NCBI GenBank assembly: GCA_034002925.1
Contig: JAVEZP010000003.1
Coordinates: forward strand, 11,712 to 75,711
DNA: 64,000 nucleotides
Reading direction: 5' to 3'
Source of the DNA: Patescibacteria group bacterium
GTDB lineage: Bacteria; Patescibacteriota; Patescibacteriia; Patescibacteriales; UBA12465
The notes below the pieces were generated by a model. That model ran no database searches. It saw nothing but the letters and a program-made list of their open reading frames with translations, and had not been told where the DNA came from. Numbering within the stretch: position 1 is the first letter of the stretch; every line of letters begins with the position of its first letter. The position numbers and the translations under genes are program-made. Shown here piece after piece: positions 1 through 64,000 of the stretch.

Positions 1-1
1 A

Positions 2-424
2 GCAAAAAATGTGCTTGATAAGATTGTGCTTCCTGTTGATGTGGTGGTTAAAGATAATCGTGGTTACTGTCGTAGTCGTGATGTTAAAGAAGTAAAAAAG
101 AGTGATACTATTTTAGATGTGGGGCCACAAACTATTAGTTTATTTAGTGCTTATATTAAAAAAGCTCAAACGATTGCTTGGAATGGTCCTTTAGGTAAGT
201 TTGAGGAGTCGGCTTATAAACATGGAACTTTAGCTATTGCGGCGATAATTGCAGCGCGGTCTACGGGTGCGGCTTTTGGAGTGGTTGGTGGCGGTGAAAC
301 CGTTGCAGCTTTAAAATTAACACAAATGCAAGGTCATGTTGATTGGGTATCAACAGGAGGTGGGGCGATGTTGTCTTATTTAGGTGGAGAAAAAATGCCG
401 GGTTTAAAAAACATTATTTCTTAA
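2..424 (+). CDS. pgk: Phosphoglycerate kinase, C-terminal part (5' end outside window)
   Basis: Frame is open from the window edge. C-terminal PGK blocks present: WNGPLGKFE, GGGETVAAL, STGGGAMLSYLGGEKMPG. Directly upstream of enolase. Confidence 0.88.
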   Translation, partial: AKNVLDKIVLPVDVVVKDNRGYCRSRDVKEVKKSDTILDVGPQTISLFSAYIKKAQTIAWNGPLGKFEESAYKHGTLAIAAIIAARSTGAAFGVVGGGETVAALKLTQMQGHVDWVSTGGGAMLSYLGGEKMPGLKNIIS

Positions 425-434
425 ATCAATATTT

Positions 435-1745
435 ATGGTTAAGAAAATTTCTAATCAAATTGAAGCTATTAATGCGCGAGAAATTTTAGATTCTCGTGGC
501 TATCCTACGCTAGAGGTTTGTCTACGTTTAGCTTCTGGGCAAAGGACTAAAGCAAGTGTGCCGGTTGGTTTACATCATAATGCTCGTGTTAAATATTTAC
601 ATGATGGCGATCGACGTCGTTTTGAGGGTCGCGGTGTATTGTTAGCTGCTAATCATATCAATGAATTAATCGCACCTAGATTATTAGGCATGTCTGTTTT
701 AGAGCAAGAACAAATTGACCGTTTATTAATTGATTTAGATTCTACAGATGATAGAAGTCAATTGGGAGCTAATACTATTTTAGCCGTGTCTTTGGTTGTT
801 GCCAGAGCGGCAGCCTTGAGTGAGGGTAGGGAATTATTCGCTTATTTAAGAGATAGTTTTAATTTGAACACAACTGATCGTTTGCCTACGCCATTATTTA
901 ATATGTTTAGCGGTGGCAGTCACGCCGATACTAATCTTGATTTTAAAGAATTTTTATTAATCCCTCGGCCCGAGTCAGCTAGTTTTCAGGCTAGTAGTCG
1001 CGAGGGTAGTATGGAAAAAATAGTAAGAGCGGGAGCGGAAGTTTATCATGCTTTAGCTAAAATTTTAATTAGTGCTGGTTATGATTCAGATACTGGCTTA
1101 GAAGGTGGTTATTCTCCCGACATGGATTCAAGTTTAAAAGCCTTAGATTTAATTTTAGCAGCAATTACAAGAGCTGGTTATCGGGTAGAGGAAGACTTTA
1201 ATCTTGGTTTAGATATTGGTTCGGCTCAGTTGTATAACAAAGAAGATAATCAATATATTTTTACTTTAGATAATTTATACTTTAGTGCTACCAATTTAGT
1301 TTCTCTGTATGAAGAATGGTTGAATAAATATCCAATTACTTATTTAGAGGATGGCTTAGCGGCTGATGATTGGCCGGCTTGGCGCCAAGCGACTGCCGCT
1401 TTAGGAGATAAATTAGTTCTAGCAGGTGATGATTTATTTACTAGTAGTATTGAACGTCTACGTCGGGGAATAGCTGAACAAGCTGCTAATGCTTTTGTTT
1501 TGAAACCTAATCAAATTGGAACCTTGACAGAAACAATAGAATGTGCGAAATTAGCTCAAAGGCAGAATTATCGCTTGATTGTTTCTCATCGTGGAGGCGA
1601 AACTAATGATGACTTTATTGTTGATTTGGCAGTCGCTCTGGGTGCTCAATTTATTAAAGCCGGTTCTTTGTCACGAGGAGAGAGAGTGGCTAAATATAAT
1701 CGCTTAACAGAGATTGCCATGATCATTAATCGTATGAAAAAATAG
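435..1745 (+). CDS. eno: Enolase (divergent catalytic loop)
   Basis: Enolase blocks INAREILDSRGYPTLEV, GGSHAD, LEDGL, AGDDLF, KPNQIGTLTE, SHRGGETND, IKAGSLSRGERVAKYNRL. The usual SGASTG loop reads VGLHHN. Confidence 0.9.
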   Translation: MVKKISNQIEAINAREILDSRGYPTLEVCLRLASGQRTKASVPVGLHHNARVKYLHDGDRRRFEGRGVLLAANHINELIAPRLLGMSVLEQEQIDRLLIDLDSTDDRSQLGANTILAVSLVVARAAALSEGRELFAYLRDSFNLNTTDRLPTPLFNMFSGGSHADTNLDFKEFLLIPRPESASFQASSREGSMEKIVRAGAEVYHALAKILISAGYDSDTGLEGGYSPDMDSSLKALDLILAAITRAGYRVEEDFNLGLDIGSAQLYNKEDNQYIFTLDNLYFSATNLVSLYEEWLNKYPITYLEDGLAADDWPAWRQATAALGDKLVLAGDDLFTSSIERLRRGIAEQAANAFVLKPNQIGTLTETIECAKLAQRQNYRLIVSHRGGETNDDFIVDLAVALGAQFIKAGSLSRGERVAKYNRLTEIAMIINRMKK

Positions 1746-1746
1746 T

Positions 1747-2640
1747 ATGGTAACCAGTGAAGCTCAAAATGCAGACGAAGATCTTAGTAAAAAACATCCT
1801 AAAATTTTATGTTTGTTTTTAGATGGCTTAGGAGTAGCAGCAGATAGTGAATTTAATGCTGTTACTAAAGCAAAGCTCATGCATTTAAAAAAATATGTGC
1901 GAGATTTTCCGGTGACTTTGCTGGCTGGTACCACTAAAGATGAAAATAGACGTTATTGGTCTTTAGGGACAGGACTAGAAGACAATAGTGATATTTTTCC
2001 TCAAGCTTTGAGTTCAGTGGTGGAAATTATTAGTCAACATAATTTAAAACAATTAAAGATCTGCGCTAGTGAGCAGGCACTGTCTCTTAATTTGTTTTTT
2101 AATAATTATAAAGGCTCACCCTATTTAGAAGAAAAACGTGTTTGTATTAATACCCCTTCTGAAGAAGACACTTTAAATGATTTGGCTAAAGATTTGAGTC
2201 GTTTAATCCGTGATAATTATCAATCTGGTAAATATGATGTTATTTATGCTAGTTTGCCTTTAGCTCATGAAGCGGCTTGGCGGGGTGATTTTAAAAAAGC
2301 GATTAAAGCATTAGAGGCCTTAGATAAGCTATTAGCTAAAATTATTAATCCGATTATTAATGCTGGTGATTTAGTGTTGTTGCTTTCTCCTTATGGCAAT
2401 ATTGAAAGAACGAGAGATATTTTAGGTGATTGGGACGATAAAGAAGCGACTCATAATCCGGTTCCTTTTTTACTCTTAGGGGCGGAATATGAAGGTAAAA
2501 CAATTGGTTTAGCTGATCCTTTAGATGGTGATTTAAGTATTTTAGCGCCAGGTGGTACTTTGGCTGATTTTGCACCTACATTATTATCTTTGTTAAACAT
2601 AGATAAACCAAAGTTTATGACTGGAGAAAGTTTAATTTAA
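1747..2640 (+). CDS. Miniaturised cofactor-independent phosphoglycerate mutase-like protein (alkaline-phosphatase superfamily core only)
   Basis: N-terminus LFLDGLGV..NAV resembles iPGM LIILDG..GNAV. C-terminus ATHNPVPFLLLG...LADFAPTLLSLLNIDKPKFMTGESLI resembles iPGM TAHT.NPVP...L.DLAPT.L.LLG...P.EMTGKSLI. Only 297 aa, against about 510 for iPGM as I recall it. Confidence 0.6.
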   Translation: MVTSEAQNADEDLSKKHPKILCLFLDGLGVAADSEFNAVTKAKLMHLKKYVRDFPVTLLAGTTKDENRRYWSLGTGLEDNSDIFPQALSSVVEIISQHNLKQLKICASEQALSLNLFFNNYKGSPYLEEKRVCINTPSEEDTLNDLAKDLSRLIRDNYQSGKYDVIYASLPLAHEAAWRGDFKKAIKALEALDKLLAKIINPIINAGDLVLLLSPYGNIERTRDILGDWDDKEATHNPVPFLLLGAEYEGKTIGLADPLDGDLSILAPGGTLADFAPTLLSLLNIDKPKFMTGESLI

Positions 2641-2688
2641 AAATTAGTTATTTATATAGTTTTTTACAAATAAAAAAGGAGGTATCTG

Positions 2689-2907
2689 ATGCAAGACATG
2701 AGCATGGATGAAAAAAAATCCTTGGAACAAATGTGGAATAATTTTTCTCATTTTATTCCCGGTTGTGTCGTGGTTCAACAAACAAGAACCAAGAGACATG
2801 AAAGTAATCGCCAGTTGCTTGATTATGAATCTGTTGGACCTGGTTATTCTTTAGGAGTCTTTGGCATTGCGCCAATGCCTAACAAAAACAAAAGACCGAG
2901 TCTTTAA
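2689..2907 (+). CDS. Small hypothetical protein (72 aa)
   Basis: Preceded by the strongest Shine-Dalgarno in the window (AAAGGAGGT, 7 nt before the ATG). Stop codon sits inside a terminator hairpin. No recognisable family. Confidence 0.45.
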   Translation: MQDMSMDEKKSLEQMWNNFSHFIPGCVVVQQTRTKRHESNRQLLDYESVGPGYSLGVFGIAPMPNKNKRPSL

Positions 2908-2921
2908 GACCGGTCTTTTTT
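2891..2921. terminator. Bidirectional rho-independent terminator
   Basis: AAAGACCG...CGGTCTTT stem followed by a T-run on + and by TTTTGTTTTT on the - strand. Lies between convergent genes. Confidence 0.6.
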
Positions 2922-2937
2922 AATTTGTTTTGTTTTG

Positions 2938-3375
2938 TTACAAGCCCAATAAGAAACCAATAATACTAATACCAATGCCAATTAAAGCGCCAATCAGCAC
3001 TTGAATGGGTGTGTGTCCGATTCTCTCTAATAGACGAGGGTAGTAATCATCTAGAAAGTCGTCCTCTTTTAAATCTTTGACTAAGATATTAAGAGTTTTA
3101 CCGTGTTGTCCAAGATAATTACGTAGACCAATAGCATCGGTGATAACCACCATCATAAAGACAAAGGCAATAGCAAAGCTGGCTGAGAATAATCCATCGC
3201 GTAACAAGACTATGGTGGCTAAAGAAGTGACGGTGGCCGTGTGTCCACTAGGCATGTCTGAATAAGCAAATAAATCGTGCCAATGAAAGCTTTTTTTACG
3301 CCAACTTTTAATCAAGACTTTAGTGCCTTGAGCTAAGGAGAAGGCAATGATGGGGTAGATTAAATAAGGTAACAT
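2938..3375 (-). CDS. DUF212-type (acid phosphatase/vanadium haloperoxidase-related) membrane protein
   Basis: Four hydrophobic helices. Motifs AQGTKVLIK and DMPSGHTATVTSLA are typical of PF02681-like proteins. Confidence 0.7.
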   Translation of the reverse strand: MLPYLIYPIIAFSLAQGTKVLIKSWRKKSFHWHDLFAYSDMPSGHTATVTSLATIVLLRDGLFSASFAIAFVFMMVVITDAIGLRNYLGQHGKTLNILVKDLKEDDFLDDYYPRLLERIGHTPIQVLIGALIGIGISIIGFLLGL

Positions 3376-3376
3376 A

Positions 3377-5500
<2,124 letters not shown>

Positions 5501-5608
5501 TTATTAATATTATTTTTTGTTGTTTTAGGGCTAAGATTAGTCTTGACATTAGTTCTTTTTTCTTTTAATATAGAATTTCCTAGTACATTTTAAACCAATT
5601 TTAAGAAG

Positions 5609-5851
5609 ATGAAAAAACTAAAAAAGCAGCTCAAAAAAGAAATTGCTTTGACTAAGATTGTTAGTCAAGTTATGTCTGTAGTGACAACTAAGTCGAAGTC
5701 TCCGAAATTTAACCCCAATGAGGGCGTTAGAATTTGTCCTATCTGTGGACACAGTTCCGCTAAAAATTTGAATTTTTGCCCAGTGTGCCAAAATTTCAAA
5801 AATGGCGCTAAGGAGACAATTCGTCCTCGTCGGGACCAATTTAAATATTGA
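5609..5851 (+). CDS. Small basic zinc-ribbon protein (80 aa)
   Basis: CPICGH-x10-CPVC pair. TTGACA-17-TAATAT promoter upstream (about 5544-5572) and a terminator downstream. The antisense ORF 5618..5839 lacks such signals. Confidence 0.5.
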   Translation: MKKLKKQLKKEIALTKIVSQVMSVVTTKSKSPKFNPNEGVRICPICGHSSAKNLNFCPVCQNFKNGAKETIRPRRDQFKY

Positions 5852-5872
5852 TTTTCTTTTTTCTTCTTTGCT

Positions 5873-5901
5873 AAGACCTGATAAATATCGGGTCTTTTTT
5901 T
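5873..5901 (+). terminator. Rho-independent terminator
   Basis: AAGACCTG-ataaatat-CGGGTCTT hairpin followed by T7. Confidence 0.6.
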
Positions 5902-5974
5902 GTTGTTTTAATATTAGATAAAAATAGGCAAAATATTTGGCTTTTTTTCATTTTTGCGCTATCTTATTGAGTAT

Positions 5975-7216
5975 ATGTTTAAAGATAAAAAAAGAATTAT
6001 ATTAATAACTATTATTATTCTTCTATTGTTAGCGGCAGTCTTTTATTACTATCAACAAGCTTTTGCTAGTCGAGCGATTGTAGAAGCTCCTGCTTCAGAA
6101 GATAATCAGATTAGTGAACAGATGGAGCTTTCACCTTATGTGATTGAGAAAATAGAAATTTTAGCTGGTGACACTTTTGGACAAGTCGCAGAGAGAGCTG
6201 CTTTAAGTGCAAAAGAAGCGGCAGCTATTTATGAGGCTGCTAAAGAAGTTTATGACTTAGCTAGAATTAAAGCTGGTGCTTATTTAGAATTAATTTACGA
6301 TCGTCAAACTAATGAATTACTAGAGGTAGTTTATAAGATTGATAGTGAAGAAGAATTAGTGATTATAGTTCAAGCTGATAAATCTTTTATAGCTCAATTA
6401 CGTCCAATTGCTTATGATGTTAAAGTAGTACATAAAGAGGCTAAAATTTCTGACTCACTTTATCTCTCAGCTTTAGAGGTAGGCATGGATGAAAAGGCGA
6501 TTATTGCTTTAGCGGAAGCTTTTCAGTGGAGTATTGATTTTGCCATGGATCCCCGTGTAGGTGATACTTTTAAAGTAATTTATGAAGAGCGTTATTTGCA
6601 AGGCGAATATGTTCGTCCTGGTAAAATTTTAGCCGCTCGCTATGTTAATGATGGCACTGCCTATGAATTATATTATTTCCATGAAACTGATGATAATGAA
6701 GGTTATTTTGATAAAGAAGGGAATTCAGTACAAAAAATGTTTTTAAAAGCACCTGTTGCTTTTAAATATATTTCTTCTGGCTTTACCACTGGTCTTCGTT
6801 ATGTAGAAGCTTTTAATGTTTCAACTGGTCATCGAGCTATTGATTACGCCGCTCCTTCAGGGACACCTATTCGTTCCGTAGGTGATGGCACTGTTACTTT
6901 TGCCGGCTGGAATGGGCCTTATGGTTATATGGTGAGTGTGCGTCATAATGGCACTTATTCTACTAACTACGCTCATATGTCTAAAATGACTGTAAAGAAA
7001 GGCGCGAAAGTCAAGCAAGGTGACGTGATTGGCTACGTTGGTTCTACGGGCTTTTCCACTGGTCCTCATTTACATTATGAGATGGTGAGAAATGGCATTA
7101 AAATTAATCCTTTGAATGAAGTGCTACCACCAGGACAAGCAATTAGTGCAGAGCATAAAGAGCGCTTCTTACAAAGTATTGCCGATTGGCAAGGTGAGTT
7201 AAGGCAAATGCAGTAG
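5975..7216 (+). CDS. M23 family metallopeptidase (peptidoglycan endopeptidase), N-terminal membrane anchor
   Basis: HRAIDYAAPSGTPIRSVGDGTV and YVGSTGFSTGPHLHYEM (HxxxD / HxH M23 signature). N-terminal TM helix. ATG at 5975 preferred over the TTG at 5954. Confidence 0.85.
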   Translation: MFKDKKRIILITIIILLLLAAVFYYYQQAFASRAIVEAPASEDNQISEQMELSPYVIEKIEILAGDTFGQVAERAALSAKEAAAIYEAAKEVYDLARIKAGAYLELIYDRQTNELLEVVYKIDSEEELVIIVQADKSFIAQLRPIAYDVKVVHKEAKISDSLYLSALEVGMDEKAIIALAEAFQWSIDFAMDPRVGDTFKVIYEERYLQGEYVRPGKILAARYVNDGTAYELYYFHETDDNEGYFDKEGNSVQKMFLKAPVAFKYISSGFTTGLRYVEAFNVSTGHRAIDYAAPSGTPIRSVGDGTVTFAGWNGPYGYMVSVRHNGTYSTNYAHMSKMTVKKGAKVKQGDVIGYVGSTGFSTGPHLHYEMVRNGIKINPLNEVLPPGQAISAEHKERFLQSIADWQGELRQMQ

Positions 7217-7272
7217 GCTGGGTTTTTTTCGGAAAATGATTTATTATTATAGTATAAGATTAATATTTTTAT

Positions 7273-8217
7273 ATGGCTAAGATTTTAGTAACTGGTGGCG
7301 CTGGTTTTATTGGTTCAATTTTAAGTGATCAACTGATTACTGACGGTCATCAAGTAACTATTTTAGATAATTTACTTTCCGGACAGCGTGATTATGTGAA
7401 TGATCAAGCAGATTTTTGGCAAATTGATCTTGGGAGTGAGGATTTAAAGGAGCGCTTTTTAGCTGCTCGTTTTGATTTAGTTTTTCATTTAGCCGCTCAA
7501 ATTGATGTCCGAAAATCAGTAGAGGATCCGGCTTTTGATAATCAGATTAATGTCTTAGCTGGTCTTAATTTATTAGAAGCTTGTCGACAGAGCGGAGTCA
7601 AAAAAATTATTTTTAGTTCTACCGGTGGTGCTATCTATGGCGAGAGTGATGAAATCCCTACCAGTGAATATGCCCCTGCCTATCCCTTGTCTCCCTATGG
7701 CATTAACAAATTAGCATTTGAGAAATATCTGAATTATTACTACCAAGTTTTTGGTCTCAATTATACCGTGTTACGTTTCGCTAATGTTTATGGCCCACGT
7801 CAGTATAAAGGCGGTGAAGCGGGAGTTATTGCCATTTTTACCGAAGCGGCGGCGAGTGATACAGCTTGTACTTTGTATGGGGATGGTTTGCAAACTAGAG
7901 ATTTTGTTTATGTTGATGACGTAGTAGACGCTTTAATTAAAGCCAGTCAAATTGATTGTCGTGGTGAGATTAATATTAGCACAGGAGTGGAGACTAGTAT
8001 TTTAGATATGATTCAAGCTATTGAGAAGGCGGCGGGTAAAAAGTTGTTGTTAAACAAAGAAGCGGCTCGAGCAGGAGAGCAAAGAAGAAGCGTCTTGTTA
8101 AATAGGCGCGCTTTAGAAACTTTAAATTGGCGCCCACAAGTGTCTTTAGAAGAAGGAGTTGCCAGAGCTTATCATTGGGTTAAGTCTTTAAAAGTAGCAA
8201 AAAATAATCTTAATTAA
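7273..8217 (+). CDS. NAD-dependent epimerase/dehydratase (UDP-glucose 4-epimerase-like)
   Basis: ILVTGGAGFIGS Rossmann motif. SPYGINKLAFE (YxxxK) catalytic motif of extended SDRs. Confidence 0.8.
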   Translation: MAKILVTGGAGFIGSILSDQLITDGHQVTILDNLLSGQRDYVNDQADFWQIDLGSEDLKERFLAARFDLVFHLAAQIDVRKSVEDPAFDNQINVLAGLNLLEACRQSGVKKIIFSSTGGAIYGESDEIPTSEYAPAYPLSPYGINKLAFEKYLNYYYQVFGLNYTVLRFANVYGPRQYKGGEAGVIAIFTEAAASDTACTLYGDGLQTRDFVYVDDVVDALIKASQIDCRGEINISTGVETSILDMIQAIEKAAGKKLLLNKEAARAGEQRRSVLLNRRALETLNWRPQVSLEEGVARAYHWVKSLKVAKNNLN

Positions 8218-8218
8218 T

Positions 8219-8950
8219 ATGAACAAATTAATTGTAGCTAATTGGAAAATGCAACTTTTGCCTACAGAAGCTCAAAGTTTAACAAATTCTTTTGTTAAAT
8301 CTTTGGAGTTTAAAAAAAATAAAGTGGTGCTTTGTCCAGATTTTTTGAGCCTTAATTTAGTAGCACCATTATTAATGAAAACGCCAATTATTTTAGGGGC
8401 TCAAGATGTGGCTGCTTTTACTAAAGGCGCTTATACTGGTGAGGTTTCAGCAGAAGCCTTAGCTGCGGTGGGCGTGACTTATGTTTTAGTTGGTCATAGT
8501 GAAAGACGTTCTTATCTTCAGGAGAGTGATAAGTTATTAGCGGCTAAATTAAAACAAGCGCTGCAATTTAAATTAACACCTATTCTTTGTGTGGGAGAAA
8601 ATGCCGCCGAACGAAAACAGGGGAGAGCTAATGTTGTGATTAGGCAACAATTAAAGAATGCTTTAAATACACTCACGCCTAAAGAAATAAAAAAAATTTA
8701 TATTGCCTATGAGCCAGTATGGGCCATTGGTTCAGGTTTGTCTTGCGATGTAGAACAAGCGATAGCGATGAAACAGATGATAGTTGATAGGTGTCATAAG
8801 ATGGGAGCACCTAAGATGAAAGTCTTGTATGGCGGCAGTGTAAAAGCTGATAATGCCCGATTTTTCTTAAAAAGTGGAGCTTTTGATGGTCTTTTAGTTG
8901 GTGGGGCTAGTTTAGAGATAAATGAATTTCAAAAAATAGTTTCCATATAA
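8219..8950 (+). CDS. tpiA: Triosephosphate isomerase
   Basis: IVANWKM, VGHSERR, IAYEPVWAIGSG, YGGSV. Confidence 0.93.
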   Translation: MNKLIVANWKMQLLPTEAQSLTNSFVKSLEFKKNKVVLCPDFLSLNLVAPLLMKTPIILGAQDVAAFTKGAYTGEVSAEALAAVGVTYVLVGHSERRSYLQESDKLLAAKLKQALQFKLTPILCVGENAAERKQGRANVVIRQQLKNALNTLTPKEIKKIYIAYEPVWAIGSGLSCDVEQAIAMKQMIVDRCHKMGAPKMKVLYGGSVKADNARFFLKSGAFDGLLVGGASLEINEFQKIVSI

Positions 8951-8957
8951 TTCAATT

Positions 8958-9791
8958 ATGCTGACAACACTTGCTTGGATTTTTTTAATCCTTTCTATTC
9001 TTATTATGCTTATTCTAGCTTTGCGACGTTTTCCAGCCTTAGCGATTTTGAATGTGGACAATATGCCTGGACAAAAAGAGGCTAAGTTTAAAGAGAAGAT
9101 TATGAAGCAACGCTTAGAAAGGGATTTAAGCGCTTGGTCGGGTCGTCTAAACCGCTTAAGACGGCAAGTGGGTGGATTCATTAGTTCTTTTTTAAAGAAA
9201 CGTCATCAGCGTTTAATGAAAGTCAAGAATGATTTAAGGAAATATCGCAAATTAACTTGGCGAGAAAAACAAGATCAAATTGATTTATTATTTCTCAAAG
9301 CAAATAAAGCTTTAGAGGCAGAAGATTATGAACAAGCAGAAGCACGGTTAATTGAAATTATTAGTTTAGACCCTAAAAGAGTGAAGGCTTTTTTAGAATT
9401 AGCAGAAAGTTATCGTTTACGTAAAAGCTTAAAAGAAGCGAAAGAGACTCTAGAACATGCTTTAAAATTAGCCTTAAAGTTACGTCGTGATCCAGAATTA
9501 TTGGGCAGCATCTCTATTTCTGAAATTCAATTTTCTTTAGCTTGGGTTTGTCAGGAGGCTGAATTATGGTCCGATGCTTTAGAGTATGGTCGTCAAGCCT
9601 TAGATGCGGAACCAAATAATCCTCGTTATCTTGATTTAATTTTAGATTTAAGTATAATAAAAAAAGATAAGAAATTAGCACTCGAAACTTGGGGTAAATT
9701 AGCTTTGGCTAATCCTGATAATAATAAATTAGGAGAGCTAAAAGAAAAGATTGATTTATTACCTGAAGAATTAGACAATAAGCCGTTTTAG
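8958..9791 (+). CDS. Membrane-anchored TPR-like repeat protein
   Basis: N-terminal TM helix, then helical repeats of TPR flavour (AEDYEQAEARLIEIISLDPK, WSDALEYGRQALDAEPNNP). Stop codon lies inside the tRNA-Thr gene. Confidence 0.5.
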   Translation: MLTTLAWIFLILSILIMLILALRRFPALAILNVDNMPGQKEAKFKEKIMKQRLERDLSAWSGRLNRLRRQVGGFISSFLKKRHQRLMKVKNDLRKYRKLTWREKQDQIDLLFLKANKALEAEDYEQAEARLIEIISLDPKRVKAFLELAESYRLRKSLKEAKETLEHALKLALKLRRDPELLGSISISEIQFSLAWVCQEAELWSDALEYGRQALDAEPNNPRYLDLILDLSIIKKDKKLALETWGKLALANPDNNKLGELKEKIDLLPEELDNKPF

Positions 9792-9854
9792 CTCAGTTGG
9801 TAGAGCATTTCCATGGTAAGGAAAAGGTCTCGGGTTCAAATCCCGAAAACGGCT
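9782..9854 (+). tRNA. tRNA-Thr(GGU): tRNA-Thr (anticodon GGU)
   Basis: Hand-folded cloverleaf: acceptor GCCGTTT/AAACGGC, D arm GCTC..GAGC, anticodon stem TTTCC/GGAAA with loop ATGGTAA, T arm TCGGG-TTCAAAT-CCCGA. No encoded CCA. Confidence 0.9.
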
Positions 9855-9861
9855 CAGATAA

Positions 9862-9899
9862 AAAAAAGAGACTGTCTTTAATAGACAGTCTTTTGTTTT
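9862..9899. terminator. Bidirectional rho-independent terminator
   Basis: GACTGTCT-ttaat-AGACAGTC perfect 8-bp stem flanked by A7 and TTTTGTTTT. Serves tRNA-Thr (+) and the 9898..10335 gene (-). Confidence 0.65.
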
Positions 9900-10335
9900 A
9901 TTGTTGTAAAAAATTTATCACCTCTTCATCTCCGTGTAAATCAGAGATGAAAGTTCCCAAGGTTTCAAATTGTTCTATTCTTTCTGGTGTTTCTCCAAAA
10001 AAGAATATTTTAATTTTTGGATTTGCCTGTTTTATTTTATGCAGAACGACAAACATACTTTCTTCAGCATGATGCCAATGCATATCAATATCGTTATAAT
10101 CCATATTTTGAGTTCTGGTAAATAGCACGTCGGCCTTTTTAACAGCTTTCCAGAAATCTTGGCGGTTATTGTGAATAAAGCCTCCAATAAATTTCCAACA
10201 AAGTTTGCGCTTGCTCGCTTTTTCTAGGCTAAGGTGAATAGGTCCTTGAGCACCGAAATAAAGATGTTTACGTGATGTTGGGGAAAAATCACCATGGTGA
10301 AACAATACCATTAAATGCTTTTTTTCTGCTTTCAT
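9898..10335 (-). CDS. Hypothetical protein, paralogue A (145 aa)
   Basis: Long ORF, ATGA-coupled to the upstream gene. Alternating beta/alpha pattern. Similar to the neighbour (ADVLFTRTQ vs ADILLFHRE; KIKQANPKIKIFF vs KIKAANYFIKIY). Confidence 0.5.
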   Translation of the reverse strand: MKAEKKHLMVLFHHGDFSPTSRKHLYFGAQGPIHLSLEKASKRKLCWKFIGGFIHNNRQDFWKAVKKADVLFTRTQNMDYNDIDMHWHHAEESMFVVLHKIKQANPKIKIFFFGETPERIEQFETLGTFISDLHGDEEVINFLQQ

Positions 10336-10790
10336 CTTTTAATTTTTTTAGTGATGTCTGCGAGGCTGTTAATTCGATTAACATGAATGTTTTTAGGCAT
10401 GAATTGAGCAGCTTCGGGCGTAGCATAAATTTTGATAAAATAATTTGCTGCCTTAATTTTAGGTAGTAGCGATGAAAGTCTCTCGGCTTCCTCTTTAATT
10501 ACTTGTGTGTCATCGCCATTATTTTCTCTGTGAAAAAGCAAAATATCGGCCGGTCCTTTACACACATTTTCAAATTGCCCCCCTCGGCCGTTTAAGGGTA
10601 AATTGAAAGATGCTAAGGCAATTGCCCCTACTTCTTTTTGCAGGAATCGATGAAAACCTGCAGTGCTATCAAACTCCGTTCTTCTTACATCCCTCTCTTC
10701 TAAAAGGCAGAGAACTAACATGGGGTGACGATCATTTTTTTCTTGTTGCTTACTTTTAAAGCGTCTCCGCTCTTCATACTTACTTGGCAT
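10332..10790 (-). CDS. Hypothetical protein, paralogue B (152 aa)
   Basis: Long ORF overlapping the downstream gene start by 4 nt. Basic N-terminal tail. Paralogous to 9898..10335. Confidence 0.5.
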   Translation of the reverse strand: MPSKYEERRRFKSKQQEKNDRHPMLVLCLLEERDVRRTEFDSTAGFHRFLQKEVGAIALASFNLPLNGRGGQFENVCKGPADILLFHRENNGDDTQVIKEEAERLSSLLPKIKAANYFIKIYATPEAAQFMPKNIHVNRINSLADITKKIKR

Positions 10791-10931
10791 TTTTTGATTT
10801 TTTAGTTGTTAATGAATTAGTGAACTGTATTTTATCTTAAAATGAATTAAATATTTTGTCAATGCTAATGATTATTTTATTTAATATTAGATATTTTTAT
10901 TATTAAGAACATTAAAGATTAGTCTTTATTA

Positions 10932-10960
10932 TTGACATTTAATTAAAAATGTGATATAAT
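10932..10960 (+). promoter_or_regulatory. Consensus sigma70-type promoter with extended -10
   Basis: TTGACA (10932-10937), 17-nt spacer, TGATATAAT (-10 hexamer 10955-10960). Lies 80 nt upstream of the 11040 start. Confidence 0.55.
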
Positions 10961-11039
10961 TGAGAGTCAAATAAGATAGGCATTCTAACTTATTTGAGGG
11001 ACATTAATAATAAAATATAAACCAAAAATAATATAAAAA

Positions 11040-12257
11040 ATGACACAACAAAGAAATCAGAATCAAGCTCCTCTTCCTTTGCGAAGGGCTATCAGCGTTG
11101 ACCTAACAGTGCAAGGAGAAAAATATTATTTTTCCGTTCGAACTTCTGAGAAATCTCAGTCGGCATCAATGGGCGTGACCATCACAAAAGATAGTCAACG
11201 TCTTCGTGATATTACTAGTGACCAAAATGGATTTTATTTTTTTGAAGTCACACATCCTCAAACAGATGTGGAGCAAAAAATAAAATACGTTTTTTCTCTG
11301 CACCAAGGTGTAGAAAAAGCGGAATTTTTATTGGAAATTCCAAAGAAGACATCGACTCCTAATCCCAAAAAAGATGATCCACAAAAAGTTATCTTAATAA
11401 GGCTTAAAAAACCTAACGGAGATTTTGCCGTATTTTGTCGAGTGCTAAAACCGCTTGGCTATGGCATGAAGGTTGATGTTGATTTGCTTGCTGAAGGCAA
11501 TCGGCACACATGCTCAACCGACGACAAAGGTGTTTTTATTTGGGACTTTCCCTATCAGGTTTTACCTGGGGAAGAGAAGAAGGTTGAAGTGGTTGTTGAT
11601 GGTGTTGAAGACCACGCTAAAATTAATCTGAAGAAACTAAGGACAAGAAGTGCAAGAAGAGCAGGTTGGAGAGGATTTTTTGACTTTAGGACTAATAATG
11701 GTCGTTCAAGAATTCTACTGGTATTAGTTGCCATCTTATGGCTGGTAGCTCTATTTGTTGGCACTGGGCCTGCAGTTATAAACCAAAGTCTTTTTAGAGC
11801 GCAGAATGAATTGTCAGCACAAGAACAGAGAGCTAATAACATTAACGCTCAGTATTTTCCATCAGAAGCAGAGATTTTTAAGGCAAAAGAAGTGTCGAAT
11901 GGGAATTTCAAACGTTTTATTTGGAGGGCCGCTTTAATACTTACTTTGTTGTTACTTATTTATGGACCTCTTTCTTTAAGAGAGGAGATTGCGGAGGAGT
12001 TTTCTTTAGCGGTTGAAAAATTGAAAGACAGAGAGTATGCCCAAGCTGGTGATCCGTGGTTTGAAAAGTTGGTAGCTTGGTCAGGGTCTTATGCTGTTGC
12101 TAGGAGTAGCAGTGCAAAAGCTAGTACAACTAATAGTAACGATCAGACAGTTGCGTCTAATAAACAGAAGGGCTTGTGGCAATATTTGCCAGTTCATTTG
12201 GTGAGTGACGCTATTGTGGAATTTATTCCACTGATAATGAAAGTAATGTTTAAATAA
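11040..12257 (+). CDS. Hypothetical membrane protein with two N-terminal beta-sandwich-like repeats
   Basis: Two repeats of about 90 aa (SDQNGFYFFEV / TDDKGVFIWDF). Then an Arg/Lys-rich stretch, two TM helices and an amphipathic C-terminus. No N-terminal signal peptide. Confidence 0.6.
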   Translation: MTQQRNQNQAPLPLRRAISVDLTVQGEKYYFSVRTSEKSQSASMGVTITKDSQRLRDITSDQNGFYFFEVTHPQTDVEQKIKYVFSLHQGVEKAEFLLEIPKKTSTPNPKKDDPQKVILIRLKKPNGDFAVFCRVLKPLGYGMKVDVDLLAEGNRHTCSTDDKGVFIWDFPYQVLPGEEKKVEVVVDGVEDHAKINLKKLRTRSARRAGWRGFFDFRTNNGRSRILLVLVAILWLVALFVGTGPAVINQSLFRAQNELSAQEQRANNINAQYFPSEAEIFKAKEVSNGNFKRFIWRAALILTLLLLIYGPLSLREEIAEEFSLAVEKLKDREYAQAGDPWFEKLVAWSGSYAVARSSSAKASTTNSNDQTVASNKQKGLWQYLPVHLVSDAIVEFIPLIMKVMFK

Positions 12258-12271
12258 AAAAAACAGAAGAA

Positions 12272-12982
12272 ATGGACAAACTTAGAAATAGACCGTTTTG
12301 GCAGGTCTTAGTAGCGGCTATTGTTGTCGCTGTCGTATGTAATGTATTTTTTGGCTGGAGTTTTTGGTTGGTGATTTCGGTTATTCTGTCTTTCTGGGTG
12401 GCCGAAAAAACTACTAAGTGGCTTTATGTCGTTACTGTGGTTCTGATTGGAGTTCAGGCGTTTAACGCTTTTTTACCTCAAACAGCCAAGAAAAGCTCCT
12501 GGGTTACAACCGCCACTGACCTATTTATAGGTTCTAAGGTAGATTCGGTACAGATAAAGGCTAATATAATTTTGGAGAAAGAAAAGAATCTCCAAAAAGA
12601 TAAGCTTCTTCCTAAATACCATGACCTTATTAAAAAAGGTAGGGTAGAAGAGGCGCAAGCACTTTTAGATAGTTTGGATAATATTTTTTCTCCTAAAAAG
12701 AAGAAAGATATTGTTCAACAGATCCCTGATCCCACCCCCACCATTGCACCAGTGGTTTTAGGGGGGGGAGCTCATAAAATTTATATGAAAGCTGGCGATA
12801 TATCTAATTTCAAGATACTAAGTCCACGTTTTTGTGTGAACACCGATCAGAGAGATATGGCAACGCTTGTTTATCCTGACGGTAATGTTGTGCACCTTTG
12901 GCAGACAGCAGTTTTGCCTAGTGGCACTGAATTCTCATTGAAATCTTTAGTTGACCAATTTGTCATTATAAAGGTTTCATAA
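12272..12982 (+). CDS. Hypothetical membrane protein (3 N-terminal TM helices, helical linker, beta-rich C-terminal domain)
   Basis: Long ORF 14 nt downstream of the previous gene. Hydrophobic N-terminus. Contains a G8 tract at 12761-12768. Confidence 0.55.
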   Translation: MDKLRNRPFWQVLVAAIVVAVVCNVFFGWSFWLVISVILSFWVAEKTTKWLYVVTVVLIGVQAFNAFLPQTAKKSSWVTTATDLFIGSKVDSVQIKANIILEKEKNLQKDKLLPKYHDLIKKGRVEEAQALLDSLDNIFSPKKKKDIVQQIPDPTPTIAPVVLGGGAHKIYMKAGDISNFKILSPRFCVNTDQRDMATLVYPDGNVVHLWQTAVLPSGTEFSLKSLVDQFVIIKVS

Positions 12983-12987
12983 CTTTT

Positions 12988-13025
12988 GAGGCGATTTTGC
13001 ATTTTGCATTATCGCCTCTTTTTCT
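12988..13025 (+). terminator. Rho-independent terminator
   Basis: GAGGCGAT...ATCGCCTC 8-bp stem followed by a T-run. Confidence 0.65.
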
Positions 13026-13073
13026 TTTCTGATTTATTTGATATAATTTAGTTATAAAATTAATTATTATTTT

Positions 13074-13451
13074 ATGAAGTTATTCAGCATATTGTTAATG
13101 TTTTTATTTTTCACTTTTGGTATTTTTACAAGCACTTACGCTGCTTGCACTCCAGAAGAATTGGCTGCAGGAACATGTACCACAGGCATAGTCACTCTTG
13201 ATAATCCTTTGGGTGACATTAAATCTCCTCAAGCTTTGGTGGGTCAAGTGATTAATAGTATTTTTGGTATTGTTGGTTCTTTAGCTTTAGTGATGTTTAT
13301 CTATGGAGGTTTTCTGTGGTTGACTTCAGCTGGTAGTGCAGAACAAGTGAAGAAGGGGAAGGATATTTTTATTTGGGCAGTGATTGGGCTGGTAGTTATT
13401 TTCTCTGCTTATAGTTTAGTGCGTTTTGTTATCCAAGGTGTAGGAGCTTAG
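13074..13451 (+). CDS. TrbC/VirB2-like type IV secretion pilin family protein
   Basis: Signal peptide ending TYA|A. LDNPLG..spacer..two TM helices around YGGFLWLTSAGSAEQVKKGK. This is the architecture of the small 'T4SS pilin' proteins common in CPR genomes. Confidence 0.65.
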   Translation: MKLFSILLMFLFFTFGIFTSTYAACTPEELAAGTCTTGIVTLDNPLGDIKSPQALVGQVINSIFGIVGSLALVMFIYGGFLWLTSAGSAEQVKKGKDIFIWAVIGLVVIFSAYSLVRFVIQGVGA

Positions 13452-13452
13452 T

Positions 13453-13480
13453 TTGACAATTATTGATAATCTTATATAAT
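13453..13480 (+). promoter_or_regulatory. Candidate promoter for tRNA-Tyr
   Basis: TTGACA (13453-13458), 16-nt spacer, TATAAT (13475-13480). Confidence 0.5.
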
Positions 13481-13515
13481 AGAACCTAGCCTGACAGCAG
13501 GTTCTTTATTTTTAC
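13481..13515 (+). terminator. Rho-independent terminator of the pilin-like gene
   Basis: AGAACCT-11 nt-AGGTTCT followed by TTATTTTT. Confidence 0.55.
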
Positions 13516-13520
13516 ATTAG

Positions 13521-13603
13521 GGGTCGGTACCGAAGCGGTCAAACGGGACAGACTGTAAATCTGTTGGCTTTCGCCTTCGAAGGTTCGAATCCTTCCCGGC
13601 CCA
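13521..13603 (+). tRNA. tRNA-Tyr(GUA): tRNA-Tyr (anticodon GUA), long variable arm
   Basis: Acceptor GGGTCGG/CCGGCCC (one G-U pair), anticodon stem ACAGA/TCTGT with loop CTGTAAA, long variable arm, T arm GAAGG-TTCGAAT-CCTTC. No encoded CCA. Confidence 0.9.
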
Positions 13604-13608
13604 CAGCG

Positions 13609-13637
13609 ATCTCTCCTTTTTAGGGGAGATTTTTTTA
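13609..13637 (+). terminator. Rho-independent terminator after tRNA-Tyr
   Basis: ATCTCTCC-ttttta-GGGGAGAT followed by T7. Confidence 0.65.
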
Positions 13638-13647
13638 GAAAAATTAA

Positions 13648-14418
13648 TTGAATCTTATGAAAAATATTTTATATTTTGGTGAAAAACATCCTGATTACTC
13701 GGTGCCTGTTTTAAATGAAAGGGAAGTGAGAGCAGCCGCTGGCATCCTATTTACTTTTGCCTTAGTGGCTTTTATGAATGTTGTGCTGGTTGGTAATTTC
13801 TTTTTAATTAAAGTTTTTATCATTCTCTTTTTTATCGATTTTTTTATTCGTTTGTTAGTTAATCCTAAGTATGCGCCTAGCATGATCTTAGGTCGTTTAG
13901 CAGTTAATGATCAAAAACCAGAGTATGTTGGAGCTCCACAAAAAAAGTTTGCCTGGTCGATAGGTTTGGCTTTGGCGACTTTTATGTTAATTACCACTGT
14001 CTTTGCTTTAGCCTCTGGCCTAACTACTTGTTGGGTTTGCATTATCTGTTTGCTATTTTTATTTTTTGAATCTGTTTTTGGTATTTGTGTTGGTTGCAAG
14101 CTGTATAATCTTTTTAACAAAGAGAAGGCTCAATTATGTCCAGGAGGGGTTTGCGAGATTGTAAAAAAGGAAGATATCCAGAAAATTAATTTAGTCCAAT
14201 TGCTTATTGCTTTTCTTTTTATTCTCTTCGCTTTATATTTATTTATTTTTCGTCCTGGTGTATTGCAAAGTCAAGTAATAACTTGTGGTACTTCAAATAA
14301 CAGTTATAGTCCTTGTGCTAGTTATAATAACAATGCAGGATCTTTGCCGTGCGGGGCTAATAATAATGCAATGCCTTTTAATCCTGCCAACGCTTCCGCT
14401 CCTTGTCTTTTCAGGTAA
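13648..14418 (+). CDS. DUF4395-like membrane protein with Cys/Asn-rich C-terminal tail
   Basis: VPVLNEREVRAAAGILF..FIDFFIR..PEYVGAPQKKFAWSIGLALA..ESVFGICVGCKLY resembles DUF4395. Possible ATG start at 13657. Confidence 0.6.
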   Translation: MNLMKNILYFGEKHPDYSVPVLNEREVRAAAGILFTFALVAFMNVVLVGNFFLIKVFIILFFIDFFIRLLVNPKYAPSMILGRLAVNDQKPEYVGAPQKKFAWSIGLALATFMLITTVFALASGLTTCWVCIICLLFLFFESVFGICVGCKLYNLFNKEKAQLCPGGVCEIVKKEDIQKINLVQLLIAFLFILFALYLFIFRPGVLQSQVITCGTSNNSYSPCASYNNNAGSLPCGANNNAMPFNPANASAPCLFR

Positions 14419-14462
14419 AATAGATTTTTGTTTGTTATCATTTTCTGCTATAATATACTTAT

Positions 14463-14567
14463 ATGATGTTAATTGATCCAGACAAAATAGGCTTTAGCCT
14501 TATGAAAATATTTGCCGTTGAGTTTTTTGTCTTAGCGATTTTATTGCTTGTGATTGTTTTTATTTAA
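14463..14567 (+). CDS. Possible 34-aa hydrophobic small protein (speculative)
   Basis: MMLIDPDKIGFSLMKIFAVEFFVLAILLLVIVFI. TGCTATAAT box ends 8 nt before the ATG. Stop lies 1 nt before the mutM ATG. Below the ORF-track cutoff. Confidence 0.2.
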   Translation: MMLIDPDKIGFSLMKIFAVEFFVLAILLLVIVFI

Positions 14568-14568
14568 T

Positions 14569-15456
14569 ATGCCTGAATTACCGGAAGTAGAAACGGTGAG
14601 ACGTGATTTGTTAAAACATCTTATAGGCGCCGTTTTTCAAGACATCAAAATAATTAACTTTAAAAATGTCGCTCCTAGAGCGGCTTTTTTAGCTAAATTT
14701 CTCCAAGCTAAAAAAATAAAAGATATTAGTCGTCGTGGTAAATTATTAATTGTGCAATTAGAAGCTGTTAAAGACTTTCCTTATTTACTATTTCATTTAA
14801 AGATGACCGGACAATTAATTTATCAAGATAATAAGTCTAGTTTATTTGGAGGACACAGCTTATCAAATCAGTCTTTTGAGGCGGCGGTGGGTGGCAGTTT
14901 GCCTAATAAATTTACTCGTGCCTATTTTAGCTTTAAACAAGGAGGTGTTTTGTTTTTTAATGATTTGCGTAAATTTGGTTATATTAAATTAGTGAGCGCC
15001 TCTCAGTTGCAAGAGATTTTAGCTAATAATTATGGACCAGAGCCTTTAGAGAAAGAATTTAATTTAGAATATCTAACTCAGATTCTTAAAAATAAAACTG
15101 CACCTATTAAGGCAGTAATTCTAAATCAGAAATTAATTGCTGGACTGGGTAATATTTATGCTGATGAGGCTTTATTTCGTAGTCAAATAAAGCCTTGGCG
15201 TCAGGCTAAATCTTTGAGTTTAAGTGAAAGAAAAAAATTATTAGAGGTGATTCGAGAGGTAATTAAAGCAGCTATTAAGGCGCGAGGCACTACTTTTCGT
15301 AATTTTGTTGATGCTCGTGGAGAAAAAGGAAATTTTATGCAACAGCTGCAAGTCTATCAGCGCCAAGGGCAGCTCTGTTTAGTTTGTGGTGATGTAATTT
15401 TAAAAAAGAAGATTGCGGGGCGGGGTACTCATTATTGTCCCACTTGTCAAAAATAG
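14569..15456 (+). CDS. mutM: Formamidopyrimidine-DNA glycosylase
   Basis: Starts MPELPEVETVRR (catalytic Pro2). C-terminal zinc finger CLVCG...THYCPTCQ. The track ORF start at 14554 is an upstream TTG. Confidence 0.9.
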   Translation: MPELPEVETVRRDLLKHLIGAVFQDIKIINFKNVAPRAAFLAKFLQAKKIKDISRRGKLLIVQLEAVKDFPYLLFHLKMTGQLIYQDNKSSLFGGHSLSNQSFEAAVGGSLPNKFTRAYFSFKQGGVLFFNDLRKFGYIKLVSASQLQEILANNYGPEPLEKEFNLEYLTQILKNKTAPIKAVILNQKLIAGLGNIYADEALFRSQIKPWRQAKSLSLSERKKLLEVIREVIKAAIKARGTTFRNFVDARGEKGNFMQQLQVYQRQGQLCLVCGDVILKKKIAGRGTHYCPTCQK

Positions 15457-15594
15457 TTAATTCTGGCTTAATATTTGACTTTTATCTTATTTTTCTTTAT
15501 TGTATTAGTGTAATTAATTTGTAATTCCTATTACGACCGGCTCGTGTATTCAATGCTGTGGAAAGAATCACGTTCTCGTCGTTTTTCTTATCTT

Positions 15595-15750
15595 ATGTCC
15601 CAGGACAACATGATTAAACTTGAGTGCACTGAGTGCAAAACCGTCAATTATTTTTCTCATAAGAACAAAAAAGTTTTAAAAGAAAGATTAGAAATGAATA
15701 AGTATTGTAAGCATTGCCGTAAGCACACTCTGCACAAAGAAACCAAATAA
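15595..15750 (+). CDS. rpmG: 50S ribosomal protein L33
   Basis: [20 protein letters not shown]...[16 protein letters not shown] (CxxC...CxxC L33 pattern). Internal ATG gives the expected length of about 51 aa. Confidence 0.85.
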
Positions 15751-15756
15751 TTTAGT

Positions 15757-15790
15757 AGCCAGCGCTGTTTAAGGCGCTTGGCTTTTATTA
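15757..15790 (+). terminator. Rho-independent terminator after rpmG
   Basis: AGCCAGCGC...GCGCTTGGCT imperfect stem followed by TTTTATT. Confidence 0.45.
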
Positions 15791-15838
15791 GCTTTAGTTA
15801 TTGATGATTTTTTATCAGAAAATCATCCCCCATGCTTT

Positions 15839-17023
15839 ATGACTAAAAGTCTAACCAAACCATTCCTACTAATTTTGCTAGGAATAGTGCTAGTAGCTTG
15901 CTACTTTGTTTTTCGTCCTTTTCTGACGGAAATATTTATTGCTGCTATTTTAGCTTCTATTTTTTACGGACCATATTTAAAGCTTTCAAGATTTATGAAA
16001 GGGCGTCATAATTTGGCTGCCCTTTTAATGTGTCTTTTGTTAGTAGTTTTAATTATTATCCCTACCGTACGTTTAATTATCTATGGTGGCCAGCAATCAG
16101 TTGAGGCCTATGCTCAAGCGGTGAATTTCTTTAATCGTCATAGCGTTGACGGTGTTTTGCAAACTAGCGCTTTGCCAGATAAAGCTTTTGGTGTTTTTGA
16201 TTTATCTAGTTTTTATGATAATGAATCTTTTAAGAATATCTTTTTAGATGTTTTAAAGCGTTCTAGTAATTGGTTATTATCAGGTGCGACTAGTGTGCTT
16301 AAAGGCACTACTTCATTTATTGTTTCCTTGTTCATGATTATTATTACCATGTTCTTTTTCTTTGTCGATGGGAAAAAGATGTTAGAACGTTTAATGTATC
16401 TGTCGCCCTTGCCTAATGTCTATGATCGGGAAATCTTTCAAAAGTTTAGAAATGTTAGCTATGTCACCATTCTGTCCACTTTTGTGACAGCAGCAGCTCA
16501 AGGCTTAGTGGGAGCAGCCGGTTTTGCGATTGTTGGTTTTCCTGCTTTTTTAGCTGGTGTTTTAGTGGCTTTACTCTCTTTGTTACCATATCTAGGTTCA
16601 ATGATTTTCTATGTGCCAGTCGGTTTGTATTATCTTTTAGTTGGTCAAATTTGGCAAGGTATTTTTATCCTTTTATGGGGCGCTATTATTATCGGTAATG
16701 TTGATAATCTCATTCGCGCCTACATGATTAAAGGCAAGGCGCAAGTCAATCCTATTTTTGTTATCTTTTCTATTTTAGGTGGTATTTCTTTGTTCGGTTT
16801 CTGGGGCGTTATTTTAGGTCCACTCATTATCGCTATTGCTGTTACTATTTTTCATATCTATGAATTAGAGTTCTGCGAATCTTTAGAGGGGAATCAGGGT
16901 TGTGCCGAGACTAAAGAAGACGCACATCAAGCTGAGAAAAAAGTAAAGGCGGAAAGAAGAGAAGAAAGAGCAGCCGAGAAAAAGAGACACAAAGAAACTT
17001 TAAAAAGAATGGGCAGATCTTAA
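15839..17023 (+). CDS. AI-2E family transporter (PerM/UPF0118) with Lys/Glu-rich C-terminal tail
   Basis: About 8 TM helices. FFFFVDGKKM, LLSLLPYLG and NLIRAYMIKGKAQVNP blocks are typical of UPF0118. Confidence 0.8.
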   Translation: MTKSLTKPFLLILLGIVLVACYFVFRPFLTEIFIAAILASIFYGPYLKLSRFMKGRHNLAALLMCLLLVVLIIIPTVRLIIYGGQQSVEAYAQAVNFFNRHSVDGVLQTSALPDKAFGVFDLSSFYDNESFKNIFLDVLKRSSNWLLSGATSVLKGTTSFIVSLFMIIITMFFFFVDGKKMLERLMYLSPLPNVYDREIFQKFRNVSYVTILSTFVTAAAQGLVGAAGFAIVGFPAFLAGVLVALLSLLPYLGSMIFYVPVGLYYLLVGQIWQGIFILLWGAIIIGNVDNLIRAYMIKGKAQVNPIFVIFSILGGISLFGFWGVILGPLIIAIAVTIFHIYELEFCESLEGNQGCAETKEDAHQAEKKVKAERREERAAEKKRHKETLKRMGRS

Positions 17024-17036
17024 TTATTTTATTTAT

Positions 17037-17177
17037 ATGAGTAATCGAGAAGGAAAAATATATTATTGCCGTGATTGCGGCAATGAAGTAGAGTTTGTGC
17101 GTGATGGTGGTGGACAATTAGTTTGTTGTGGTCATCCTATGGAGATCAAGAAGAAGGAATTTATGATGGAAGGCTAG
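17037..17177 (+). CDS. Desulforedoxin-type small iron protein (46 aa; not in ORF track)
   Basis: MSNREGKIYYCRDCGNEVEFVRDGGGQLVCCGHPMEIKKKEFMMEG. Matches the desulforedoxin pattern Y-C-x2-CG-x-V-x7-GGG-x-LVCCG-x2-M with all four Cys. Confidence 0.7.
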   Translation: MSNREGKIYYCRDCGNEVEFVRDGGGQLVCCGHPMEIKKKEFMMEG

Positions 17178-17252
17178 GACACTTGCCAAGGCATTTGAAA
17201 GATAGTAGAATGCTAAGGTAATTTTTGTTTACAAAACATCTAATTGAATATT

Positions 17253-17323
17253 GCGGGATTAGTTAAGTGGCATAATGGGCGGCTCCAAACCGCCAGTCGG
17301 GGGTTCGATTCCCTCATCCCGTG
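17253..17323 (+). tRNA. tRNA-Trp(CCA): tRNA-Trp (anticodon CCA)
   Basis: Acceptor GCGGGAT/ATCCCGT (G1-U72), anticodon stem GGCGG/CCGCC with loop CTCCAAA, T arm GGGGG-TTCGATT-CCCTC. No encoded CCA. Confidence 0.85.
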
Positions 17324-17403
17324 CCCTTGATAAAAATATAGCAATATGCTATATTTTTTTGTTGATCTTTAACAATATTGTTTCACCATAAAAATTAGTG
17401 ATA

Positions 17404-18567
17404 ATGAAAAATAAACTTGTTTCTTCGTTTTTGGGCGGATTCCTAGGAATACTGCTTAGTGGTTATGTTTATTATTTAAGTGATAAGCATTATTTTCTTC
17501 TGGTTCCCCTGGGAATTTTCTGTGGTAGTCTGGTAGGCTTCTTTTGGTTTAATTTCCGGGAAATAATGAGCAAAGCATTAGCTTTTTCTCAAAGTTTTTT
17601 GAAAAAAAAGCCAATAAAAATTTTAAAGCCATTTTTGCAACTTTTAGCTTGGATTTCTTCAATTAGAATTAGAGTTAAAGCGAAAGACTTCTTTAATTTT
17701 TTTATTATTATTTTTCAGGTATTAAGATCATTTATTCGGGCTATTCGGCTTCCGTTTAAAAAGGCGATTGATTGGATAAGATCGCATCCTATGAACTTTT
17801 ATCTTTTGCAAGAAATAATTGTTATATTGGTAGTGAGCTTAGGGTCACTAGTGTTTTTGATAAGACTTGATATTTTATCTGAAACAATGTCAGTACCGAG
17901 TTTAATTATTTGCCTTGCATTGTGCGGCGCAATAGCTGGACCTTCTATCTTAATTTTTGATAGGGGAGTAAGAACTTTCTATTCCGACTGGCAGTTTTAT
18001 AGTCGTTTTGGATTTTTGGGAGTAGTGCTAAAGTCTATAAGTAGATTCTTGTTTTTCGCTATTTCGACGTCAGTTATATTTACTGCTATTTTGGCTGGCA
18101 TAATGTTATTTGTGTTATATGGAATAGCATTACTACTCCTGACATTTTTATTTCTAGGTTTTACGAGTGTCTTTGTCTATGTTTTACGTTTAGCTAGTAA
18201 CCAGCGTGAATTAGCTTCTCTGATTATTACGATGATTGTAACTTTTATTAGTTATTATATATATCGTAATAGTTTTATAGAGGAGTTTATAATTTGGTTA
18301 GTAGCTTTTGGTACTGGCAGTGTTTCTTCGTTGGCTGTTTGGTTGGCGCTCAGTTTTGACAAGGGCTGGATAATTAATAGGCTTGAACAGGCTTACAGTT
18401 TTTTATCCAATGATGAGTCAGATATGGAAAAAATAGTTACTTACAGGCAGAGTTGGACGGGGGTTATGGTTTTTTCTCCAGGAAACTGGGTAATAAAAAA
18501 CATATATCAAAGAATGGTGAGCGTTGGTGAATATTTGGGTGACTTAGTGAATTTAAAAATGCGATAA
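17404..18567 (+). CDS. Hypothetical polytopic membrane protein
   Basis: At least 8 hydrophobic helices. No recognisable motif. ATG at 17404 (GTG at 17398 in the track). Confidence 0.55.
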   Translation: MKNKLVSSFLGGFLGILLSGYVYYLSDKHYFLLVPLGIFCGSLVGFFWFNFREIMSKALAFSQSFLKKKPIKILKPFLQLLAWISSIRIRVKAKDFFNFFIIIFQVLRSFIRAIRLPFKKAIDWIRSHPMNFYLLQEIIVILVVSLGSLVFLIRLDILSETMSVPSLIICLALCGAIAGPSILIFDRGVRTFYSDWQFYSRFGFLGVVLKSISRFLFFAISTSVIFTAILAGIMLFVLYGIALLLLTFLFLGFTSVFVYVLRLASNQRELASLIITMIVTFISYYIYRNSFIEEFIIWLVAFGTGSVSSLAVWLALSFDKGWIINRLEQAYSFLSNDESDMEKIVTYRQSWTGVMVFSPGNWVIKNIYQRMVSVGEYLGDLVNLKMR

Positions 18568-18591
18568 CGATTGCATTAACTTTTTTAAATA

Positions 18592-18621
18592 CCTCGAAGC
18601 TGAATGGTTTCGGGGTTTTTT
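18592..18621 (+). terminator. Rho-independent terminator
   Basis: CCTCGAA...TTCGGGG stem followed by T6. Confidence 0.55.
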
Positions 18622-18661
18622 ATTACCTCAGTTCTAGCACGGTCCACGACCCTAGACTTTT

Positions 18662-18690
18662 AAAAAACCAAGTTTGAAAACTTGGTTTTT
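18662..18690. terminator. Bidirectional terminator (serves dus on the - strand)
   Basis: AAAAAACCAAGTT-tgaa-AACTTGGTTTTT. Confidence 0.6.
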
Positions 18691-18707
18691 CTAATTTCAT
18701 CATTAAA

Positions 18708-19682
18708 TTATACTAACTCATCAGGAAAATCTTGTAAGGCTTTTTTAAAATCATCTAGAGTATTAATTTGTGACATTTTTTCTCTGTAGGCGGCAGCTCC
18801 GGGAAGACCTTTGATATACCATAGGAGTTGTTTTTTAAATTCAGGTAGACCTAATTCTCCTTTTTTATTGTATACCAGTTCAAGGTGTTCTAAAGCAATG
18901 GCTTTTTTTTCTGTCCAAGTTTTGGCTGTATATTTTCCAGTTTTAAGGTAATCTTTTATTTCTTGAAAAATCCAAGGTCGACCATAGACGCCATGACCGA
19001 TACCGATACCGTCTGCTTGGCTTATTTCTAAGGCTTCTTTGGCTTTTTCTGGCTCATAGATACCACCGTTAGCTAAAACAACACCTTTAAATTTTTCTTT
19101 TACTTTTCTTATATAATCATAGTCAACCTCTTCAATCCAAGGAGCTTCAAAAGAACGACCGTGAATCATCACAGCAGCAATAGGCAGATCTTTGACGTAT
19201 TCTAATAAATCAAGACTAGTTTGAATACTCCCATCTGGCATTTTAATACTAGTTCTGGTTTTAATTGAAACTGGCAAAGTCCCAGCTCCTTCAATGGTTT
19301 TTTCAATAATTTTTCTTGCTAAAGGTAGATTTCGTAATAGCGCTACACCGCTATCATTACCCGCTATTTTTTTAGCCGGACAGCCAAAGTTAATATCAAT
19401 GCCACTAGCCCCTAATTCTTTGGCAATTTGAGCTGATTCTTTAAAATATTCTGGCTCCTTACCCCCTAATTGAATAATGACTGGTTGTTCCTCTTTTTCA
19501 ACAGTCGCTAAACGCAAGGCGCTGGGATTCTTGCGGACTAAAGATTGGACCATGATCATTTCGGTGTATACCAAATCAGCCCCCAGTTTTTTACACATTA
19601 AACGAAAGGGCAGATCGGTCACGCCGCACATTGGCGCTAAAGCTAATATTGGTTTGTTTAATTCTTCCCAAAAGTTTTTCAT
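18708..19682 (-). CDS. dus: tRNA-dihydrouridine synthase
   Basis: LAPMCGVTDLPFR, IDINFGCP and GRPWIF blocks of the Dus family. Confidence 0.85.
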   Translation of the reverse strand: MKNFWEELNKPILALAPMCGVTDLPFRLMCKKLGADLVYTEMIMVQSLVRKNPSALRLATVEKEEQPVIIQLGGKEPEYFKESAQIAKELGASGIDINFGCPAKKIAGNDSGVALLRNLPLARKIIEKTIEGAGTLPVSIKTRTSIKMPDGSIQTSLDLLEYVKDLPIAAVMIHGRSFEAPWIEEVDYDYIRKVKEKFKGVVLANGGIYEPEKAKEALEISQADGIGIGHGVYGRPWIFQEIKDYLKTGKYTAKTWTEKKAIALEHLELVYNKKGELGLPEFKKQLLWYIKGLPGAAAYREKMSQINTLDDFKKALQDFPDELV

Positions 19683-19748
19683 AGCTAGTAATATTTATCT
19701 TCTCATAGGATATGGTTTTCTGTATTTTTTGTCAAAAATTATGCTTTC

Positions 19749-19774
19749 AAAAAACAAGCTTGAAGCTTGTTTTA
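19749..19774 (-). terminator. Rho-independent terminator of the IMPDH-family gene
   Basis: ACAAGCT-tga-AGCTTGT stem. A T-run follows on the - strand. Confidence 0.5.
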
Positions 19775-19796
19775 GGGATAATGTGTTGTTTAGAAA

Positions 19797-20840
19797 TTAT
19801 ATTTCTTTAAGTCCATGAGCCTGACTTTCGTGGTAACCAGCACTGCTAATTTCAATAAAATCGGCTTTGCCTTTTAATTTTTCAATAGTATCAGCCCCCA
19901 CATAAGTCATACCTGAGGCTAAGCCACCTAAGAGGCTATTGATAATGGGAGCAACTTGTCCTTTATACTTAACTTTTGTCATTTCACCTTCAACGTGCAC
20001 TACTTCTTCTACTTTAGAGCCATCAAGAGCCATTTTTTTAACAGTTGCGAGATAACTAGCCATCCCTCTATATTCTTTATATTTATTACCATCTATTTCA
20101 ATTAATTTACCAGGGCTTTCATCAGTTCCAGAAAAGAGGGAGCCAGACATAATGCAATCTGCTCCAGCGCCAATCGCTTTAACAATATCGCCAGAATTTT
20201 TCAAACCACCATCAGCACAGAGTGGCACTCTTCCTTGACTAGCTTCATAGACATCCATGATAGCAGTTAGTTGGGGCACACCAGCTCCAGCCATGATGCG
20301 AGTAGTACACATTGAACCGGGTCCAATACCAATTTTAATAGCGTCCGCTTGTTTGGAGATGAAGTATTCAGCTGCATCTTTGGTAGCTACATTGCCCACC
20401 ATGACATCAAACTGAGGGTATTTTTCTTTAATATAGTCTAAAGTTTTGCCCACTCTTTTAGAATGACCATGGGCGACATCAAGGACTAAAATTTCTACCC
20501 CGGTCTTAGCTAAAGCAGCTATTCTTTCTTCATAATCTTTAATGCCAATCGCTGCAGCAGTGAGTAGTTTTTGTTCTTTGACTTTAATTATTTCTTTTAC
20601 TTGATCTTCAATGTTTAAAAAACGATGGATAACACCTAGGCCTCCTAGGCGACCTAAAGCAATCGCCATTTCACTTTCACAGACTGTATCCATATTAGCG
20701 GCAATAATGGGAATATCTAAGCGATAGCGTTTGGTGACTTGTGTTTGAAAACTAACATTTCTGCGTGAAGAGATGCGATTGTATTTAGGCACTATGAGAA
20801 CATCATCGAAAGAATATCCTCGGCCAATTATTCTAGCCAT
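19797..20840 (-). CDS. IMP dehydrogenase family protein lacking the CBS (Bateman) subdomain
   Basis: IPIIAANMDTV, GGLGVIHRF, LDVAHGHS, GNVAT, GIGPGSMCTTR (catalytic Cys loop), ADGGL..SGDIVKA, YRGMAS. At 347 aa there is no room for a CBS pair. GMP reductase not excluded. Confidence 0.75.
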   Translation of the reverse strand: MARIIGRGYSFDDVLIVPKYNRISSRRNVSFQTQVTKRYRLDIPIIAANMDTVCESEMAIALGRLGGLGVIHRFLNIEDQVKEIIKVKEQKLLTAAAIGIKDYEERIAALAKTGVEILVLDVAHGHSKRVGKTLDYIKEKYPQFDVMVGNVATKDAAEYFISKQADAIKIGIGPGSMCTTRIMAGAGVPQLTAIMDVYEASQGRVPLCADGGLKNSGDIVKAIGAGADCIMSGSLFSGTDESPGKLIEIDGNKYKEYRGMASYLATVKKMALDGSKVEEVVHVEGEMTKVKYKGQVAPIINSLLGGLASGMTYVGADTIEKLKGKADFIEISSAGYHESQAHGLKEI

Positions 20841-20946
20841 ATATTTTTAATTAATTAAAACACCTTTTCTATTATGCTCTTTTCTTGAAGGGAAGTAAAG
20901 TCCAACTCTTTTCCTATCTTTAGCTTTTTATACTATAATAGAGCAT

Positions 20947-22257
20947 ATGACTCAAAAAGATGCACTAAAAATAATGAACGCCGGTTATAATGTTTTATTA
21001 ACTGGGGCAGCTGGTAGTGGTAAAACCTATCTTCTAAATCGTTTTATCGCTCAAGCTAAAGAACGAGGCTTAGGCGTTGCCATTACGGCTTCAACTGGGA
21101 TTGCGGCTACGCATTTAGGCGGACGGACTATTCATTCTTGGGCCGGAATTGGCATTAAAGAAAGTTTAACTAAAAAAGATTTACAGAAAATTAGCAAACG
21201 TTCTTATTTAAAAAAACAATTTGAAGGGACAGATATTTTAATTATTGATGAAATTTCCATGTTGTCAGCTGAACATTTAGATATGGTTAATTTGGTGTGT
21301 CAAAGTTTGAAAAAAAATACTTTAGCTTTTGGTGGTTTGCAAATTATTCTCTCTGGTGATTTTTTTCAACTTCAGCCTATTGCAGCAGCTGAAAGCAAGG
21401 CTCGTTTTGTTTACTATTCTCAGGTTTGGCCAGAAATGGATTTGCGCGTTTGTTATCTTGAAGAGCAACATCGTCAAAATGATGCTGATTTAGATTTTGT
21501 TTTAAATGCTTTAAGAGAAGCACAAGCTGATTGTAAAGTAAAAGAAATATTAGGGCAAAGATTAATTAAAGAGGAAAATTCTCAAGCAACTGCTCTGCGT
21601 TTATATACTCATAATCTTGATGTTGATCGAATAAATCATTTAGAATTAGCTAAAATTAAAGATGAGGAAGAGAAGTATTATATGATAGGTAGTGGCCAAG
21701 AAAAGCTAGTAGCCGCTCTTAAGAAGAATTGTTTAGCACCTGAAGTCTTAACTTTAAAAAGAGGAGCTAGAGTAATGTTTGTGAAGAACAAATTTAAAGA
21801 GAGCAAAACTATTTATGTTAATGGCCAAAGTGGAGTGGTAGTTAGTTTTGATGAAAATCGTTGGCCGGTAGTGCGTTGTAGTAATGGTGATTTAATTACC
21901 GTTACTCCAGAAGCGTGGACAATTGATGATGAAGAACAACACATTTTAGCCCAGATTAGTCAGATTCCTTTACGCTTGGCTTGGGCAATTACTGTTCATA
22001 AAAGTCAGGGCATGACTCTGGAATCTGCTACGATTGATTTGAGTCGAGCTTTTGCTTGTGGTATGGCTTACGTAGCCCTGTCTCGGTTGCGCAGTCTAGA
22101 GGGTTTATTTCTTTTAGGCATTAGTGAAAGTGCCTATCAAGTTGACCAAGAGGTATTGGCCTATGACAAAGAACTGAAAAAGTTATCAGCAATAGCCAAA
22201 AATATGAAAATAAAATTTTCTGGTCGTCGACAAGATGCTTTGTTTAAGATTTGTTAG
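20947..22257 (+). CDS. PIF1/RecD-like ATP-dependent DNA helicase
   Basis: LLTGAAGSGKTYL (Walker A), LIIDEISML, LSGDFFQLQPI, AITVHKSQGMT, YVALSR. Confidence 0.8.
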   Translation: MTQKDALKIMNAGYNVLLTGAAGSGKTYLLNRFIAQAKERGLGVAITASTGIAATHLGGRTIHSWAGIGIKESLTKKDLQKISKRSYLKKQFEGTDILIIDEISMLSAEHLDMVNLVCQSLKKNTLAFGGLQIILSGDFFQLQPIAAAESKARFVYYSQVWPEMDLRVCYLEEQHRQNDADLDFVLNALREAQADCKVKEILGQRLIKEENSQATALRLYTHNLDVDRINHLELAKIKDEEEKYYMIGSGQEKLVAALKKNCLAPEVLTLKRGARVMFVKNKFKESKTIYVNGQSGVVVSFDENRWPVVRCSNGDLITVTPEAWTIDDEEQHILAQISQIPLRLAWAITVHKSQGMTLESATIDLSRAFACGMAYVALSRLRSLEGLFLLGISESAYQVDQEVLAYDKELKKLSAIAKNMKIKFSGRRQDALFKIC

Positions 22258-22277
22258 TTTTTTGCTATAATATAATT

Positions 22278-23189
22278 ATGAAATTGATTGATAAATTACA
22301 AAAGATTTTTAATACCCCACTTTTCCCTAATAGTTTCAAGGCTTCTATTTGGCGTCCAATGGCTTGGCCTTGGTTGAAAATTGGACGTTTCTTTTTTGGA
22401 ATGATTGTGCTTTTAGCTGCCTTAATTGTGATCAACGATGAAATGATTTATCGCTTTGATACTGATTTATTGTCTGATGATATTTTAAGCGCTGACTATG
22501 AAGAATATGCTACCTGCAATGTCACTGGTTTAGAGTTGCGTGGAGATTTACATTCTTATTATGACGATGACGAGACACTAATCATTAGTTCTGAAGATTT
22601 AATCTATTCTTTACGTGAATTAGCAAGTGATGAGACGGTAAAGGCGGTATTGTTAGAAGTTGATTCTTATGGCGGTTATCCGGTGGCAGCTGAAGAAGCC
22701 TATCAAGCAATTTTAAATTTTGATAAACCAATAATAGCTTTAGTTCGTAATGCAGCCACCTCGGCTGCCTATTGGGCAATTAGTGGTGCTGATTATATTG
22801 TGGCCTCACCTTTATCAGATATTGGTGCGATTGGCGTCACTTTCTCTTATCTTGATCGCGCTAAACAAAATGAACAAGAAGGATTAACTTATAATTCTTT
22901 AAGTACGGGGCAGTATAAAGATTACGGTGATCCCGATAAAGAGTTAACTAGCGCTGAGAGAGATCTAATTATGCGTGATTTACAAATAGTTCATGACGCC
23001 TTTGTGCAGTCAGTGGCTGATAGTCGTCAATTAAATTTAGAGACAGTTAAAATATTAGCGGACGGATCGTCTTTACCAGGGGCTTTAGCTTTAGAGGCTG
23101 GCTTGGTGGATGCTTTAGGGGGAATTAATGAAGCAGAAGACTATCTTACAGAAATCTTAGGAGAAAAAGCAGAAGTGTGTTGGGAATAA
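22278..23189 (+). CDS. sppA: Signal peptide peptidase SppA (S49, 36K type)
   Basis: N-terminal TM, then VDSYGGYPVAAEE and ATSAAYWAISGADYIVASPLSDIGAIGV. ATG at 22278 lies 6 nt after TGCTATAAT. Confidence 0.8.
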   Translation: MKLIDKLQKIFNTPLFPNSFKASIWRPMAWPWLKIGRFFFGMIVLLAALIVINDEMIYRFDTDLLSDDILSADYEEYATCNVTGLELRGDLHSYYDDDETLIISSEDLIYSLRELASDETVKAVLLEVDSYGGYPVAAEEAYQAILNFDKPIIALVRNAATSAAYWAISGADYIVASPLSDIGAIGVTFSYLDRAKQNEQEGLTYNSLSTGQYKDYGDPDKELTSAERDLIMRDLQIVHDAFVQSVADSRQLNLETVKILADGSSLPGALALEAGLVDALGGINEAEDYLTEILGEKAEVCWE

Positions 23190-23200
23190 TTATATAATTT

Positions 23201-23941
23201 ATGAAAACTAATCAAAAAACAGTCTTAGTGACTGGCGCCGCTCGAGGCATTGGACAAGCTATTGCTTTGCAATTTGCTCAAGCAGGGCACAGGATATTAT
23301 TTTGTGATTTAAAAAAACAAGATTGTGTTGAAACTTTAGCTTTATTGCAAAAACAAGGGGTGGAAGCGAGAGCTTTTGCTTGTGATGTTTCTAATAAGAA
23401 GCAAGTTGATCGTTTGTTGCGACAAATCCAAAAAGAGTATAAACACATTGATATCTTAGTGAATAATGCTGGTATTTTTCCTTTTCAGTCTTTTCTAAAA
23501 ATGACTGAGAAAGAATGGGACAGGGTGATAGATGTTAATTTAAAATCGGCTTTTTTAGTGACTCAAGCATCTTTAAAATTAATGAAATCAGGTTCTAAAA
23601 TTGTTTTCATTTCCTCTATCGCTGCTTTCGTCTCATTTGTTGGTTTAAGCCATTATAGTGCTTCCAAAGGAGCTTTAGGGGCGCTAGTGCGTGCTTTAGC
23701 TTTGGAATTGGCACCTCTAAAAATTAATGTTAATGCAGTAGCACCAGGAGCAATTGATACTCCTGGGGCCACTGGTAAGCAGAGCGCTGCTCAAAAAAAG
23801 AAAAGCGCCAAAGCAATTGCTTGGGGTCGCTTTGGTAAAGCGGAAGAGATTGCTTCAGCAGTTTCTTTTCTAAGCTCAGAACAAGCTGAGTATATTACTG
23901 GTCAAACTCTAGTAGTTGATGGTGGTTATACTTTAGTATAA
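23201..23941 (+). CDS. Short-chain dehydrogenase/reductase (FabG-like)
   Basis: TGAARGIGQAIA, NNAG and YSASKGAL catalytic motif. Confidence 0.8.
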   Translation: MKTNQKTVLVTGAARGIGQAIALQFAQAGHRILFCDLKKQDCVETLALLQKQGVEARAFACDVSNKKQVDRLLRQIQKEYKHIDILVNNAGIFPFQSFLKMTEKEWDRVIDVNLKSAFLVTQASLKLMKSGSKIVFISSIAAFVSFVGLSHYSASKGALGALVRALALELAPLKINVNAVAPGAIDTPGATGKQSAAQKKKSAKAIAWGRFGKAEEIASAVSFLSSEQAEYITGQTLVVDGGYTLV

Positions 23942-23972
23942 GTTTATAAATATTAATACATTTATTCAAAAG

Positions 23973-24000
23973 AAAAGCGAGTGCAGAGCGCTCGCTTTTG
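23973..24000. terminator. Bidirectional terminator
   Basis: AAAAGCGAG-9 nt-CTCGCTTTT between convergent genes. Confidence 0.55.
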
Positions 24001-24004
24001 GTTT

Positions 24005-24193
24005 TTAAAAATAGAATTCTTTGGGACTTTCCATCTCTTCGCCGTTTAACATCCTAAAACCAACTATTAATTTATCCTCATCATATAAATCGATAAATTC
24101 ATCAGTGGCTAAAGGCAAATCTTTTTTATGCTTTAGCTTTTTTAGTGATTGAGGATCTGGTTTTAGGCTTAACTTCTTGTTTTTCATTGTCAA
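24005..24193 (-). CDS. Small hypothetical protein (62 aa)
   Basis: Only an ORF with a downstream terminator. No family recognised. Confidence 0.3.
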   Translation of the reverse strand: MTMKNKKLSLKPDPQSLKKLKHKKDLPLATDEFIDLYDEDKLIVGFRMLNGEEMESPKEFYF

Positions 24194-24333
24194 AGGATTC
24201 TTTTTTGTACCTCATGAAGAGGTATTAGCTAAATTATAATCTAGCTTTTATTAATTTATTATGTTATTAATTATTTGTCAATCTAATTAAAATTTTTAAT
24301 TATTTTTTTGTGATTGTTTTAAAATAATAATTT

Positions 24334-25614
24334 ATGAAACTTTTAAGATTAAAAAACAAAGAAGCTTTAGCGGTGGGAGCAATTATTGTAGCTGCTTTAT
24401 TGTGGAGCTTAGATGGTTTATTTTTAAGACCTAAGTTTTATGTACTCTCTGCACCTTTATTGGTTTTCTGGGAGCACTGCTTAGGCCTGATAGTTCTTAG
24501 TCCTTTTTTGTATATTTATCGTAAGCAGATTTTAACTTTACGAAAAAAAAGTTGGGCTGCTTTATTTTGGGTTAGCGTCTTTGGTGGCTTGATTGGAACA
24601 ATCATGATTACAAAAGCTTTCTTTGCTGCTTTTGCTGGAGAAGCGAGTTTTGCCACGGTCGTTATTTTACAGAAATTACAACCAATTTTTGCTTTATTAA
24701 TGGCAAGATTAATTTTAAAAGAAAAGTTGAGTAAAGAATTTTATTTTTGGGCTTTATTAGCTATTTTAGCTAGTTATGTCTTAGCCTTTGCGCAAAATGG
24801 TTTTAATTTTATAGATTTTAATTGGCAAGAAAATGCTGCTTTATTTGCTTTTTTAGCGGCTTTTGCTTTTGGTTCTTCAACGGTATTTGGAAAAAGGTTG
24901 GCTAATCATTTAGATTATAAAGCGGTAGCTGCTTTGCGTTTTGGTTTGACCTCTGTTTTAGCTTTTATTCTGGTATTATTTAATGGCGATATATTGTTAA
25001 GCCAAGAAATTAGTTCTCTGCAATGGCAGTTTCTATTACTAATTGTTGTCAGTAGTGGTGCTGGGGCTTTGTTTTTATACTATTTTGGTTTACGTCGAGT
25101 GAGCGCGTCAGCTGCAACCTTATTGGAACTTTTTTGGCCTTTTTCGGCTCTAATTTTAGATTATATTTTCAATGGCAATTATTTAAATTATGTTCAAATT
25201 ATTGCTTTGGGCTTTTTGTTGATAGCTTTCTTTCGCATTTCTTTCATTAGCAAGGCTAAACCTTTGTCTTTTGAGGCTCGGGTTATTACTGGTCAAGGGA
25301 AGGGCAAATCTCTGGGTTATCCGACGGCTAATTTAGATAAAGATGCGCTTGATATGCCTCATGGAGTCTATGCGGTGCAAGTTTTTATAGATAGGCAAAA
25401 GTATTACGGCTTATTGCATTTTGGTTTTAAAGATGTCTTTAAAGCAGATGTTTCGGCGGAGATTTTAATTAAAGATTTTGAAGCTGATATTTATAATCAG
25501 ACAATTAAAGTGCAGATTTTAGAGAAAGTGCGAGAAGTACGAGCTTTTAATAATATAGATGAGTTAAAATTAGCTATTGAGAATGATTTATTGTTTTTAA
25601 AAAAATATGTTTAA
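24334..25614 (+). CDS. Fusion protein: EamA/DMT-family 10-TM permease (N) + riboflavin kinase domain (C)
   Basis: About 300 aa of paired EamA-like helices. Then from about nt 25261: VITGQGKGKSLGYPTANL, HGVYAV, AEILIKDFEADIYNQTIKVQILEKVREVRAF..DELKLAIENDL, the RFK (RibF C-terminal domain) signature. Confidence 0.75.
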   Translation: MKLLRLKNKEALAVGAIIVAALLWSLDGLFLRPKFYVLSAPLLVFWEHCLGLIVLSPFLYIYRKQILTLRKKSWAALFWVSVFGGLIGTIMITKAFFAAFAGEASFATVVILQKLQPIFALLMARLILKEKLSKEFYFWALLAILASYVLAFAQNGFNFIDFNWQENAALFAFLAAFAFGSSTVFGKRLANHLDYKAVAALRFGLTSVLAFILVLFNGDILLSQEISSLQWQFLLLIVVSSGAGALFLYYFGLRRVSASAATLLELFWPFSALILDYIFNGNYLNYVQIIALGFLLIAFFRISFISKAKPLSFEARVITGQGKGKSLGYPTANLDKDALDMPHGVYAVQVFIDRQKYYGLLHFGFKDVFKADVSAEILIKDFEADIYNQTIKVQILEKVREVRAFNNIDELKLAIENDLLFLKKYV

Positions 25615-25721
25615 CTTATTGCTATTTTTCTAAAAATATGATAAATTATTATTAGTTGTTTTCATAATGATTGGTTTAGTTAATGAATGAATTGGTTGAT
25701 GTCTTGTGTCTCCCGACACTT

Positions 25722-25754
25722 GGGGCTGTTTTTTAAATAACGGCCCCTTTTTTT
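25722..25754 (+). terminator. Rho-independent terminator
   Basis: GGGGCTGTT-8 nt-AACGGCCCC followed by T7. Confidence 0.6.
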
Positions 25755-25760
25755 ATGGCC

Positions 25761-25789
25761 TTGATTTTTTTTAAATCTTTAACTATAAT
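25761..25789 (+). promoter_or_regulatory. Candidate promoter of the Rrf2-suf operon
   Basis: TTGATT, 17-nt spacer, TATAAT (25784-25789). Lies 26 nt upstream of the Rrf2 ATG. Confidence 0.5.
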
Positions 25790-25815
25790 CAATTTACTTA
25801 TAGTTTAATTAACTT

Positions 25816-26220
25816 ATGTTTCAAATTAGTGCAAAAACAGACTATGGTTTGCTAATTATGCTTACTTTAGCGCGTCAAGCTGGTCAGATTGTTCCGCTCT
25901 CTCCTTTGGCTAAGCATTTAGGGGTGTCTTCTTCATATTTAAGCCAAATTGCTAAAGAGCTAAGTAAAGCTCATTTAATTAAAAGCAAAGAAGGGGTAGG
26001 CGGAGGCTATTATTTAGCTCATTCAGCTAAACAAATTAGAATTTTAGATATTTTAGAAGCGCTATCGGGAAAAATGAAAGTTCGTTGCGCTCATGGTGAA
26101 GCTAAGGTTTGTCCTCATTTTAGGCAATGCGGCTTAAAAAGTGCTTGGCCTATTCTCTTAGATGATATTAAAAGCAGTTTAGCCAAACGTAATTTAGCTT
26201 CTTTATTAGATAATAAATAA
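25816..26220 (+). CDS. Rrf2 family transcriptional regulator (IscR/SufR-like, 3-Cys cluster site)
   Basis: N-terminal wHTH (DYGLLIMLTLAR..SSSYLSQIAKELSKAHLIKSKEGVGGGY). CAHGEAKVCPHFRQCG Cys triad. First gene of the suf operon. Confidence 0.8.
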   Translation: MFQISAKTDYGLLIMLTLARQAGQIVPLSPLAKHLGVSSSYLSQIAKELSKAHLIKSKEGVGGGYYLAHSAKQIRILDILEALSGKMKVRCAHGEAKVCPHFRQCGLKSAWPILLDDIKSSLAKRNLASLLDNK

Positions 26221-26221
26221 T

Positions 26222-26965
26222 ATGAAAATTTTAGAAATCAAAAACTTAAAAGTCGCAGCTGGTGAAAAAGTTATCTTACATAATATTAATTTTAATATTA
26301 ATGAAGGTGAAAGTGTGGTTATTATGGGTCCTAACGGTTCAGGTAAAAGTACTTTAGCTAATGTGTTAATGGGTCATCCTGATTATCAAGTTCTAGAAGG
26401 TGAGATTATTTTTAAAGGAAAAAATATTACTGATGCTAAACCGGAAGAAAGAGCACAGGCTGGTTTATTTCTTTCTTTTCAAGAACCACGTGAAATTGCT
26501 GGTTTAGAGTTGTTTCCTTTTTTATTTGATTCATATAAATCTCTACGTACTGCCAAAGGAGAGAAAGAAGAAAGTGTCTTCGCTTTTAAGGATAAATTAG
26601 ATGAGGAATTAAATAGATTAGGAATTAAGGATGATTGGTCTTCTCGTCAACTAAATCAAGATTTTTCTGGTGGCGAAAAAAAGAAATCAGAATTATTGCA
26701 ATTAGCTTTAGCTCAGCCCGATTTAGCGATTTTTGATGAAATTGATTCAGGTTTAGATGTTGATGCTTTAGAAGTAGCTGGTCAAGCGCTTAAACGCTTT
26801 AAAGAAGCAAAAAAGAGTTTATTAGCAGTGACTCATTATCAAAGAGTTTTAAAATATATCAAACCAGATTTAGTAATTGTGATGTCTCAGGGCAAGATTG
26901 TTGAACAGGGTGGAGCGGAATTAGCAGCTCGTTTAGAACAAGAAGGTTTTTCTCAGTTTAAATAA
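26222..26965 (+). CDS. sufC: Fe-S cluster assembly ATPase SufC
   Basis: GPNGSGKSTL, FSGGEKKK, AIFDEIDSGLD. HPDYQVLEGEIIFKG is typical of SufC. Confidence 0.92.
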   Translation: MKILEIKNLKVAAGEKVILHNINFNINEGESVVIMGPNGSGKSTLANVLMGHPDYQVLEGEIIFKGKNITDAKPEERAQAGLFLSFQEPREIAGLELFPFLFDSYKSLRTAKGEKEESVFAFKDKLDEELNRLGIKDDWSSRQLNQDFSGGEKKKSELLQLALAQPDLAIFDEIDSGLDVDALEVAGQALKRFKEAKKSLLAVTHYQRVLKYIKPDLVIVMSQGKIVEQGGAELAARLEQEGFSQFK

Positions 26966-26968
26966 TCT

Positions 26969-28363
26969 ATGAATGAAGAGATAAATTCCCATGATTCTCT
27001 GTGGGATGAATATAATCAATCTGAATATATGAAAGACTCTCGTCCAGGCTTGGATGAAGAGTTGATTCGTTTTATCTCTGCTGAAAAGAAGGAGCCGGCT
27101 TGGATGTTAGAAAAACGCTTAGCTTCTTTTGGGGTTTTTCAAGAGATGTCTCTACCAACTTGGGGGCCCAGTTTAGAAAGCCTAGATTTAGATAAAATTA
27201 CTTATTATGCTCGGGCTAGTGACAGGCAGGCAGAGAGTTGGGATGATGTGCCTGAAGATATTAAGCGTACTTTTGATAAACTGGGTATTCCTAAGGCTGA
27301 GCAAGAGGTATTAGCGGGAGTGGGGGCGCAGTATGAGTCAACAGTTATTTATCATAGTTTAAAGGCAGAATATAAAAGAAAAGGTGTAATTTTTGAAGAT
27401 TTAGATGTGGCCGTGCAAAAATATCCAGAATTAGTGGAGCCTTATTTTATGAAACTGATGCCGGCATCATTACATAAATTCGCGGCTTTGCATGGTGCAG
27501 TTTGGAGCGGTGGCACTTTTTTATACATTCCTAAGGGGGTGAAGCTTAAGGAGCCCTTACAAGCCTATTTCCGGATGAATGCTAAAGGTATGGGTCAATT
27601 TGAGCACACTTTAATTATTGTTGAGGAAGGTGCTCAAGCTCATTATATTGAAGGTTGTAGCGCGCCTCGCTATGGGGTTGATTCCTTACATGCGGGTGGC
27701 GTGGAAATATATGTTAAAGAAGGAGCTCGTTTTCGTTATAGCAGTGTGGAAAGCTGGAGTAAAGATGCCTATAATTTAAATACTAAACGGGCTTTAGTAG
27801 AGAAAAAAGCCCATATGGAATGGGTGGGAGGTAATTTTGGTAGCAATGTTACTATGCTTTATCCTTGTTCTATTTTAGTAGGTGAGGGAGCGACGGCTGA
27901 TCATTTAGGAGTGGCTTTTGCTAATGAAGGTCAAATTCAAGATACGGGCGCTAAAGTGATTCATGTCGCTAAAAATACTGGCTCGAACATCATTATGAAA
28001 AGTATTAGTAAAAATGGAGGTAAAGCTTTATATCGCGGTTTAGTCGAGGTGAAGCCAGGAGCGACTAATGCTGCTATTTCCGTTAAGTGCGACGCTTTAC
28101 TTTTAGATGCTATTTCTTCTTCTGATACTGTACCAGTGATGAAAATTCATGATGCTAGTGCCGCCATTGCTCATGAAGCGAGTGCGGGTAAAATTAATGC
28201 GGAGGATTTATTCTATCTCCGTAGTCGTGGTTTAAAAGAAGAAGAAGCGGCTGCCATGATTGTTAACGGCTTTATTGAGCCTATTACTAAAGAATTACCT
28301 TTAGAGTATTCTGTAGAGATGAATAGAATGGTGGAATTAGAAATGGAAGGTAGCGTTGGTTAA
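26969..28363 (+). CDS. sufB: Fe-S cluster assembly protein SufB
   Basis: FEHTLIIVEEGAQAHYIEGCSAP and HEASAGKINAEDLFYLRSRGL. Length and operon position fit. Confidence 0.92.
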   Translation: MNEEINSHDSLWDEYNQSEYMKDSRPGLDEELIRFISAEKKEPAWMLEKRLASFGVFQEMSLPTWGPSLESLDLDKITYYARASDRQAESWDDVPEDIKRTFDKLGIPKAEQEVLAGVGAQYESTVIYHSLKAEYKRKGVIFEDLDVAVQKYPELVEPYFMKLMPASLHKFAALHGAVWSGGTFLYIPKGVKLKEPLQAYFRMNAKGMGQFEHTLIIVEEGAQAHYIEGCSAPRYGVDSLHAGGVEIYVKEGARFRYSSVESWSKDAYNLNTKRALVEKKAHMEWVGGNFGSNVTMLYPCSILVGEGATADHLGVAFANEGQIQDTGAKVIHVAKNTGSNIIMKSISKNGGKALYRGLVEVKPGATNAAISVKCDALLLDAISSSDTVPVMKIHDASAAIAHEASAGKINAEDLFYLRSRGLKEEEAAAMIVNGFIEPITKELPLEYSVEMNRMVELEMEGSVG

Positions 28364-28368
28364 TCTTT

Positions 28369-29112
28369 ATGCATAATAATAAATTAAACAACAAGATAGA
28401 AAAAAGAGTTTTAAAAGATGGTGATTTTATTATTGAAAGAACTAGTCAAAAAGACTTTGCTCAAGCTCTGTCTTTTCAAATTGAAGAGGGAGCAAAAGTT
28501 AGCTATCTATTAATAGTGGATGAAGCTTTTGATTTAGCGGTTACAAGACAATGGGATTTGCAAAATAATTCTTCTTTAGATTCTCGTCGTCTCTTTTTGC
28601 AAGATAAGGCTCATCAGACTTGGAGTTTTCAACATGAAATTGGCAGTAAAGCTGTATTAAACAGTCGGTCGCTTTTAATTGGTATGACCGATGAGCAGTT
28701 TAATTTAAATTCTGTCTATAATTTTTCTGGTCAGGCAAGTTTTGGTCGAGTCAATATTGATTCTTTGTTAACATCTAAAGCGCAATTAAATTGTGTAGCT
28801 GATGTTAATGTTTTGCCCACTGCTCAACAAAGTGATACACGGGTTGATATGACTTTACGTTTAGAAAGTGATGAAGCCAAAGGGGAGATGACCCCAGGTT
28901 TAAATATTGCGGCTAATGATGTCAAGGCTGGGCATAGCGCTGGTACCTTTCGTTTAAAAGAAGAGGATTTATTTTATCTCCGCAGTCGTGGTTTGTCTGC
29001 CCAGCAAATTAGAAATTTATTTATTCTTTCTTTAGCTCAATCTTTTGCAGCTGATTTAAAAGATGTGAAGCTCAAAGAAGAGCTTTTGGCTTTAATCAAT
29101 AATTATTTATAG
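28369..29112 (+). CDS. sufD: Fe-S cluster assembly protein SufD (short form)
   Basis: C-terminal beta-helix block DVKAGHSAGTFRLKEEDLFYLRSRGL is paralogous to SufB. Only 247 aa. Confidence 0.75.
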   Translation: MHNNKLNNKIEKRVLKDGDFIIERTSQKDFAQALSFQIEEGAKVSYLLIVDEAFDLAVTRQWDLQNNSSLDSRRLFLQDKAHQTWSFQHEIGSKAVLNSRSLLIGMTDEQFNLNSVYNFSGQASFGRVNIDSLLTSKAQLNCVADVNVLPTAQQSDTRVDMTLRLESDEAKGEMTPGLNIAANDVKAGHSAGTFRLKEEDLFYLRSRGLSAQQIRNLFILSLAQSFAADLKDVKLKEELLALINNYL

Positions 29113-29113
29113 T

Positions 29114-30322
29114 ATGCTAGATTATCGTTCTCATTTTCCTTTGCTATCTCGTCAGCATAATAACAAAGCCTTAGTTTATTTTGATAATGCCGCTACTACG
29201 CCTAAGCCAGAATTAGTGATTGAAGCGGTTAATAAATATTATCGAGAGCATAATGCTAATATTCATCGGGGACCTAATTTTTTAGCAGAAGAAGCCACTG
29301 ATTTATTTGAAGATAGTCGAAAGACAGTCGCTCAATTTATTGGTGCAGATCATAAAGAAATTATTTTTACTAGTGGCGCCACCGCTGCTTTTAATCTTTT
29401 GGCCCGAGTTTTAGGAGAGGCTAATTTAAAAACAGGTGATGTAGTTGCTATTAGTCAGGCGGAGCATCATGCTAACATCGTGCCTTGGTTGCAGCTTAAA
29501 GAAAAAATAGGAATTGAGCTAAAATATATTAAAGTGAATGAATTAGGTGATTTTGAAACATCTAGCTTGGATAATATTTTAAATGATACAAAACTGCGTA
29601 TTCTTTCTTTAACTCAAGCTTCCAATGTCTTAGGGCATTTATATGATCTTAAAGATATTTTAGCTAGAGCAAAAGAGCGGGGAGTAATAACTATAGTTGA
29701 TGAGGCACAAAGTATTGCTCATCATGAACTAAATGTAAAAGATTTAGGTGCTGATTTTGTAGTTTTTTCTGGTCATAAATTATTTGCTCCCAGTGGGATA
29801 GGTGTTTTGTATGGTCGCTTTGAACTGTTAGACAAAATGCCAACTTTTTTTGGTGGTGGCAGCATGATAAGCGAAGTAAAGGAGCAATCCTTTCAATCAA
29901 TTGAGGCGCCTTATAAATTTGAAGCCGGTACTCCTAATATTGAAGGGGTAATTGGACTAGGAGCTGCTTGTCGCTATTTACAAAGTATTGGTTGGGAGCT
30001 AATTAATCAACAAGAAGAAGAATTGGCACAATATTTTTTAAAGAGTTTAGAACAATATCCTTTCTTAAAGCTCTTAGGTGGAAAAAATAATCGTTTGCCG
30101 CTATTTTCTTTAGTATTAGAGGGCGCACATCCCCATGATATGTCTGATTTGTTGGGAGAAGAAGGAATTATTACTCGCGCTGGTCATCATTGTGCCCAGC
30201 CTTTACATGAATCATTAGGAATTAACTCAAGTTTAAGAGTTAGTCTTGCTTTTTATAATACCACCTTAGAAATTGATTATTTTTTTGAAAAATTAATCGC
30301 TATTAAGGCAAAGCTGAGTTAA
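29114..30322 (+). CDS. sufS: Cysteine desulfurase SufS
   Basis: YFDNAATT, HHANIVPW, FSGHKLFAPSGIGVLYG (PLP Lys), RAGHHCAQP (catalytic Cys). Confidence 0.9.
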   Translation: MLDYRSHFPLLSRQHNNKALVYFDNAATTPKPELVIEAVNKYYREHNANIHRGPNFLAEEATDLFEDSRKTVAQFIGADHKEIIFTSGATAAFNLLARVLGEANLKTGDVVAISQAEHHANIVPWLQLKEKIGIELKYIKVNELGDFETSSLDNILNDTKLRILSLTQASNVLGHLYDLKDILARAKERGVITIVDEAQSIAHHELNVKDLGADFVVFSGHKLFAPSGIGVLYGRFELLDKMPTFFGGGSMISEVKEQSFQSIEAPYKFEAGTPNIEGVIGLGAACRYLQSIGWELINQQEEELAQYFLKSLEQYPFLKLLGGKNNRLPLFSLVLEGAHPHDMSDLLGEEGIITRAGHHCAQPLHESLGINSSLRVSLAFYNTTLEIDYFFEKLIAIKAKLS

Positions 30323-30327
30323 ATTTT

Positions 30328-30705
30328 ATGGATATCTACGCGCACAATATTTTAGATCACTATAAAAATCCAAGGAATAAGGGTGTTTTAAATGAGGCTG
30401 ATGCCTCTTGTCGTTCTCTTAACAGTAGTTGCGGAGATGAAGTGACTGTTTTTGTTAAGATGAAAGGAGAGAAAATGGATAAAATTAGTTTTGAAGGTCA
30501 TGGTTGCGCGGTAGCGATGGCAGGCATGTCTATTTTAAGTGAAGCTTTAATTGGCAAAACGGTAGCAGAGATTATGACGATGGACTTAAGTGATGTTCAA
30601 AAATATTTAGGTATAAATATTAGCCCTCGCCGTCATAAATGTGCCTTAATTGGCTTACAGTCTTTACAGGGAGCCTTAAAAGCTAGAACAGAGAATAAAA
30701 GATAA
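30328..30705 (+). CDS. sufU: SufU/IscU-like sulfur-transfer scaffold
   Basis: ILDHYKNPRN, SCGDEVTVF, GHGCAVAMA, RRHKCALIG. Confidence 0.85.
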   Translation: MDIYAHNILDHYKNPRNKGVLNEADASCRSLNSSCGDEVTVFVKMKGEKMDKISFEGHGCAVAMAGMSILSEALIGKTVAEIMTMDLSDVQKYLGINISPRRHKCALIGLQSLQGALKARTENKR

Positions 30706-30711
30706 TTAATT

Positions 30712-31257
30712 ATGGTTTTAGATGCAAAAACTTTACGCTCTCTTGGTGCAGAGGAGGCGGAAAAAATTAGAAAAAAAAGACGGCGTCATCCTGTCTATAT
30801 TATTTTAGAAGATGTGCTTGATACCTATAATATCGGGGGCTTTTTTCGTTTAGCTGATGCTATTGCGGCTGAAAAAGTATATCTTTGTGGTGATTGCGCT
30901 ATTCCGCCGGATCACAAGATTGTGAAAGCGTCAGTTGGCACCTATCAATTAGTTGACTGGGAATATTGTAAAGATGCGCTCACAGCTATCAAAAAGTTGA
31001 AGCGTAAAAAAGTTAAAATTATTGCTGTTGAACAAAGTAAGGAGGCGCGAGATTTTCGGGAAATAGAACAAAGTTTGCCCGTAGCTTTTGTCTTTGGTAA
31101 TGAGAGTTATGGTGTGAAAGAAAAAACCTTAAAAAAAGCCGATGCAACAGCAGAAGTGCCAATGCACGGCTTTAATAAATCTTTAAATGTGATGGTGGCG
31201 GCTGGTATTGTCTTATATCATTTTATCGATTCGCTTCCGCCTCGCTCTGTAAAGTGA
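30712..31257 (+). CDS. SpoU/TrmH family RNA 2'-O-methyltransferase
   Basis: ILEDVLDTYNIGGFFRLADA, FVFGNESYGV, IPMHGFNKSLNVMVAAGIVLY. Confidence 0.8.
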   Translation: MVLDAKTLRSLGAEEAEKIRKKRRRHPVYIILEDVLDTYNIGGFFRLADAIAAEKVYLCGDCAIPPDHKIVKASVGTYQLVDWEYCKDALTAIKKLKRKKVKIIAVEQSKEARDFREIEQSLPVAFVFGNESYGVKEKTLKKADATAEVPMHGFNKSLNVMVAAGIVLYHFIDSLPPRSVK

Positions 31258-33001
31258 GCCAATATTCTTCTTTGTCAGCTATTCTTCTATTAATCTCTTC
31301 TAACTCTTGATTTTTCTGCGGGTTATATTCCTTGTAGTGTTCTAAAAAATAGTTCAGTAATTCTTGTTTATAAATTTGCATTTTTTCCAATTCTTTCTCT
31401 AGGGATTGGATTTTTTTCTGTCTTTGTTTATTTTCTAGATAACGTTCTTTAGATATTTTTTTCTCAATACTAGGAGTAATTTTGTTTTCCAGTTGTTCTT
31501 TTTGCTGAATTTTAAGATGACGTTCTAAGTGTTTGATATAATCAGCGTAATCTTCATGTTTAGGTTTAGCTTTGCCATTATCTATTTCTAAAATAGTAGT
31601 TGCAATCTTCTGAGAAAAAGAACGATCATGACTAGCAAAAAGAACACTCCCTTCATAGCTTTTTAAAGCTTTTGCTAGAGCTTCACTAGTTTCAAAATCA
31701 AGATGACAAGTTACTTCATCAAGTAATAAAACATCTGGTTTAGAAAGTAGAATGGCGGCTAGAAGTAGTCTTGACTTTTCTCCTCCTGAGAGAACGCTAA
31801 TGACTTTTTTAAGTTCTTCATCTTTAAAGAGAAAATCACCCGCCATTTTTAAAACTGCTTCGGTTTTAATTTCGGGTGAAGCAAGGCGACGAAGATAGTC
31901 TCCAGCTTGTTCTAGGGGGTTTAATTTTTCCATTTCTTCTTGACTGTGAAGGGCAATACGACTGTCACTTGACCAATGATATGAGCCAGAGAGGGGAGGG
32001 AGATTAGCACTTAAAGTTTTAAGCAAGGTGCTTTTGCCTTGGCCATTTAAACCTAAAATAGCTAGTTTTTCTCCGGCTTTAAGATCTAGATTAATATCCT
32101 CTACCACGCTTTTATCTTGATAGCCAATACTAAGATTAGTGCTTTTTAAAACAAAATTATTTTTTTTCACTACTTTTGGAATGTTAATCCTTTGTAGTCC
32201 GGCTTCATTTTCAATCTTTATCCGTTTTTCTTCTAGTTTGCTGATTTTTCTCATCATAGCCTGAGCTTGTTTAGCCTTGGAAGCTTTAGAACGAAAACGG
32301 TTGATAAAATCTTGCCAATGTTCTTGTTGTCTTTCTAAGCTTTCATTGGCTTTAATCATAGTGGCTAGTTTTTGAGCCTTGAAGCTCAAATAAGCTTCAA
32401 TAGGCCCAGGATAGTGATAGCAGCCGGTTTTAGATATTTCGATAGTTTCTTTGCAGCTTTTTTTTAGAAATTCTCGGTCATGAGAGATAATTAAGAAACT
32501 ACCGTTATATGAGCGTAAATAGTTTTCTAAAAGTAAGACGGTGTTTAAATCAAGATAGTTACTGGGCTCGTCTAGTAGAAAGAGATTGGGTTCTTGAAGG
32601 AGCATACCGCTTAGTTTAAGACGCATGCGCCAACCACCAGACAGGCTATCGGCTTTTTGTTCTAATTTATCTGCTCTTAATTCAAATTTACTCGCCACTT
32701 GTCGTGCTCTCCATTCTGCTTGACCACTTAATCTTTCTAAATATTGTAAAGCGCTTTCTTCTTTATTCCAGTCATCATGTTGTTTTAAATAGCCAATTTT
32801 AGCATTGTCGTGAATGATAATCTGACCCTCATCAGCTTGTTCTGTTTGAGTGATGATGCGAAATAGAGTTGATTTACCAGCGCCATTGCGACCAATAATA
32901 CCAATTTTCTGTTTATCGCTAACAGCAAAAGAAAGATTACTAAAGATTTTTTCTCCGCCATATTCTTTTCCTAGCTTTTGTACTTGCAAGAGAATGGGCA
33001 T
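31223..33001 (-). CDS. ABC-F family ATPase (two ABC cassettes, no TM domain)
   Basis: Two Walker A sites (GRNGAGKST, GLNGQGKST), two LSGG signatures and a C-terminal coiled coil. 35-nt convergent overlap with the SpoU gene. Confidence 0.85.
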   Translation of the reverse strand: MPILLQVQKLGKEYGGEKIFSNLSFAVSDKQKIGIIGRNGAGKSTLFRIITQTEQADEGQIIIHDNAKIGYLKQHDDWNKEESALQYLERLSGQAEWRARQVASKFELRADKLEQKADSLSGGWRMRLKLSGMLLQEPNLFLLDEPSNYLDLNTVLLLENYLRSYNGSFLIISHDREFLKKSCKETIEISKTGCYHYPGPIEAYLSFKAQKLATMIKANESLERQQEHWQDFINRFRSKASKAKQAQAMMRKISKLEEKRIKIENEAGLQRINIPKVVKKNNFVLKSTNLSIGYQDKSVVEDINLDLKAGEKLAILGLNGQGKSTLLKTLSANLPPLSGSYHWSSDSRIALHSQEEMEKLNPLEQAGDYLRRLASPEIKTEAVLKMAGDFLFKDEELKKVISVLSGGEKSRLLLAAILLSKPDVLLLDEVTCHLDFETSEALAKALKSYEGSVLFASHDRSFSQKIATTILEIDNGKAKPKHEDYADYIKHLERHLKIQQKEQLENKITPSIEKKISKERYLENKQRQKKIQSLEKELEKMQIYKQELLNYFLEHYKEYNPQKNQELEEINRRIADKEEYWLTLQSEAEANR

Positions 33002-33002
33002 A

Positions 33003-33491
33003 TTAATTACTGATTGCTAATATCTGATAGTTTTTGCCGTTAATTGAGACTATCTCGCCTACGCTTTTACCTAATAGGGCAGAGCCAAGGGGGGAGAGAT
33101 GAGAAATTATACCTTGACTAGGATTACTTTCGCTCCCACCTAAGATTGTATAATTTTTGTGACCACTAGCACTTTTCAGACTGACAGTATGGCCAATTTG
33201 AACGACTGAGATGTCTTCGTCACCAATAATTATTTCCGCTTTACGGAGACGATCAGTGATTTCAAGAATGCGTTGATTTAAGCCACGCAAACGTCCTTTG
33301 GCCAATTGATAGCCGGCATTTTCTGAGAAATCTCCCATTTCTGCCAATCTTTTGACTTCTTTAGCTAAGCTTGGTCTTTTAGCGGTGAGACGAACAATTT
33401 CAGCTTCAAGCTCCCGATATTTACTCGGGCTGAGATAGTAGTCTTTAGGGGCGAAGACACGGCTGTCGCCTTTTCTAATGGGTACACGCAT
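33003..33491 (-). CDS. greA: Transcription elongation factor GreA
   Basis: GDFSENAGYQLAKGRLRGLNQRILEI coiled-coil tip plus C-terminal globular domain (ISHLSPLGSALLGK). Confidence 0.9.
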   Translation of the reverse strand: MRVPIRKGDSRVFAPKDYYLSPSKYRELEAEIVRLTAKRPSLAKEVKRLAEMGDFSENAGYQLAKGRLRGLNQRILEITDRLRKAEIIIGDEDISVVQIGHTVSLKSASGHKNYTILGGSESNPSQGIISHLSPLGSALLGKSVGEIVSINGKNYQILAISN

Positions 33492-33641
33492 ATGTGAATG
33501 ATTATGTGTTTATCATAGAGGAATAGGGGTTTAAAGGCAAGGATTTGGCGGATAATATTGGTTTACAAAGTCGTTTAAAAAGAGTAAAATTAAGCCATAG
33601 AATAAAAATTTATCTTTTCGTTATACTCAATTTGCTATAAT

Positions 33642-34508
33642 ATGACTAAGCCAAAAAAAACCACAAAAACTAAGAAAAAAAGCAAAAAAATGTTAAATCC
33701 ATTTTTTACAGACAAAGACTTTAAATTATATCAAGCTAATAGTTTGGAATTTTTGGCTACTTTAGAAGAGAATTCGGTTGATATGATTTTTGCTGATCCG
33801 CCCTATATGTTGTCTAATGGTGGTTTTTCAGTGCATGCTGGGAAAATGGTTAGTGTTAATAAGGGAGAATGGGATGTTAGCAATGGCCTTAAAAAAGACT
33901 TTGAATTTCAATTAGCGTGGATTCAGGCTTGTCACAGAGTGTTAAAACCTGGTGGCACAATTTGGATTTCTGGAACCTATCATTCTATTTATCAATGTGG
34001 CTTTGCTCTTCAGGTAAGCAAGTTTCATATTTTAAACGATATTGCATGGTTTAAACCCAATGCTTCTCCTAATCTAAGTTGTCGCTTTTTTACAGCTAGT
34101 CACGAAACTCTCATTTGGGCAAGAAAAGAATTAGTGCATCCTAAAACAGGTAAAAAGATTAATACTAAACATAAGTTTAATTATGATTTAATGAAAAATG
34201 GTCATTGGCCAGAGGACTTTTTGAAAAAACCTAATTTACAGATGCGTAGTGTGTGGTCAATGGGTACACCTAAGCCAGCAGAGAAAAAACACGGTAAACA
34301 CCCGACTCAAAAACCAATAGATTTATTAGTTCGTATTGTAATAGCTAGTACTAATAAGGGTGATTTAGTTATTGATCCATTCACTGGATCCTCCACAACT
34401 GGCTTAGCTTGTGTTTTAAATGATAGAAAATTCATTGGCATCGATTTGGAGAAGAAATATTTGGAGTTGTCTGTTAAGAGATATAAGGATTTATTAGGCA
34501 ATAAATAA
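33642..34508 (+). CDS. Beta-class N6-adenine DNA methyltransferase, DpnA (M2.DpnII)-like
   Basis: DMIFADPPYMLSNGG (motif IV) precedes DPFTGSSTTG (motif I). NLSCRFFT, ETLIWARK and GKHPTQKP blocks align with my recollection of DpnA. A TATAAT hexamer abuts the 33642 ATG, so ATG 33690 (MLNPFF) may be the real start. Confidence 0.85.
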   Translation: MTKPKKTTKTKKKSKKMLNPFFTDKDFKLYQANSLEFLATLEENSVDMIFADPPYMLSNGGFSVHAGKMVSVNKGEWDVSNGLKKDFEFQLAWIQACHRVLKPGGTIWISGTYHSIYQCGFALQVSKFHILNDIAWFKPNASPNLSCRFFTASHETLIWARKELVHPKTGKKINTKHKFNYDLMKNGHWPEDFLKKPNLQMRSVWSMGTPKPAEKKHGKHPTQKPIDLLVRIVIASTNKGDLVIDPFTGSSTTGLACVLNDRKFIGIDLEKKYLELSVKRYKDLLGNK

Positions 34509-34516
34509 ATATAATC

Positions 34517-36187
34517 TTGAATTTTATGAATAATGACATATATGCTGGTTCATATCTATATTCTTCAATTATAGATAAAGTTTCAGCAAAACATTTAATA
34601 CCAACGTTACAGCGGCCTTATGTCTGGACGGATAAAAAACAGGTGAAAAAATTTATTGAAGACATTTTAACTAGCAATGATTATTATTTTATTGGTAGTT
34701 TGGTTTTTGTTTTGTCGTCGAACGGGACCGTTGGAAGGGATGAGATTATAGATGGGCAACAGCGGATGATAACCATATCTTTAATTTTGATAGCAATAAG
34801 AGATCTAATTATAAAGCATAAAAAGGAGAAAAAATTAAACGATGCCTTGCGTGAAATTAGTGGTTTTTTAGAATTTGTAGATTCATATGATTTAAAAAAG
34901 AGCCCAAGAATAGAATTTTATGACAAAAGAACAAATAGTTTTTATATAAAATTATTAAAAGGAGAAGCCGGATCTCCTGAAACAGAAACACAAAAAAGAA
35001 TTTTAGATAATTATAATTATATTTATAAAGAGTTAGCTAAAAAGTGTGGCAAAAATATTGATGTAGAGATCACGAGTTTTTTGAACAAGATAAAAACGCT
35101 TAAGGTTATTGCTATAAGTTGTACAAATAATTCAATAGCATATGAATTGTTTGAGAGTATAAACGCTACCGGAATGTCATTGGCTAGCGTTGATTTAATT
35201 AAAAATTTTCTTTTTAAAAATGCATCAAAAGATAAGTCTTTACTATCTAAAGTTGAAACAAATTGGCAAAAATTAGAGGATATATTTTCAGACAATAGAG
35301 CACTTTTCAAAACATTTTTAAGACATCACTGGATAAGCAATGGCTATTATATTAGTCATTCTGGTTTATATTCTGATGTTGAAGTAAAACATAAAGAAAA
35401 AAAAATCACTTCGGTAAGCTATTCTGAGGAATTAGCACATGATGCAGTTACTTATGTGTCGTTGAGGACTGCCAATGCCGAGTCTTTAAGCAAGATACAA
35501 AAATGGAAAAGATTTGATGCAAAATCCGTTAAAGAGGTTCTTGAATTTCTTTCCTTTTTGAGCGTAGATCAGGTTTATGCCCCAATTTTATTTTTTTATA
35601 AAAATGAAAGCAAAGATAAGTTTAAAAAAATGCTTAATAGATTAGCAGCTTTTCAATTTTTGTATAAGTATATTGCAGGAAGCCCAAGTTCTGCGGAGAA
35701 AATATTTGCTGGCTTTGCTAAAAATAACAAGGATGTTAATACACTATTTCAAGAATTGCACAATTTAGTAAAGAACGGTCACGACGAGTTCGTAGAAAAT
35801 TTTTCAAAAAAAAGCATTTACAAAGTATCTAAAAGTGGAGATGTGCAGTTTGTTCTAGAGAGATATGTTTTTTCTAAGGGCGGGGCTCGATCATTCAAAG
35901 AGCCCACTATAGAGCATATAATAAGTCAATGTGATAAAGATGATGATTATGTCCATGAAATTGGTAATCTTACTATTTTTGAACTTAGTGAGAATTCTAA
36001 ATTGCCGACAAAATTTAAAGATAAAATTAGTATTTATAAAAAAAGTCCATATAAAGAGCATCAATTAATTTTAAAATATGATTTTGATAAAAATTATAAA
36101 AAATCTATCAAAAGAAGAACTGAAGATATAGCATCAGATGTTTATGATATTTTTGTTAATATTTTAAAGACCGGTAAAATTATATGA
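34517..36187 (+). CDS. DUF262/DUF1524 (GmrSD-like) putative modification-dependent nuclease
   Basis: N-terminal DUF262 (IPTLQRPYVWTDKKQVKKFIEDI, IIDGQQR). C-terminal DUF1524 His-Me finger-like (TIEHIISQ...IGNLTIFELSENSK). Possible ATG start at 26 nt further in, 34526. Confidence 0.8.
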   Translation: MNFMNNDIYAGSYLYSSIIDKVSAKHLIPTLQRPYVWTDKKQVKKFIEDILTSNDYYFIGSLVFVLSSNGTVGRDEIIDGQQRMITISLILIAIRDLIIKHKKEKKLNDALREISGFLEFVDSYDLKKSPRIEFYDKRTNSFYIKLLKGEAGSPETETQKRILDNYNYIYKELAKKCGKNIDVEITSFLNKIKTLKVIAISCTNNSIAYELFESINATGMSLASVDLIKNFLFKNASKDKSLLSKVETNWQKLEDIFSDNRALFKTFLRHHWISNGYYISHSGLYSDVEVKHKEKKITSVSYSEELAHDAVTYVSLRTANAESLSKIQKWKRFDAKSVKEVLEFLSFLSVDQVYAPILFFYKNESKDKFKKMLNRLAAFQFLYKYIAGSPSSAEKIFAGFAKNNKDVNTLFQELHNLVKNGHDEFVENFSKKSIYKVSKSGDVQFVLERYVFSKGGARSFKEPTIEHIISQCDKDDDYVHEIGNLTIFELSENSKLPTKFKDKISIYKKSPYKEHQLILKYDFDKNYKKSIKRRTEDIASDVYDIFVNILKTGKII

Positions 36188-37101
36188 AATTTCTAAATTT
36201 TTACAAAAAAAAACTAAGTTGTCAAAATGAAGACGAAGTTTTTAATTATTTAATTAATAACTTAAAGCCAAGTATTATTCTTTGGTCTTATTTTGTTAAT
36301 TGGGATAAGGTTTTTAATAATACCAAAAAGATAGAAATAGCTTTAAATAATCTTAATTATTTAATTGGAAAAGAAGATTTTGATAGTGAATTCAGATTTT
36401 TAATTAAGGAAAATCCAGAAATTGCTAAAGTTATTCCTGCGTTGGTTGTGCGTGATGGAAGTAATACTAATAAATTTAATATTTTAGTTGATTATAAAGG
36501 TAAGAAACTAGTTTATGAAGAATACGATTTTTCTAAAAAAGAGATGACAGATGAGGACGTGGAAAAGTATCTTATGTTTGTAAAAGAGTCAGGATTAAAA
36601 GATTTAATTATCTCACAAAAAATCAAAAACCTTGTTGATTATATGATTGGCGTAGAGGCTGGGCTTGATAGTAATGGTAGAAAAAATAGAGGTGGCCATT
36701 CTATGGAGAGTATAATAGAATTTTTTATTAAAGATGTTTGTGAGAGTAAAAAATATAGCTATATTAAAGAAGCAACCTCAGAGAAAATAAATAAAGAATG
36801 GGGCTATGACGTTCCAGTGGACAAGTCTTCTCGCAGATATGATTTTGTTGTTAACACTGGCAAAGAACTTGTTATTTTTGAAACTAATTTTTATGGTGGT
36901 AGTGGCTCTAAGTTAAAGTCAACTGCTGGAGAATATAGAGACCTTTTTAATGTCTTAAAAGGTCAATATAAGTTTATTTGGATTACAGATGGTAATGGCT
37001 GGAAGTCTACAGCCCGGCCCCTTAGGGAAACCTTTAATCACAATGACTATGTGATTAGTTTAGAGATGGTTGAAAAGGGTATTTTAAATGAAATCTTTTA
37101 A
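36184..37101 (+). CDS. DpnII-family type II restriction endonuclease (predicted GATC)
   Basis: NLVDYMIGVEAGLDSNGRKNRGGHSMESI, RYDFVV, ETNFYGGSGSKLKSTAGEY, WITDGNGW and LRETF match the DpnII/MboI family blocks as I recall them. Start overlaps the previous stop (ATGA). Confidence 0.8.
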   Translation: MKFLNFYKKKLSCQNEDEVFNYLINNLKPSIILWSYFVNWDKVFNNTKKIEIALNNLNYLIGKEDFDSEFRFLIKENPEIAKVIPALVVRDGSNTNKFNILVDYKGKKLVYEEYDFSKKEMTDEDVEKYLMFVKESGLKDLIISQKIKNLVDYMIGVEAGLDSNGRKNRGGHSMESIIEFFIKDVCESKKYSYIKEATSEKINKEWGYDVPVDKSSRRYDFVVNTGKELVIFETNFYGGSGSKLKSTAGEYRDLFNVLKGQYKFIWITDGNGWKSTARPLRETFNHNDYVISLEMVEKGILNEIF

Positions 37102-37165
37102 TTAAAGATATAAAAATCATTAAGCTTGTTGAGATGAATTTAAAAACCGTTGATGTGCCACAAGG

Positions 37166-37963
37166 ATGTATAAAGTGTTTTATTATATGAACATTTTTAA
37201 AAAAGAAAAATCATATTCTAAACAAAAGATTAAAATTAATCTTATAAAACAGTGGATTTTTTATATTTTTGCCTTCTTGCTTATTGTTGTTTACCTCTCT
37301 TATTCTATTAATAAATATAGACATTTAGATCGAGATACGCTTAGGGTTTTTGCTTTACTAACATTAGGCTTTCTTTCTGGTATATTGTCTTTGTGGTTTT
37401 TAAAGTTAATTAATAATTTCTTTTCAAAAACTGATACTGAGATAAATAAGGCTAGGAAGGGAAACGAAGGAGAAAAATTAACCTATCTTAATTTAGTTAA
37501 ATTTCTGGGTAATAATTATAAAATTTATAAAAATTTTAAAATACCTAATCGTAAATTTGATATAGATTTTTTAATAGTTGGCCCTAAGGGATTAATAGTG
37601 ATAGAAGTAAAAAATAGTTCAAATTCCTATATTTTTACAGAAAAAGAAGCTAGGAGAATAAAGGGAGAAGGATATTCTAGGAAAACTACTCTTTTGTTTG
37701 GTAATTGCGATCCTCGTGTAAAGCTAATAAATCATTGCAAATCTTTAAATCATTATTTATATTCCTTGGGTTTAGTTGGTTTTAGGATTAAAAAGGCTTT
37801 GTTGTTTATTAATGGGAATATAAGCATTAATGATAAATCCGGTGTATATATTATTAATGGAATAAGCAAATTGCGTGAGTATATAGAAGGACTAAATTAT
37901 GACGATAGATTCACTGCAGAATTTTGTGAGACTGTTAATAGGAGCTTAATTGATAAAATATAA
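37166..37963 (+). CDS. NERD (nuclease-related domain) protein with two N-terminal TM helices
   Basis: GNEGEKLTYLNLVKFLG...KFDIDFLIVGPKGLIVIEVKN fits the NERD core (GxxGE...D-x-hhh...G-hhhhE-x-K). Preceded by two hydrophobic helices. Confidence 0.65.
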   Translation: MYKVFYYMNIFKKEKSYSKQKIKINLIKQWIFYIFAFLLIVVYLSYSINKYRHLDRDTLRVFALLTLGFLSGILSLWFLKLINNFFSKTDTEINKARKGNEGEKLTYLNLVKFLGNNYKIYKNFKIPNRKFDIDFLIVGPKGLIVIEVKNSSNSYIFTEKEARRIKGEGYSRKTTLLFGNCDPRVKLINHCKSLNHYLYSLGLVGFRIKKALLFINGNISINDKSGVYIINGISKLREYIEGLNYDDRFTAEFCETVNRSLIDKI

Positions 37964-38083
37964 ATCATGCCAAATTTGACCTCTTTTATATTTTATGTTA
38001 TATTAATTACAGATAAGAAATCTATTCTTCTCCATTATTAATAACGTTAAAAGTGACTGGCTTTTTTCCAGTTGCTTATTTTT

Positions 38084-39865
38084 ATGTCAAAGAACGAAAA
38101 AAATGTTCCTGCTGAGAAAATTGTCAGTTTCACAGAATTAGGAATTAAAGAAACTATTTTAAAAATTATCTCCGGTTTAGGTTTAAGCACTCCCACCCCT
38201 ATTCAACTACAAGCTATTCCAGCGGCTTTAAGTGGCCAAGATATTGTAGGCATCGCTCAAACTGGTACTGGCAAAACCTTTGCTTTTGGTATTCCCATGC
38301 TGCAGCAATTAGCTCTCAATAAGGGTAGGGGTTTAGTGGTTTTACCCACTAGAGAATTGGCTTCTCAAGTAGAAAAGAGTTTGCACAGTCTAGGTGGTCC
38401 TTTGGGATTACGTACCGCTCTTTTAATTGGCGGTGAGCCAGTATATCGACAATTACCAGCCCTAAGACGCCATCCTCATATCGTAGTTGGCACCCCAGGC
38501 CGTTTAATTGATCTCTTAAAGAGTGGTAATTTAAAACTAGATACCGTCTCAGTGTTAGTATTTGATGAGGCTGACATGATGTTTGATATGGGTTTTGCTC
38601 CTCAAATTGAAGAAATTATGAAGAGCGTCCCTAAAGAAAGACAAACTCTGCTTTTTTCCGCCACCATGCCTTTAGCCGTGATGAAATTAGCAGAAAAAAA
38701 TTTAAAAACTCCAGTCAGGGTGGAAGTAGCTCCAGCTGGAACAACCGCTGCTTTAGTGGATCAAGAATTATATATCATGAGCCGAGAAGAGCGTTGGCAT
38801 CAGTTGTTAGAATTACTTAAAGAATATCAGAACTCTGTCTTAGTGTTTGTTAGAACTAAACATGGTGCTTCTAAGTTGAGTAAAAAATTAAAAGAAAATA
38901 AATATCAAGCCGCTGAAATTCACTCGAATCTTTCTTTTCCCCAAAGACAGGCCTCTTTAAGCGGTTTTAAAAGCGGTAAGCATCGTATTTTAGTAGCCAC
39001 GGATGTGGCGGCCAGAGGTTTAGATATTAATGATATTGAATTAGTTTTAAATTATGACTTACCTGATAATTCTGAAGATTATGTTCATCGCATTGGTCGA
39101 ACAGCTAGAGCCGGTAAAAAGGGTAAGGCTATTTCTTTTGCCACCCCTCAACAAGGAAGAGAAGTAAAGAGAATTGAACAGCTAATTCGAAAAAATTTAC
39201 CTAGTAAAAGAATTAACAGCTCTCATCCTGAAGCAGTTAGTTTTGTGTCTAATAATTTTGATCGCAGTGGCAGACCACAAATAATTCCGCGTCAAAGAGC
39301 TGATAGGGCAGTCATGCCGAGAAAAAAAGAGGGAACAAGGGCTAGGATTGAAAAAAGAGAGGAGTTTCAAGAAAACCTTAAACATACTAGTTTAGGTTTT
39401 AAAAAAAGAGCTAGTCAAATTGATCCTACCGCTACGCCTGATTATCTGCAGCCGCGTTCATCTCGGGGGGTTTCAGCTCAATATCAGTCAAGAAATAAAC
39501 ATACAGATAATCGTCAAAGAACTAAAACAACTAAATTTAATCATCAATCAGAGGAGGAAGAATTTGTGCCTTTAATGCATAATCCTAGTTTTGATGGTGG
39601 TAACCGTTTTGCCTTTCGTCGTAATTTATATCAATTAAAAGAAGCAGCTAAAGGTAGATCAAGACGTCCTTTTAAGAAAAGAGAGACTCAAGACAGGCCG
39701 ACTGATAAAGATGTAAAGAGAGACAGACCAGCTGCTCGAGCTGACTTTAAAACTGGTGTCAGAAGTTCTGGTTCAAAGGTTTTTAAACCTAAAGAAAAGG
39801 GCGGTGATGATAGTCGTAGCTTTAGGGCTAAATCTTTTACCCCTCGCTATAAAAGAAAAAAATAA
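38084..39865 (+). CDS. DEAD-box ATP-dependent RNA helicase with a basic C-terminal extension of about 200 aa
   Basis: Q motif, AQTGTGKT, PTRELA, DEAD, SAT, VATDVAARGLDI, HRIGRTARAG. Arg/Lys-rich tail. Confidence 0.9.
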   Translation: MSKNEKNVPAEKIVSFTELGIKETILKIISGLGLSTPTPIQLQAIPAALSGQDIVGIAQTGTGKTFAFGIPMLQQLALNKGRGLVVLPTRELASQVEKSLHSLGGPLGLRTALLIGGEPVYRQLPALRRHPHIVVGTPGRLIDLLKSGNLKLDTVSVLVFDEADMMFDMGFAPQIEEIMKSVPKERQTLLFSATMPLAVMKLAEKNLKTPVRVEVAPAGTTAALVDQELYIMSREERWHQLLELLKEYQNSVLVFVRTKHGASKLSKKLKENKYQAAEIHSNLSFPQRQASLSGFKSGKHRILVATDVAARGLDINDIELVLNYDLPDNSEDYVHRIGRTARAGKKGKAISFATPQQGREVKRIEQLIRKNLPSKRINSSHPEAVSFVSNNFDRSGRPQIIPRQRADRAVMPRKKEGTRARIEKREEFQENLKHTSLGFKKRASQIDPTATPDYLQPRSSRGVSAQYQSRNKHTDNRQRTKTTKFNHQSEEEEFVPLMHNPSFDGGNRFAFRRNLYQLKEAAKGRSRRPFKKRETQDRPTDKDVKRDRPAARADFKTGVRSSGSKVFKPKEKGGDDSRSFRAKSFTPRYKRKK

Positions 39866-39875
39866 TGTTAACGTT

Positions 39876-39902
39876 AACCGCTCCCTTTAGGGGGCGGTTT
39901 TG
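39876..39902 (+). terminator. Rho-independent terminator
   Basis: AACCGCTCCC-ttta-GGGGGCGGTT (10 bp, one G-U) followed by a short T-run. Confidence 0.6.
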
Positions 39903-39945
39903 CTATATTTTTTTAATTAATAAGGTTATAATAAGAGGGTAGTAA

Positions 39946-41460
39946 TTGAAATATATGAATAATTTTAAATTTTTAAGTAAATTAAGCCAAGGATTAAACT
40001 CGACTGTGCTTTTATCTTTGATACCAGCTATATTCTGGGTGATATTTTTATGGAATTTTTGGGATAAAGGTGTTTATGCCTTAGGCTTTAATGCTACTAT
40101 TTTTGCTTATCTTTTATTAGCTCTATTTGTTTGGGTTTTATATCGAAAAAAACATTATCGTCGTTGTGATTTAAACTGGCTTATTCCTTTGAGCTTATTA
40201 ATTTTGAGTTATTCATTGTATGATAATCCTTTTGTAAAAATTAGTAGTTTATTGCTGATACCAATTATTTGGGCGTTTTTTTATAATCAAGCTTTTTTGT
40301 TAGATAAAGATAAGATATTTTGGAATTTTCGTTTTCTAAATCAAATTGTTATTAGATTATTCGCTTTATTTAATGAGATTCCTGCTTCACTACGTTCTTT
40401 CTTGACGCTGCTCAGTCCTAAAAAAGCCAATAAGAATGTTGCTTGGCGGATTGTGGTGGGATTATTGTTATTTGTGATTATTGCCTTTACTATTTTTATT
40501 CCTCTTTTGTCTGCCGCTGACGCTGTTTTTGCAGAGAAATTACAAGTGATATATGAAGCGGTGATGAATGTTTTTTCTTCGGTGTTGATTTATAAATTAT
40601 TGATGATAATATTTTTAGCGCTTTTGTTTTTAGCTGCCTTGCGTGCTTGGAGTAGTAGTTTTGATTATAAAGAGACAAGGGAATTGCCTAAAAAGGTTGA
40701 TCCGATTATATCAGGGATTGTTTTGGCTGGTATTTTAGGGCTCTATCTTTTATTTTTAGCTATTCAAATGAGTCGTTTATGGATTGGTTCATTGCCTTTT
40801 GATTTCCAAACTACGGAGACTTTAGTTAAAAGTGGTTTTTGGCAGTTGTTGCTGTTATCAATTATTAATATTTTAATTTATTTAACTACCTATCGAAAGA
40901 CTAGTTCTTGGGTGCAGAAGATTTTAATAGCCTTCACTTTTGCGTCTTTGTTATTATTAGCCTCAGCTGCTTATCGCATGGCTCTATATGTTACCTATTA
41001 CGGTTTTAGTTATGAGAAATTTTTTGCTTCTTATACGGTGATTTATGCGGTTATTTTATTTATTTGGTTGATAATAAAATTATTTGCTACTCAAAGAGCT
41101 AATGTTTTAAAGTTTGTAATTATGCTCTTTTTATGGATGTATGCCTTAATTAGTATATTACCGGTAGAGCAATTTATTTTACGCACTAATTTGGCTTTAA
41201 GTCGTATGCCTGATTCTAGAATTAGGCTTTTTGAATTAAGTATGCTGTCTCCTGATGTTTTAATGCTGGTACAAAAATACCAAAAACAAGGTTTATTAAC
41301 AGAATCAGTAGCTTATCTAGATAGAGAGGGAGAGAGAAAGAATGGCGAAGTTTTTGAATGGCAGCCTTGGATTACTAAGCAAGAACAAATAGTCTTAGAG
41401 AAAAAATGGTATGAAAAAAATATCACTAATCTTCTTTATCTAATTAATCATAATTATTAA
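39946..41460 (+). CDS. Hypothetical polytopic membrane protein (about 12 TM)
   Basis: Long hydrophobic ORF. GAGGG 9 nt upstream of the TTG at 39946 (alternative ATG at 39955). Family uncertain, possibly DUF4153/DUF4173-like. Confidence 0.55.
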   Translation: MKYMNNFKFLSKLSQGLNSTVLLSLIPAIFWVIFLWNFWDKGVYALGFNATIFAYLLLALFVWVLYRKKHYRRCDLNWLIPLSLLILSYSLYDNPFVKISSLLLIPIIWAFFYNQAFLLDKDKIFWNFRFLNQIVIRLFALFNEIPASLRSFLTLLSPKKANKNVAWRIVVGLLLFVIIAFTIFIPLLSAADAVFAEKLQVIYEAVMNVFSSVLIYKLLMIIFLALLFLAALRAWSSSFDYKETRELPKKVDPIISGIVLAGILGLYLLFLAIQMSRLWIGSLPFDFQTTETLVKSGFWQLLLLSIINILIYLTTYRKTSSWVQKILIAFTFASLLLLASAAYRMALYVTYYGFSYEKFFASYTVIYAVILFIWLIIKLFATQRANVLKFVIMLFLWMYALISILPVEQFILRTNLALSRMPDSRIRLFELSMLSPDVLMLVQKYQKQGLLTESVAYLDREGERKNGEVFEWQPWITKQEQIVLEKKWYEKNITNLLYLINHNY

Positions 41461-41462
41461 TT

Positions 41463-42332
41463 ATGTCTCAAGTCTTAGTTTCTTTTCTAACTCCTCATAA
41501 AATTCCATTAAATGGAGTATGGCTGGGAACACAAAAAGCGGAAACAGTTTTTGTATTTTTGCATGGTTTAGGTGGTAGTTTATTTTCTCGTTCTGCTTTG
41601 TTAGAAAATTTAGCCGCTCAGAAAGATACGGCCGTTTTAACTTTTAACAATCGCGGTTTCGGTTTAATTAATTCTTTTAAAAAGCAAAAAGCTTCGGGCG
41701 AAAAAGAATATTATTTGGCCGGTATGGCTCACGAACGTTTTAGCGAATGCTTAGATGATATTGATGGCGCTTTGGCTTATGCACGCTTACGAGGAGCTAA
41801 AAACATATTTCTAATTGGCCACTCTACTGGTTGTCAAAAAATCATCTATTATTTAGCTAAGAAAAAAAGAGTAAAAGTGCAAGGGGCGATTCTTTTAGCG
41901 CCAGTGAGTGATTATGCTACTATAGATCAGAAAGATGCTTCTTATCAAAGAGCTCTGCGTGCGGCTAAAAGATTAGTGAGCCAAAGAGATGCTCAAGCTT
42001 TGTTGCCTTCTAAACTTTGGCGCCACCCTATTTCCGCTCAACGTTTTCTTAGTCTTTATACACCTGAGAGTGAAGAAGAGATATTTAGTTATGCTAGTAA
42101 AAAAAGAACTTCGTTGTTAAGTAAAGTAAAGATTCCTGTTTTAGCTTTATTTGCGACTGAGGATGAATATAATTATTACCCGCTAGATGTAATCAGAAAT
42201 TGGTTTGAGCGTACAGCAACGACGAAAAAATTTCTTTTTCACTTAATTCCTCACGCTGACCATTCTTTTAAGGATCAAATTAAGCCAGTTGCATCAATTA
42301 TTAAAGCGTGGCGTCAAAAATACCGATTATGA
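41463..42332 (+). CDS. Alpha/beta hydrolase (DUF1749-like)
   Basis: Nucleophile elbow GHSTGCQ. HGLGGS oxyanion region. C-terminal His (HADHSF). Confidence 0.7.
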   Translation: MSQVLVSFLTPHKIPLNGVWLGTQKAETVFVFLHGLGGSLFSRSALLENLAAQKDTAVLTFNNRGFGLINSFKKQKASGEKEYYLAGMAHERFSECLDDIDGALAYARLRGAKNIFLIGHSTGCQKIIYYLAKKKRVKVQGAILLAPVSDYATIDQKDASYQRALRAAKRLVSQRDAQALLPSKLWRHPISAQRFLSLYTPESEEEIFSYASKKRTSLLSKVKIPVLALFATEDEYNYYPLDVIRNWFERTATTKKFLFHLIPHADHSFKDQIKPVASIIKAWRQKYRL

Positions 42333-42859
42333 TGATTGATAAGGTTGAATTTCGACGTTTGCGTCGTTCTAAAAATATACGTTTAAGTGTTAGGGTTGAT
42401 GGCCGTATCTTGTTAACTTATCCGTGGTGGATTAGCCAGAAAAAAGCTAGTCATTTTTTAGCTACTCAAGAGGATTGGCTGCAACAACAATTAATTAAGT
42501 TTAAATCATCAAAGAAATCTTTATTAAATGCTGGTAGTCGGGCGGATTATTTATTAAGAAAAGAAGAGACGCGAATTTTAATTTTAGAGCGATTAGCCCA
42601 TTTTAACCTTTTTTATCAATTTAGCTATCAAAGAGTGAGTGTTCGTAATCAAAGCAGTCGCTGGGGTAGCTGTTCACAACGAAAAAATTTAAATTTTAAT
42701 TATCGTTTAATCTATTTGCCAGATTCATTACGTGATTATGTGATTGTGCATGAACTTTGTCATTTACAAGAGATGAATCACTCAGCTTCTTTTTGGCATT
42801 TAGTAGCGAAAACAATGCCGGATTATAGAGAGTTAAGAAAAAAATTGCGCTCTTTGTAA
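42329..42859 (+). CDS. YgjP/DUF45 (SprT/M48-like) zinc metallopeptidase
   Basis: RWGSCS...NFNYRL...VIVHELCHLQEMNHSASFW (HExxH). ATG overlaps the previous stop (ATGA). Confidence 0.75.
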   Translation: MMIDKVEFRRLRRSKNIRLSVRVDGRILLTYPWWISQKKASHFLATQEDWLQQQLIKFKSSKKSLLNAGSRADYLLRKEETRILILERLAHFNLFYQFSYQRVSVRNQSSRWGSCSQRKNLNFNYRLIYLPDSLRDYVIVHELCHLQEMNHSASFWHLVAKTMPDYRELRKKLRSL

Positions 42860-42941
42860 TCTTTTTATTTTTAATCGTTTGTTTGCTATAATATAATGTA
42901 ATGTAAAATAAAATGTAATAATAATCTCTTCTTTGATTTAT

Positions 42942-44855
42942 ATGAAAAAAATTAAAAAATTGTGGTGGCTCTTTTTAATAATCGTGATTGCACTTGCTTT
43001 GTGGTGGTGGTTTGCTAATCGTGATCAAGAAGTCTCCTATTCTACTGTGAATGTGATTCGTGGTCCTTTAGTACAGACTGTATCTGAAAGCGGTACCTTA
43101 AAGCCAGTGCGAGAATTATCTTTAAATTTTCTTAGTTCTGGTCGGGTGCAGTCACTGTCAGTATCGGTTGGTGATAAAGTAACTGCAGGTATGGAATTAG
43201 CTGCTTTAGATAATAGTGCTTTACAGTCTCGTAAATTAGAAGCTGAGGCAGGCTTAAAAATAGCGGAAGCCTCTTTAGATAAATTATTAGCTGGTGCTAG
43301 TGGTGAAAATTTAGCAGTTAGTCGTGCAGCTATTAATCAGGCTCAAGCTAATGTTGATGCTACCATTATAGAACTCGAGAAAATAAAAGCTACTACTGCT
43401 GAAAATTTGAGACAAGCAAAAAAAACTTTAGCAGATTTAGAGTCAGATAGCACTGAGACTGTCACTCCAAGCGAACAAGCCGTTGCCTCTGCTCTCACTA
43501 CTTTAAATAATGCCGAGCAAACTGGAACGGCTAATATTAATAATGCTCGCAGTTCGGCGATAATTAGCATTAATGACAAGATTTTATCGGCTAAAGTTGC
43601 TCTAGATAATATTAATACGATTTTAGAAGACAAAGATGCGGAGGCAGTGTTAAGCGTGAAGAACAGCTCTTTATTATCTAAAACAGAAGATGCTCGTAGC
43701 GCTGCTTTATTGTTAGTGGGGCAAGCTGATGCTTTGGCTAATCAAATGCAAGCAGATGAAAGTAAAATTGTGCCAGCTGCTCAAGCCTTACAATCTTTAT
43801 TACGTCAAGTTAGCACTACTTTAGATTATGCTTATGCCATGTTAGAGGCAACTATTACTAGCGTCAATTTTTCTCAAGCTAATTTAGATGCTTATAAAAA
43901 TTTAGTTAGTAGTCAGTCAAGTCAAATTAACGCTGCTAGTTTAACAATTGAAAGTGCTTCTCAAGCTTATCAAAATGCCGTTTTAAATAAAGAAGTAGCG
44001 GTGGCTAACGCTTATGAAGCTTGGCGTCAAACCGAGGTGGCTTTAGATAATGCAATTTTGGCAGCACGTAATAATGTTAGTAATTTAGAACTTAGTCGTG
44101 ATCAGCAGATAGCAGCGGTAGAGGCACGTTTAGCTTCGGCTGAAAAAGCTTTGTTATCCGCAAAGGCTCAATTTAGTAGCACTGCTGCCCCTGCTAGGGC
44201 TCAAGATATTGCTTTAACTCGGGCTCAGATTAGTCAAGCTCAAGCTGCTTTGGCTGGGGTAGAACAGCAATTAAGTGAAACTGTTTTAACAGCACCGCTT
44301 GATGGTGTAATTACAGAGGTTAACTATGAAATTGGTGAACAATTTGGCCCAGGCACAAAAGCGATGATTGTAATGCTGGTTGATAATAGTTTTAATATTG
44401 AAGTGGATATTGCTGAATCTAATATTAGTAAGATAAAAATTGGTGATGAGGTTGATATTACTTTTGATGCTCTTTCCGATGATTTTGTGATTAAAGGAGT
44501 GGTTAGCTTTATTGAACCAGCACGTACTTTAATTCAAGATGTGGTTTATTATAAAGTTAAAGTTGAATTTGAGAATTTACAAACAGCTTTAGCTCAAATT
44601 GAAGCTGAGAATTTTAAATTAAAAGCAGGTTTAACTAGTAATGTTGTTATCACCACTGATAGCCGTGACAAGGTATTACAAGTACCGGCTCGTACTATTA
44701 TTGAACAAGATGGAGCTAAAATAGCGCGTGTAGTTGAAAATGGAGAAATTGTTGAGAAGATGGTGGTGACTGGTTTGCGAGGTGATGATGGTTTAATTGA
44801 GGTTTTAAGCGGTTTAGAAGAGGGGGATCAAGTGGTAACTTTTATTAGAGATTAA
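42942..44855 (+). CDS. HlyD/MacA-type membrane fusion protein with a greatly extended coiled-coil hairpin
   Basis: N-terminal TM. Split lipoyl halves (GDKVTAGMELAALD / LTAPLDGVITEVNYEIGEQF). Beta-barrel and MP domains at the C-terminus. About 355 Ala/Gln/Ser/Leu-rich helical residues between the lipoyl halves. Confidence 0.8.
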   Translation: MKKIKKLWWLFLIIVIALALWWWFANRDQEVSYSTVNVIRGPLVQTVSESGTLKPVRELSLNFLSSGRVQSLSVSVGDKVTAGMELAALDNSALQSRKLEAEAGLKIAEASLDKLLAGASGENLAVSRAAINQAQANVDATIIELEKIKATTAENLRQAKKTLADLESDSTETVTPSEQAVASALTTLNNAEQTGTANINNARSSAIISINDKILSAKVALDNINTILEDKDAEAVLSVKNSSLLSKTEDARSAALLLVGQADALANQMQADESKIVPAAQALQSLLRQVSTTLDYAYAMLEATITSVNFSQANLDAYKNLVSSQSSQINAASLTIESASQAYQNAVLNKEVAVANAYEAWRQTEVALDNAILAARNNVSNLELSRDQQIAAVEARLASAEKALLSAKAQFSSTAAPARAQDIALTRAQISQAQAALAGVEQQLSETVLTAPLDGVITEVNYEIGEQFGPGTKAMIVMLVDNSFNIEVDIAESNISKIKIGDEVDITFDALSDDFVIKGVVSFIEPARTLIQDVVYYKVKVEFENLQTALAQIEAENFKLKAGLTSNVVITTDSRDKVLQVPARTIIEQDGAKIARVVENGEIVEKMVVTGLRGDDGLIEVLSGLEEGDQVVTFIRD

Positions 44856-44860
44856 AATAT

Positions 44861-45583
44861 ATGAAGAAAGCTTTATTGGATTTACAATCTCTAGAAAAAA
44901 CCTATGTGAGTGGGGAATTGGAAACTCAGGTTTTAAAGCAAGTTTCTTTCCAAATTGAAAAGGGTGAATTTGTGGCAATTATGGGACCATCTGGTTCTGG
45001 TAAGTCAACTTTAATGCATATTTTAGGCCTTTTAGAACGAGCTAGTGCTGGTCATTATTATTTTGCTGGTCGTGATGTTTCACTTTTAAATGATGAAGAA
45101 TTAGCTCATTTACGTAATCAAGAAATAGGTTTTGTGTTTCAAGCTTTTAATTTATTAGCTCGAACTAGCGTCTTAGATAATGTAAAATTACCTTTGATTT
45201 ATTCACAAAATAAGAAAAAAATGGATGAAAGAGCTACTAAAGTATTAAAAAGCGTTGGCTTGGGACATCGCTTAGATTATTATACTAATCAAATTTCTGG
45301 TGGTGAAAAACAAAGAGTAGCCATTGCTCGAGCTTTAGTTAATAATCCGGCGGTTATTTTTGCAGATGAGCCAACTGGTAATTTGGATTCTAAATCAGGT
45401 ACGCAAGTGATGAAAATTCTGCAAGATTTAAATGCTGATGGCAAAACAATTATTTTAGTTACTCATGAAACTTTTACAGCCGAACACGCTCAGCGTATTA
45501 TTCGTGTTCACGATGGACAAATTGTAAGTGATGATAAGGTCAAGAAAAGACGGATAGCCGAAGAAGGTGAATTATTGAAGTAA
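44861..45583 (+). CDS. MacB/LolD-type ABC transporter ATP-binding protein
   Basis: [40 protein letters not shown]. Confidence 0.9.
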
Positions 45584-45586
45584 TTT

Positions 45587-46834
45587 ATGTTAGATAATTT
45601 TCGACAATTAATGACTTTAGTCTTCCGGGCTCTTTTTAGTAACAAGACCCGGAGTTTTTTAACAATGTTGGGAATTATTATTGGTGTGGGGGCAGTAATT
45701 TTAATTATGTCTTTAGGGGCGGGAGCACAATCTTTAATTTTAGGTCAATTGGATAGTTTTGGTAGTGATTTAATTGGTATTTTACCAGGGCAATCTGATG
45801 AAAAAGGGCCACCAGCATCTGTATTTGGGGTTAAGGTTACTACTTTAAAATTAAGTGATGCCAATGCTTTGCGTGAAGAAAAAAATATGCCCCATGCCGT
45901 TTCAGTTGCTGCCTATTATGACACCAGTGTTATTTTATCTTGGCAGGACATTAATTATAGTGCTGATTTAAATGGTATTGCTGGTGATTATTTAGCGGTT
46001 GATGGCGGCGAAATAAAAGCGGGACGTTTTTTTACTCAAGATGAATTAGATTCTAGTTTACGTTTAGTGGTTCTTGGTAGTCGTGTAGCTCAAGAGCTTT
46101 TTGGTGATAATAATCCCATAGGACAAAGAATTAAAGTAAAAAATAAGAGTGTTACTGTGATTGGCGTGATGGCGGAAAGGGGCCAAGTAGGTTTTTCTAA
46201 TTATGATGATTTAGTATTATCACCTTTAGCTTTTGTACAAAAAGAAATTGCTGGAGTTGATTATCTTAGTGCTATTAGAATTAAGATTGATGATCCGCGG
46301 AATATTGATGAAAGTATGTTGATGGCCGAGCAGGTTTTAAGGGAGCGCCATGATATTGATAAGATTGGTGATGAAGATTTCTCAGTGCGTAGTTTTCGTG
46401 ATGCGCTCAATTTAGTTACTACTATCACCGATGCTTTGCGTTATTTCTTGGCCGCTATGGCGGCTCTGTCTCTTTTGGTAGGAGGAATTGGAATTATGAA
46501 TATTATGTTAGTGAGTGTGACAGAGAGAACAAGAGAAATTGGTTTACGCAAATCTCTGGGAGCTACTAATAATCAAGTGCTTAATCAATTTTTATTTGAA
46601 GCAATCGCTTTAACCTTAATAGGAGGTGTGATTGGTTTATTATTTGGTGTCTTGTTTGCTTATTTAATTGCTTTAGTAGTGCAGTCTTTGGGTTATAATT
46701 GGGACTTTTCGGTTTCATTATCTTCAGTTTTAATTGCGATTGGCTTATCTATCATGATTGGTGTGATTTTTGGTTATTATCCTGCTAAAAGAGCCAGTCG
46801 TTTAAGTCCGATTGAGGCTTTACGTTATGAATAG
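45587..46834 (+). CDS. MacB/FtsX-type ABC permease, subunit 1
   Basis: TM1, large extracytoplasmic domain, 3 TMs. GGIGIMNIMLVSVTERTREIGLRKSLGA and YYPAKRASRLSPIEALRYE. Confidence 0.85.
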   Translation: MLDNFRQLMTLVFRALFSNKTRSFLTMLGIIIGVGAVILIMSLGAGAQSLILGQLDSFGSDLIGILPGQSDEKGPPASVFGVKVTTLKLSDANALREEKNMPHAVSVAAYYDTSVILSWQDINYSADLNGIAGDYLAVDGGEIKAGRFFTQDELDSSLRLVVLGSRVAQELFGDNNPIGQRIKVKNKSVTVIGVMAERGQVGFSNYDDLVLSPLAFVQKEIAGVDYLSAIRIKIDDPRNIDESMLMAEQVLRERHDIDKIGDEDFSVRSFRDALNLVTTITDALRYFLAAMAALSLLVGGIGIMNIMLVSVTERTREIGLRKSLGATNNQVLNQFLFEAIALTLIGGVIGLLFGVLFAYLIALVVQSLGYNWDFSVSLSSVLIAIGLSIMIGVIFGYYPAKRASRLSPIEALRYE

Positions 46835-48056
46835 TATTATTGTCGCTTTTCAATTAGCTTGGCGCTCTTTACGCCTTAACATCTTACGTACTAGTTTGAC
46901 GGTTTTGGGCGTGGTGATTGGTGTAGCAGCTATTGTAGTGGTGTTCGCCGCTGGTGATGGTATTACTCGTTTAGTTTATGGTGAAATTGAATCATACGGC
47001 ACTAATGTAGTGCAGACTGAAGTGAAAGTTCCAGGAAAAGAGGTAGCGGCGACTGCGGAAATTACGAGTTTAAAATTAGATGACATGGCGGAAATAGATA
47101 AATTGGATAATGTGAGCATGAGTTACGCTGTATCTTTAGGGCAGCAAAAAATTACTTATGGTGGCGAGGGTAAAAAAGTATTACTGTTTGGTGTAAGTGC
47201 GCCTTATGTAGATATTGATAGCAAGACCAAAGTAATTGAAGGTTCTTTTTTTAGCGCCGAAGAAGATGATAGTCAAGCAGCCGTTATTGTTTTAGGTTCG
47301 GCTTTACGTGAATATTTATTTGGAGATAGTGAGGCAGTGGGTAAATTTGTTAGAGTGGGTAGTCAGCGTTTTCGGGTGATTGGCTCTTTAGCGGAGCAGG
47401 GGGGTGGCTTTAGTTTTTTAGATTTTAATGATTCTGCTTATATTCCTATTCAAACTTTGCATAATAAAATTTTAGGCATTGATTATGCTTTATATTTTAT
47501 GCATCAGCTGCGTGATATTGATCGAGCTGAAGAAACGGCCGAAGAGATTAGATTAATTTTAAGAGACCGACATGAGATTAGTGATCCTGAAAAAGATGAT
47601 TTTCGCGTTTCCACTATGACAGAAATGTTAGATACTTTAGGCACGGTAACTAGTGCTGTTACTTTTTTATTATTAGCGATTGTTCTTATCTCTTTATTAG
47701 TTGGTGGGGTAGGTATTATGAATATAATGTATGTCACAGTCACAGAAAGAACGCCAGAAATAGGTTTAAGAAAAGCGATGGGGGCCACCGCTAAAGATGT
47801 GGTGCGGCAGTTTTTAATTGAGTCTTTGCTCATTACTTTCTGGGGCTGGCTCTTAGGGGTGGTGTTAGGATTATTATTTTCCTATCTTTTAACTTTGGTG
47901 GCACAATATTTTCAGATTGATTGGTTTTTTAGTTTGCCGCTTGATGGCATTGTAGTTTCTTTATTATTTTCTTTAGCTTGTGGTTTATTATTCGGCTATC
48001 GCCCTGCTAAACAAGCAGCGCGACTAGATCCGGTCACAGCCTTGCGTACAGAATAG
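46827..48056 (+). CDS. MacB/FtsX-type ABC permease, subunit 2
   Basis: Same architecture: GGVGIMNIMYVTVTERTPEIGLRKAMGA and YRPAKQAARLDPVTALRTE. ATG at 46827 overlaps the previous gene by 8 nt. Confidence 0.85.
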   Translation: MNSIIVAFQLAWRSLRLNILRTSLTVLGVVIGVAAIVVVFAAGDGITRLVYGEIESYGTNVVQTEVKVPGKEVAATAEITSLKLDDMAEIDKLDNVSMSYAVSLGQQKITYGGEGKKVLLFGVSAPYVDIDSKTKVIEGSFFSAEEDDSQAAVIVLGSALREYLFGDSEAVGKFVRVGSQRFRVIGSLAEQGGGFSFLDFNDSAYIPIQTLHNKILGIDYALYFMHQLRDIDRAEETAEEIRLILRDRHEISDPEKDDFRVSTMTEMLDTLGTVTSAVTFLLLAIVLISLLVGGVGIMNIMYVTVTERTPEIGLRKAMGATAKDVVRQFLIESLLITFWGWLLGVVLGLLFSYLLTLVAQYFQIDWFFSLPLDGIVVSLLFSLACGLLFGYRPAKQAARLDPVTALRTE

Positions 48057-48081
48057 TTTTTTAAATTACTTTGATATATTC

Positions 48082-48105
48082 AGCCGGCAAGTAGCCGGTT
48101 TTTTA
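48082..48105 (+). terminator. Rho-independent terminator of the ABC efflux operon
   Basis: AGCCGGC-aagt-AGCCGGT-type GC stem followed by T6. Confidence 0.55.
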
Positions 48106-48227
48106 GTGGAAGAAATATTAAACTCTTGCGTATTATAACATAGAAGAGCTCTTAAAAACTTCTTATAAACTAATTAATATCAAACTTAATTATACTAGCT
48201 TTAGTAAATTAATTTGAATATATCAAT

Positions 48228-48665
48228 ATGAAGAAAAAAAATTTAGCTATTTTAGGATTAATGAGCTTAGCGGTTTTGGTAATAGTTTTTACCTCAGCTA
48301 ATCAAGCCTCTGCTGATACCACTAATAAGCAACGTGGATATAATTTAAGCATTGAAGATCGAGAAGCTATGCGGTCAGAAAGACAGGCTGAAGCCGAAGC
48401 TAGACGTGCTACCATGGAACAAGTAATGGCTCAAGGTGACTATAATACTTGGGTAGAAACAGTTAAAGCAGAGATGGGCGAAGATGCTCCCATTTTATCC
48501 AAGGTTACGGCTGATAATTTTCAGGAATTTGTTTTAGCTCATCAAGAGATGAGTCAAGCAAGAGAAAAAATGTCTCAATTTATGCCCGGTGAGCGCGGTT
48601 TTGGCAAACATGCTGGTAACAGAGCTAATCGTGGTATGCGCGGTAATTGCCCTTTAGCAGAATAA
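48228..48665 (+). CDS. Secreted hypothetical protein
   Basis: Signal peptide ending ASA|D. Helical, Glu/Arg/Met-rich mature part. No family recognised. Confidence 0.5.
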   Translation: MKKKNLAILGLMSLAVLVIVFTSANQASADTTNKQRGYNLSIEDREAMRSERQAEAEARRATMEQVMAQGDYNTWVETVKAEMGEDAPILSKVTADNFQEFVLAHQEMSQAREKMSQFMPGERGFGKHAGNRANRGMRGNCPLAE

Positions 48666-48684
48666 TAGATATTTATTGAATGAT

Positions 48685-48711
48685 AAAAAACCTCCTAATG
48701 GAGGTTTTTTT
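48685..48711. terminator. Bidirectional terminator
   Basis: AAAAAACCTCC-taat-GGAGGTTTTTTT between convergent genes. Confidence 0.65.
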
Positions 48712-48735
48712 GGTATGCTTATTATCTCTGTTCTG

Positions 48736-49803
48736 TTATACAACTTGCCAAATATTCCAACTGAGATAAATTAAATACAAGATAATAAGACTCACGCCTG
48801 CAAAACGGCCAATGTGCCATTTTTTGGCAATCAAAAAGGCTAAAATGGCAATGACGGTGGCAAAAAGTAGAATAATAGAATTAGTTAAATTTTCTGTCAC
48901 TACCGGGACAACTTGTCCGCCGACAGTAATAATTAACCAAGGCAAACCAAGACCGATTAGAATATCAAAAATATTAGAACCGATAGCATTAGAGATAGCC
49001 ATGCCGCCTCTTTTTTGTCGGGCTACTATAATAGAAGACATTAAATCAGGAATGCTAGTTCCAGCTGCTAGCACGGTTAAGCCAATAATAACAGATGGGA
49101 TATTGAGGCTTTGAGCAATTTGGACGGCGCTTTCAACTAATTCCCAACTTAAAGCTGCAATCATGATAATAGAGAAAAAGAAATCGCGCCAATATTTTTC
49201 GGGATTAGGAAAAATAAAATCTAAGATGCTGATAATAATCTGATTAATTTTTTGCCATGGACTGATTATTGTTTGTTTATTGTCCGTTTCATTACTAATG
49301 ACCGTTTCAGTTTCTATTGATTTTACCTCTTCTTGATAGGGTAGTATTTTTTTCCACTTTAAAACAGCTAATATATATATTGCATAAAGCAGAATGAATA
49401 AAATAGCTTCAATTAAGACAATCCTTCCGTCCCAAAAAGACACGATAAGAAGAATAATGCTTAAAGAATAAAATAAGACATCACGAATAATTGGTTGCCA
49501 GGCTACAAAAGCTTTGCGCACAATCGCCGTCGCGCCGATGATTACTAAAATATTAAAAATAGCTGAACCAACAATTGTGCCGGCGCCTAAAGCTTCTTCA
49601 CCTGGTTTAAAAACAGCGATCAGTGACACAAATAATTCTGGAGCACTAGTGCCTACTGCCATAAGTGTGGCTCCGGCCATATCAGAATTCATTTTCAATT
49701 TTGTTGCAATTCGATCTAATGAACTGACAAAATAGCGATCACAGACGATAGCCAATAAATAAAAGACTAGTAGTAGGATGAGAGCGTGAAGAATAAGAGT
49801 CAT
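48736..49803 (-). CDS. Ca2+/cation antiporter (CaCA, YrbG-like)
   Basis: Two alpha-repeats, GTSAPELFVS and GTSIPDLMSS. About 10 TM helices. Confidence 0.8.
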   Translation of the reverse strand: MTLILHALILLLVFYLLAIVCDRYFVSSLDRIATKLKMNSDMAGATLMAVGTSAPELFVSLIAVFKPGEEALGAGTIVGSAIFNILVIIGATAIVRKAFVAWQPIIRDVLFYSLSIILLIVSFWDGRIVLIEAILFILLYAIYILAVLKWKKILPYQEEVKSIETETVISNETDNKQTIISPWQKINQIIISILDFIFPNPEKYWRDFFFSIIMIAALSWELVESAVQIAQSLNIPSVIIGLTVLAAGTSIPDLMSSIIVARQKRGGMAISNAIGSNIFDILIGLGLPWLIITVGGQVVPVVTENLTNSIILLFATVIAILAFLIAKKWHIGRFAGVSLIILYLIYLSWNIWQVV

Positions 49804-49932
49804 ATAATAATATATTAATATTTCTGGTATAGCATATTTTTAAAACCTTGTCATGCTAGAGGTTTTTTCTATTTATAGCCTTAGGCTTTTTGTGTTATAA
49901 TAAAAATATTATGATTAATTTTTTGATTTTAT

Positions 49933-51612
49933 ATGGAGACTAATCTTTTTATTCAATTAAGCTCTTTGCTCGCGATTACAGTCAGCATTGCTTTTATTGT
50001 TCGTTTATTAAAACAACCTTTAATTATTGCCTATATCATTGCTGGTATTATTGGTGGTCCTTTATTTTTAAATATTATGCATGCTGGCGAAAGCATGTAT
50101 GACGCTTTTGCTAGTTTTGGTGTGGTTTTGTTATTGTTTATTGTTGGCTTAGATCTTAATTTTTCTTATTTAAAAAAAATTGGTAAAGAAGCGACTATTA
50201 TTGGCTTGTTGCAGTTTGTGTTAAATTTTAGCATGTTTCTTCCCTTGGCCCTCTATTTTGGTTTAACTTGGGCGAGTGCGATTTTTTTAGCTTTAGCGGC
50301 GTGTTTTTCCAGCACCATTATTGTCTTAAAGATTTTAGGAGATAAGCAGGATACGGAAGCAGTTTATGGTCGTTATACAATTGGTTTAATGTTGGTGCAA
50401 GATATGCTCTCAATTGCAGTTTTATTGTGGTTAAGTTTTAAAATGCCTGACTCAAGCATTGATAATAATTTTTCTCTTTGGCCCTTGTTAAAAATAATAG
50501 GAGTATTTGGGGTGATTATCTTAGCAGCTAAATATTTATTGCCTACTTTTTTAAAAAAAATTGCTTCTTCAGGAGAATTTTTATTTATTTTTACCGTCGC
50601 TTGGTGTTTTGGGGTGGCTAGTTTATTGCATTGGAGCGGCCTCTCTTTAGAGTTAGGAGCAATTGTTGCAGGTATTAGTTTAGGTTCTTCGCGTTTTCAT
50701 ACAGAAATTGCTAGTCGCATCAAGCCTTTGCGAGATTTTTTCTTAGTTTTATTTTTTATCCTTTTGGGCAGCCAAGCGGATTTTAGTAACTTGAAAGAGA
50801 TTCTGCCATCCGCTTTGCTTTTGTCAGTTTTTGTTTTAGTAGCACAACCGATTATTTTATATTTTTTATTCCGTCTTCGTCACTTTACTCGACGTAATAG
50901 TTTTTTAGGAGCTTTAACTTCTGGCCAATTAAGCGAATTTGGTTTTATTATCCTTTTTGCTGGAGCAGTCACGGGTTATATCGCTGATCGAGAAATGGCC
51001 ATTTTTACCTTAGCGGCTATTATCACTATTTTCTTTTCTTCTTACATGATGACTTATAGTTATCAAATTTATAATTGGTTATTGCCTTTATTTACGAAAA
51101 TAGGTCCAGATAAATATTTACAAGCAGAAGACAAAAAAGAAAAATTTACCGCTTTTATCTTTGGCTATCATCGTACTGCTTGGAAAATTGGCGCTGCTTT
51201 ACAGGAAAAGGGTATAGATTATGCGGCGGTAGATTTTAATCCTAGCGCGGTAGAGCATTTTAATAAAAAAGGGATTAAAACTTTTTTTGGTGATGCTTCA
51301 GATATTGAATTTTTAAAGTCCTTACCTTTACAGGAGGCTAAGTATATTATTTCTACTATTCCGTCTCCTGAGGATCAACTGCTCTTGATTAATTTTATTC
51401 GAAAAATTAATCCTAAGGCTATTATGATTGCTAGTTTATATCACAAAAAGTATTTACCGGCCTTATATCAAGCGGGAGCAGATTATGTCATCTTACCTCA
51501 TTTATTAGGAGGCTCTTGGGCGGCAGAAATTGTTCGCAATGGAGAGTTGGGAAGAAAAACTGCTTGGCAAAAATATCGTCGACAGCAGACACGTGATTTA
51601 AATGGTAGTTAA
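49933..51612 (+). CDS. CPA2 cation:proton antiporter with C-terminal RCK/TrkA-N domain
   Basis: Na+/H+ exchanger-type TM domain. C-terminal Rossmann-like FIFGYHRTAWKIGAAL..GIDYAAVDFNP. Confidence 0.8.
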   Translation: METNLFIQLSSLLAITVSIAFIVRLLKQPLIIAYIIAGIIGGPLFLNIMHAGESMYDAFASFGVVLLLFIVGLDLNFSYLKKIGKEATIIGLLQFVLNFSMFLPLALYFGLTWASAIFLALAACFSSTIIVLKILGDKQDTEAVYGRYTIGLMLVQDMLSIAVLLWLSFKMPDSSIDNNFSLWPLLKIIGVFGVIILAAKYLLPTFLKKIASSGEFLFIFTVAWCFGVASLLHWSGLSLELGAIVAGISLGSSRFHTEIASRIKPLRDFFLVLFFILLGSQADFSNLKEILPSALLLSVFVLVAQPIILYFLFRLRHFTRRNSFLGALTSGQLSEFGFIILFAGAVTGYIADREMAIFTLAAIITIFFSSYMMTYSYQIYNWLLPLFTKIGPDKYLQAEDKKEKFTAFIFGYHRTAWKIGAALQEKGIDYAAVDFNPSAVEHFNKKGIKTFFGDASDIEFLKSLPLQEAKYIISTIPSPEDQLLLINFIRKINPKAIMIASLYHKKYLPALYQAGADYVILPHLLGGSWAAEIVRNGELGRKTAWQKYRRQQTRDLNGS

Positions 51613-51616
51613 AAAT

Positions 51617-53128
51617 ATGAAAAAAAACTCTTTATTAACCCTAGCTTTTACTAGACGTTGGCGTTTAATGCAATACGATCATGCTCATCCTTTAGCTGCT
51701 CAAGAAAAAATTTTTAATTATTTGATAAAAGAAGGAGCTAAAACAGCTTGGGGAAAAATTTATAACTATCGTAATATTAAAAATTATGAAGATTATAGGC
51801 AGCGGGTGCCAATTAGCGACTACGAAAGTTTGCGTCCTTATATTGATCAGTTATTGCAGGGGCGGGATTATGTTTTGTGGTCAGAGAAAATAAAGTATTT
51901 TTCTAAGTCATCTGGTACTACGGGTTCTAAGAGTAAATATATTCCTGTGAGTAATGCGGCCTTGAAAGATAATCACTATGCTGGCGGTCGGAGTTTGTTC
52001 GCGTCTTATTTTCATCACTATCCTCAATCTAAAATATTTTTAGGCAGAAATTTTGCTTTAGGTGGAAATCGTCAATACGATCCTATTGGTAGTAGTAAAT
52101 ATATTGCTGATGTTTCAGTGATTTTAATGAAGAATTTGCCTTGGTGGGCTCGTTTGAGACGTAGTCCTCGTTTTAGCGTAGCAGCTATGCCCGAATGGGA
52201 AACTAAATTAAATCGTATTGCGGAAATTATTACTTATCAAAATATTGTTAGCTTATCCGGGGTGCCTTCTTGGAATTTGATTTTAGCAAAAAAGATTTTA
52301 GAAATTAGTGAGAAAAAAAATTTACATCAGGTGTGGCCTAATTTGGAATTATTTATTCACGGAGGCACTAGCTTTGCTCCATATCGTGAGCAGTTTCAAA
52401 AATTAATGCCCAGCTCAATGAATTATTTGGAAGTTTACAATGCCTCTGAAGGATTTTTTGCTTTTCAGGATGATCTATCGCGTTCTGATTTATTGCTTTT
52501 TTTAAACGGTGGTGTTTTTTATGAATTTTTGCCTTTAGAGGAATTAGCTAAAGCTAAACCACGTGCTCTGTCTTTAGAGGAAGTAGAGTTGGATAAAAAT
52601 TATGCTCTTGTTATTTCTACTAATGCTGGTCTGTGGCGTTATTTGATTGGGGATACCGTTCGTTTCACTTCTTTAGCTCCTTTTCGAATTGTTTTAAGTG
52701 GGCGTACTAAATCTTTTATTAATGCCTGTGGCGAAGAGTTGGTAGTGGAAAATGCGGATAAGGCTGTGGCTCAAGCAGCGCAACTAACCGGTGCTTTAGT
52801 GAAAGAATACACAGCCGCTCCTTATTATCATAATAAAACTGCCGCAGCTACTCATCAATGGCTTTTTGAATTTGAAAAAGCGCCTAGTGATAGTCTTCAA
52901 TTTATGCGCTTACTTGATAACGAGCTCAAAAAAAGCAATTCGGATTATGAGGCTAAACGTTATAAAGATTTGAATTTAGCTCCACCATTATTAGTGATAG
53001 CTAAAAAAGATTTATTCTATCATTGGTTAAAAGAGAAAAATCGTTTAGGTGGTCAGGCAAAGATACCAAGATTAAGCAATGATCGTATTTTGATTGATCA
53101 TTTATTGACGATGAATGAGGCCTTATAG
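51617..53128 (+). CDS. GH3 family acyl-adenylate-forming enzyme
   Basis: FSKSSGTTGSKSKYIPV, LEVYNASEG, YLIGDTVRF and EAKRY blocks of GH3 (PF03321). An alternative ATG at 51602 would overlap the antiporter gene. Confidence 0.75.
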   Translation: MKKNSLLTLAFTRRWRLMQYDHAHPLAAQEKIFNYLIKEGAKTAWGKIYNYRNIKNYEDYRQRVPISDYESLRPYIDQLLQGRDYVLWSEKIKYFSKSSGTTGSKSKYIPVSNAALKDNHYAGGRSLFASYFHHYPQSKIFLGRNFALGGNRQYDPIGSSKYIADVSVILMKNLPWWARLRRSPRFSVAAMPEWETKLNRIAEIITYQNIVSLSGVPSWNLILAKKILEISEKKNLHQVWPNLELFIHGGTSFAPYREQFQKLMPSSMNYLEVYNASEGFFAFQDDLSRSDLLLFLNGGVFYEFLPLEELAKAKPRALSLEEVELDKNYALVISTNAGLWRYLIGDTVRFTSLAPFRIVLSGRTKSFINACGEELVVENADKAVAQAAQLTGALVKEYTAAPYYHNKTAAATHQWLFEFEKAPSDSLQFMRLLDNELKKSNSDYEAKRYKDLNLAPPLLVIAKKDLFYHWLKEKNRLGGQAKIPRLSNDRILIDHLLTMNEAL

Positions 53129-53175
53129 GGAAGAAAATATTCTTTTTTGCGTACTAATAGTTGTAATATAATTTC

Positions 53176-53754
53176 ATGTCTCAACAAAATTATCATGAAG
53201 AAATAGATGATGCTGAGTTAGTGCGCTTAAGTTTGCTAGATTCTGCTAACTTTGTCCATATCATTAATCGTTATCAGACGAAGATGTTGCAATATGTGCG
53301 TCGCTTGGGCGCACGTCGTTTAGAGGATGCCGAGGATATTGTGCAAGATATTTTTTTAAAGGTTTATTTAAATTTGAATGATTTTAATTTGGATTTACAG
53401 TTTTCTTCTTGGTTATATCGCATTGCCCATAATCAAACAATTAGTCAATTTAGAAAAAATCAAGTTAGACCTGAATTATATTCTTCTCCTCTTGATGAGC
53501 ATGGTTTTGAGGCTTTGTCTAGTGACTTGTCTTTAGAAAAAGAGCTTGATCTAAAATTATTACAAGAGCATTTAAAAGAAGCGTTATTATCTTTAAATGC
53601 TCAGCAACGAGAAATTATTGTTTTGAAATTTTTTGAAGAAAGAAGTTATCAAGAAATATCAGATATTTTAAAAAAACCAACAGGGAGTGTCGCCTCTTTA
53701 CTGAATCGAGCGAAAAAAGCTTTATTAAAAAAGTTACAAGGAAATATTAAATAG
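53176..53754 (+). CDS. ECF-type RNA polymerase sigma factor
   Basis: Region 2 (DIVQDIFLKVY..FSSWLYRIAHNQTISQFRK) and region 4 (QREIIVLKFFEERSYQEISDILKKPTGSVASLLNRAKKAL). Confidence 0.85.
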   Translation: MSQQNYHEEIDDAELVRLSLLDSANFVHIINRYQTKMLQYVRRLGARRLEDAEDIVQDIFLKVYLNLNDFNLDLQFSSWLYRIAHNQTISQFRKNQVRPELYSSPLDEHGFEALSSDLSLEKELDLKLLQEHLKEALLSLNAQQREIIVLKFFEERSYQEISDILKKPTGSVASLLNRAKKALLKKLQGNIK

Positions 53755-53763
53755 AATAAATAT

Positions 53764-54657
53764 ATGTCAGATAATCTGGGTCAAAAAATACTTGATAAAA
53801 TTAAAAATACTCATTTAGAGCCAAAGCCTCGTTGGCATTTTTTGTTAAAAAACAGATTAGTTTGGACGGCGGGCATAGTGACTCTTTTAATTGGCGCAGT
53901 CGCCATGTCAGTTATTTTTTATTTAGTTAATAATCAAGATTTAGCTTTATATAAGCAGGTTGATAGTAGTTTTATCTCTTGGTTTTTATTATCGTTGCCG
54001 TATTTTTGGATATTTTTCCTAGCCCTGTTTATTTATCTTTTATATTATAATATTAAACACACCAAAAAGGGTTATCGCTATCACCCTTTGTTACTGATTT
54101 CTAGTGCTATTTTGCTTAGTATTTTATTGGGTGCACTTTTTTCTACTTTAGGCATGGGTAAATATATTGATAGCGTTTTAAGCCAAAGAGCTCCTTTATA
54201 TAATCGTGTTTTTAATCCCCACATTAACATGTGGTCACAACCAGAAAGAGGGCGCTTAGCGGGTTTAATAGTTTTAAAACAAGATAATCAACATTTTATC
54301 TTATTAGATCGTGATCAAGGTCAATGGCAAGTAATTCATGGTGGTCAAGCTGATCATTTGGTAAAAGTGGGTCAGGTAATTAAATTAATTGGTAGAATTG
54401 AAGCTCAAAATGAATTTCAGGCACAAGAATTAATGATTATGCAGCCCGGTAGAGAGTTTTTTATGCGTATGCGTACACCATTTGAATCCGGTAATATTGA
54501 GCGAAGCCCAGGTTTTAAGTTAAATAATGCATCTAGTCCAGAAAGAGAGGCATTAATTATTATTTTACGTGAAATACAACAACAAGAGCCAGATTTATTA
54601 GTTGATCTATTAGAAGATTATCCCGAATTAACGCCTATCCTAATGCATTTAAATTAA
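53764..54657 (+). CDS. Membrane protein downstream of the ECF sigma (candidate anti-sigma; no zinc-anti-sigma motif)
   Basis: Position 9 nt after the sigma gene. Short cytoplasmic N-terminus, 3-4 TMs, soluble C-terminal domain of about 150 aa. No HxxxCxxC. Confidence 0.5.
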   Translation: MSDNLGQKILDKIKNTHLEPKPRWHFLLKNRLVWTAGIVTLLIGAVAMSVIFYLVNNQDLALYKQVDSSFISWFLLSLPYFWIFFLALFIYLLYYNIKHTKKGYRYHPLLLISSAILLSILLGALFSTLGMGKYIDSVLSQRAPLYNRVFNPHINMWSQPERGRLAGLIVLKQDNQHFILLDRDQGQWQVIHGGQADHLVKVGQVIKLIGRIEAQNEFQAQELMIMQPGREFFMRMRTPFESGNIERSPGFKLNNASSPEREALIIILREIQQQEPDLLVDLLEDYPELTPILMHLN

Positions 54658-54684
54658 TTACTTTGCTATTTATTAGATTATTTC

Positions 54685-54717
54685 AAAAATGAGCCTAAGA
54701 TAAGGGCTCATTTTTTC
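54685..54717 (+). terminator. Rho-independent terminator
   Basis: ATGAGCC-9 nt-GGCTCAT followed by T6. Confidence 0.6.
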
Positions 54718-54757
54718 TTTTTGTGCTATAATAATTAGGTAGATTAATTTTAATTTT

Positions 54758-55234
54758 ATGAAACAGAAAAATTTTTTTCTTTTAATTGTGAGCTTAGCTG
54801 TTAGTTTATCAGCTGGTTTCTTTGGTTCTTTTTTTACCATTACAGGACCGGGAACTTGGCATGATTTACTAACTAAACCTAGTTTTAATCCGCCTAATTG
54901 GATTTTTGCTCCTGTTTGGACATTGTTGTTTATTTTTATGGGTATTGCCTTGTTTTTGGTGTGGCGCAGAGCAGAGACAAAAGTACAAATTTTACATATT
55001 TGGAAATATTTTTCTTTACAACTGATTTTTAATATTTTGTGGTCTTTTTGTTTCTTTTATTTACAGAATCCGCGCTTAGCTTTTTTAGAAATAATTGCTC
55101 TCATTATTTTTATTATTGCTATGATGATTCATTTTTACAAAATTGATAAACGCAGTCTTTATCTCTTATTGCCATATTTAATGTGGGTATCTTTTGCCAC
55201 TTTATTAACTTATAGTATTTGGCAGTTAAATTAG
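54758..55234 (+). CDS. tspO: TspO/MBR tryptophan-rich sensory protein
   Basis: Five TM helices. KPSFNPPNWIFAPVWTLLFIFMGIA and WNILWSFCFF motifs. Confidence 0.85.
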   Translation: MKQKNFFLLIVSLAVSLSAGFFGSFFTITGPGTWHDLLTKPSFNPPNWIFAPVWTLLFIFMGIALFLVWRRAETKVQILHIWKYFSLQLIFNILWSFCFFYLQNPRLAFLEIIALIIFIIAMMIHFYKIDKRSLYLLLPYLMWVSFATLLTYSIWQLN

Positions 55235-55238
55235 TTTT

Positions 55239-56099
55239 ATGGATGATATTATTATTAGTCATCATGATAATTTCGCAGAGTTGAGACAAAAAATCAGACA
55301 GGGAGGGGCAGAACAATTACATATTATTAGTGACTTTGATCGCACTTTGACGACTAATTTTATTAAAGGAAGAAAATCTCCTTCTTTAATTGCTTCTTTA
55401 CGTGATGGTAAATATCTGAGCTCAGAATATCCGGCAGCGGCTCAGGCTTTATATGATTATTACGCTCCTTTAGAAATGGATCTTAGTTTAGATAAGCAGA
55501 CTAAAAATAGTTTGATGGCAGAATGGTATCGACGTCATTTTGAATTATTAATAAAATCTGGCTTGGATCAGGAAAGTCTTACTTCAGCTATTGATAACTC
55601 TTTGGCCAATTTACGTCCCCTCGTGCCTGAATTCTTAGCTTTATTAAAAGAATATAATATTCCTTTGTTTATTTTTTCTGCTTCTGGTTTGGGAGTTTCT
55701 GGCTTGAAGTATTTTTTTCACAAACGTGGTTTGTTAAGTGAAAATATTCATTTTATTGCCAATGATTTTATTTGGTCAGAGGCCGGGGAAGCGATAGGCG
55801 TCAAAGAACCTATCATTCATTCGTGCAATAAAGATGAAAGCATGATAGCGGATTTTAATTTACATGAATTAATTAAAAAACGTCCTAATGTTATTTTACT
55901 AGGAGATAGCTTAGATGATGCGAGCATGGCAGAGTCTTCTTCATTGAGAAAAATTTTAAAGATTGCTTTTTTAAATGATCGTATTAGAGAATTATTACCA
56001 GTTTATAAAAATCGTTATGATGCTATCATTTTAAATGATGGTAATTTTCAATTAGTGTTAGACATTTTACAAGACATTATTAATCAAAAAAATAATTAA
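55239..56099 (+). CDS. Cytosolic 5'-nucleotidase III / UMPH-1 family HAD phosphatase
   Basis: HIISDFDRTLT (DxDxT), MAEWYRRHFELLI, IPLFIFSAS, IHSCNK, NVILLGDSLDD, ILKIAFLNDRIRELLPVYKNRYDAIILND. These align block-for-block with my recollection of human NT5C3A. Confidence 0.8.
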   Translation: MDDIIISHHDNFAELRQKIRQGGAEQLHIISDFDRTLTTNFIKGRKSPSLIASLRDGKYLSSEYPAAAQALYDYYAPLEMDLSLDKQTKNSLMAEWYRRHFELLIKSGLDQESLTSAIDNSLANLRPLVPEFLALLKEYNIPLFIFSASGLGVSGLKYFFHKRGLLSENIHFIANDFIWSEAGEAIGVKEPIIHSCNKDESMIADFNLHELIKKRPNVILLGDSLDDASMAESSSLRKILKIAFLNDRIRELLPVYKNRYDAIILNDGNFQLVLDILQDIINQKNN

Positions 56100-56114
56100 T
56101 ATTGAATTAATTTT

Positions 56115-56885
56115 ATGAATTTACTTTGGTTCTTGCCGGTTTTTTCTTTTCTGTATATGAGTGCTTGGTTTTTAGTTTCCTTGAAAGTAAAACGTTATGA
56201 TGTGATTGATGTTGCTTGGGGACCAGCTTTCGTTATTATTGCTTTAATGGCCATATATTTTCGGGAATCTAGTTTAGATGCACGTTCTCTGTGGCTCTTA
56301 TTGTTAATTTTTCTATGGGCTGCACGGTTGTTATGGCATACTTTTAAACGTAATTTAAGACAAGAGGATGATTGGCGCTATCACCGTTGGCATGAAAAAG
56401 ATGGAGCTTGTCGATATTCCATTTGTACCTTTGTTCAGGTTTTTCTTTTGCAGGCAGCACTGCTCATGATTATATCACTGCCATTAGTCTATAGTTTGCG
56501 TCTTATCACTTTAACTTTATTTGATATTAATTATTTTGCTTTAGGCTTGGCTTTTTTAGGCCTGGCTTTAGAGACGATAGCTGATTGGCAACGTACGGCA
56601 TTTTTAAATAAAGTAGAAAATAAAGATAGGTTAATGACTCGGGGTTTGTGGCGTTTTAGTCGTCATCCTAATTATTTAGGGGAAATCATTTTCTGGTGGG
56701 GGATTTATTTTCTAGTGTGGGGAGCTCCTAAATCATGGATGCTGATTATTTCTCCTTTAACCATCACTTATGTTTTACTCTTTGTTTCTGGTTTGCCAAC
56801 TGAGAAAAAATATCAAGGCCGAGCCGATTTCTTAGAATACAAAAGAAAAACCAGTCCATTGTTACTTTGGCCGCCTAAAAAATAA
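56115..56885 (+). CDS. DUF1295 (steroid 5-alpha-reductase/ICMT-like) membrane protein
   Basis: GLWRFSRHPNYLGEIIFWWG motif. About 6 TM helices. Confidence 0.7.
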   Translation: MNLLWFLPVFSFLYMSAWFLVSLKVKRYDVIDVAWGPAFVIIALMAIYFRESSLDARSLWLLLLIFLWAARLLWHTFKRNLRQEDDWRYHRWHEKDGACRYSICTFVQVFLLQAALLMIISLPLVYSLRLITLTLFDINYFALGLAFLGLALETIADWQRTAFLNKVENKDRLMTRGLWRFSRHPNYLGEIIFWWGIYFLVWGAPKSWMLIISPLTITYVLLFVSGLPTEKKYQGRADFLEYKRKTSPLLLWPPKK

Positions 56886-56905
56886 CTATATTTATTAAAA
56901 ATAAC

Positions 56906-56935
56906 AACCGCTTAAAAGCGGTTTTTATTTTTTTA
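56906..56935. terminator. Bidirectional terminator
   Basis: AACCGC-ttaaaa-GCGGTT followed by a T-run on + and an A/T-run on -. Lies between convergent DUF1295 and copA. Confidence 0.55.
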
Positions 56936-59171
56936 GATTAAGACGAAGTGAATTTAGAACTACAGAAACACTGCTCATGGCCATAGCAGCACCAGCGAAA
57001 GCTGGATTTAAGCTAATGCCAAAGAGGGGATAGAAGAGTCCGGCAGCTAAGGGAATGCCAATTAAATTATAGATTGAGGCCCAGAAGAGGTTTTCTTTAA
57101 CTGTATTAAAAGTTATTCTTGATAAATGGAAAGCCTCACTTAATTTGTCTAAACGGCTACCAATAATGGTGATATCGGCTGTGACTAGAGCAACATCGGT
57201 GCCACTAGCCATGGCAATACCGCTGTCAGCCTGAGCCAGGGCAGGAGCATCATTAATACCATCACCAATCATAGCTATTTTATGACCTTTAGCTTGTAAT
57301 TCTTTAATAATTCTTGCCTTATCTTCTGGTAGAACATTAGCTTGAAAATCTGTAATTTCAAGACTGTTGGCTATTTTTTGAGCCGCTTCAAAGCGATCGC
57401 CAGTGAGCATAATAATTTTTTTTGATTGTGACTTCAATTGCTTTAATGCGCTTTTTGCTTCTTTTTTAATAACATCATTACAAGCGATCATACCAATAAC
57501 TTGATTGTCCCATAAGATGTCAATTATAGTATCACCTGCCTGAATGTGTGCTTGTGCTTGAGCATGAAAATTGTTTTTACTTTTTTGAGCTACAATTTTT
57601 TTACCATCTATTATAGCGCTAACTCCTTGGCCGCTATGAGCTTGGAAATCTTCCATTTTCAGTGAGTTATAGTCTAACTGTTCCTTATTAGCTTCTTTCA
57701 CAATAGCAGTGGCTAAAGGATGTTCCGAGCGACTCTCTAGCGCTGCAGCTAGGGTTAGCACTTGTTGTGCGTTCATTTTATCATTTAAACTATAATAAGC
57801 GCTCACGCTCACATTACCGGTAGTTAAAGTTCCAGTTTTATCAAAAACAATGGTATCAATATTTTTTAATTTTTCTAAAGCTTCAGCATTTTTAATTAAA
57901 ATTCCATTTTTAGCTCCACGGCCGATCGCGACCATTAAGGCAGTTGGTGTAGCTAAGCCAAGAGCGCAAGGACAGGCAATTACTAATACGCCAACTAAAG
58001 CAGAAATAGCTAAGCTAAGACTAAGGCTTGAGCTATAAAAGAATGGTCCAATAATGATCCAAGTCAGAAAAGACAGAGAAGCAATCGCAAGAACAATGGG
58101 CACAAAAATACTAGCAATGCGATCACTTAATTTTTGAATAGGGGCACGACTATTTTGGGCTTCTTTCACTAATTGAATAATTTTAGCTAAAACGGTGTCG
58201 GCTCCAATTTTTTCAGCTTTCATGAGAATAAAGCCCTGGGTGTTGAGGGTACCGCCAATTAATTTACTACCAATTTGTTTATCAACCGGCATCGCTTCAC
58301 CACTAATCATAGATTCATTAACACTAGAACTACCTTCAATGACAATCCCGTCAGTTGCTATCTTCATACCTGGTTTGACCACTAAAATGTCGCCAACTAA
58401 AATATCACTAGCCTTAATTTCTTCTTCTTTTACTCCATTTTTTCTAATAGCTTTATCTGCTTGTAAAGACATCAAAGCTTTAATAGCAGCGCCACTTTTT
58501 TGTTTAGCATTATTTTCTAAATATTTTCCTAAAATAACAAAGCCAATTACCACAATTGTGGCATCAAAATAATAAAAGTTTGGCAAAGATAAAATTGCTT
58601 TTAAATCTGGATAAGAAAAAATTACTAAACTATAAACATAAGCGCTCACAGTGCCTAAGCCAATTAAAGTATCCATGTTAGCTGCACCATAACGAATAAA
58701 GCGCAATAAAGCGCTGAGAAACCTTTGACCCGGTCCAAATAGCACAACAGTAGCTATAATCATTAATGTGCCGTTCATTATTCCCATAGGTATTATAATT
58801 TCTGGCAGGAAATGAATGGAGCGAGCCATAATTTCGTATAACATCCAAAGAAAAACTAAAATAGATGCGGGTACGGCTAGATAGAAATTTGCTTTTTCAT
58901 TATTATAATCATGTTTTTCTTCTTTGTTTGCTTTATTTAATGCAGTGTCTGAGTGGTCTTGAGTGTTTTGAAGATGATAGCCTAATTTTAATAATTCATT
59001 ATTTATTTTTTTTATTGGCTCACTTTTTGAATTAAATTCCAAGATAGCTTCTTCGCTGACGTAATTAATGTTAACCGTTTTTATCTCTGGTATTTTTTCT
59101 AACTTTGTTTTAATGATTTGGGCACAACTAGCACAGTGCATGCCCACAATCGGATATGTTTTTTTTGACAT
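56925..59171 (-). CDS. copA: Copper-translocating P1B-type ATPase
   Basis: N-terminal HMA (GMHCASCA), TGE-type actuator region, ACPCALGLATP (CPC), DKTGTLT, GDGINDAP. Confidence 0.93.
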   Translation of the reverse strand: MSKKTYPIVGMHCASCAQIIKTKLEKIPEIKTVNINYVSEEAILEFNSKSEPIKKINNELLKLGYHLQNTQDHSDTALNKANKEEKHDYNNEKANFYLAVPASILVFLWMLYEIMARSIHFLPEIIIPMGIMNGTLMIIATVVLFGPGQRFLSALLRFIRYGAANMDTLIGLGTVSAYVYSLVIFSYPDLKAILSLPNFYYFDATIVVIGFVILGKYLENNAKQKSGAAIKALMSLQADKAIRKNGVKEEEIKASDILVGDILVVKPGMKIATDGIVIEGSSSVNESMISGEAMPVDKQIGSKLIGGTLNTQGFILMKAEKIGADTVLAKIIQLVKEAQNSRAPIQKLSDRIASIFVPIVLAIASLSFLTWIIIGPFFYSSSLSLSLAISALVGVLVIACPCALGLATPTALMVAIGRGAKNGILIKNAEALEKLKNIDTIVFDKTGTLTTGNVSVSAYYSLNDKMNAQQVLTLAAALESRSEHPLATAIVKEANKEQLDYNSLKMEDFQAHSGQGVSAIIDGKKIVAQKSKNNFHAQAQAHIQAGDTIIDILWDNQVIGMIACNDVIKKEAKSALKQLKSQSKKIIMLTGDRFEAAQKIANSLEITDFQANVLPEDKARIIKELQAKGHKIAMIGDGINDAPALAQADSGIAMASGTDVALVTADITIIGSRLDKLSEAFHLSRITFNTVKENLFWASIYNLIGIPLAAGLFYPLFGISLNPAFAGAAMAMSSVSVVLNSLRLNLKK

Positions 59172-59175
59172 ATTT

Positions 59176-60603
59176 TTAAAAACAACCCTTTAAGCTGCAA
59201 GTTGATTCAACTACTGGGCTTTCTGTTTGATTAGTATTATTTAGATTGTTATTGATCGAGCTATTAGGAGTTAAGACTTCAATTACTCCGCTATACATAC
59301 CCATTGAACAACTGAAACGAATCTCGCCTATTTTTAAGGGGGTAAATTCAATAATGTTTTCTCCTTCTTTTAACTGTTGATTTATCTTTAAACTAGGAAC
59401 CACTAAACTACTGGCACATGAATAGGGATTGGTGCTGGTAATAATCCAACGCACGGGCTTGTTCACTTCTACTTGCAGACGATTAGGTATATAACCTCGA
59501 CTAGCTTGTTCCATGCGAATTATTTGCATGTCTTTAGTCTGATTAATCTCTTGGGTGCTAATACTATTATCACTGGCAGCTTGAAGTCGTAATATTTTAT
59601 AGGCATTATTAAAATTAAATAAACCAAAGAGAATAATAATTAAACCAGCGCTTTTAAAGAATGTGCCATTATTTCTTCCTTTAAAGACAGAGACTAAAGC
59701 TCCTAAGCTTAGGAATCCAGGAGCGGTTCCTAAAGCGAAAATAGCCATGATAATAGCGCCACTAAAAAAACTGCCACTAGCTAAAGCGTAGATTTGCATG
59801 GATTGAGTGAAGCCACAGGGCAAGAAAAAAGATAAAGCACCAGCGCTAAAAGCAGCTAGGGGGCGATATTTTCTATTCTTAGTATGAGTAGGAACAAAAC
59901 GACTGAGACTTTTGGGTAAGGTGATGCTAAAGCGCTGTATCTTTGGAAAAATATCTAGAATTTGCAAACCTAAGAAAATAATAATAAAAGCAATAATAAT
60001 TGTTAACCAGGCATTGAAAGTGATAGATATTTTAAAGATGGAGCCTAGACTACCTAGTAAACCACCTAAGATAAAAAAGCCTATCACGCGACCAAGATTG
60101 AAAAATATATGTGGTAAAAATTTTTGTACACGATTGGCTTGTGGGTGTCTGCGGGCATAATCAGTGGCTAAAGCCATAACGATACCACCTACTAGGGCCA
60201 TACAGGTGGAAACACCAGCAATCAAACCAATTAATAGCACTGCGCCCCAACTCATTGTTTCGGGATTTAATTGATCAGCTAAATTAAGCCAACCACTAAA
60301 CCAGAGGATAATAGCAATAGTGAGAGTAATTAAAAGGGCATAGACTAGTTCTTTGATTTTTTTATTTTTGTCTTCAGTCTTTGTGTTTTCCTCTAAATCA
60401 TAACCCAATAGTTGTAATTCTTTTTGGATGCTTTGTTTATCAGGTATTTCGCCTTGATATTCTATTTCAGCTTGGCCGCGACTATGGCTCACTCTGACTT
60501 TTTTCACACCAGGCAAAGCAGATAATTTTTCTTCACTTAATAACTCACAGGCTTTACAATGTAGACCTGAAACTTTAACTTTTAATATTTTATTTTCAGA
60601 CAT
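59176..60603 (-). CDS. Three-part copper-handling fusion: HMA domain + DsbD_2/UreH-like membrane domain + C-terminal cupredoxin-like domain
   Basis: GLHCKACE (HMA). 6-7 TMs with FFLPCGFTQSM. C-terminal beta domain with YSCASS...FSCSMGMYSG (Cys/Met ligand pattern of Cupredoxin_1-type domains). Confidence 0.65.
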   Translation of the reverse strand: MSENKILKVKVSGLHCKACELLSEEKLSALPGVKKVRVSHSRGQAEIEYQGEIPDKQSIQKELQLLGYDLEENTKTEDKNKKIKELVYALLITLTIAIILWFSGWLNLADQLNPETMSWGAVLLIGLIAGVSTCMALVGGIVMALATDYARRHPQANRVQKFLPHIFFNLGRVIGFFILGGLLGSLGSIFKISITFNAWLTIIIAFIIIFLGLQILDIFPKIQRFSITLPKSLSRFVPTHTKNRKYRPLAAFSAGALSFFLPCGFTQSMQIYALASGSFFSGAIIMAIFALGTAPGFLSLGALVSVFKGRNNGTFFKSAGLIIILFGLFNFNNAYKILRLQAASDNSISTQEINQTKDMQIIRMEQASRGYIPNRLQVEVNKPVRWIITSTNPYSCASSLVVPSLKINQQLKEGENIIEFTPLKIGEIRFSCSMGMYSGVIEVLTPNSSINNNLNNTNQTESPVVESTCSLKGCF

Positions 60604-60607
60604 AAAA

Positions 60608-60886
60608 TTATTTATTAGCTAATTTACTCACTTTTAATATTTCTTCAATCATCTTATTTTGTATTTTCGGACTACCGGCGGCCATAGCATTTTTAAAGCA
60701 AGTGTTTAGATGTTTTTCAAAGAGCATTTGATGAGCAGAGCGAAGTAGTCCAATGACGGCTAAATTTTGTTGCATAATATCAATGCAGTATTCTCCGTCT
60801 TCTAGCATATGAATTAAGCGGCCACTAAGAGAGTGGGCTTTTTTTAAGCTAATAAGAATTTTTTGTTTTTCTTTTTGATGGTTCAT
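60608..60886 (-). CDS. csoR: CsoR family copper-sensing repressor
   Basis: LKKAHSLSGRLIHMLEDGEYCIDIMQQNLAVIGLLRSAHQMLFEKHLNTC carries the C-H-C ligand pattern of DUF156/CsoR. Confidence 0.8.
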   Translation of the reverse strand: MNHQKEKQKILISLKKAHSLSGRLIHMLEDGEYCIDIMQQNLAVIGLLRSAHQMLFEKHLNTCFKNAMAAGSPKIQNKMIEEILKVSKLANK

Positions 60887-60899
60887 ATTATTTATTTTA

Positions 60900-60918
60900 A
60901 TACCTAGGGGGTAGGTAT
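60900..60918. promoter_or_regulatory. Candidate CsoR operator
   Basis: Perfect inverted repeat ATACCTA-GGGGG-TAGGTAT, 14 nt upstream of the csoR ATG and overlapping the predicted transcription start. Confidence 0.6.
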
Positions 60919-60922
60919 AGCT

Positions 60923-60951
60923 ATATTAACAAAATCTGATATTACTGACAA
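60923..60951 (-). promoter_or_regulatory. Candidate cop operon promoter
   Basis: On the - strand: TTGTCA (60951-60946), 17-nt spacer, TAATAT (60928-60923). Confidence 0.45.
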
Positions 60952-61018
60952 GTCTATTTTTTTATTATGAGTTTTTTTCTTGATTATTAGTAAATAAATG
61001 AGGTGTTGACTATCATTT

Positions 61019-61034
61019 AGTTTATTGATAAACT
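61019..61034. promoter_or_regulatory. Candidate MarR operator palindrome
   Basis: AGTTTAT-TG-ATAAACT (7-bp arms) overlapping the TTGATA (61025-61030) of a TTGATA-17-TAATAT promoter. The -10 ends 5 nt before the marR ATG. Confidence 0.4.
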
Positions 61035-61058
61035 ATTTAGTCTGAATTAATATCTAGT

Positions 61059-61529
61059 ATGAAAAAAATTATTTATAACAAATTAGAGGAACATCGCTTA
61101 GCCGGCTGGTTAGTTTTTAGCGCGATGCGACTGGAGACTTTAGCTGATGAATTTATGTTTAAGCCTCTAGGATTAACATCTGCGACTTTTCGTATTTTAA
61201 TGGCTCTTGATGGTTTGGGTCCTCAGTCTCCGTCTGATCTAATAGCGGCTTTAGGTAGTAGCAAATCTAATTTAACTCAACGCTTACATTGGTTGGAAAA
61301 AAAACAGTTAATTAAAGTGAAGCGTCAAGTTAATAATGACAAAAGAAGAGTGCTGGCTCAGATTACTAAATTAGGCAAACAGCAGGTTGTGGCTACTCGT
61401 CAACTAGTAAAAGATAACAATTTATTAATAGAAAATTATTTTAGCAAAGCAGAGGTTAAAGAATTGATTCGTCTATTTCGTAAACTTAATCATGGGCTAG
61501 ATCAATGCCAGCCAAAGCTTAAAAATTAA
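61059..61529 (+). CDS. MarR family transcriptional regulator
   Basis: wHTH core LGLTSATFRILMAL...PSDLIAALGSSKSNLTQRLHWLEKKQLIKV..NDKRR. Confidence 0.8.
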   Translation: MKKIIYNKLEEHRLAGWLVFSAMRLETLADEFMFKPLGLTSATFRILMALDGLGPQSPSDLIAALGSSKSNLTQRLHWLEKKQLIKVKRQVNNDKRRVLAQITKLGKQQVVATRQLVKDNNLLIENYFSKAEVKELIRLFRKLNHGLDQCQPKLKN

Positions 61530-61534
61530 AAAAT

Positions 61535-63445
61535 ATGAAACGAAAAACTTTTTTACTTGCTTTTTTGTTGCTGCCAACTTTATTGTTAACTGCTTGTGGC
61601 AGCGAGGAAGAAGTGCAAGAAAGCATAGTAGAGCCAGTGTCAGTGAGTGTACAGAAAGTGGCAGATAGTCGTGAATTGTCCCAACAAGTTTCTTATCCTG
61701 CTATTGTGTCAGCTGATATGGAAGCGAGATTAACTGCTCAATTACCGGGCATTATTGCTGAGGCTAATTTTGCTGTTGGGCAAACCGTGACAGCTGGTCA
61801 AGTTCTAGCTCAGGTGAACGAAATTGGCGCTAATACGACTACTAGTGCTCAGGCGAGTAGTAATCAGATAAAGCAGGCTTTAATTGCTGTGCAACAAGCT
61901 CAGGAATCATTTGAATTAGCTCGTTCTAATTATGAAAATACCACTATTTCTGCGGCTCGAGATCTAGAACAAGCGCGTATTGCTCGTGACCAAGCAGCGA
62001 AGGGTTTAGATAATTTAGGTAGCACTGCCGATGAAAGCATTAAAAGCGCTGAGTTAGCTTATGAAGCTGCGCAATTAGCTAGTGAACAAGCGAAATTAAA
62101 TTTAGAAAATCGTCAAAAACAATTAATTCAAAATGAAAATAATTTAAAAGATAACGCTGATTTAAATATTTCTTCATCTTTAAATGCCATCAGTTCTATT
62201 TTAAGTGGTGTTAATAACTTAACAGGTTTTGATAAAAACAATGTAATTAACATTTCTTATCGTAGTAATTTAGGTGCTTTAGACTCTAGTTCTTATAGTC
62301 GGGCCGAAGATGCTTATCAATTAGCTCAAAATAGTTACAAAGAATATTTAAGTCGTGAGTCACAAAATACAGAGCAAGATTTACGAGATTTGTTAGCTGT
62401 AGTTACTAAGGCACAAGAATTAAGTGATGCTTTGAAATATTTGTTTGACAAAAGTATTCCATCTTCAAATTTACCTCAAAATGGAGGCACTGGTGTATCT
62501 TTAGCTTCTTTGCAGAGTTCAGCAGCTGCTTTTCAAACTCAAGCTAATGGTGTTTTTAGTCAAGTTCAAAACAGTTTACAAGCTTGGCAAAATTTTTCCT
62601 TAGAACGTAGCAGTGCTCTAGACTCTCTTAATCAAGCTTATAATTTAGCCCAAAAGCAAGAAGCGAGTGCGGCTCAAAATTTAAAAAGCTTACAAGCTGG
62701 TAATACTAGTCAGCAAGATCAAGCTTCTTTTTCTTTGGCTTTAGCGGATAATCAATATGAAAATTTAAAAGTTAAATTAGATTCTCAAATTGCAGCTACT
62801 AAAACTCAAATGGATAGTGCTCAACTTCAATACCAGAATGCTTTAGTGAATTTACAAAGTCTCTATGACAGTCGTTCTATTGTTGCTCCTATTGATGCTA
62901 CAGTGTTTCAAAAACTTGTCAGCAATGGAGATACTGTCAGTGCAGGGCAATTAGTGGCTGTAATTGGTAAATCAGATGGTCTTAAATTAAAATTTTTCAT
63001 TGAAGCAGAAAATGTGCCACTATTATCTGTTGGTCAAATTATTCGTGCAGTAGATAGTGACGAAAGAGAATATCAAGGAAAGATTTCTTCGATTGCCGCT
63101 CAAGCAGATTCTATTTCTAAGAGATTTCAGGTAGAGGCCACTTTAGATAATATGGAAAATCCTCCTTTATTAGGCACAGTTGTTAATGTGAAATTATCTT
63201 TAAATAAAGATGCTTTGTTAAGTAATGGTTCAATTTTTTTACCTTTGTCAATATTAGAGATTGGACAAAATGGTAGTTATGTTTTTTTACTGCGTGATGG
63301 CAAAGCTTATAAACAAGAAGTGATGATTGAAAGCGTGATTGGTGAGACAGCAAAATTGAAGTTAGAAGCGAATGATAATGATTTAATTATTACTTCTGGT
63401 AATAAATTTTTAAGTGATGGTCAAGTAGTTAATATCAAGCCTTAA
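61535..63445 (+). CDS. HlyD-type efflux adaptor lipoprotein with a greatly extended coiled-coil hairpin
   Basis: Lipobox LLLTAC. Split lipoyl halves (GQTVTAGQVLAQV / IVAPIDATVFQKLVSNGDTVSAGQ). C-terminal beta-barrel/MP domains. About 345 helical residues in between. Confidence 0.8.
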   Translation: MKRKTFLLAFLLLPTLLLTACGSEEEVQESIVEPVSVSVQKVADSRELSQQVSYPAIVSADMEARLTAQLPGIIAEANFAVGQTVTAGQVLAQVNEIGANTTTSAQASSNQIKQALIAVQQAQESFELARSNYENTTISAARDLEQARIARDQAAKGLDNLGSTADESIKSAELAYEAAQLASEQAKLNLENRQKQLIQNENNLKDNADLNISSSLNAISSILSGVNNLTGFDKNNVINISYRSNLGALDSSSYSRAEDAYQLAQNSYKEYLSRESQNTEQDLRDLLAVVTKAQELSDALKYLFDKSIPSSNLPQNGGTGVSLASLQSSAAAFQTQANGVFSQVQNSLQAWQNFSLERSSALDSLNQAYNLAQKQEASAAQNLKSLQAGNTSQQDQASFSLALADNQYENLKVKLDSQIAATKTQMDSAQLQYQNALVNLQSLYDSRSIVAPIDATVFQKLVSNGDTVSAGQLVAVIGKSDGLKLKFFIEAENVPLLSVGQIIRAVDSDEREYQGKISSIAAQADSISKRFQVEATLDNMENPPLLGTVVNVKLSLNKDALLSNGSIFLPLSILEIGQNGSYVFLLRDGKAYKQEVMIESVIGETAKLKLEANDNDLIITSGNKFLSDGQVVNIKP

Positions 63446-63449
63446 TCAT

Positions 63450-64000
63450 ATGTTAAAAATAAATTTACATAAACCAAAAGAGGCAAGTTTGGAGAATGAG
63501 AAGGCTGCTAATATGAGCTCTGATCAGTTATATTTAGAAACTTTAGAATTTAAGCCAGAGTTAAGAAAAAGTTGGTTAAATTTTTTTATTGTTAATTTTC
63601 GAGTAGTTATTTTGTTAATTATTGCTTTAACTGCTTGGGGTTTATATTCTTTTTCTTTGTTGCCACGCGAGTCTAGCCCAGAGGTAAAAATTCCGATAGC
63701 CGTTGTTTTTACGACTTATCCAGGGGCTTCACCAGCCGATGTTGAAGAATTATTAACTAAAAAATTAGAGACTTCTATTTCTGGTATTAAAGACGTGAGC
63801 AAAATTACATCAAATTCTTCTAATTCTTTATCGGCGATCACTGTTGAATTTGATGCTCGAGCTGATTTAGATAGCTCTTTGCGCAAGTTAAGAGATGAAG
63901 TTAGTAATGTAAAATCATCTTTACCCGAAGATGCTAACGATCCAGTTGTAAAAGAAATTTCCTTTGATGATAGTCCAATTATGAATGTGTCATTAGCAGC
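63450..64000 (+). CDS. RND (AcrB/HAE-type) efflux pump, N-terminal part (3' end outside window)
   Basis: Not in the ORF track because no stop falls in the window. My translation gives TM1 (VVILLIIALTAWGLYSF) then LLPRESSPEVKIPIAVVFTTYPGASPADVEELLTKKLE..GIKDVSKITSNS, the RND porter-domain signature. Confidence 0.8.
   Translation, partial: MLKINLHKPKEASLENEKAANMSSDQLYLETLEFKPELRKSWLNFFIVNFRVVILLIIALTAWGLYSFSLLPRESSPEVKIPIAVVFTTYPGASPADVEELLTKKLETSISGIKDVSKITSNSSNSLSAITVEFDARADLDSSLRKLRDEVSNVKSSLPEDANDPVVKEISFDDSPIMNVSLA

Follow-up and report, generated by a model that had tools for sequence, protein, structure and literature searches.

A domain-reduced, catalytically degenerate descendant of cofactor-independent phosphoglycerate mutase encoded directly after enolase in Patescibacteria

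It was found that the ORF directly following the enolase gene of a Patescibacteria group bacterium (GCA_034002925.1, contig JAVEZP010000003.1) encodes a short descendant of cofactor-independent phosphoglycerate mutase (iPGM), which has kept the phosphatase domain alone and has lost most of its catalytic residues. The gene, hereafter X, occupies positions 1747..2640 (+ strand) of the analysed stretch of 64,000 nucleotides (the window, to which all coordinates refer). X is under strong purifying selection, comparable to that on enolase. I consider X to be probably a pseudoenzyme, that is, a dead, domain-reduced iPGM descendant which acts non-catalytically via an expanded loop and is tied to lower glycolysis.

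The window begins inside the pgk gene for phosphoglycerate kinase (PGK), whose 3′ part (11..424, + strand; PF00162, 126.9 bits, profile positions 253–379) is truncated by the window edge. This is the first gene of a conserved pgk-eno-X cluster, and it lies upstream of eno in related loci too. The eno gene (435..1745, + strand) is apparently intact, with 456 bits for TIGR01060 against a cutoff of 300. The motifs LDSRG, GGSHA, KEFLL, LEGGY, GLDIGS, YLEDGL, GDDLF, and KPNQIGT, which I take to be catalytic, are all found in the enolase, and SHRGGET stands where SHRSGET is usual. By direct reading, the junction between the eno stop codon and the X start codon is TAG-T-ATG (1743..1749, + strand), and the eno-X gap is 1–9 nt among relatives. 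Since the 1-nt spacer has no separate Shine-Dalgarno sequence, the junction suggests translational coupling of eno and X. On the 3′ side of X lies a small ORF of 72 aa (2689..2907, + strand) with its own strong Shine-Dalgarno sequence. Gene calling places a small ORF after X in many related loci as well, although its conservation is poor, and its place in the pgk-eno-X unit is uncertain. A scan of the locus for promoters and terminators gave a signal no better than chance. The tpiA gene is intact in the cluster, and the conserved neighbourhood also includes the envelope genes for a PDZ protease, DUF212/PAP2, an epimerase, and an M23 peptidase.

The Pfam match of X to PF01676 (65.5 bits, E 7e-18) covers residues 19–287, and the ORF begins and ends exactly where the original prediction had placed an iPGM-like protein of 297 aa, 1 nt after eno. 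The closest known relative is GpmI, for example the iPGM of Geobacillus stearothermophilus (PDB 1EJJ/1O98; TIGR01307; PF01676+PF06415; EC 5.4.2.12; K15633), and X is homologous to its phosphatase domain. The N-terminal ~60 aa and the C-terminal ~210 aa of X align with GpmI in order, the fold and the glycolytic neighbourhood are the same, and the motifs LDGxG, NA(V/I), QLxI, FFN, GNxE, NPVP, APTxL, and G.SLI are common to both proteins. It had also been predicted that the phosphotransferase domain of ~230 aa is absent from X, and this was borne out. No Pfam match to PF06415 was found in X, and the match to PDB 1ejj (E 5e-20) is split; residues 18–60 of X correspond to chain residues 5–46 and residues 90–297 to chain residues 316–509, and ~30 aa of X bridge chain residues 46 and 316. 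Where iPGM has the transferase domain, X has a short variable linker (residues 77–90; 1975..2016, + strand). By these alignments, the transferase domain has evidently been cleanly excised and the phosphatase (alkaline-phosphatase-like) domain left. The AF2 model of X (pLDDT 89, pTM 0.88) matches the iPGM phosphatase domains 1ejj and 7tl8 in Foldseek with query-normalised TM values of 0.78–0.80. In this model, residues 1–18 (1747..1800, + strand) form an N-terminal extension which is predicted to be disordered (pLDDT <50 for residues 1–15) and is variable in the family alignment. The first strand of the phosphatase domain, LFLDGLGV, follows at 1813..1836 (+ strand).

X falls far below the thresholds for a genuine iPGM. 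It scores 95.9 bits for TIGR01307, whose equivalog cutoff is 330.65, and 83.6 for NF003897, whose cutoff is 862. Two further members of the short family reach 105–122 bits for TIGR01307, while both full-length copies of the tandem gpmI pairs found in relatives reach 550–653 bits (copy 2 alone, 604–653). Other types of PGM are even more remote; the ApgM model TIGR00306 gives 13.4 bits (cutoff 320), and X has no Pfam match to His_Phos_1, the domain of cofactor-dependent PGM.

The catalytic residues were mapped in a 334-sequence alignment of 210 full-length iPGMs and 124 short proteins, with the B. stearothermophilus numbers of the original prediction assigned via the motifs of canonical iPGM. 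At the nine catalytic positions, conservation is 100% in the 210 full-length iPGMs, whereas among the 124 short proteins the residues are lost or variable. X retains just one of the nine, so the predicted loss of most catalytic residues stands. The residue kept is Asp12 (D26 in X, in the strand LFLDGLGV; Asp in 111/124 short proteins), the sole one left of the seven metal ligands Asp12, Ser62, Asp403, His407, Asp444, His445, and His462. The segment KDENRRY (1936..1956, + strand) takes the place of GNSEVGH, with the nucleophile Ser62 replaced by E66 and His66 by Y70; the former column is variable, while the latter is Tyr in 123/123 short proteins. Lys336 corresponds to Q110. LAHEAAW (2260..2280, + strand) takes the place of NPDMVGH, with H174 for Asp403 and W178 for His407. 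SPYGNIE (2386..2406, + strand) takes the place of ADHGNAE, with P215 for Asp444 and Y216 for His445; here G217 and E220 are invariant and N218 is nearly so. Finally, ATHNPVP (2446..2466, + strand) takes the place of (A)HTTNPVP, with A234 for His462. The neighbouring H236, the His of THNPVP, does not correspond to His462; its column differs between family members. The by-eye alignment of the original prediction had paired GNSEVGH with ENRRYWS and PDMVGH with PLAHEA; the loss of the motif and of the ligands was right in both cases, but each register was about two residues off. Its pairing of ADHGN with SPYGN was correct as given.

Not one of the 124 short proteins has Ser at position 62 or His at position 462, and a single one has Asp at position 444. 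Most of the old catalytic columns vary rather than having been fixed anew, with hypervariability at the nucleophile (E/D/L/P/I/A/Y/V). Asp403, His445, or Lys336 persists in some distantly related short proteins. Asp26, Tyr70, Asn218, Glu220, Thr235, and Asn237 are still conserved near the old active site. Almost certainly, judging from these replacements, X no longer runs the canonical iPGM reaction. It would be unable to use the iPGM mechanism, because it should neither bind two Mn2+ ions nor form a phosphoserine.

What X has gained is a clade-specific expanded loop (residues 245–270, GAEYEGKTIGLADPLDGDLSILAPGG; 2479..2556, + strand), modelled with moderate confidence (pLDDT 69 at residues 251–260). 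Between NPVP and APT, X has 35 aa, versus 18–26 in ordinary iPGM. This segment is 35 aa in 123/124 short proteins, 32–35 in 7/7 copy 2 proteins, and 18–26 in 202/203 other full-length proteins. Among the sequences examined, the ~35-aa loop is restricted to the short family and to copy 2 in tandem gpmI pairs. Its sequence hardly varies in the short family (GKTIGLxDPxDxDLSxLxP) and is far less conserved in copy 2. Most positions at which the short family has acquired a new fixed residue lie in the loop (G250, I253, G254, L255, D262, and S264); outside it are Y70 and K104. This pattern of conservation suggests that the loop is the functional surface of X.

At least 124 sequences have the X architecture with an intact reading frame. 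They form ~100 clusters at 90% identity, and 77 short representatives are among the best 150 at 50% identity. The dN/dS of X is 0.051–0.084, compared with 0.008–0.091 for the enolase control, and 8/8 differences between near-identical X copies are synonymous. The gene order PDZ-pgk-eno-X-DUF212(-)-gyrB(-) is kept down to 31% X identity in Ca. Falkowbacteria / order BM507 (Patescibacteria), and the synteny is conserved over at least 31 species-level genomes. Thus, with at least 124 relatives, a dN/dS of 0.05–0.08, and a conserved pgk-eno-X order, X is not a broken gene. That X has lost a whole domain and so many catalytic residues might have pointed to a functionless remnant decaying on its way to loss, but the same selection, the intact frames, the invariant new motifs, and the synteny effectively refute that explanation.

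Where did X come from? By alignment and tree, X nests inside iPGM, and not in another branch of known function, and descends from a long-loop iPGM clade, defined here by 32–36 residues from NPVP to APT with a D[LI]S[LIV]..P motif. This clade is new and is known so far from Patescibacteria alone; no description of it was found in the literature searched. Its members range from intact enzymes through Ser-to-Cys variants and dead forms of full length to short proteins, some intact and some dead. In an NJ tree of 267 columns, 100/100 bootstraps recover a monophyletic short family, 74/100 place its sister within copy 2, and 60/100 contain an exclusive clade of the short family and copy 2; support for the latter two groupings is moderate. 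Copy 2 is an intact long-loop iPGM, which in many cases is encoded second in a tandem gpmI pair. The examples P0191, P0193, L048 11583-13157, and L049 11593-13170 have the loop EG..LG....DLSL.P as in X, a sister position in the tree, and a place beside pgk/eno. Unlike X, they are full-length, keep the nine catalytic positions, and pass the TIGR01307 cutoff.

Intermediate forms were also found. P0343 (locus L050) is full-length and dead, and sits in the same eno-X-DUF212(-)-gyrB(-) slot as X. The enolase of this locus at one time seemed to be a decayed 78-aa fragment, which would speak against a partnership with enolase; this was rejected, as the ORFs show that the enolase is intact and is interrupted by a scaffold gap. 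P0343 and the similarly degenerate P0372 share with X the loop, the loss of metal ligands, and the change of His66 to Tyr, and P0372 also shares SPFGNAE and LHLLAEE-type motifs. They differ from X in that the transferase domain is still there, with decayed substrate-binding motifs. The two proteins seem to stand at a stage that preceded the excision of the domain. On the other hand, the phosphatase site is fully intact in the short forms P0452 (Ca. Uhrbacteria) and P0410.

These forms suggest the following course. An ancestral patescibacterial iPGM may have gained the 35-residue surface loop; in relatives, the long-loop form lies second in a tandem gpmI pair next to pgk/eno. In the Falkowbacteria/BM507 line, the long-loop copy would then have lost its metal ligands, its nucleophile, and its transferase domain; a form that is dead but still full-length is found in the slot that X occupies, and the ordinary-loop copy would have gone from the cluster. 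The presumed remnant, X, would be a stable alkaline-phosphatase-fold core, produced along with PGK and enolase, probably because its translation is coupled to that of eno. Its near-invariant loop would most likely let it bind, scaffold, or regulate the enzymes of lower glycolysis.

Is there another PGM to do the work? The cell seems to need an activity interconverting 3PG and 2PG, since the flanking enolase and PGK are intact and under selection. No cofactor-dependent PGM was found in the window and 37 related loci by the RHG motif or by comparison with an approximate E. coli GpmA sequence, which is a weak test. A better test, a Pfam scan of 50 further window ORFs, found no PGM either. An unannotated conserved gene of ~250 aa upstream of PDZ-pgk was checked as a cryptic PGM and has no Pfam match at E<=1. 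A metal-free AP core standing alone is not known to support phosphomutase chemistry. For the two closed genomes of Patescibacterium (BM507), one K15633 'gpmI' is the sole PGM-type gene listed (PMC11809585, Table S9), and the description of Patescibacterium danicum counts one K15633 gene as completing glycolysis.

These observations bear on whether X might still be an enzyme, either the only PGM of the lineage or a phosphatase, using a new, metal-poor chemistry with residues such as Arg68/Arg69, Tyr70, Asp26, Glu220, and Asn218 and dispensing with the transferase domain. The intact pgk, eno, and tpiA genes, the apparent lack of another PGM from the window and from those related loci that were checked, and selection as strong as that on enolase would all fit, as would the single K15633 gene, if it is of the short form. 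So would the invariant Tyr70, a RRYW motif well conserved in the close subfamily, the other residues conserved around the old site, and the catalytic residues kept by some distant members. However, the nucleophile and metal-ligand columns vary without being fixed anew, Arg69 is present in just 60% of the 124 short sequences, the glycerate-binding transferase domain is absent, and the chemistry would be unprecedented; I regard an enzymatic X as quite unlikely. Splitting the iPGM reaction between X and a partner, whether a separate transferase domain or a second intact iPGM elsewhere in the genome, would be conceivable for a two-domain enzyme that has short forms with an intact site and tandem copies coexisting in relatives. 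This is very unlikely, because no separate transferase-domain ORF was found in the window or the 37 related loci (643 kb) and because X lacks the nucleophile and metal site which its half must supply even if a partner is given. Nor do any of the large X-bearing contigs (0.1–0.98 Mb) agree in length with a contig of a full-length iPGM among the top 120 hits listed, though this is a weak test.

X could instead be non-catalytic in a role unrelated to glycolysis, for example as an envelope- or polysaccharide-linked binding protein, with its adjacency to eno left over from the ancestral gpmI position. P0452, with its intact site, lies between RmlC-like and Bac_transf genes with no glycolytic neighbours, full-length copy 2 lies away from eno in some loci (L046, L048, and L049), and envelope genes belong to the conserved neighbourhood. 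Yet the tight eno-X junction and the pgk-eno-X order persist throughout the degenerate short family, even where identity has fallen to 31%, which exceeds the usual inertia in streamlined genomes, and no signal peptide or membrane segment is evident in the X sequence. I judge such a role unlikely. A pseudoenzyme tied to lower glycolysis is preferred here. The original prediction had left a pseudoenzyme, a regulator, or a mutase/phosphatase with new chemistry as options; the pseudoenzyme or regulator is now favoured over new chemistry because the old active-site positions vary without being fixed anew and selection is concentrated on the predicted surface loop.

A parallel may be found outside glycolysis. 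The periplasmic domain of PbgA/YejM is regarded as a regulatory or binding module, not an enzymatic one. This AP-superfamily core (PDB 6XLP, 6V8Q, 6VAT) is similar to X in Foldseek (E ~1e-9) and may have taken the same evolutionary route as proposed for X, although it belongs to another superfamily branch, is membrane-anchored, periplasmic, and unrelated to glycolysis, and shows 13–15% identity. The archaeal-type ApgM (TIGR00306) and the phosphopentomutase DeoB, AP-superfamily mutases whose cap domains are smaller or of another kind, share the core fold with X at distant sequence similarity; unlike X, they keep the nucleophile, the metal sites, and a cap domain.

Falkowbacteria/BM507 is the order now holding the type genus of the phylum Patescibacteriota. 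Calls of 'complete glycolysis' for this order may be overstated, because X is named 'iPGM' in IMG and 'hypothetical protein' by NCBI PGAP (MDX9779000.1). A bolder conjecture, which I hold to be improbable, is that the order is without any canonical PGM. In that case, either X interconverts 3PG and 2PG by an unprecedented mechanism with no metal site or transferase domain, or the step is broken, enolase works on imported 2PG/PEP, and X is a non-catalytic subunit of enolase/PGK. Published 'complete glycolysis' reconstructions would then rest on a dead enzyme. If the K15633 gene of P. danicum is of the X kind, there would be an unrecognised gap in the inferred energy metabolism of the phylum's type genus. 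The long-loop clade offers a graded natural series for studying the birth of a pseudoenzyme and the loss of a domain in a core glycolytic enzyme. The enolase-like constraint on X and its probable coupling to enolase suggest that X serves the minimal metabolism of episymbiotic bacteria in a non-catalytic way.

In agreement with the original prediction, the ORF of X, a 297-aa protein derived from the cofactor-independent phosphoglycerate mutase (iPGM, GpmI), lies at 1747-2640 (+) of the window, 1 nt after eno (435-1745, +; …AAA TAG T ATG GTA…), upstream of which is the 3′ end of pgk (11-424, +). The only Pfam domain of X is PF01676 (Metalloenzyme superfamily; 65.5 bits, residues 19-287); the scan gave no match to the transferase domain PF06415 (iPGM_N), and the score against the NCBIfam iPGM equivalog TIGR01307 (95.9 bits) is below the cutoff of 330.65. 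The best match among solved structures is the Geobacillus stearothermophilus iPGM (1ejj; E 5e-20), and it has two parts, residues 18-60 of X aligning with 5-46 of the chain and residues 90-297 with 316-509. Thus, where iPGM has its transferase domain of ~230 residues, correctly predicted to be absent, X has a linker of about 14-30 residues. The AlphaFold2 model, made from 32 family members, was confident (pLDDT 89, pTM 0.88), and its closest structural neighbours were iPGMs (TM 0.78-0.80, query-normalised) followed by other alkaline-phosphatase-superfamily cores. The database names of X differ between NCBI ('hypothetical protein', MDX9779000.1) and IMG ('iPGM'). Just 3′ of X lies a 72-aa ORF (2689-2907, +), whose Shine-Dalgarno sequence (AAGGAGG) is strong. 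Many related loci likewise have a small ORF called there; the sequence is poorly conserved (31% identity in the related locus L007) and had no Pfam match.

Does X retain the catalytic residues of iPGM? In an alignment of 124 short proteins (X and its relatives) and 210 full-length iPGMs, the motifs of a canonical iPGM served to place the nine classical positions (B. stearothermophilus numbering). All nine are 100% conserved in the full-length iPGMs (210/210). In X, only Asp12 (D26) is kept, and the other eight are replaced: Ser62 by E66, His66 by Y70, Lys336 by Q110, Asp403 by H174, His407 by W178, Asp444 by P215, His445 by Y216, and His462 by A234. The predicted loss of most catalytic residues was thus borne out, although the by-eye motif reading behind it was about two residues out of register in two motifs. 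His236 of THNPVP is not the His462 equivalent, and its column varies within the family. Among the 124 short proteins, neither Ser62 nor His462 is retained in any, Asp444 is retained in one, and most of the nine columns are highly variable.

Clusters (90% identity) of 281-303 aa numbered ~51 in a word-indexed search, and a profile search brought the number to ~100; when 1.84 billion representatives were searched exhaustively with a profile, 77 of the best 150 matches were short proteins. In a genome scan, the X gene was found in 31 species-level genomes, including one closed 896-kb chromosome; the titles of several records give Ca. Falkowbacteria, Parcubacteria group or Patescibacteria group. 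For some loci with clear Falkowbacteria-type synteny (L007-L009, L018, L020, L022, L029-L031), the record title reads 'uncultured Gammaproteobacteria bacterium' or 'Bacillota bacterium', probably a taxonomic mislabel of a MAG. The order PDZ protease - pgk - eno - X - (small ORF) - DUF212(-) - gyrB(-) - epimerase - tpiA persists in relatives with as little as 31% identity, and 1-9 nt separate eno from X. A conserved ~250-aa gene always lies just upstream of this cluster (L001 5601-6362; L003 5617-6375; L005 4588-5340; L038 1621-2424), outside the window, which begins inside pgk; it had no Pfam match at E ≤ 1. The dN/dS of X is 0.051-0.084 in six unsaturated pairs (enolase, encoded next to it, has 0.008-0.091 in these pairs), and all eight nucleotide differences among four near-identical environmental copies are synonymous. 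The X family is under selection and is not a damaged gene. Most residues with ≥90% conservation among the short proteins belong to fold-core motifs common to iPGM. The newly fixed residues are G250, I253, G254, L255, D262 and S264 in a loop and, outside 250-264, Y70 (from an invariant His), K104, F182, L196 and G245, indicating that constraint has shifted from the active site to the loop.

Two full-length iPGMs, P0191 and P0193, have much higher scores with the short-family profile than other full-length proteins; although none of their catalytic residues has been lost, they have the short-family loop. The NPVP-to-APT segment is 32-35 residues in these two, 35 in 123 of the 124 short proteins and 18-26 in 202 of 203 other iPGMs. 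The genes of P0191 and P0193 lie beside pgk/eno, each in second position within a tandem gpmI pair (L044, 6422-7993 and 8001-9584; L046, 2822-4363 and 4440-6020), an arrangement also found in two further genomes (L048, 10001-11563 and 11583-13157; L049, 10001-11572 and 11593-13170). Both genes of the pairs are full-length and catalytically intact, copy 1 with an ordinary loop and copy 2 with a 35-aa loop (long-loop form), and the hosts are several streamlined, small Patescibacteria genomes. In the three pairs scored (L044, L046, L048), both copies exceed the iPGM equivalog cutoff (copy 1, 550-590 bits; copy 2, 604-653 bits). In a neighbour-joining tree (267 shared columns), the short family is monophyletic (100/100) and its sister lies inside the copy-2 group (74/100).

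The long-loop members of the best 150 representatives form a continuum. Some full-length proteins are intact; in others the sites have decayed, and of the 75 full-length proteins listed, 44 lack at least one of the nine canonical residues. In Ser62-to-Cys variants, no metal ligand has been lost. P0452 and P0410 are short yet retain all nine residues, and other short proteins are, like X, fully degenerate. P0343 is a full-length dead form in the slot of X (eno - X - DUF212(-) - gyrB(-)), whose transferase-domain substrate motifs are decayed too. The Ser62-to-Cys relatives (P0364 and P0401, full-length; P0362, P0385 and P0387, short; pattern DCHKDHDHH) may have changed chemistry rather than lost it. 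A recurrent full-length subgroup (P0406, P0408, P0411, P0434, P0445, P0469, P0474) has Asp12 to Glu, Lys336 to Gly/Ala and Asp444 to Ser/Thr and keeps His407, His445 and His462, a conserved pattern that suggests a remodelled metal site. P0452 (Ca. Uhrbacteria, MBI4276787.1; L051 1203-2120), annotated 'hypothetical protein', consists of the phosphatase domain only with every catalytic residue intact and has a polysaccharide-synthesis neighbourhood, with an RmlC-like gene on one side and a Bac_transf sugar transferase gene on the other.

Elsewhere in the window, enolase residue 387 lies in SHRGGET instead of the usual SHRSGET, whose Ser presumably contacts the substrate phosphate; the change is shared by several close relatives and absent from more distant ones. 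A low-GC stretch at 33642-37963 (31% at 34-36 kb and 27% at 36-38 kb vs ~35% elsewhere) encodes an N6/N4 DNA methylase, GmrSD, a DpnII endonuclease and a NERD nuclease, and looks like a restriction-modification/defence island. An EamA-type transporter domain and, C-terminal to it, a riboflavin kinase domain are encoded by one ORF (24334-25614, +). Rfam matched nothing in the window besides three tRNA genes (9782-9854, 13521-13603, 17253-17323).

The iPGM mechanism requires a two-metal site, a Ser nucleophile and a transferase domain that holds the glycerate, and X lacks all three. Strong purifying selection, operon conservation and the loop, clade-specific and nearly invariant, all speak for a non-catalytic function that has been retained; that X is a relic is scarcely credible. 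Together with the variable vacated positions, these observations favour a pseudoenzyme, as one option of the original prediction had it. X would be kept for a non-catalytic function, expressed together with PGK and enolase, and probably uses its loop to partner or regulate the enzymes of lower glycolysis. A role outside glycolysis is unlikely. It is very improbable that X is part of a split enzyme; phmmer with isolated transferase domains found no match in the window or 37 related loci (643 kb).

The main rival is that X has kept a catalytic activity by novel means. That enolase and PGK are intact implies a need for mutase activity, and in the same loci phmmer found nothing beyond X with full-length iPGMs and no match with an approximate GpmA query; among 50 further ORFs of the window, the Pfam matches included no PGM, histidine phosphatase or other AP-superfamily protein. 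Thus, X might still be catalytic. However, the vacated positions vary and hold no new fixed set, which argues against a replacement catalytic centre, and this rival is also rather doubtful. No large X-bearing contig agreed in length with the contig of any full-length iPGM among the matches listed, a weak test because it was limited to the best 120 matches of each search. PGM was undetected in shallow Parcubacteria clades, possibly through divergence (Jaffe et al. 2020, PMC7304191). Both closed genomes of Patescibacterium danicum (order BM507; contigs classified 'Candidatus Falkowbacteria' under NCBI taxonomy) are listed with one K15633 'gpmI' and no gpmB, and glycolysis was called complete apart from PFK (PMC11809585). 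A literature search found no description of a truncated or pseudo-iPGM. X is a member of an undescribed, widespread pseudo-iPGM lineage, whose parent long-loop clade is likewise undescribed, and the family matters in practice when the metabolism of Patescibacteria is reconstructed.

Follow-up and report, generated by a model that had tools for sequence, protein, structure and literature searches.

A DMT/EamA permease fused to riboflavin kinase in Patescibacteria, a candidate single-chain system for importing and trapping riboflavin

In a 64,000-nucleotide stretch of DNA from a Patescibacteria group bacterium (hereafter the window, ~35% GC), one open reading frame encodes both a membrane permease of the DMT/EamA type and a riboflavin kinase (RFK). 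Is this two-domain protein genuine, and what would be the function of a permease tied to a riboflavin kinase? A preliminary description of the locus had proposed a single-polypeptide fusion in which vitamin import is coupled directly to phosphorylation. The analyses reported here indicate that the fusion is real and that the protein is probably a riboflavin importer carrying its own trapping kinase in a single polypeptide.

The coding sequence, found in the open reading frame list at positions 24,334 to 25,614, starts with ATG and encodes 426 residues followed by a stop codon, with both Pfam domains in the same frame; all coordinates given in this work are on the forward strand. The permease half (residues 1-304; 24,334 to 25,245) matched PF00892 as two tandem repeats (E = 9.7e-28; 97.6 bits against a cut-off of 28.2), and the kinase half matched the flavokinase family PF01687 (E = 1.1e-27; 97.1 bits against a cut-off of 19.6), so that HMM searches recovered both halves well above threshold. 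The flavokinase domain is complete, residues 309-425 (25,258 to 25,608) covering profile positions 3-123 of 124. The two halves are connected by 'SKAKPLSF', a linker of about 8 residues. It starts with residues 305-308 (25,246 to 25,257), which lie on the predicted cytoplasmic side between transmembrane helix 10 (TM10) and the kinase, and its residues 309-311 overlap the Pfam RFK match. In the AlphaFold2 model, helix 10 ends at residue 305 and the first strand begins at residue 312; the reading frame runs uninterrupted through this junction, with neither a stop codon nor a frame change. A Pfam scan of the protein at E ≤ 1 returned EamA and Flavokinase as sole matches, with no ImpX or SLC52 (RFVT)-type match and no FMN adenylyltransferase domain (PF06574); ImpX is a distant homologue of the eukaryotic transporter RFT2 (PMC4418817). 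NCBIfam RibF models scored far below their cut-offs and aligned at profile positions ~181-300 only. Because the match is confined to the C-terminal kinase module of these models, no FMN adenylyltransferase (FMNAT) domain is attached to the protein, as had been noted when the locus was first described.

A single reading frame of this kind might be a sequencing or assembly artefact joining two adjacent genes, a caveat raised in the preliminary description. Conservation of the fusion across independent sources excludes this explanation. Both domains were found in one open reading frame in all 120 homologues among the matches listed (57-99% identity, 400-451 residues), which came from NCBI, JGI, ENA and Logan on contigs of up to 959 kb, and the frame is uninterrupted in hundreds of independent assemblies from these sources. 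One full-length fusion, at locus L013, sits on CP066698.1, a complete 977-kb Falkowbacteria chromosome, and residues in the junction region, such as F313, are invariant among 44 fusion proteins. The artefact is effectively refuted, and we consider its probability negligible.

The survey was extended to one genome per species, where relatives were detected in at least 506 genomes. A full-length fusion (at least 400 residues) was present in 63 of the best 80 loci from these species-representative genomes, placing the complete protein in at least 63 species-level genomes. The fusion-bearing lineages, mostly Patescibacteria, included Falkowbacteria, Magasanikbacteria, Moraniibacteriota, Paceibacterota/Parcubacteria, Nomurabacteria, Roizmanbacteria and genomes labelled 'Patescibacteria group'. 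In a search of representatives clustered at 50% identity, fused members reached down to ~33% identity. The window protein itself is 99% identical to P0001, the representative of a 90% cluster that holds the NCBI entry 'EamA family transporter [Patescibacteria group bacterium]'. In this lineage, fused proteins are the norm.

AlphaFold2 modelling of the window protein with an alignment of 44 homologues (pLDDT 84.2, pTM 0.82) predicted ten transmembrane helices and, after them, a beta-barrel domain. The ten helices fall within residues 1-304, in agreement with the EamA-type permease of about 300 residues and ten transmembrane segments that had been described. Foldseek matched the permease half to the DMT transporters 5y78 (triose-phosphate translocator), 7paf (LicB) and 5i20 (YddG), with TM-scores of 0.66-0.79 when normalised by target length; at the sequence level, this half had no PDB match at E ≤ 10. 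The kinase half was matched by Foldseek to RFK modules (3op1, 1s4m, 2x0k, 1n06 and 1q9s), namely those of the Thermotoga maritima, Streptococcus pneumoniae and Corynebacterium ammoniagenes FAD synthetases (FADS) and of the Schizosaccharomyces pombe and human RFKs. A sequence search of the PDB with the kinase half recovered the same proteins, including T. maritima FADS (3.9e-18) and S. pneumoniae FADS (4.7e-16) as well as S. pombe, C. ammoniagenes and human RFK. The loops of the permease carry 21 Lys/Arg residues on the predicted inside against 1 outside; on this charge distribution, the N-terminus, the linker after TM10 and the kinase are predicted to be cytoplasmic, where ATP is available. 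The short linker and the high pTM suggest packing of the kinase against the permease on the cytoplasmic side. Collectively, Pfam, AlphaFold2 and Foldseek agree on one reading frame with two domains, and the proposal of a single-polypeptide EamA-RFK fusion stands.

The kinase half retains the residues expected of an active enzyme. The PTAN motif of the RFK active site (P330-T331-A332-N333; 25,321 to 25,332) was read directly in the sequence and, like E376 (25,459 to 25,461), the presumed catalytic base, aligns with the counterpart residues of solved RFKs. The catalytic roles of the PTAN motif and the Glu residue were established on C. ammoniagenes FADS and human RFK. In the RFK module of C. ammoniagenes, the residue paired with E376 is the Glu within 'SVESFVLD', which we take to be E268 of that protein. 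T331, A332, N333 and E376 were invariant in an alignment of 44 diverse fusion proteins, and so were G320, G324 and G328 of the Gly-rich loop; P330 was nearly invariant across 121 aligned sequences. The RFK signature motifs quoted in the preliminary description were found: GQGKGKSLGYPTAN with PTAN, GVYA at residues 344-347, and E376 within 'SAEILIKDF'.

These residues bear on the idea that the RFK domain is non-enzymatic and acts as a flavin or nucleotide sensor that gates the permease. Such a role would have a parallel in the archaeal regulator RbkR, where the RFK fold was recruited for regulation (PMC5397151), and the short linker together with the pTM of 0.82 suggests a fixed contact between the two domains. 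The invariance of the PTAN motif, the Glu base and the three Gly residues across 44 fusions argues against a domain that has lost catalysis, and RbkR itself keeps its kinase activity, so regulation and catalysis are compatible (PMC5397151). We regard a purely sensory RFK domain as distinctly unlikely and favour a working riboflavin kinase.

The permease half is marked by conservation as well. Alignment of the 44 fusion proteins revealed the invariant motifs W24-S25-x-D27-G28, R32-P33, E47-H48 and Q113-K-L-Q-P117, followed by S182-T-V-x-G-K-R188 (within SSTVxGKR), E265-x-F-W-P269 and D276. The substrate of a DMT protein is not readable from its sequence, and many characterised DMT/EamA proteins are exporters. 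As membership of the EamA family says nothing about substrate, unfused orthologues of the permease were examined for their genomic context.

At one Cloacimonadota locus (L080), the orthologue is a lone gene, and its product shares 52% identity with the permease half across 300 residues (E = 2e-102). An FMN riboswitch aptamer (RF00050) lies directly upstream (111.3 bits against a cut-off of 66.2) and is followed by a 15-bp terminator hairpin with a T-run, an arrangement that, judged from the sequence, would be typical of an OFF riboswitch acting by transcription termination. Two further Cloacimonadota loci (L073 and L074) have the gene order FMN riboswitch, ribD, ribE, ribBA, ribH and EamA, the permease being the last gene; their riboswitches scored 110 and 107.3 bits, respectively. 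An orthologue from Micrarchaeota (DPANN; L091), 37% identical (E = 1e-63) and with the family motifs retained, overlaps at its start with the end of a 222-residue RbkR-like gene. This gene combines an HTH-like N-terminus with a CTP-dependent RFK (PF01982 at 8e-41), a kinase that is non-homologous to bacterial RFK. Finally, the orthologue at L094 adjoins a stand-alone 125-residue flavokinase gene (PF01687). Three independent genomic links therefore tie this permease subfamily to riboflavin or RFK, namely riboswitches and a rib operon, the overlap with an archaeal RFK, and an adjoining flavokinase, and they support the riboflavin function that had been suggested for the permease half.

In a rough neighbour-joining (NJ) tree built on the permease domain, fused and unfused members interleaved across the subfamily, which means that the link to RFK recurs. 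The pattern points to fusion or fission events that happened more than once, or at the least to an old partnership with RFK. The closest unfused orthologues, those of Neomarinimicrobiota and Fidelibacterota, had neither a riboswitch nor an RFK neighbour; they lie within a conserved dnaA-proximal block, and in the Marinimicrobia a conserved open reading frame of ~305 residues without a Pfam domain was found upstream of the orthologue. Several further unfused relatives were examined and had no flavin context.

Since most of the unfused relatives examined lacked a flavin context, and since the EamA family is very large, with 10,861 representatives at E ≤ 1e-3, and its members differ widely in function, the permease half could be imagined as a mere membrane anchor or an unrelated transporter, its fusion to the kinase carrying no meaning for transport. 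Against this, the membrane core of the permease contains many invariant polar residues (D27, R32, E47, H48, Q113, K114, Q116, K187, R188, E265 and D276), and this speaks for a conserved binding site and against an anchor. It would also be an unlikely coincidence for three independent types of genomic link to point to riboflavin or RFK. We therefore find an anchor or unrelated transporter very improbable, more so than a purely sensory kinase, and favour a permease half that would transport a flavin.

The surroundings of the fusion gene were searched for other components of flavin metabolism. The gene content of the window is typical of CPR bacteria, with lower glycolysis, a T4SS-type pilin and few biosynthetic genes. 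An SDR gene lies upstream of the fusion gene and a Suf operon (Rrf2-suf) immediately downstream. Terminator-like hairpins were found after the SDR gene (23,973 to 23,999; 12-bp stem and T-run) and between the fusion gene and the Rrf2-suf operon (25,722 to 25,747; 9-bp stem with 6 GC pairs, and T-run), so that the fusion gene appears to be a separate transcription unit flanked by these putative terminators. A consensus scan also returned a promoter-like site (TTGTCA-17-AATTAT; 24,275 to 24,303) 30 nucleotides upstream of the start codon, which is weak evidence, the number of such sites being no higher than in shuffled sequences. Riboflavin biosynthesis genes were absent from the open reading frames of at least 100 residues in the 64-kb window and from the flanks of ±10 kb around the fusion loci, which lends riboflavin auxotrophy of the hosts support at this local scale. 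An FMNAT gene was likewise absent among window reading frames of at least 100 residues, and phmmer searches with the N-terminal domain of Escherichia coli RibF, a probe of limited sensitivity, found none in the window or at any of the loci. A PF01467 gene close to the orthologue at L085 was considered as an FMNAT and rejected, its GRFQPFH motif identifying it as an archaeal-type NMN adenylyltransferase. The window does encode an FMN-dependent enzyme, dihydrouridine synthase (Dus; 18,708 to 19,682). No FMN riboswitch was found in the whole 64 kb at Rfam gathering thresholds or between 23,800 and 24,500 at E ≤ 10. Three fused loci (L013, L038 and L060) likewise had none, and an nhmmer profile scan of 80 loci detected none beyond the three Cloacimonadota loci described above. 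Synteny around the fusion is weak, with a shared neighbour in at most 13 of 63 loci; recurrent neighbours include AdoHcyase, MetK, a PfkB kinase and T4SS-like genes. About 7 loci encode an HI0933-like FAD flavoprotein no more than 5 kb from the fusion, downstream of it in 6 and directly so in L010.

The direction of transport was considered in the light of these contexts. The permease might export FMN produced by its own kinase domain, for instance for extracellular electron shuttling, or import an analogue or precursor of riboflavin. Export is the activity of many characterised DMT/EamA proteins, a place at the end of a riboflavin biosynthesis operon (L073 and L074) would fit an exporter too, and the orthologue at L092 adjoins an Rnf/Nqr-type cluster with an FMN_bind protein. 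However, the architecture at L080 implies that the gene would be shut off when FMN is plentiful, which follows the logic of an importer and not that of an overflow exporter. The fusion hosts have no local rib genes and, as CPR bacteria with reduced genomes, are unlikely to overproduce flavins. Moreover, known importers such as RfnT are also found in rib operons (PMC4418817). We thus hold FMN export or import of a related compound to be unlikely, albeit the least unlikely of the alternatives considered here, and prefer riboflavin import.

The preliminary description had placed the permease in the superfamily of the riboflavin importer RibN, and this parallel was assessed directly. RibN, described in Rhizobium leguminosarum, Vibrio cholerae and Aeromonas salmonicida, shares the DMT superfamily and fold class with the window protein. 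It is ~300 residues long and annotated as 'DMT family transporter' (PMC10012899); reports of this riboflavin importer are limited to Proteobacteria, and some rhizobial RibN are under FMN riboswitch control (PMC4418817). The V. cholerae RibN sequence was recovered from a metagenome contig (L082, 5506-6402) by means of published mutagenesis primers (PMC5312566). The recovered protein has 298 residues, its ends match both primers, and it is followed by a glutaredoxin-domain gene as described (PMC5312566). Pairwise comparison with the permease half gave 24% identity over 148 residues (E = 0.007). The subfamily HMM scored V. cholerae RibN at 24.6 bits, against the ~108-455 bits at which subfamily members reach the window protein; phmmer left V. 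cholerae RibN undetected, and in the NJ tree it was a distant outgroup on a long branch. RibN lacks the WSxDG, RP, EH, QKLQP, SSTVxGKR and ExFWP motifs as well as D276, and has never been described as fused to a kinase. The parallel with RibN consequently holds at the level of the superfamily and fails as orthology, which we reject on the low identity, the low HMM score and the missing signature motifs. By these sequence comparisons, the permease represents a DMT subfamily separate from RibN, and the window protein would act like a RibN-type importer while standing outside the RibN family.

From the anatomy of the protein, we infer that import and phosphorylation are coupled. The ten-helix DMT/EamA permease would pass riboflavin across the membrane, and the kinase tethered at the cytoplasmic end of TM10 would phosphorylate the incoming riboflavin to FMN with ATP. 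Since charged FMN cannot diffuse back, uptake would become directional and be paid for with ATP. A facilitator would in this way be turned into an effectively one-way, ATP-driven accumulator by metabolic trapping, akin to group translocation.

Trapping of this type is known from separate proteins. In the pairs PnuC and NadR (nicotinamide riboside) and RibM/PnuX and RibF, an energy-independent permease is made directional by intracellular phosphorylation. The trapping logic matches that proposed for the window protein; the known pairs consist of separate polypeptides with Pnu-family permeases, whereas here a DMT permease and a kinase are joined by ~8 residues. The kinase half shares PF01687, the PTAN motif, the catalytic Glu and the beta-barrel with the RFK module of the bifunctional FAD synthetase RibF/RibC and with the monofunctional S. 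pombe Fmn1 and human RFK. In RibF/RibC the N-terminal position is occupied by an FMN adenylyltransferase, and in the window protein by a membrane permease instead. Archaeal RbkR is likewise a natural fusion in which a riboflavin kinase has been recruited for a further role in flavin homeostasis, but its kinase belongs to PF01982, with a fold non-homologous to PF01687, and is joined to a DNA-binding domain instead of a transporter. RbkR consists of a wHTH domain and a CTP-dependent riboflavin kinase and controls riboflavin transporter genes; the regulated transporters listed are RibU and the MFS-type RibT, with no DMT-type transporter among them (PMC5397151).

Neither the two domain families nor the trapping principle is new, and public databases already contain the protein, generically named "EamA family transporter" or "riboflavin kinase". 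Annotation pipelines label one half only, and metabolic reconstructions therefore miss half of the function of the fusion. Full-text searches of the literature turned up no paper that describes a fusion of EamA with RFK or assigns riboflavin transport to this DMT subfamily. We tentatively propose, with the balance of our judgement just short of favouring it, that these proteins form an unrecognised riboflavin transporter family distinct from RibN, present in Bacteria and Archaea and fused to RFK in CPR bacteria, perhaps repeatedly. The proposed family would span Patescibacteria, Cloacimonadota, Bacteroidota, possibly Marinimicrobia, and the DPANN Micrarchaeota, and would be traceable by its signature motifs and, in free-living relatives, by FMN riboswitches.

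If the proposed mechanism is true, the fusion would be the first natural single-chain machine made of a transporter and a vitamin kinase, carrying out a PTS-like vectorial phosphorylation of a vitamin. As a natural fusion, it would offer a model for the coupling of a permease to its trapping kinase, accessible through substrate channelling, cutting of the linker, structure and kinetics. The fusion may also be the sole RFK in organisms without a canonical RibF. An RFK outside RibF raises the question of the source of FAD, because no FMNAT was detected near the fusions and yet FAD-dependent enzymes adjoin some of them. The ultra-small organisms of the CPR and DPANN are believed to scavenge cofactors from hosts or neighbours through uptake systems that are mostly uncharacterised. 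The fusion described here would give a large share of the CPR a concrete and testable route for the acquisition of vitamin B2.

The gene fusing an EamA-type permease to a riboflavin kinase (RFK) was found both at full length and as shorter ORFs. One Falkowbacteria genome (locus L038) carried two tandem EamA-RFK paralogues, at 9983-11266 (428 aa) and 11271-12569 (433 aa); these two copies may differ in specificity or may reflect a recent duplication. In two genomes, the fusion took the form of shorter ORFs containing the RFK part (L049 2387-2965, 193 aa, and L069 10461-11261, 267 aa), despite a tblastn match spanning the whole fusion protein. These short ORFs could correspond to frameshifts, pseudogenes or sequencing errors. 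The fusion was also present in metagenome-assembled genomes (MAGs) labelled Nanoarchaeota, Woesearchaeota, "archaeon", Bdellovibrionales or Gammaproteobacteria (L025, L027, L051, L052 and many "uncultured Gammaproteobacteria" loci). Such MAGs may be CPR genomes that were mislabelled or misbinned; alternatively, the fusion may have been genuinely transferred into DPANN archaea.

Orthologues of the permease half lacking an attached RFK occurred in several distinct contexts. A conserved block adjoining dnaA contained the unfused orthologue in Neomarinimicrobiota and Fidelibacterota (L055 9088-10005; corresponding loci are L057, L061-L063, L077-L079 and L084), with cupin, S24 peptidase and UmuC-like genes coming after it. 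At most of these loci (e.g. L055, L057 and L079), the start of the orthologue overlapped the end of a conserved ORF of ca. 305 aa, in which no Pfam domain was found. On a Micrarchaeota (DPANN) contig (L091 3640-5239), the start of the orthologue was overlapped by a gene resembling RbkR, encoding an HTH and a CTP-dependent riboflavin kinase. Published RbkR regulons include RibU and the MFS-type RibT, with no DMT-type transporter among them (PMC5397151).

Two other contigs with unfused orthologues (L083 and L085) contained in-frame stop codons when read with genetic code 11, indicating that a stop codon has likely been reassigned, as in Gracilibacteria-like lineages. A PF01467 gene near the L085 orthologue was considered as a candidate FMN adenylyltransferase (FMNAT) and was rejected because its GRFQPFH motif is that of an NMN adenylyltransferase. 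At L092 (1-5939), an unfused relative that is more distant in sequence (34-39% identity) was oriented divergently from an adjoining Rnf/Nqr-type cluster containing an FMN_bind subunit, a weak hint that relatives of the permease are linked to flavinylated membrane complexes.

In the window itself, the segment at 33642-37963 had a GC content of 27-31%, versus ca. 35% elsewhere. Genes for an N6/N4 DNA methylase and three nucleases (a GmrSD-type endonuclease, a DpnII endonuclease and a NERD nuclease) lie in this segment, which is probably a restriction/defence cluster gained horizontally.

Potential users of flavins were encoded close to the fusion. In the window, the gene for an FMN-dependent enzyme, dihydrouridine synthase (Dus; 18708-19682, minus strand), is located 5 kb upstream of the fusion; Dus probably uses some of the FMN that the fusion would make. 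At L010, a gene for an HI0933-like FAD-binding flavoprotein (11296-12516) was found directly downstream of the fusion, and ca. 6 further loci had a homologue within 5 kb of it. A search limited to the fusion neighbourhoods found no FMNAT, the enzyme of the FAD-making step. Despite this result, the HI0933-like FAD flavoproteins beside the fusions indicate that fusion-bearing hosts seem to require FAD.

What the first reader, a model, noticed from the sequence alone, without database searches (positions are those of the whole stretch)
33642..37963. Four-gene, AT-rich restriction island: DpnA-like MTase, GmrSD-like protein, DpnII-family REase, membrane NERD protein
Four same-strand genes sit between greA and a DEAD-box helicase. 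Gaps are tiny or negative: 8 nt, a -4 nt overlap, and 64 nt. All four belong to nucleic-acid-targeting families. Together they combine methylation-sensitive restriction (DpnII type, predicted GATC), a family usually tied to modification-dependent restriction (DUF262/DUF1524, as in GmrSD/BrxU/SspE), and a NERD nuclease-like protein. By eye, the 34.5-38.0 kb stretch is clearly more AT-rich and more Lys/Asn/Ile-biased than the flanking housekeeping genes, which suggests horizontal acquisition. I do not know this exact four-gene arrangement as a described system. It may be a composite defence operon rather than independent neighbours.
Basis: partly seen in the sequence, partly recalled or inferred. 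Interest (0 to 1): 0.72.

Follow-up and report, generated by a model that had tools for sequence, protein, structure and literature searches.

The report
GATC restriction cassette with embedded GmrSD-like nuclease
A small, horizontally mobile defence island in a Patescibacteria genome carries a GATC-type restriction-modification pair with a GmrSD-family nuclease wedged between its two genes. This three-gene unit recurs across many uncultured lineages, but the fourth gene (a membrane NERD nuclease) is only a variable neighbour.

Summary
Four same-strand ORFs lie between greA and a DEAD-box helicase: a beta-class N6-adenine MTase, a DUF262/DUF1524 GmrSD-like protein ("G"), a DpnII-family REase and a two-TM NERD protein. 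Genes 2-4 are the most AT-rich stretch of the window.

The "four-gene composite" reading is only partly right. Relatives of G at 32-100% identity were sampled in 11 distinct clusters. In 11/11, G sits in a tightly packed, same-strand GATC-type R-M cassette. Gene order, MTase class (Dam-like D12 and/or DpnA-like beta) and nuclease family (DpnII, MutH-like, or an unnamed ~200-aa PD..ExK family) all vary.

Only 2-3 of 80 distant DUF262/DUF1524 loci, and 0 of 80 viral ones, show this arrangement. NERD is absent from every other cassette.

G keeps the DGQQR NTPase and E-H...N His-Me nuclease motifs. Its best PADLOC model is HEC-06, and its closest solved structure is the phosphorothioate-sensing DndI.

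Best reading: a conserved M-G-R module in which G is a second restriction arm. It could be an autonomous Type IV-like enzyme (slightly favoured) or a nuclease licensed by GATC methylation, as DndI is by phosphorothioate. This is a new variant of the known habit of embedding GmrSD-like genes in defence systems, and I found no description of it for Type II GATC cassettes.

The parts
33562..33641 (+). Candidate promoter region upstream of the MTase gene. It holds TTTACA-17-TAAAAT (33562-33590) and an extended -10, TGcTATAAT (33633-33641), that abuts the annotated ATG.
   Evidence: Consensus scan and direct reading of the sequence. This is pattern evidence only. If the extended -10 is used, the real MTase start may be Met17 at 33690.
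33642..34508 (+). Beta-class (DpnA/LlaDCHIB-like) N6-adenine DNA methyltransferase, predicted to be GATC-specific. DPPY lies near the N-terminus and FTGSSTTG near the C-terminus.
   Evidence: PF01555 E 2.4e-53. PADLOC MTase_II 2.4e-90. 47% identity to the second MTase of the LlaDCHI cassette on pSRQ700. Nearest PDB sequences are CcrM and other beta-class MTases. dN/dS against L002 is 0.017.
34526..36187 (+). GmrSD-family protein 'G', 553 aa (alternative TTG start at 34517). N-terminal DUF262 ParB-like NTPase with DGQQR (D76-R80), a helical middle domain, and a C-terminal DUF1524 His-Me nuclease (E463-H464...N481).
   Evidence: PF03235 and PF07510. PADLOC HEC-06 8.1e-63, full length. Invariant motif residues across 39 homologues. 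AF2 model pLDDT 87.7. Best PDB match is DndI 9JFL by sequence profile (1e-27) and by fold (E 4.6e-14, TM 0.49). dN/dS 0.051.
36088..36092 (+). A5 homopolymer inside G. Two other assemblies of the same population (L001, L084) have A4, which frameshifts G after residue 522.
   Evidence: Pairwise alignment of the window against L001 and L084, and split tblastn hits. Whether this is a real polymorphism or an assembly error is not known.
36184..37101 (+). DpnII-family Type II restriction endonuclease, predicted to cut GATC. Its start overlaps the stop of G by 4 nt (ATGA).
   Evidence: PF04556 1.5e-90, profile positions 2-278 of 278. PADLOC REase_II 1e-87. 39% identity over 295 aa to R.LlaDCHI of pSRQ700. 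The same 4-nt overlap is present in L002 and L003. dN/dS 0.074.
37166..37963 (+). Membrane-anchored NERD (PD-(D/E)xK-like) protein with two N-terminal hydrophobic helices. It is variable island cargo, not part of the conserved module. An alternative start lies at 37187.
   Evidence: PF08378 2.1e-14. No PADLOC hit. Invariant F-D-x-D...G-x-x-G...E-V-K-N across 14 homologues. It is absent from all other G cassettes. A 60% homologue lies in an RVT_1/258aa/NERD/258aa/HNH_3 context.
37953..37996 (+). AU-rich inverted repeat straddling the NERD stop codon, possibly a weak terminator of the four-gene transcription unit.
   Evidence: Inverted repeat I7, 22-nt arms, 82% complementary. RNA fold -8.4 kcal/mol, z -2.5. 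The evidence is weak. The GC-rich terminator-like site at 38051-38077 lies inside the helicase leader.

Best explanation
**What it is**
- The locus is a small mobile defence island in a Patescibacteria (CPR) chromosome.
- Its core is a conserved, probably co-transcribed three-gene module.
- The module is a GATC-specific Type II R-M pair (a DpnA-like beta-class m6A methyltransferase and a DpnII-family endonuclease) with a GmrSD-family enzyme (G) inserted between M and R.
- G has a DUF262 NTPase and a DUF1524 His-Me nuclease, and resembles HEC-06 and DndI.
- The downstream membrane NERD nuclease is separate, exchangeable cargo.

**How it most likely works**
- *Established family knowledge plus homology.* M methylates host GATC, and R cuts unmethylated GATC on incoming DNA.
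- *Inferred.* G is a second, NTP-driven restriction arm. It is kept in the same operon so that both activities are transferred and expressed together.
- *Inferred.* It catches invaders that the site-specific REase misses.

**How G tells self from non-self**
- I slightly favour the precedent set by BrxU and HEC-06: G is an autonomous, modification-dependent (Type IV-like) nuclease that attacks hypermodified phage DNA refractory to DpnII-type cleavage (about 0.45).
- The alternative is a methylation-licensed, DndI/SspE-like logic (about 0.35). It is listed as the first rival.

**Shown versus inferred**
- Shown: gene content, motif integrity, purifying selection, conserved linkage, mobility, and the non-conservation of NERD.
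- Inferred: GATC specificity, co-transcription, and everything about G's substrate.
For: - **Family and motif assignments.**
- **GATC inference.** 39% and 47% identity to the R and M2 of the LlaDCHI cassette of pSRQ700. In other G cassettes DpnII is replaced by MutH-family nucleases.
- **Linkage.** 11/11 sampled clusters of the G clade (32-100% identity) lie in same-strand, tightly packed cassettes with Dam-like and/or DpnA-like MTases. The orders seen are M-G-R, M-G-R-M, M-R-G and G-M-R-M.
- **Contrast with distant relatives.** 2-3 of 80 distant DUF262/DUF1524 loci and 0 of 80 viral loci show this. Fisher p = 8e-12, ignoring phylogenetic non-independence.
- **Neighbours of distant relatives.** They are heterogeneous: Type I R-M, ResIII, Eco57I and PglZ.
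- **Flanking cargo turns over quickly.** NERD here is replaced by a 150-aa protein plus Mrr at 88% G identity, while the trio persists down to 32% identity.
- **Purifying selection on all three genes.** dN/dS 0.02-0.07.
- **Precedent for autonomous embedded GmrSD-like defences.** HEC-06 (the best PADLOC model, 8e-63) protects E. coli as a single gene and needs the same DGQQR and EH residues. BrxU in BREX works independently of BREX (bioRxiv 10.1101/2024.01.29.577857; PMC12707154).
- **Canonical GATC cassettes in cultured bacteria work without G**.
Against: - No experiment exists for any member of this clade. All members come from uncultured CPR/DPANN-type contigs, and no close homologue was found on plasmids or phages.
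- An autonomous Type IV enzyme has no obvious need for exclusive linkage to one R-M specificity. BrxU and HEC-05/06 relatives occur in several host systems, whereas this clade was never seen outside GATC cassettes.
- The nearest solved structure is the mark-sensing DndI, then SspE, and only then BrxU.
- HEC-06 was tested in E. coli K-12 MG1655 dRM, which I take to be dam+ (my own knowledge; the text read does not state dam status), so its autonomy from GATC methylation was not actually tested.
- The sample is 11 clusters, so the upper 95% bound on unlinked members is 24%.
- Cassette type partly tracks the G tree, so the number of independent events is below 11.
- Co-transcription is inferred only from spacing and from the absence of internal terminator-like sites.
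Confidence: 0.5

Rival explanations
1. **Methylation-licensed second nuclease (DndI/SspE logic transferred from phosphorothioate to m6A).**
- G scans DNA and uses the cassette's GATC m6A mark as the self signal.
- Sensing the mark stimulates its NTPase. G then either leaves self DNA (DndI-like) or becomes active (SspE-like).
- It nicks or cuts DNA that lacks the mark.
- It would therefore restrict invaders that escape DpnII-type cleavage by having few GATC sites, and it could not exist without the MTase.
For: - Linkage to GATC MTases is exclusive, in 11/11 clusters plus two distant lineages (L004, L041). It survives changes of MTase class, nuclease family and gene order, so the common denominator is the DNA mark rather than any one protein partner.
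- An MTase gene precedes G in 10 of 11 clusters, and is directly upstream of G in 8 of them.
- The closest solved relative by both sequence profile and fold is DndI (9JFL), then SspE. Both read the host's own mark (PMC11662687).
- Two restriction arms sharing one modification module is established for the Dnd and Ssp systems (PMC11662687; PMC12707154).
Against: - No DUF262/DUF1524 protein is known to read a base methyl mark.
- The position aligned to DndI's PT-sensing Tyr25 is an invariant Leu in this clade, so any sensing pocket would have to differ.
- HEC-06, the best-matching defence model, works without its native methylase.
- In the P0026 and L041 cassettes G is the first gene, ahead of the MTase. 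That order is risky for a nuclease that is toxic on unmarked DNA, although it is compatible with SspE-like activation.
- The linkage could reflect co-inheritance of one ancestral cassette, because cassette type tracks the G tree.
Confidence: 0.35
2. **Four-gene composite system.** M, G, R and the membrane NERD protein act together as one defence operon.
For: - All four genes are on the same strand, and the R-NERD gap is only 64-85 nt.
- No terminator-like site lies between R and NERD.
- NERD keeps its PD-(D/E)xK-type motif.
- NERD domains do occur in validated defence systems such as HEC-02 and MADS.
Against: - NERD is next to the trio only in this strain (window, L001, L084). It is absent from the 10 other clusters and from L004 and L041.
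- At 88% G identity the slot holds a different membrane protein plus Mrr.
- The 60% NERD homologue lies between two unrelated 258-aa ORFs after an RVT_1 gene, with no R-M nearby.
- There is no PADLOC hit, and the MAD6 match is 27.9 bits against a cut-off of 460.
Confidence: 0.05
3. **No functional tie.** G is an unrelated defence gene that merely landed in an R-M cassette in a defence island. The M-G-R adjacency is hitch-hiking, or else G acts as a PrrC-like guard that fires when the R-M is inhibited.
For: - Defence genes cluster and shuffle, and GmrSD homologues are generally enriched near R-M genes (PMC4619093).
- Canonical DpnII, LlaDCHI and other GATC cassettes lack G.
- G carries a frameshift in two assemblies of this same population while M and R stay intact, so G is dispensable.
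Against: - The 11/11 linkage, against 2-3/80 and 0/80 in distant relatives, persists while flanking cargo turns over.
- G is under purifying selection (dN/dS 0.05).
- Junctions are translationally coupled: a 4-nt overlap here and in L002, and 1-4 nt in L091, L095 and L107.
- For the guard variant, the nuclease and MTase partners belong to different families, so a specific protein-protein sensor is unlikely.
Confidence: 0.1

Closest known systems
DpnII / LlaDCHI (LlaII) / MboI-type GATC Type II R-M cassettes
   Same: - A DpnII-family REase (PF04556, 39% identical to R.LlaDCHI) sits with a DpnA-like beta-class m6A MTase (47% identical to the second MTase of pSRQ700).
- Both genes are on the same strand, with M before R.
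- Many relatives of this cassette also carry the Dam-like D12 MTase, as the prototypes do.
   Different: - The window cassette has only the beta-class MTase.
- A 553-aa GmrSD-family gene is inserted between M and R.
- Cassettes in cultured bacteria (pSRQ700, Psychrobacter pYP14d, Mycoplasmopsis cynos) have no such gene.
HEC-06 (GmrSD-like single-gene defence found embedded in Hma systems; Payne et al., bioRxiv 10.1101/2024.01.29.577857)
   Same: - It is the best PADLOC model for G (E 8.1e-63, full length).
- The architecture is the same, and the same residues are essential in HEC-06: DGQQR Q79/R80, and E-H of the His-Me motif. These are invariant in this clade.
- Both are embedded in the same orientation inside a modification-based defence system.
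   Different: - The host system is a Type II GATC R-M rather than Hma. The paper surveyed Hma, BREX, DISARM and Type I, and does not mention Type II.
- This clade is exclusive to one kind of host cassette.
- No member has been tested.
DndI and SspE (phosphorothioate-sensing DUF262/DUF1524 nickases)
   Same: - DndI is the closest solved structure, with profile E 1e-27 and Foldseek E 4.6e-14 at TM 0.49. SspE is next.
- Both have obligate genetic linkage to a DNA-modification module, and both act as a second restriction arm beside another nuclease (PMC11662687).
   Different: - There are no dnd or ssp genes here. The linked modification enzyme is an adenine methyltransferase.
- The residue aligned with DndI's PT-sensing Tyr25 is an invariant Leu.
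- Sequence identity is only about 21%.
BrxU / GmrSD / RloF (Type IV GmrSD-family enzymes, often embedded in BREX or Type I R-M loci)
   Same: - The two-domain architecture is shared, as is the embedding of a GmrSD-like gene inside another restriction system for complementary coverage (PMC12707154; PMC4619093).
- One truncated clade member is even named RloF by its source (P0056).
   Different: - Similarity to BrxU is weak (Foldseek E 3.4e-4, TM 0.31, 11% identity). There was no BrxU hit in the sequence-profile search at E <= 0.01.
- The host system is Type II rather than Type I or BREX.

Membership tests
DpnII/LlaDCHI-type GATC Type II R-M | DpnII-family restriction endonuclease | tested here: met
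   PF04556 E 1.5e-90, full profile. 39% identity over 295 aa to the REase of pSRQ700.
DpnII/LlaDCHI-type GATC Type II R-M | Adjacent, same-strand cognate N6-adenine MTase of the DpnA (beta) type | tested here: met
   PF01555 2.4e-53. 47% identity to the second MTase of pSRQ700.
DpnII/LlaDCHI-type GATC Type II R-M | Two MTases as in the prototypes (Dam-like D12 DpnM plus beta-class DpnA) | tested here: not met
   The window island has no D12 MTase, and tblastn with two D12 queries finds only the beta-class gene. Relatives L086, L095, L098, L104 and L107 do have both.
DpnII/LlaDCHI-type GATC Type II R-M | Recognition of GATC, cleavage blocked by m6A | not testable with these tools
   Inferred from homology and from substitution by MutH-family nucleases in sister cassettes. 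GATC is the most depleted palindromic tetramer in the window, but only mildly (O/E 0.69).
GmrSD family (DUF262 + DUF1524) | N-terminal DUF262 ParB-like domain with the DGQQR motif | tested here: met
   PF03235 2.3e-34. D76 G77 Q78 Q79 R80 are invariant in 39 sequences.
GmrSD family (DUF262 + DUF1524) | C-terminal DUF1524 His-Me (HNH-like) nuclease motif | tested here: met
   PF07510 1.4e-11. T461, E463, H464, G480 and N481 are invariant and align to the EH...GN of DndI.
GmrSD family (DUF262 + DUF1524) | Modification-dependent (Type IV) cleavage stimulated by NTP | not testable with these tools
   No biochemical data exist for any clade member, and no cultured host is known.
HEC-06 (PADLOC) | Full-length match to the HEC-06 HMMs | tested here: met
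   PDLC04154 8.1e-63 (residues 23-545 against 21-563 of 569). PDLC04155 and PDLC04157 at about 1e-59.
HEC-06 (PADLOC) | Embedded in an Hma system | tested here: not met
   The neighbours are a Type II MTase and a REase. There is no helicase/methylase/ATPase triad.
DndI/SspE-type mark-sensing effectors | Genetic linkage to phosphorothioate modification genes (dndBCDE or sspABCD) | tested here: not met
   None are present in the island or in any of the 11 sampled cassettes.
DndI/SspE-type mark-sensing effectors | PT-sensing aromatic residue (DndI Tyr25 in the P-T-Y-Q-R motif) | tested here: not met
   The aligned position is Leu28, invariant in the clade (P-x-L-Q-R-P).
DndI/SspE-type mark-sensing effectors | Overall fold and closest structural neighbour | tested here: met
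   Foldseek top hits are 9JFL DndI (E 4.6e-14, TM 0.49), then 7DRR SspE (9e-11).
NERD-containing defence systems (HEC-02, MADS MAD6) | NERD domain with a conserved PD-(D/E)xK-like motif | tested here: met
   PF08378 2.1e-14. D125, D127, E140 and K142 are invariant.
NERD-containing defence systems (HEC-02, MADS MAD6) | Partner ATPase (HEC-02) or kinase fusion (MAD6) | tested here: not met
   No ATPase gene is adjacent. The MAD6 model scores 27.9 bits against a cut-off of 460. There is no PADLOC hit.

The most novel reading that the evidence does not exclude
The GmrSD-like clade is the first DUF262/DUF1524 effector coupled to a base-methylation mark rather than to phosphorothioate.
- It would be a DndI/SspE-like NTPase-nuclease that reads GATC m6A as 'self' and attacks DNA lacking the mark.
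- This would give Type II GATC systems a site-independent second restriction arm that defeats GATC-avoiding invaders.
- If so, the M-G-R cassette is a three-component R-M system with two mechanistically different nucleases sharing one methyltransferase.
Probability: 0.33. Interest if true: 0.8.

Novelty: new variant of a known kind. Interest (0 to 1): 0.55.

Why it matters
**What is already known**
- Embedding of GmrSD-like genes is documented for Type I R-M (RloF), BREX (BrxU) and Hma (HEC-05/06).
- Those embedded genes are thought to be promiscuous add-ons.

**What is different here**
- A whole clade of such genes is faithful to one kind of Type II cassette (GATC, adenine-methylating).
- That fidelity holds across deep divergence, across gene-order changes, and across non-homologous replacement of both the MTase class and the nuclease.

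**What follows**
- Either a very stable defence partnership is selected for complementarity.
- Or a nuclease family known to read phosphorothioate marks has been re-tuned to read a methyl mark.
- Both options can be tested directly with a small cloned cassette in dam+ and dam- E. coli.

**Side benefits**
- It adds a defence module typical of CPR bacteria, which mostly lack CRISPR.
- It flags an uncharacterised ~200-aa PD..ExK nuclease family as a probable GATC-cassette REase.

Tried and rejected
1. **Genome-contig scan with the G alignment.** I used these as a control set rather than as clade members.
2. **Metagenome-contig scan with the single protein.** It found only the same strain and the 88% relative. 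All 12 encoding-contig look-ups were then spent on sampling contexts, so the census stops at 11 clusters.
3. **Viral-contig scan and plasmid/phage tblastn.** Only relatives at 33% identity or less turned up. Some viral loci have a phage Dam 2-5 kb away, but none has an adjacent cassette.
4. **Insertion scars.** There are no convincing flanking repeats. One 15-nt 14/15 direct repeat at 33000/38000 is probably chance. No tRNA lies nearby, and no integrase is present.
5. **Codon usage as evidence of foreign origin.** It is not different from the rest of the window, so I rejected it as support for HGT. Mobility rests on the comparative data instead.
6. **The 194/202-aa nuclease-slot proteins.** I tried to identify them as MutH-like by hhalign and through Pfam and PDB. 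Nothing matched. They are 68% identical to each other.
7. **Rfam scan of 32.5-39 kb.** Nothing was found.
8. **dnaG-rpoD-RVT_1 hotspot of relatives.** It is absent from this window.
9. **PADLOC 'Orf5' models.** They also match G (2.6e-48). I could not establish which system they belong to.

Full report
**1. Observation**

- 33642-34508
- 34517-36187
- 36184-37101
- 37166-37963

All are on the + strand, between greA (33003-33491, -) and a DEAD-box helicase (38072-39865, +). The gaps are 8 nt, a 4-nt overlap (ATGA) and 64 nt.

Homologues suggest two small corrections:
- The second gene more likely starts at ATG 34526, giving 553 aa, the length of the 88% relative P0002.
- The NERD gene may start at 37187, giving 258 aa, as in P0121.

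Pfam confirms all four family calls and both flanking genes:

| Gene | Pfam family | E-value |
|---|---|---|
| M | N6_N4_Mtase | 2.4e-53 |
| G | GmrSD_N / GmrSD_C | 2.3e-34 / 1.4e-11 |
| R | DpnII | 1.5e-90 |
| NERD | NERD | 2.1e-14 |

PADLOC models call the first gene MTase_II (2.4e-90), the third REase_II (1e-87) and the second HEC-06 (8.1e-63, full length). NERD gets no hit.

**2. Composition**

- Genes 2-4 have GC 0.256-0.289 against 0.351 for the window. The MTase gene is at 0.337.
- The 1-kb bins at 36-38 kb are the lowest of all 64 bins, with z = -3.95 and -3.69.
- The 3.4-kb block of genes 2-4 (0.281) is below every non-overlapping block of the same length (minimum 0.314).
- The proteins are K/N/I-rich: 0.28-0.32, against 0.18-0.23 in the neighbours.
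- Synonymous codon usage is not deviant, however (z -0.2 to +0.95 against 47 other ORFs of the window).
- The GC drop is therefore mostly amino-acid composition. Composition alone is weak evidence for foreign origin.

**3. Specificity of the R-M pair**

- R is 39% identical over 295 residues to the REase of Lactococcus plasmid pSRQ700.
- M is 47% identical over 264 residues to that cassette's second, DpnA-like MTase.
- From my own knowledge, pSRQ700 carries LlaDCHI (LlaII), a GATC system related to DpnII.
- M has DPPY near the N-terminus and FxGxG near the C-terminus, which is the beta-class order.
- GATC is the most depleted of the 16 palindromic tetramers in the window, but only mildly (O/E 0.69).
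- GATC specificity is a strong inference. It is not a measurement.

**4. Mobility**

- The source is a Patescibacteria (CPR) genome, going by the names given by sources for the closest proteins.
- The closest relative of the island (M 94%, G 88%, R 79% identical) carries M-G-R with the same 4-nt G/R overlap, but at another chromosomal site.
- There it lies downstream of dnaG-rpoD-HD-RVT_1, and is followed by a 150-aa membrane protein and Mrr rather than NERD.
- A second strain (L001) has the island at the same greA/helicase site. It shows no mismatch over about 4.5 kb, whereas the adjacent greA has 20 mismatches in 253 nt.
- Both observations point to recent horizontal spread.
- No flanking repeats, tRNA or integrase were found.

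**5. The main result: G is a faithful passenger of GATC cassettes**

I looked up the genomic context of every relative of G for which look-ups were available.

| Cluster (G identity) | Locus / lineage | Gene order |
|---|---|---|
| window / L001 / L084 (100%) | Patescibacteria | Mbeta-G-DpnII-NERD |
| P0002 (88%) | L002 | Mbeta-G-DpnII |
| P0003 (65%) | L092 | Mbeta-G-(contig end) |
| P0008 (54%) | L088 | Mbeta-X-G |
| P0009 (54%) | L086, Peregrinibacteria | Md12-G-MutH-like-...-Mbeta |
| P0015 (49%) | L091 | HTH-Md12-G-DpnII fragment-DpnII |
| P0018 (41%) | L093, Pacebacteria | Mbeta-MutH-like-G |
| P0026 (41%) | L098 | G-Md12-DpnII-Mbeta |
| P0040 (42%) | L095 | Md12-G-DpnII-Mbeta-Mrr |
| P0060 (38%) | L104 | Md12-G-DpnII-Mbeta |
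| P0065 (32%) | L107 | Md12-G-X-HTH-95aa-Mbeta |

(Sources.)

- X is an unnamed ~200-aa family. The two copies are 68% identical, have no Pfam or PDB match, and carry a YDPD[IL]ECDDFVYEVKGRSW motif, that is, PD...ExK.
- In all 11 clusters the genes are on the same strand. All but one junction is an overlap or a gap of 32 nt or less; the exception is the 133-nt G-R gap in L104.
- The constant features are G plus GATC-type adenine methylation.
- The MTase class, the nuclease fold and the gene order all change.

**6. Controls**

- Of 80 distant DUF262/DUF1524 loci from GTDB genomes (28% identity or less), only L004 (Mbeta-MutH-like-G) and L041 (G-Md12-Mbeta-DpnII) are GATC-linked. L048 is doubtful.
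- The 103 immediate neighbours of the other distant loci are heterogeneous. The most frequent families are Type I R-M, ResIII, Eco57I and PglZ, with 2-4 members each. This matches the published picture (PMC4619093).
- Of 80 distant loci on viral contigs, none has an adjacent cassette.
- Fisher's exact test for 11/11 against 3/80 gives p = 8e-12.
- That p-value ignores relatedness. Cassette type partly follows the G tree, so the number of independent events is smaller than 11.
- With 0 of 11 unlinked, up to 24% unlinked members cannot be excluded.
- GATC cassettes in cultured bacteria (pSRQ700, Psychrobacter pYP14d, Mycoplasmopsis cynos) lack G.
- No close G homologue is found on plasmids or phages.

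**7. NERD**

- The fourth protein has two N-terminal hydrophobic helices and a NERD domain with invariant D125, D127, E140 and K142.
- It accompanies the trio only in this strain.
- Its 60% homologue lies between two unrelated 258-aa ORFs after an RVT_1 gene.
- It matches no PADLOC model. Its MAD6 match is far below the cut-off, at 27.9 against 460 bits.
- It is best treated as independent, exchangeable defence-island cargo. It may be co-transcribed here, because no terminator-like site separates it from R. Only a weak AU-rich hairpin follows its stop codon.

**8. What G looks like**

- Across 39 clade members, the DGQQR motif (D76-R80) and the His-Me residues (E463, H464, N481) are invariant. 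So are many residues of the helical middle domain.
- The corresponding residues are essential for defence by HEC-06.
- dN/dS against the 88% relative is 0.05. For M and R it is 0.02 and 0.07.
- The AF2 model is confident (pLDDT 87.7).
- Its best PDB matches are DndI (9JFL; Foldseek E 4.6e-14, TM 0.49), then SspE, then BrxU (E 3.4e-4, TM 0.31).
- The sequence-profile search gives the same order and no BrxU hit.
- DndI and SspE are DUF262/DUF1524 nickases that read the host's own phosphorothioate mark (PMC11662687).
- The position aligned to DndI's PT-sensing Tyr25 is an invariant Leu here. No dnd or ssp genes are present.

**9. Mechanism**

*Shown:*
- A conserved, selected, mobile M-G-R module.
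- Intact NTPase and nuclease motifs in G.
- NERD is not part of the module.

*Inferred:*
- M methylates GATC, and R cuts unmethylated GATC.
- G is a second, NTP-driven nuclease arm expressed from the same operon.

Two self/non-self logics remain open for G.

(a) An autonomous, modification-dependent Type IV-like enzyme that catches hypermodified DNA resistant to DpnII-type cleavage.
- This follows the tested precedents in methylation-based host systems. BrxU works inside BREX, and HEC-06 works as a single gene in E. coli.

(b) A methylation-licensed nuclease that reads GATC m6A as self, in the manner of DndI or SspE.
- This would explain why the clade is never seen away from a GATC MTase.
- It would let the cassette hit GATC-poor invaders.
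- HEC-06 was tested in E. coli K-12 MG1655 dRM, which I take to be dam+ (my own knowledge; the text read does not state dam status), so that experiment does not exclude (b).

I rate (a) at about 0.45, (b) at about 0.35, and other options (pure hitch-hiking, a PrrC-like guard, a four-gene system) at about 0.2 together.

**10. Comparison with what is known, and novelty**

- Embedding of GmrSD-like genes inside defence systems is known for Type I R-M (RloF), BREX (BrxU) and Hma (HEC-05/06).
- I found no paper linking DUF262/DUF1524 genes to DpnII or GATC Type II cassettes.
- The locus is therefore a new variant of a known kind. It is a Type II GATC cassette with a dedicated embedded GmrSD-family clade, so far confined to uncultured CPR-type lineages.
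- It is not a DpnII-prototype cassette in the strict sense, because it has one MTase and an extra gene.
- It is not an Hma-embedded HEC-06, and it is not a PT-coupled DndI or SspE.

**11. Caveats**

- Only 11 clusters could be sampled.
- All evidence on function is by homology and gene context.
- Co-transcription, GATC specificity and G's substrate are untested.
- G is frameshifted (A5 to A4 at 36088-36092) in two other assemblies of the same population. This could be a real loss-of-function variant or an assembly error.

Noticed in passing
window 33180-33432 versus 33433-37985 (compared with L001): Another strain's contig (L001) carries the island at the same site. It has no mismatch over about 4.5 kb, but 20 mismatches in 253 nt of the adjacent greA. 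This suggests a recent transfer or sweep of the island across diverged strains.
   Followed up: partly
window 36088-36092: The A5 run inside G is A4 in L001 and L084, which frameshifts the last 31 residues. It is either a natural loss-of-function variant of G (M and R stay intact) or an assembly error.
   Followed up: partly
window 33633-33641: An extended -10-like TGcTATAAT abuts the annotated ATG of the MTase. The Lys-rich first 16 codons may be leader sequence, and the real start may be Met17 at 33690.
   Followed up: no
L088:5371-5979 and L107:4562-5146: An unnamed ~200-aa protein family occupies the nuclease slot of two G cassettes. The two copies are 68% identical, have no Pfam or PDB hit, and carry the motif YDPD[IL]ECDDFVYEVKGRSW. 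It is probably an uncharacterised PD-(D/E)xK REase of GATC-type cassettes.
   Followed up: partly
L002:7592-8989 and L111:4732-6144: A 465-470-aa RVT_1 reverse transcriptase downstream of dnaG(-rpoD) marks a defence hotspot in related Patescibacteria. It is followed by M-G-R-Mrr in one genome and by 258aa-NERD-258aa-HNH_3 in another. It is not present in this window.
   Followed up: partly
L091:7698-7937: A 79-aa fragment of a DpnII N-terminus sits between G and the full DpnII gene. It is a remnant of duplication or recombination inside the cassette.
   Followed up: no
L093:3794-5874: A C5 cytosine MTase plus an HNH_2 nuclease pair lies 0.7 kb downstream of G on the same strand. That G orthologue therefore tolerates at least some m5C in its own genome.
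   Followed up: no
window 33000-33014 and 38000-38014: A 15-nt direct repeat, ATATTAATTAC[T/A]GAT (14/15), brackets greA plus the island exactly 5000 nt apart. It is probably a chance match in AT-rich DNA.
   Followed up: no
window 37976-38083: The helicase has its own promoter-like site (TTGACC-17-TATATT with TG). A GC-containing hairpin with a T-run (38051-38077) sits in its leader, just before the likely ATG at 38084. This may be a regulatory 5' UTR structure. There is no Rfam match.
   Followed up: partly
L086:5043-5252, L107:5181-5393 and L091:4874-5020: Small HTH proteins (48-70 aa) occur inside several sister cassettes, and could be C-protein-like controllers. None is present in the window cassette.
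   Followed up: no
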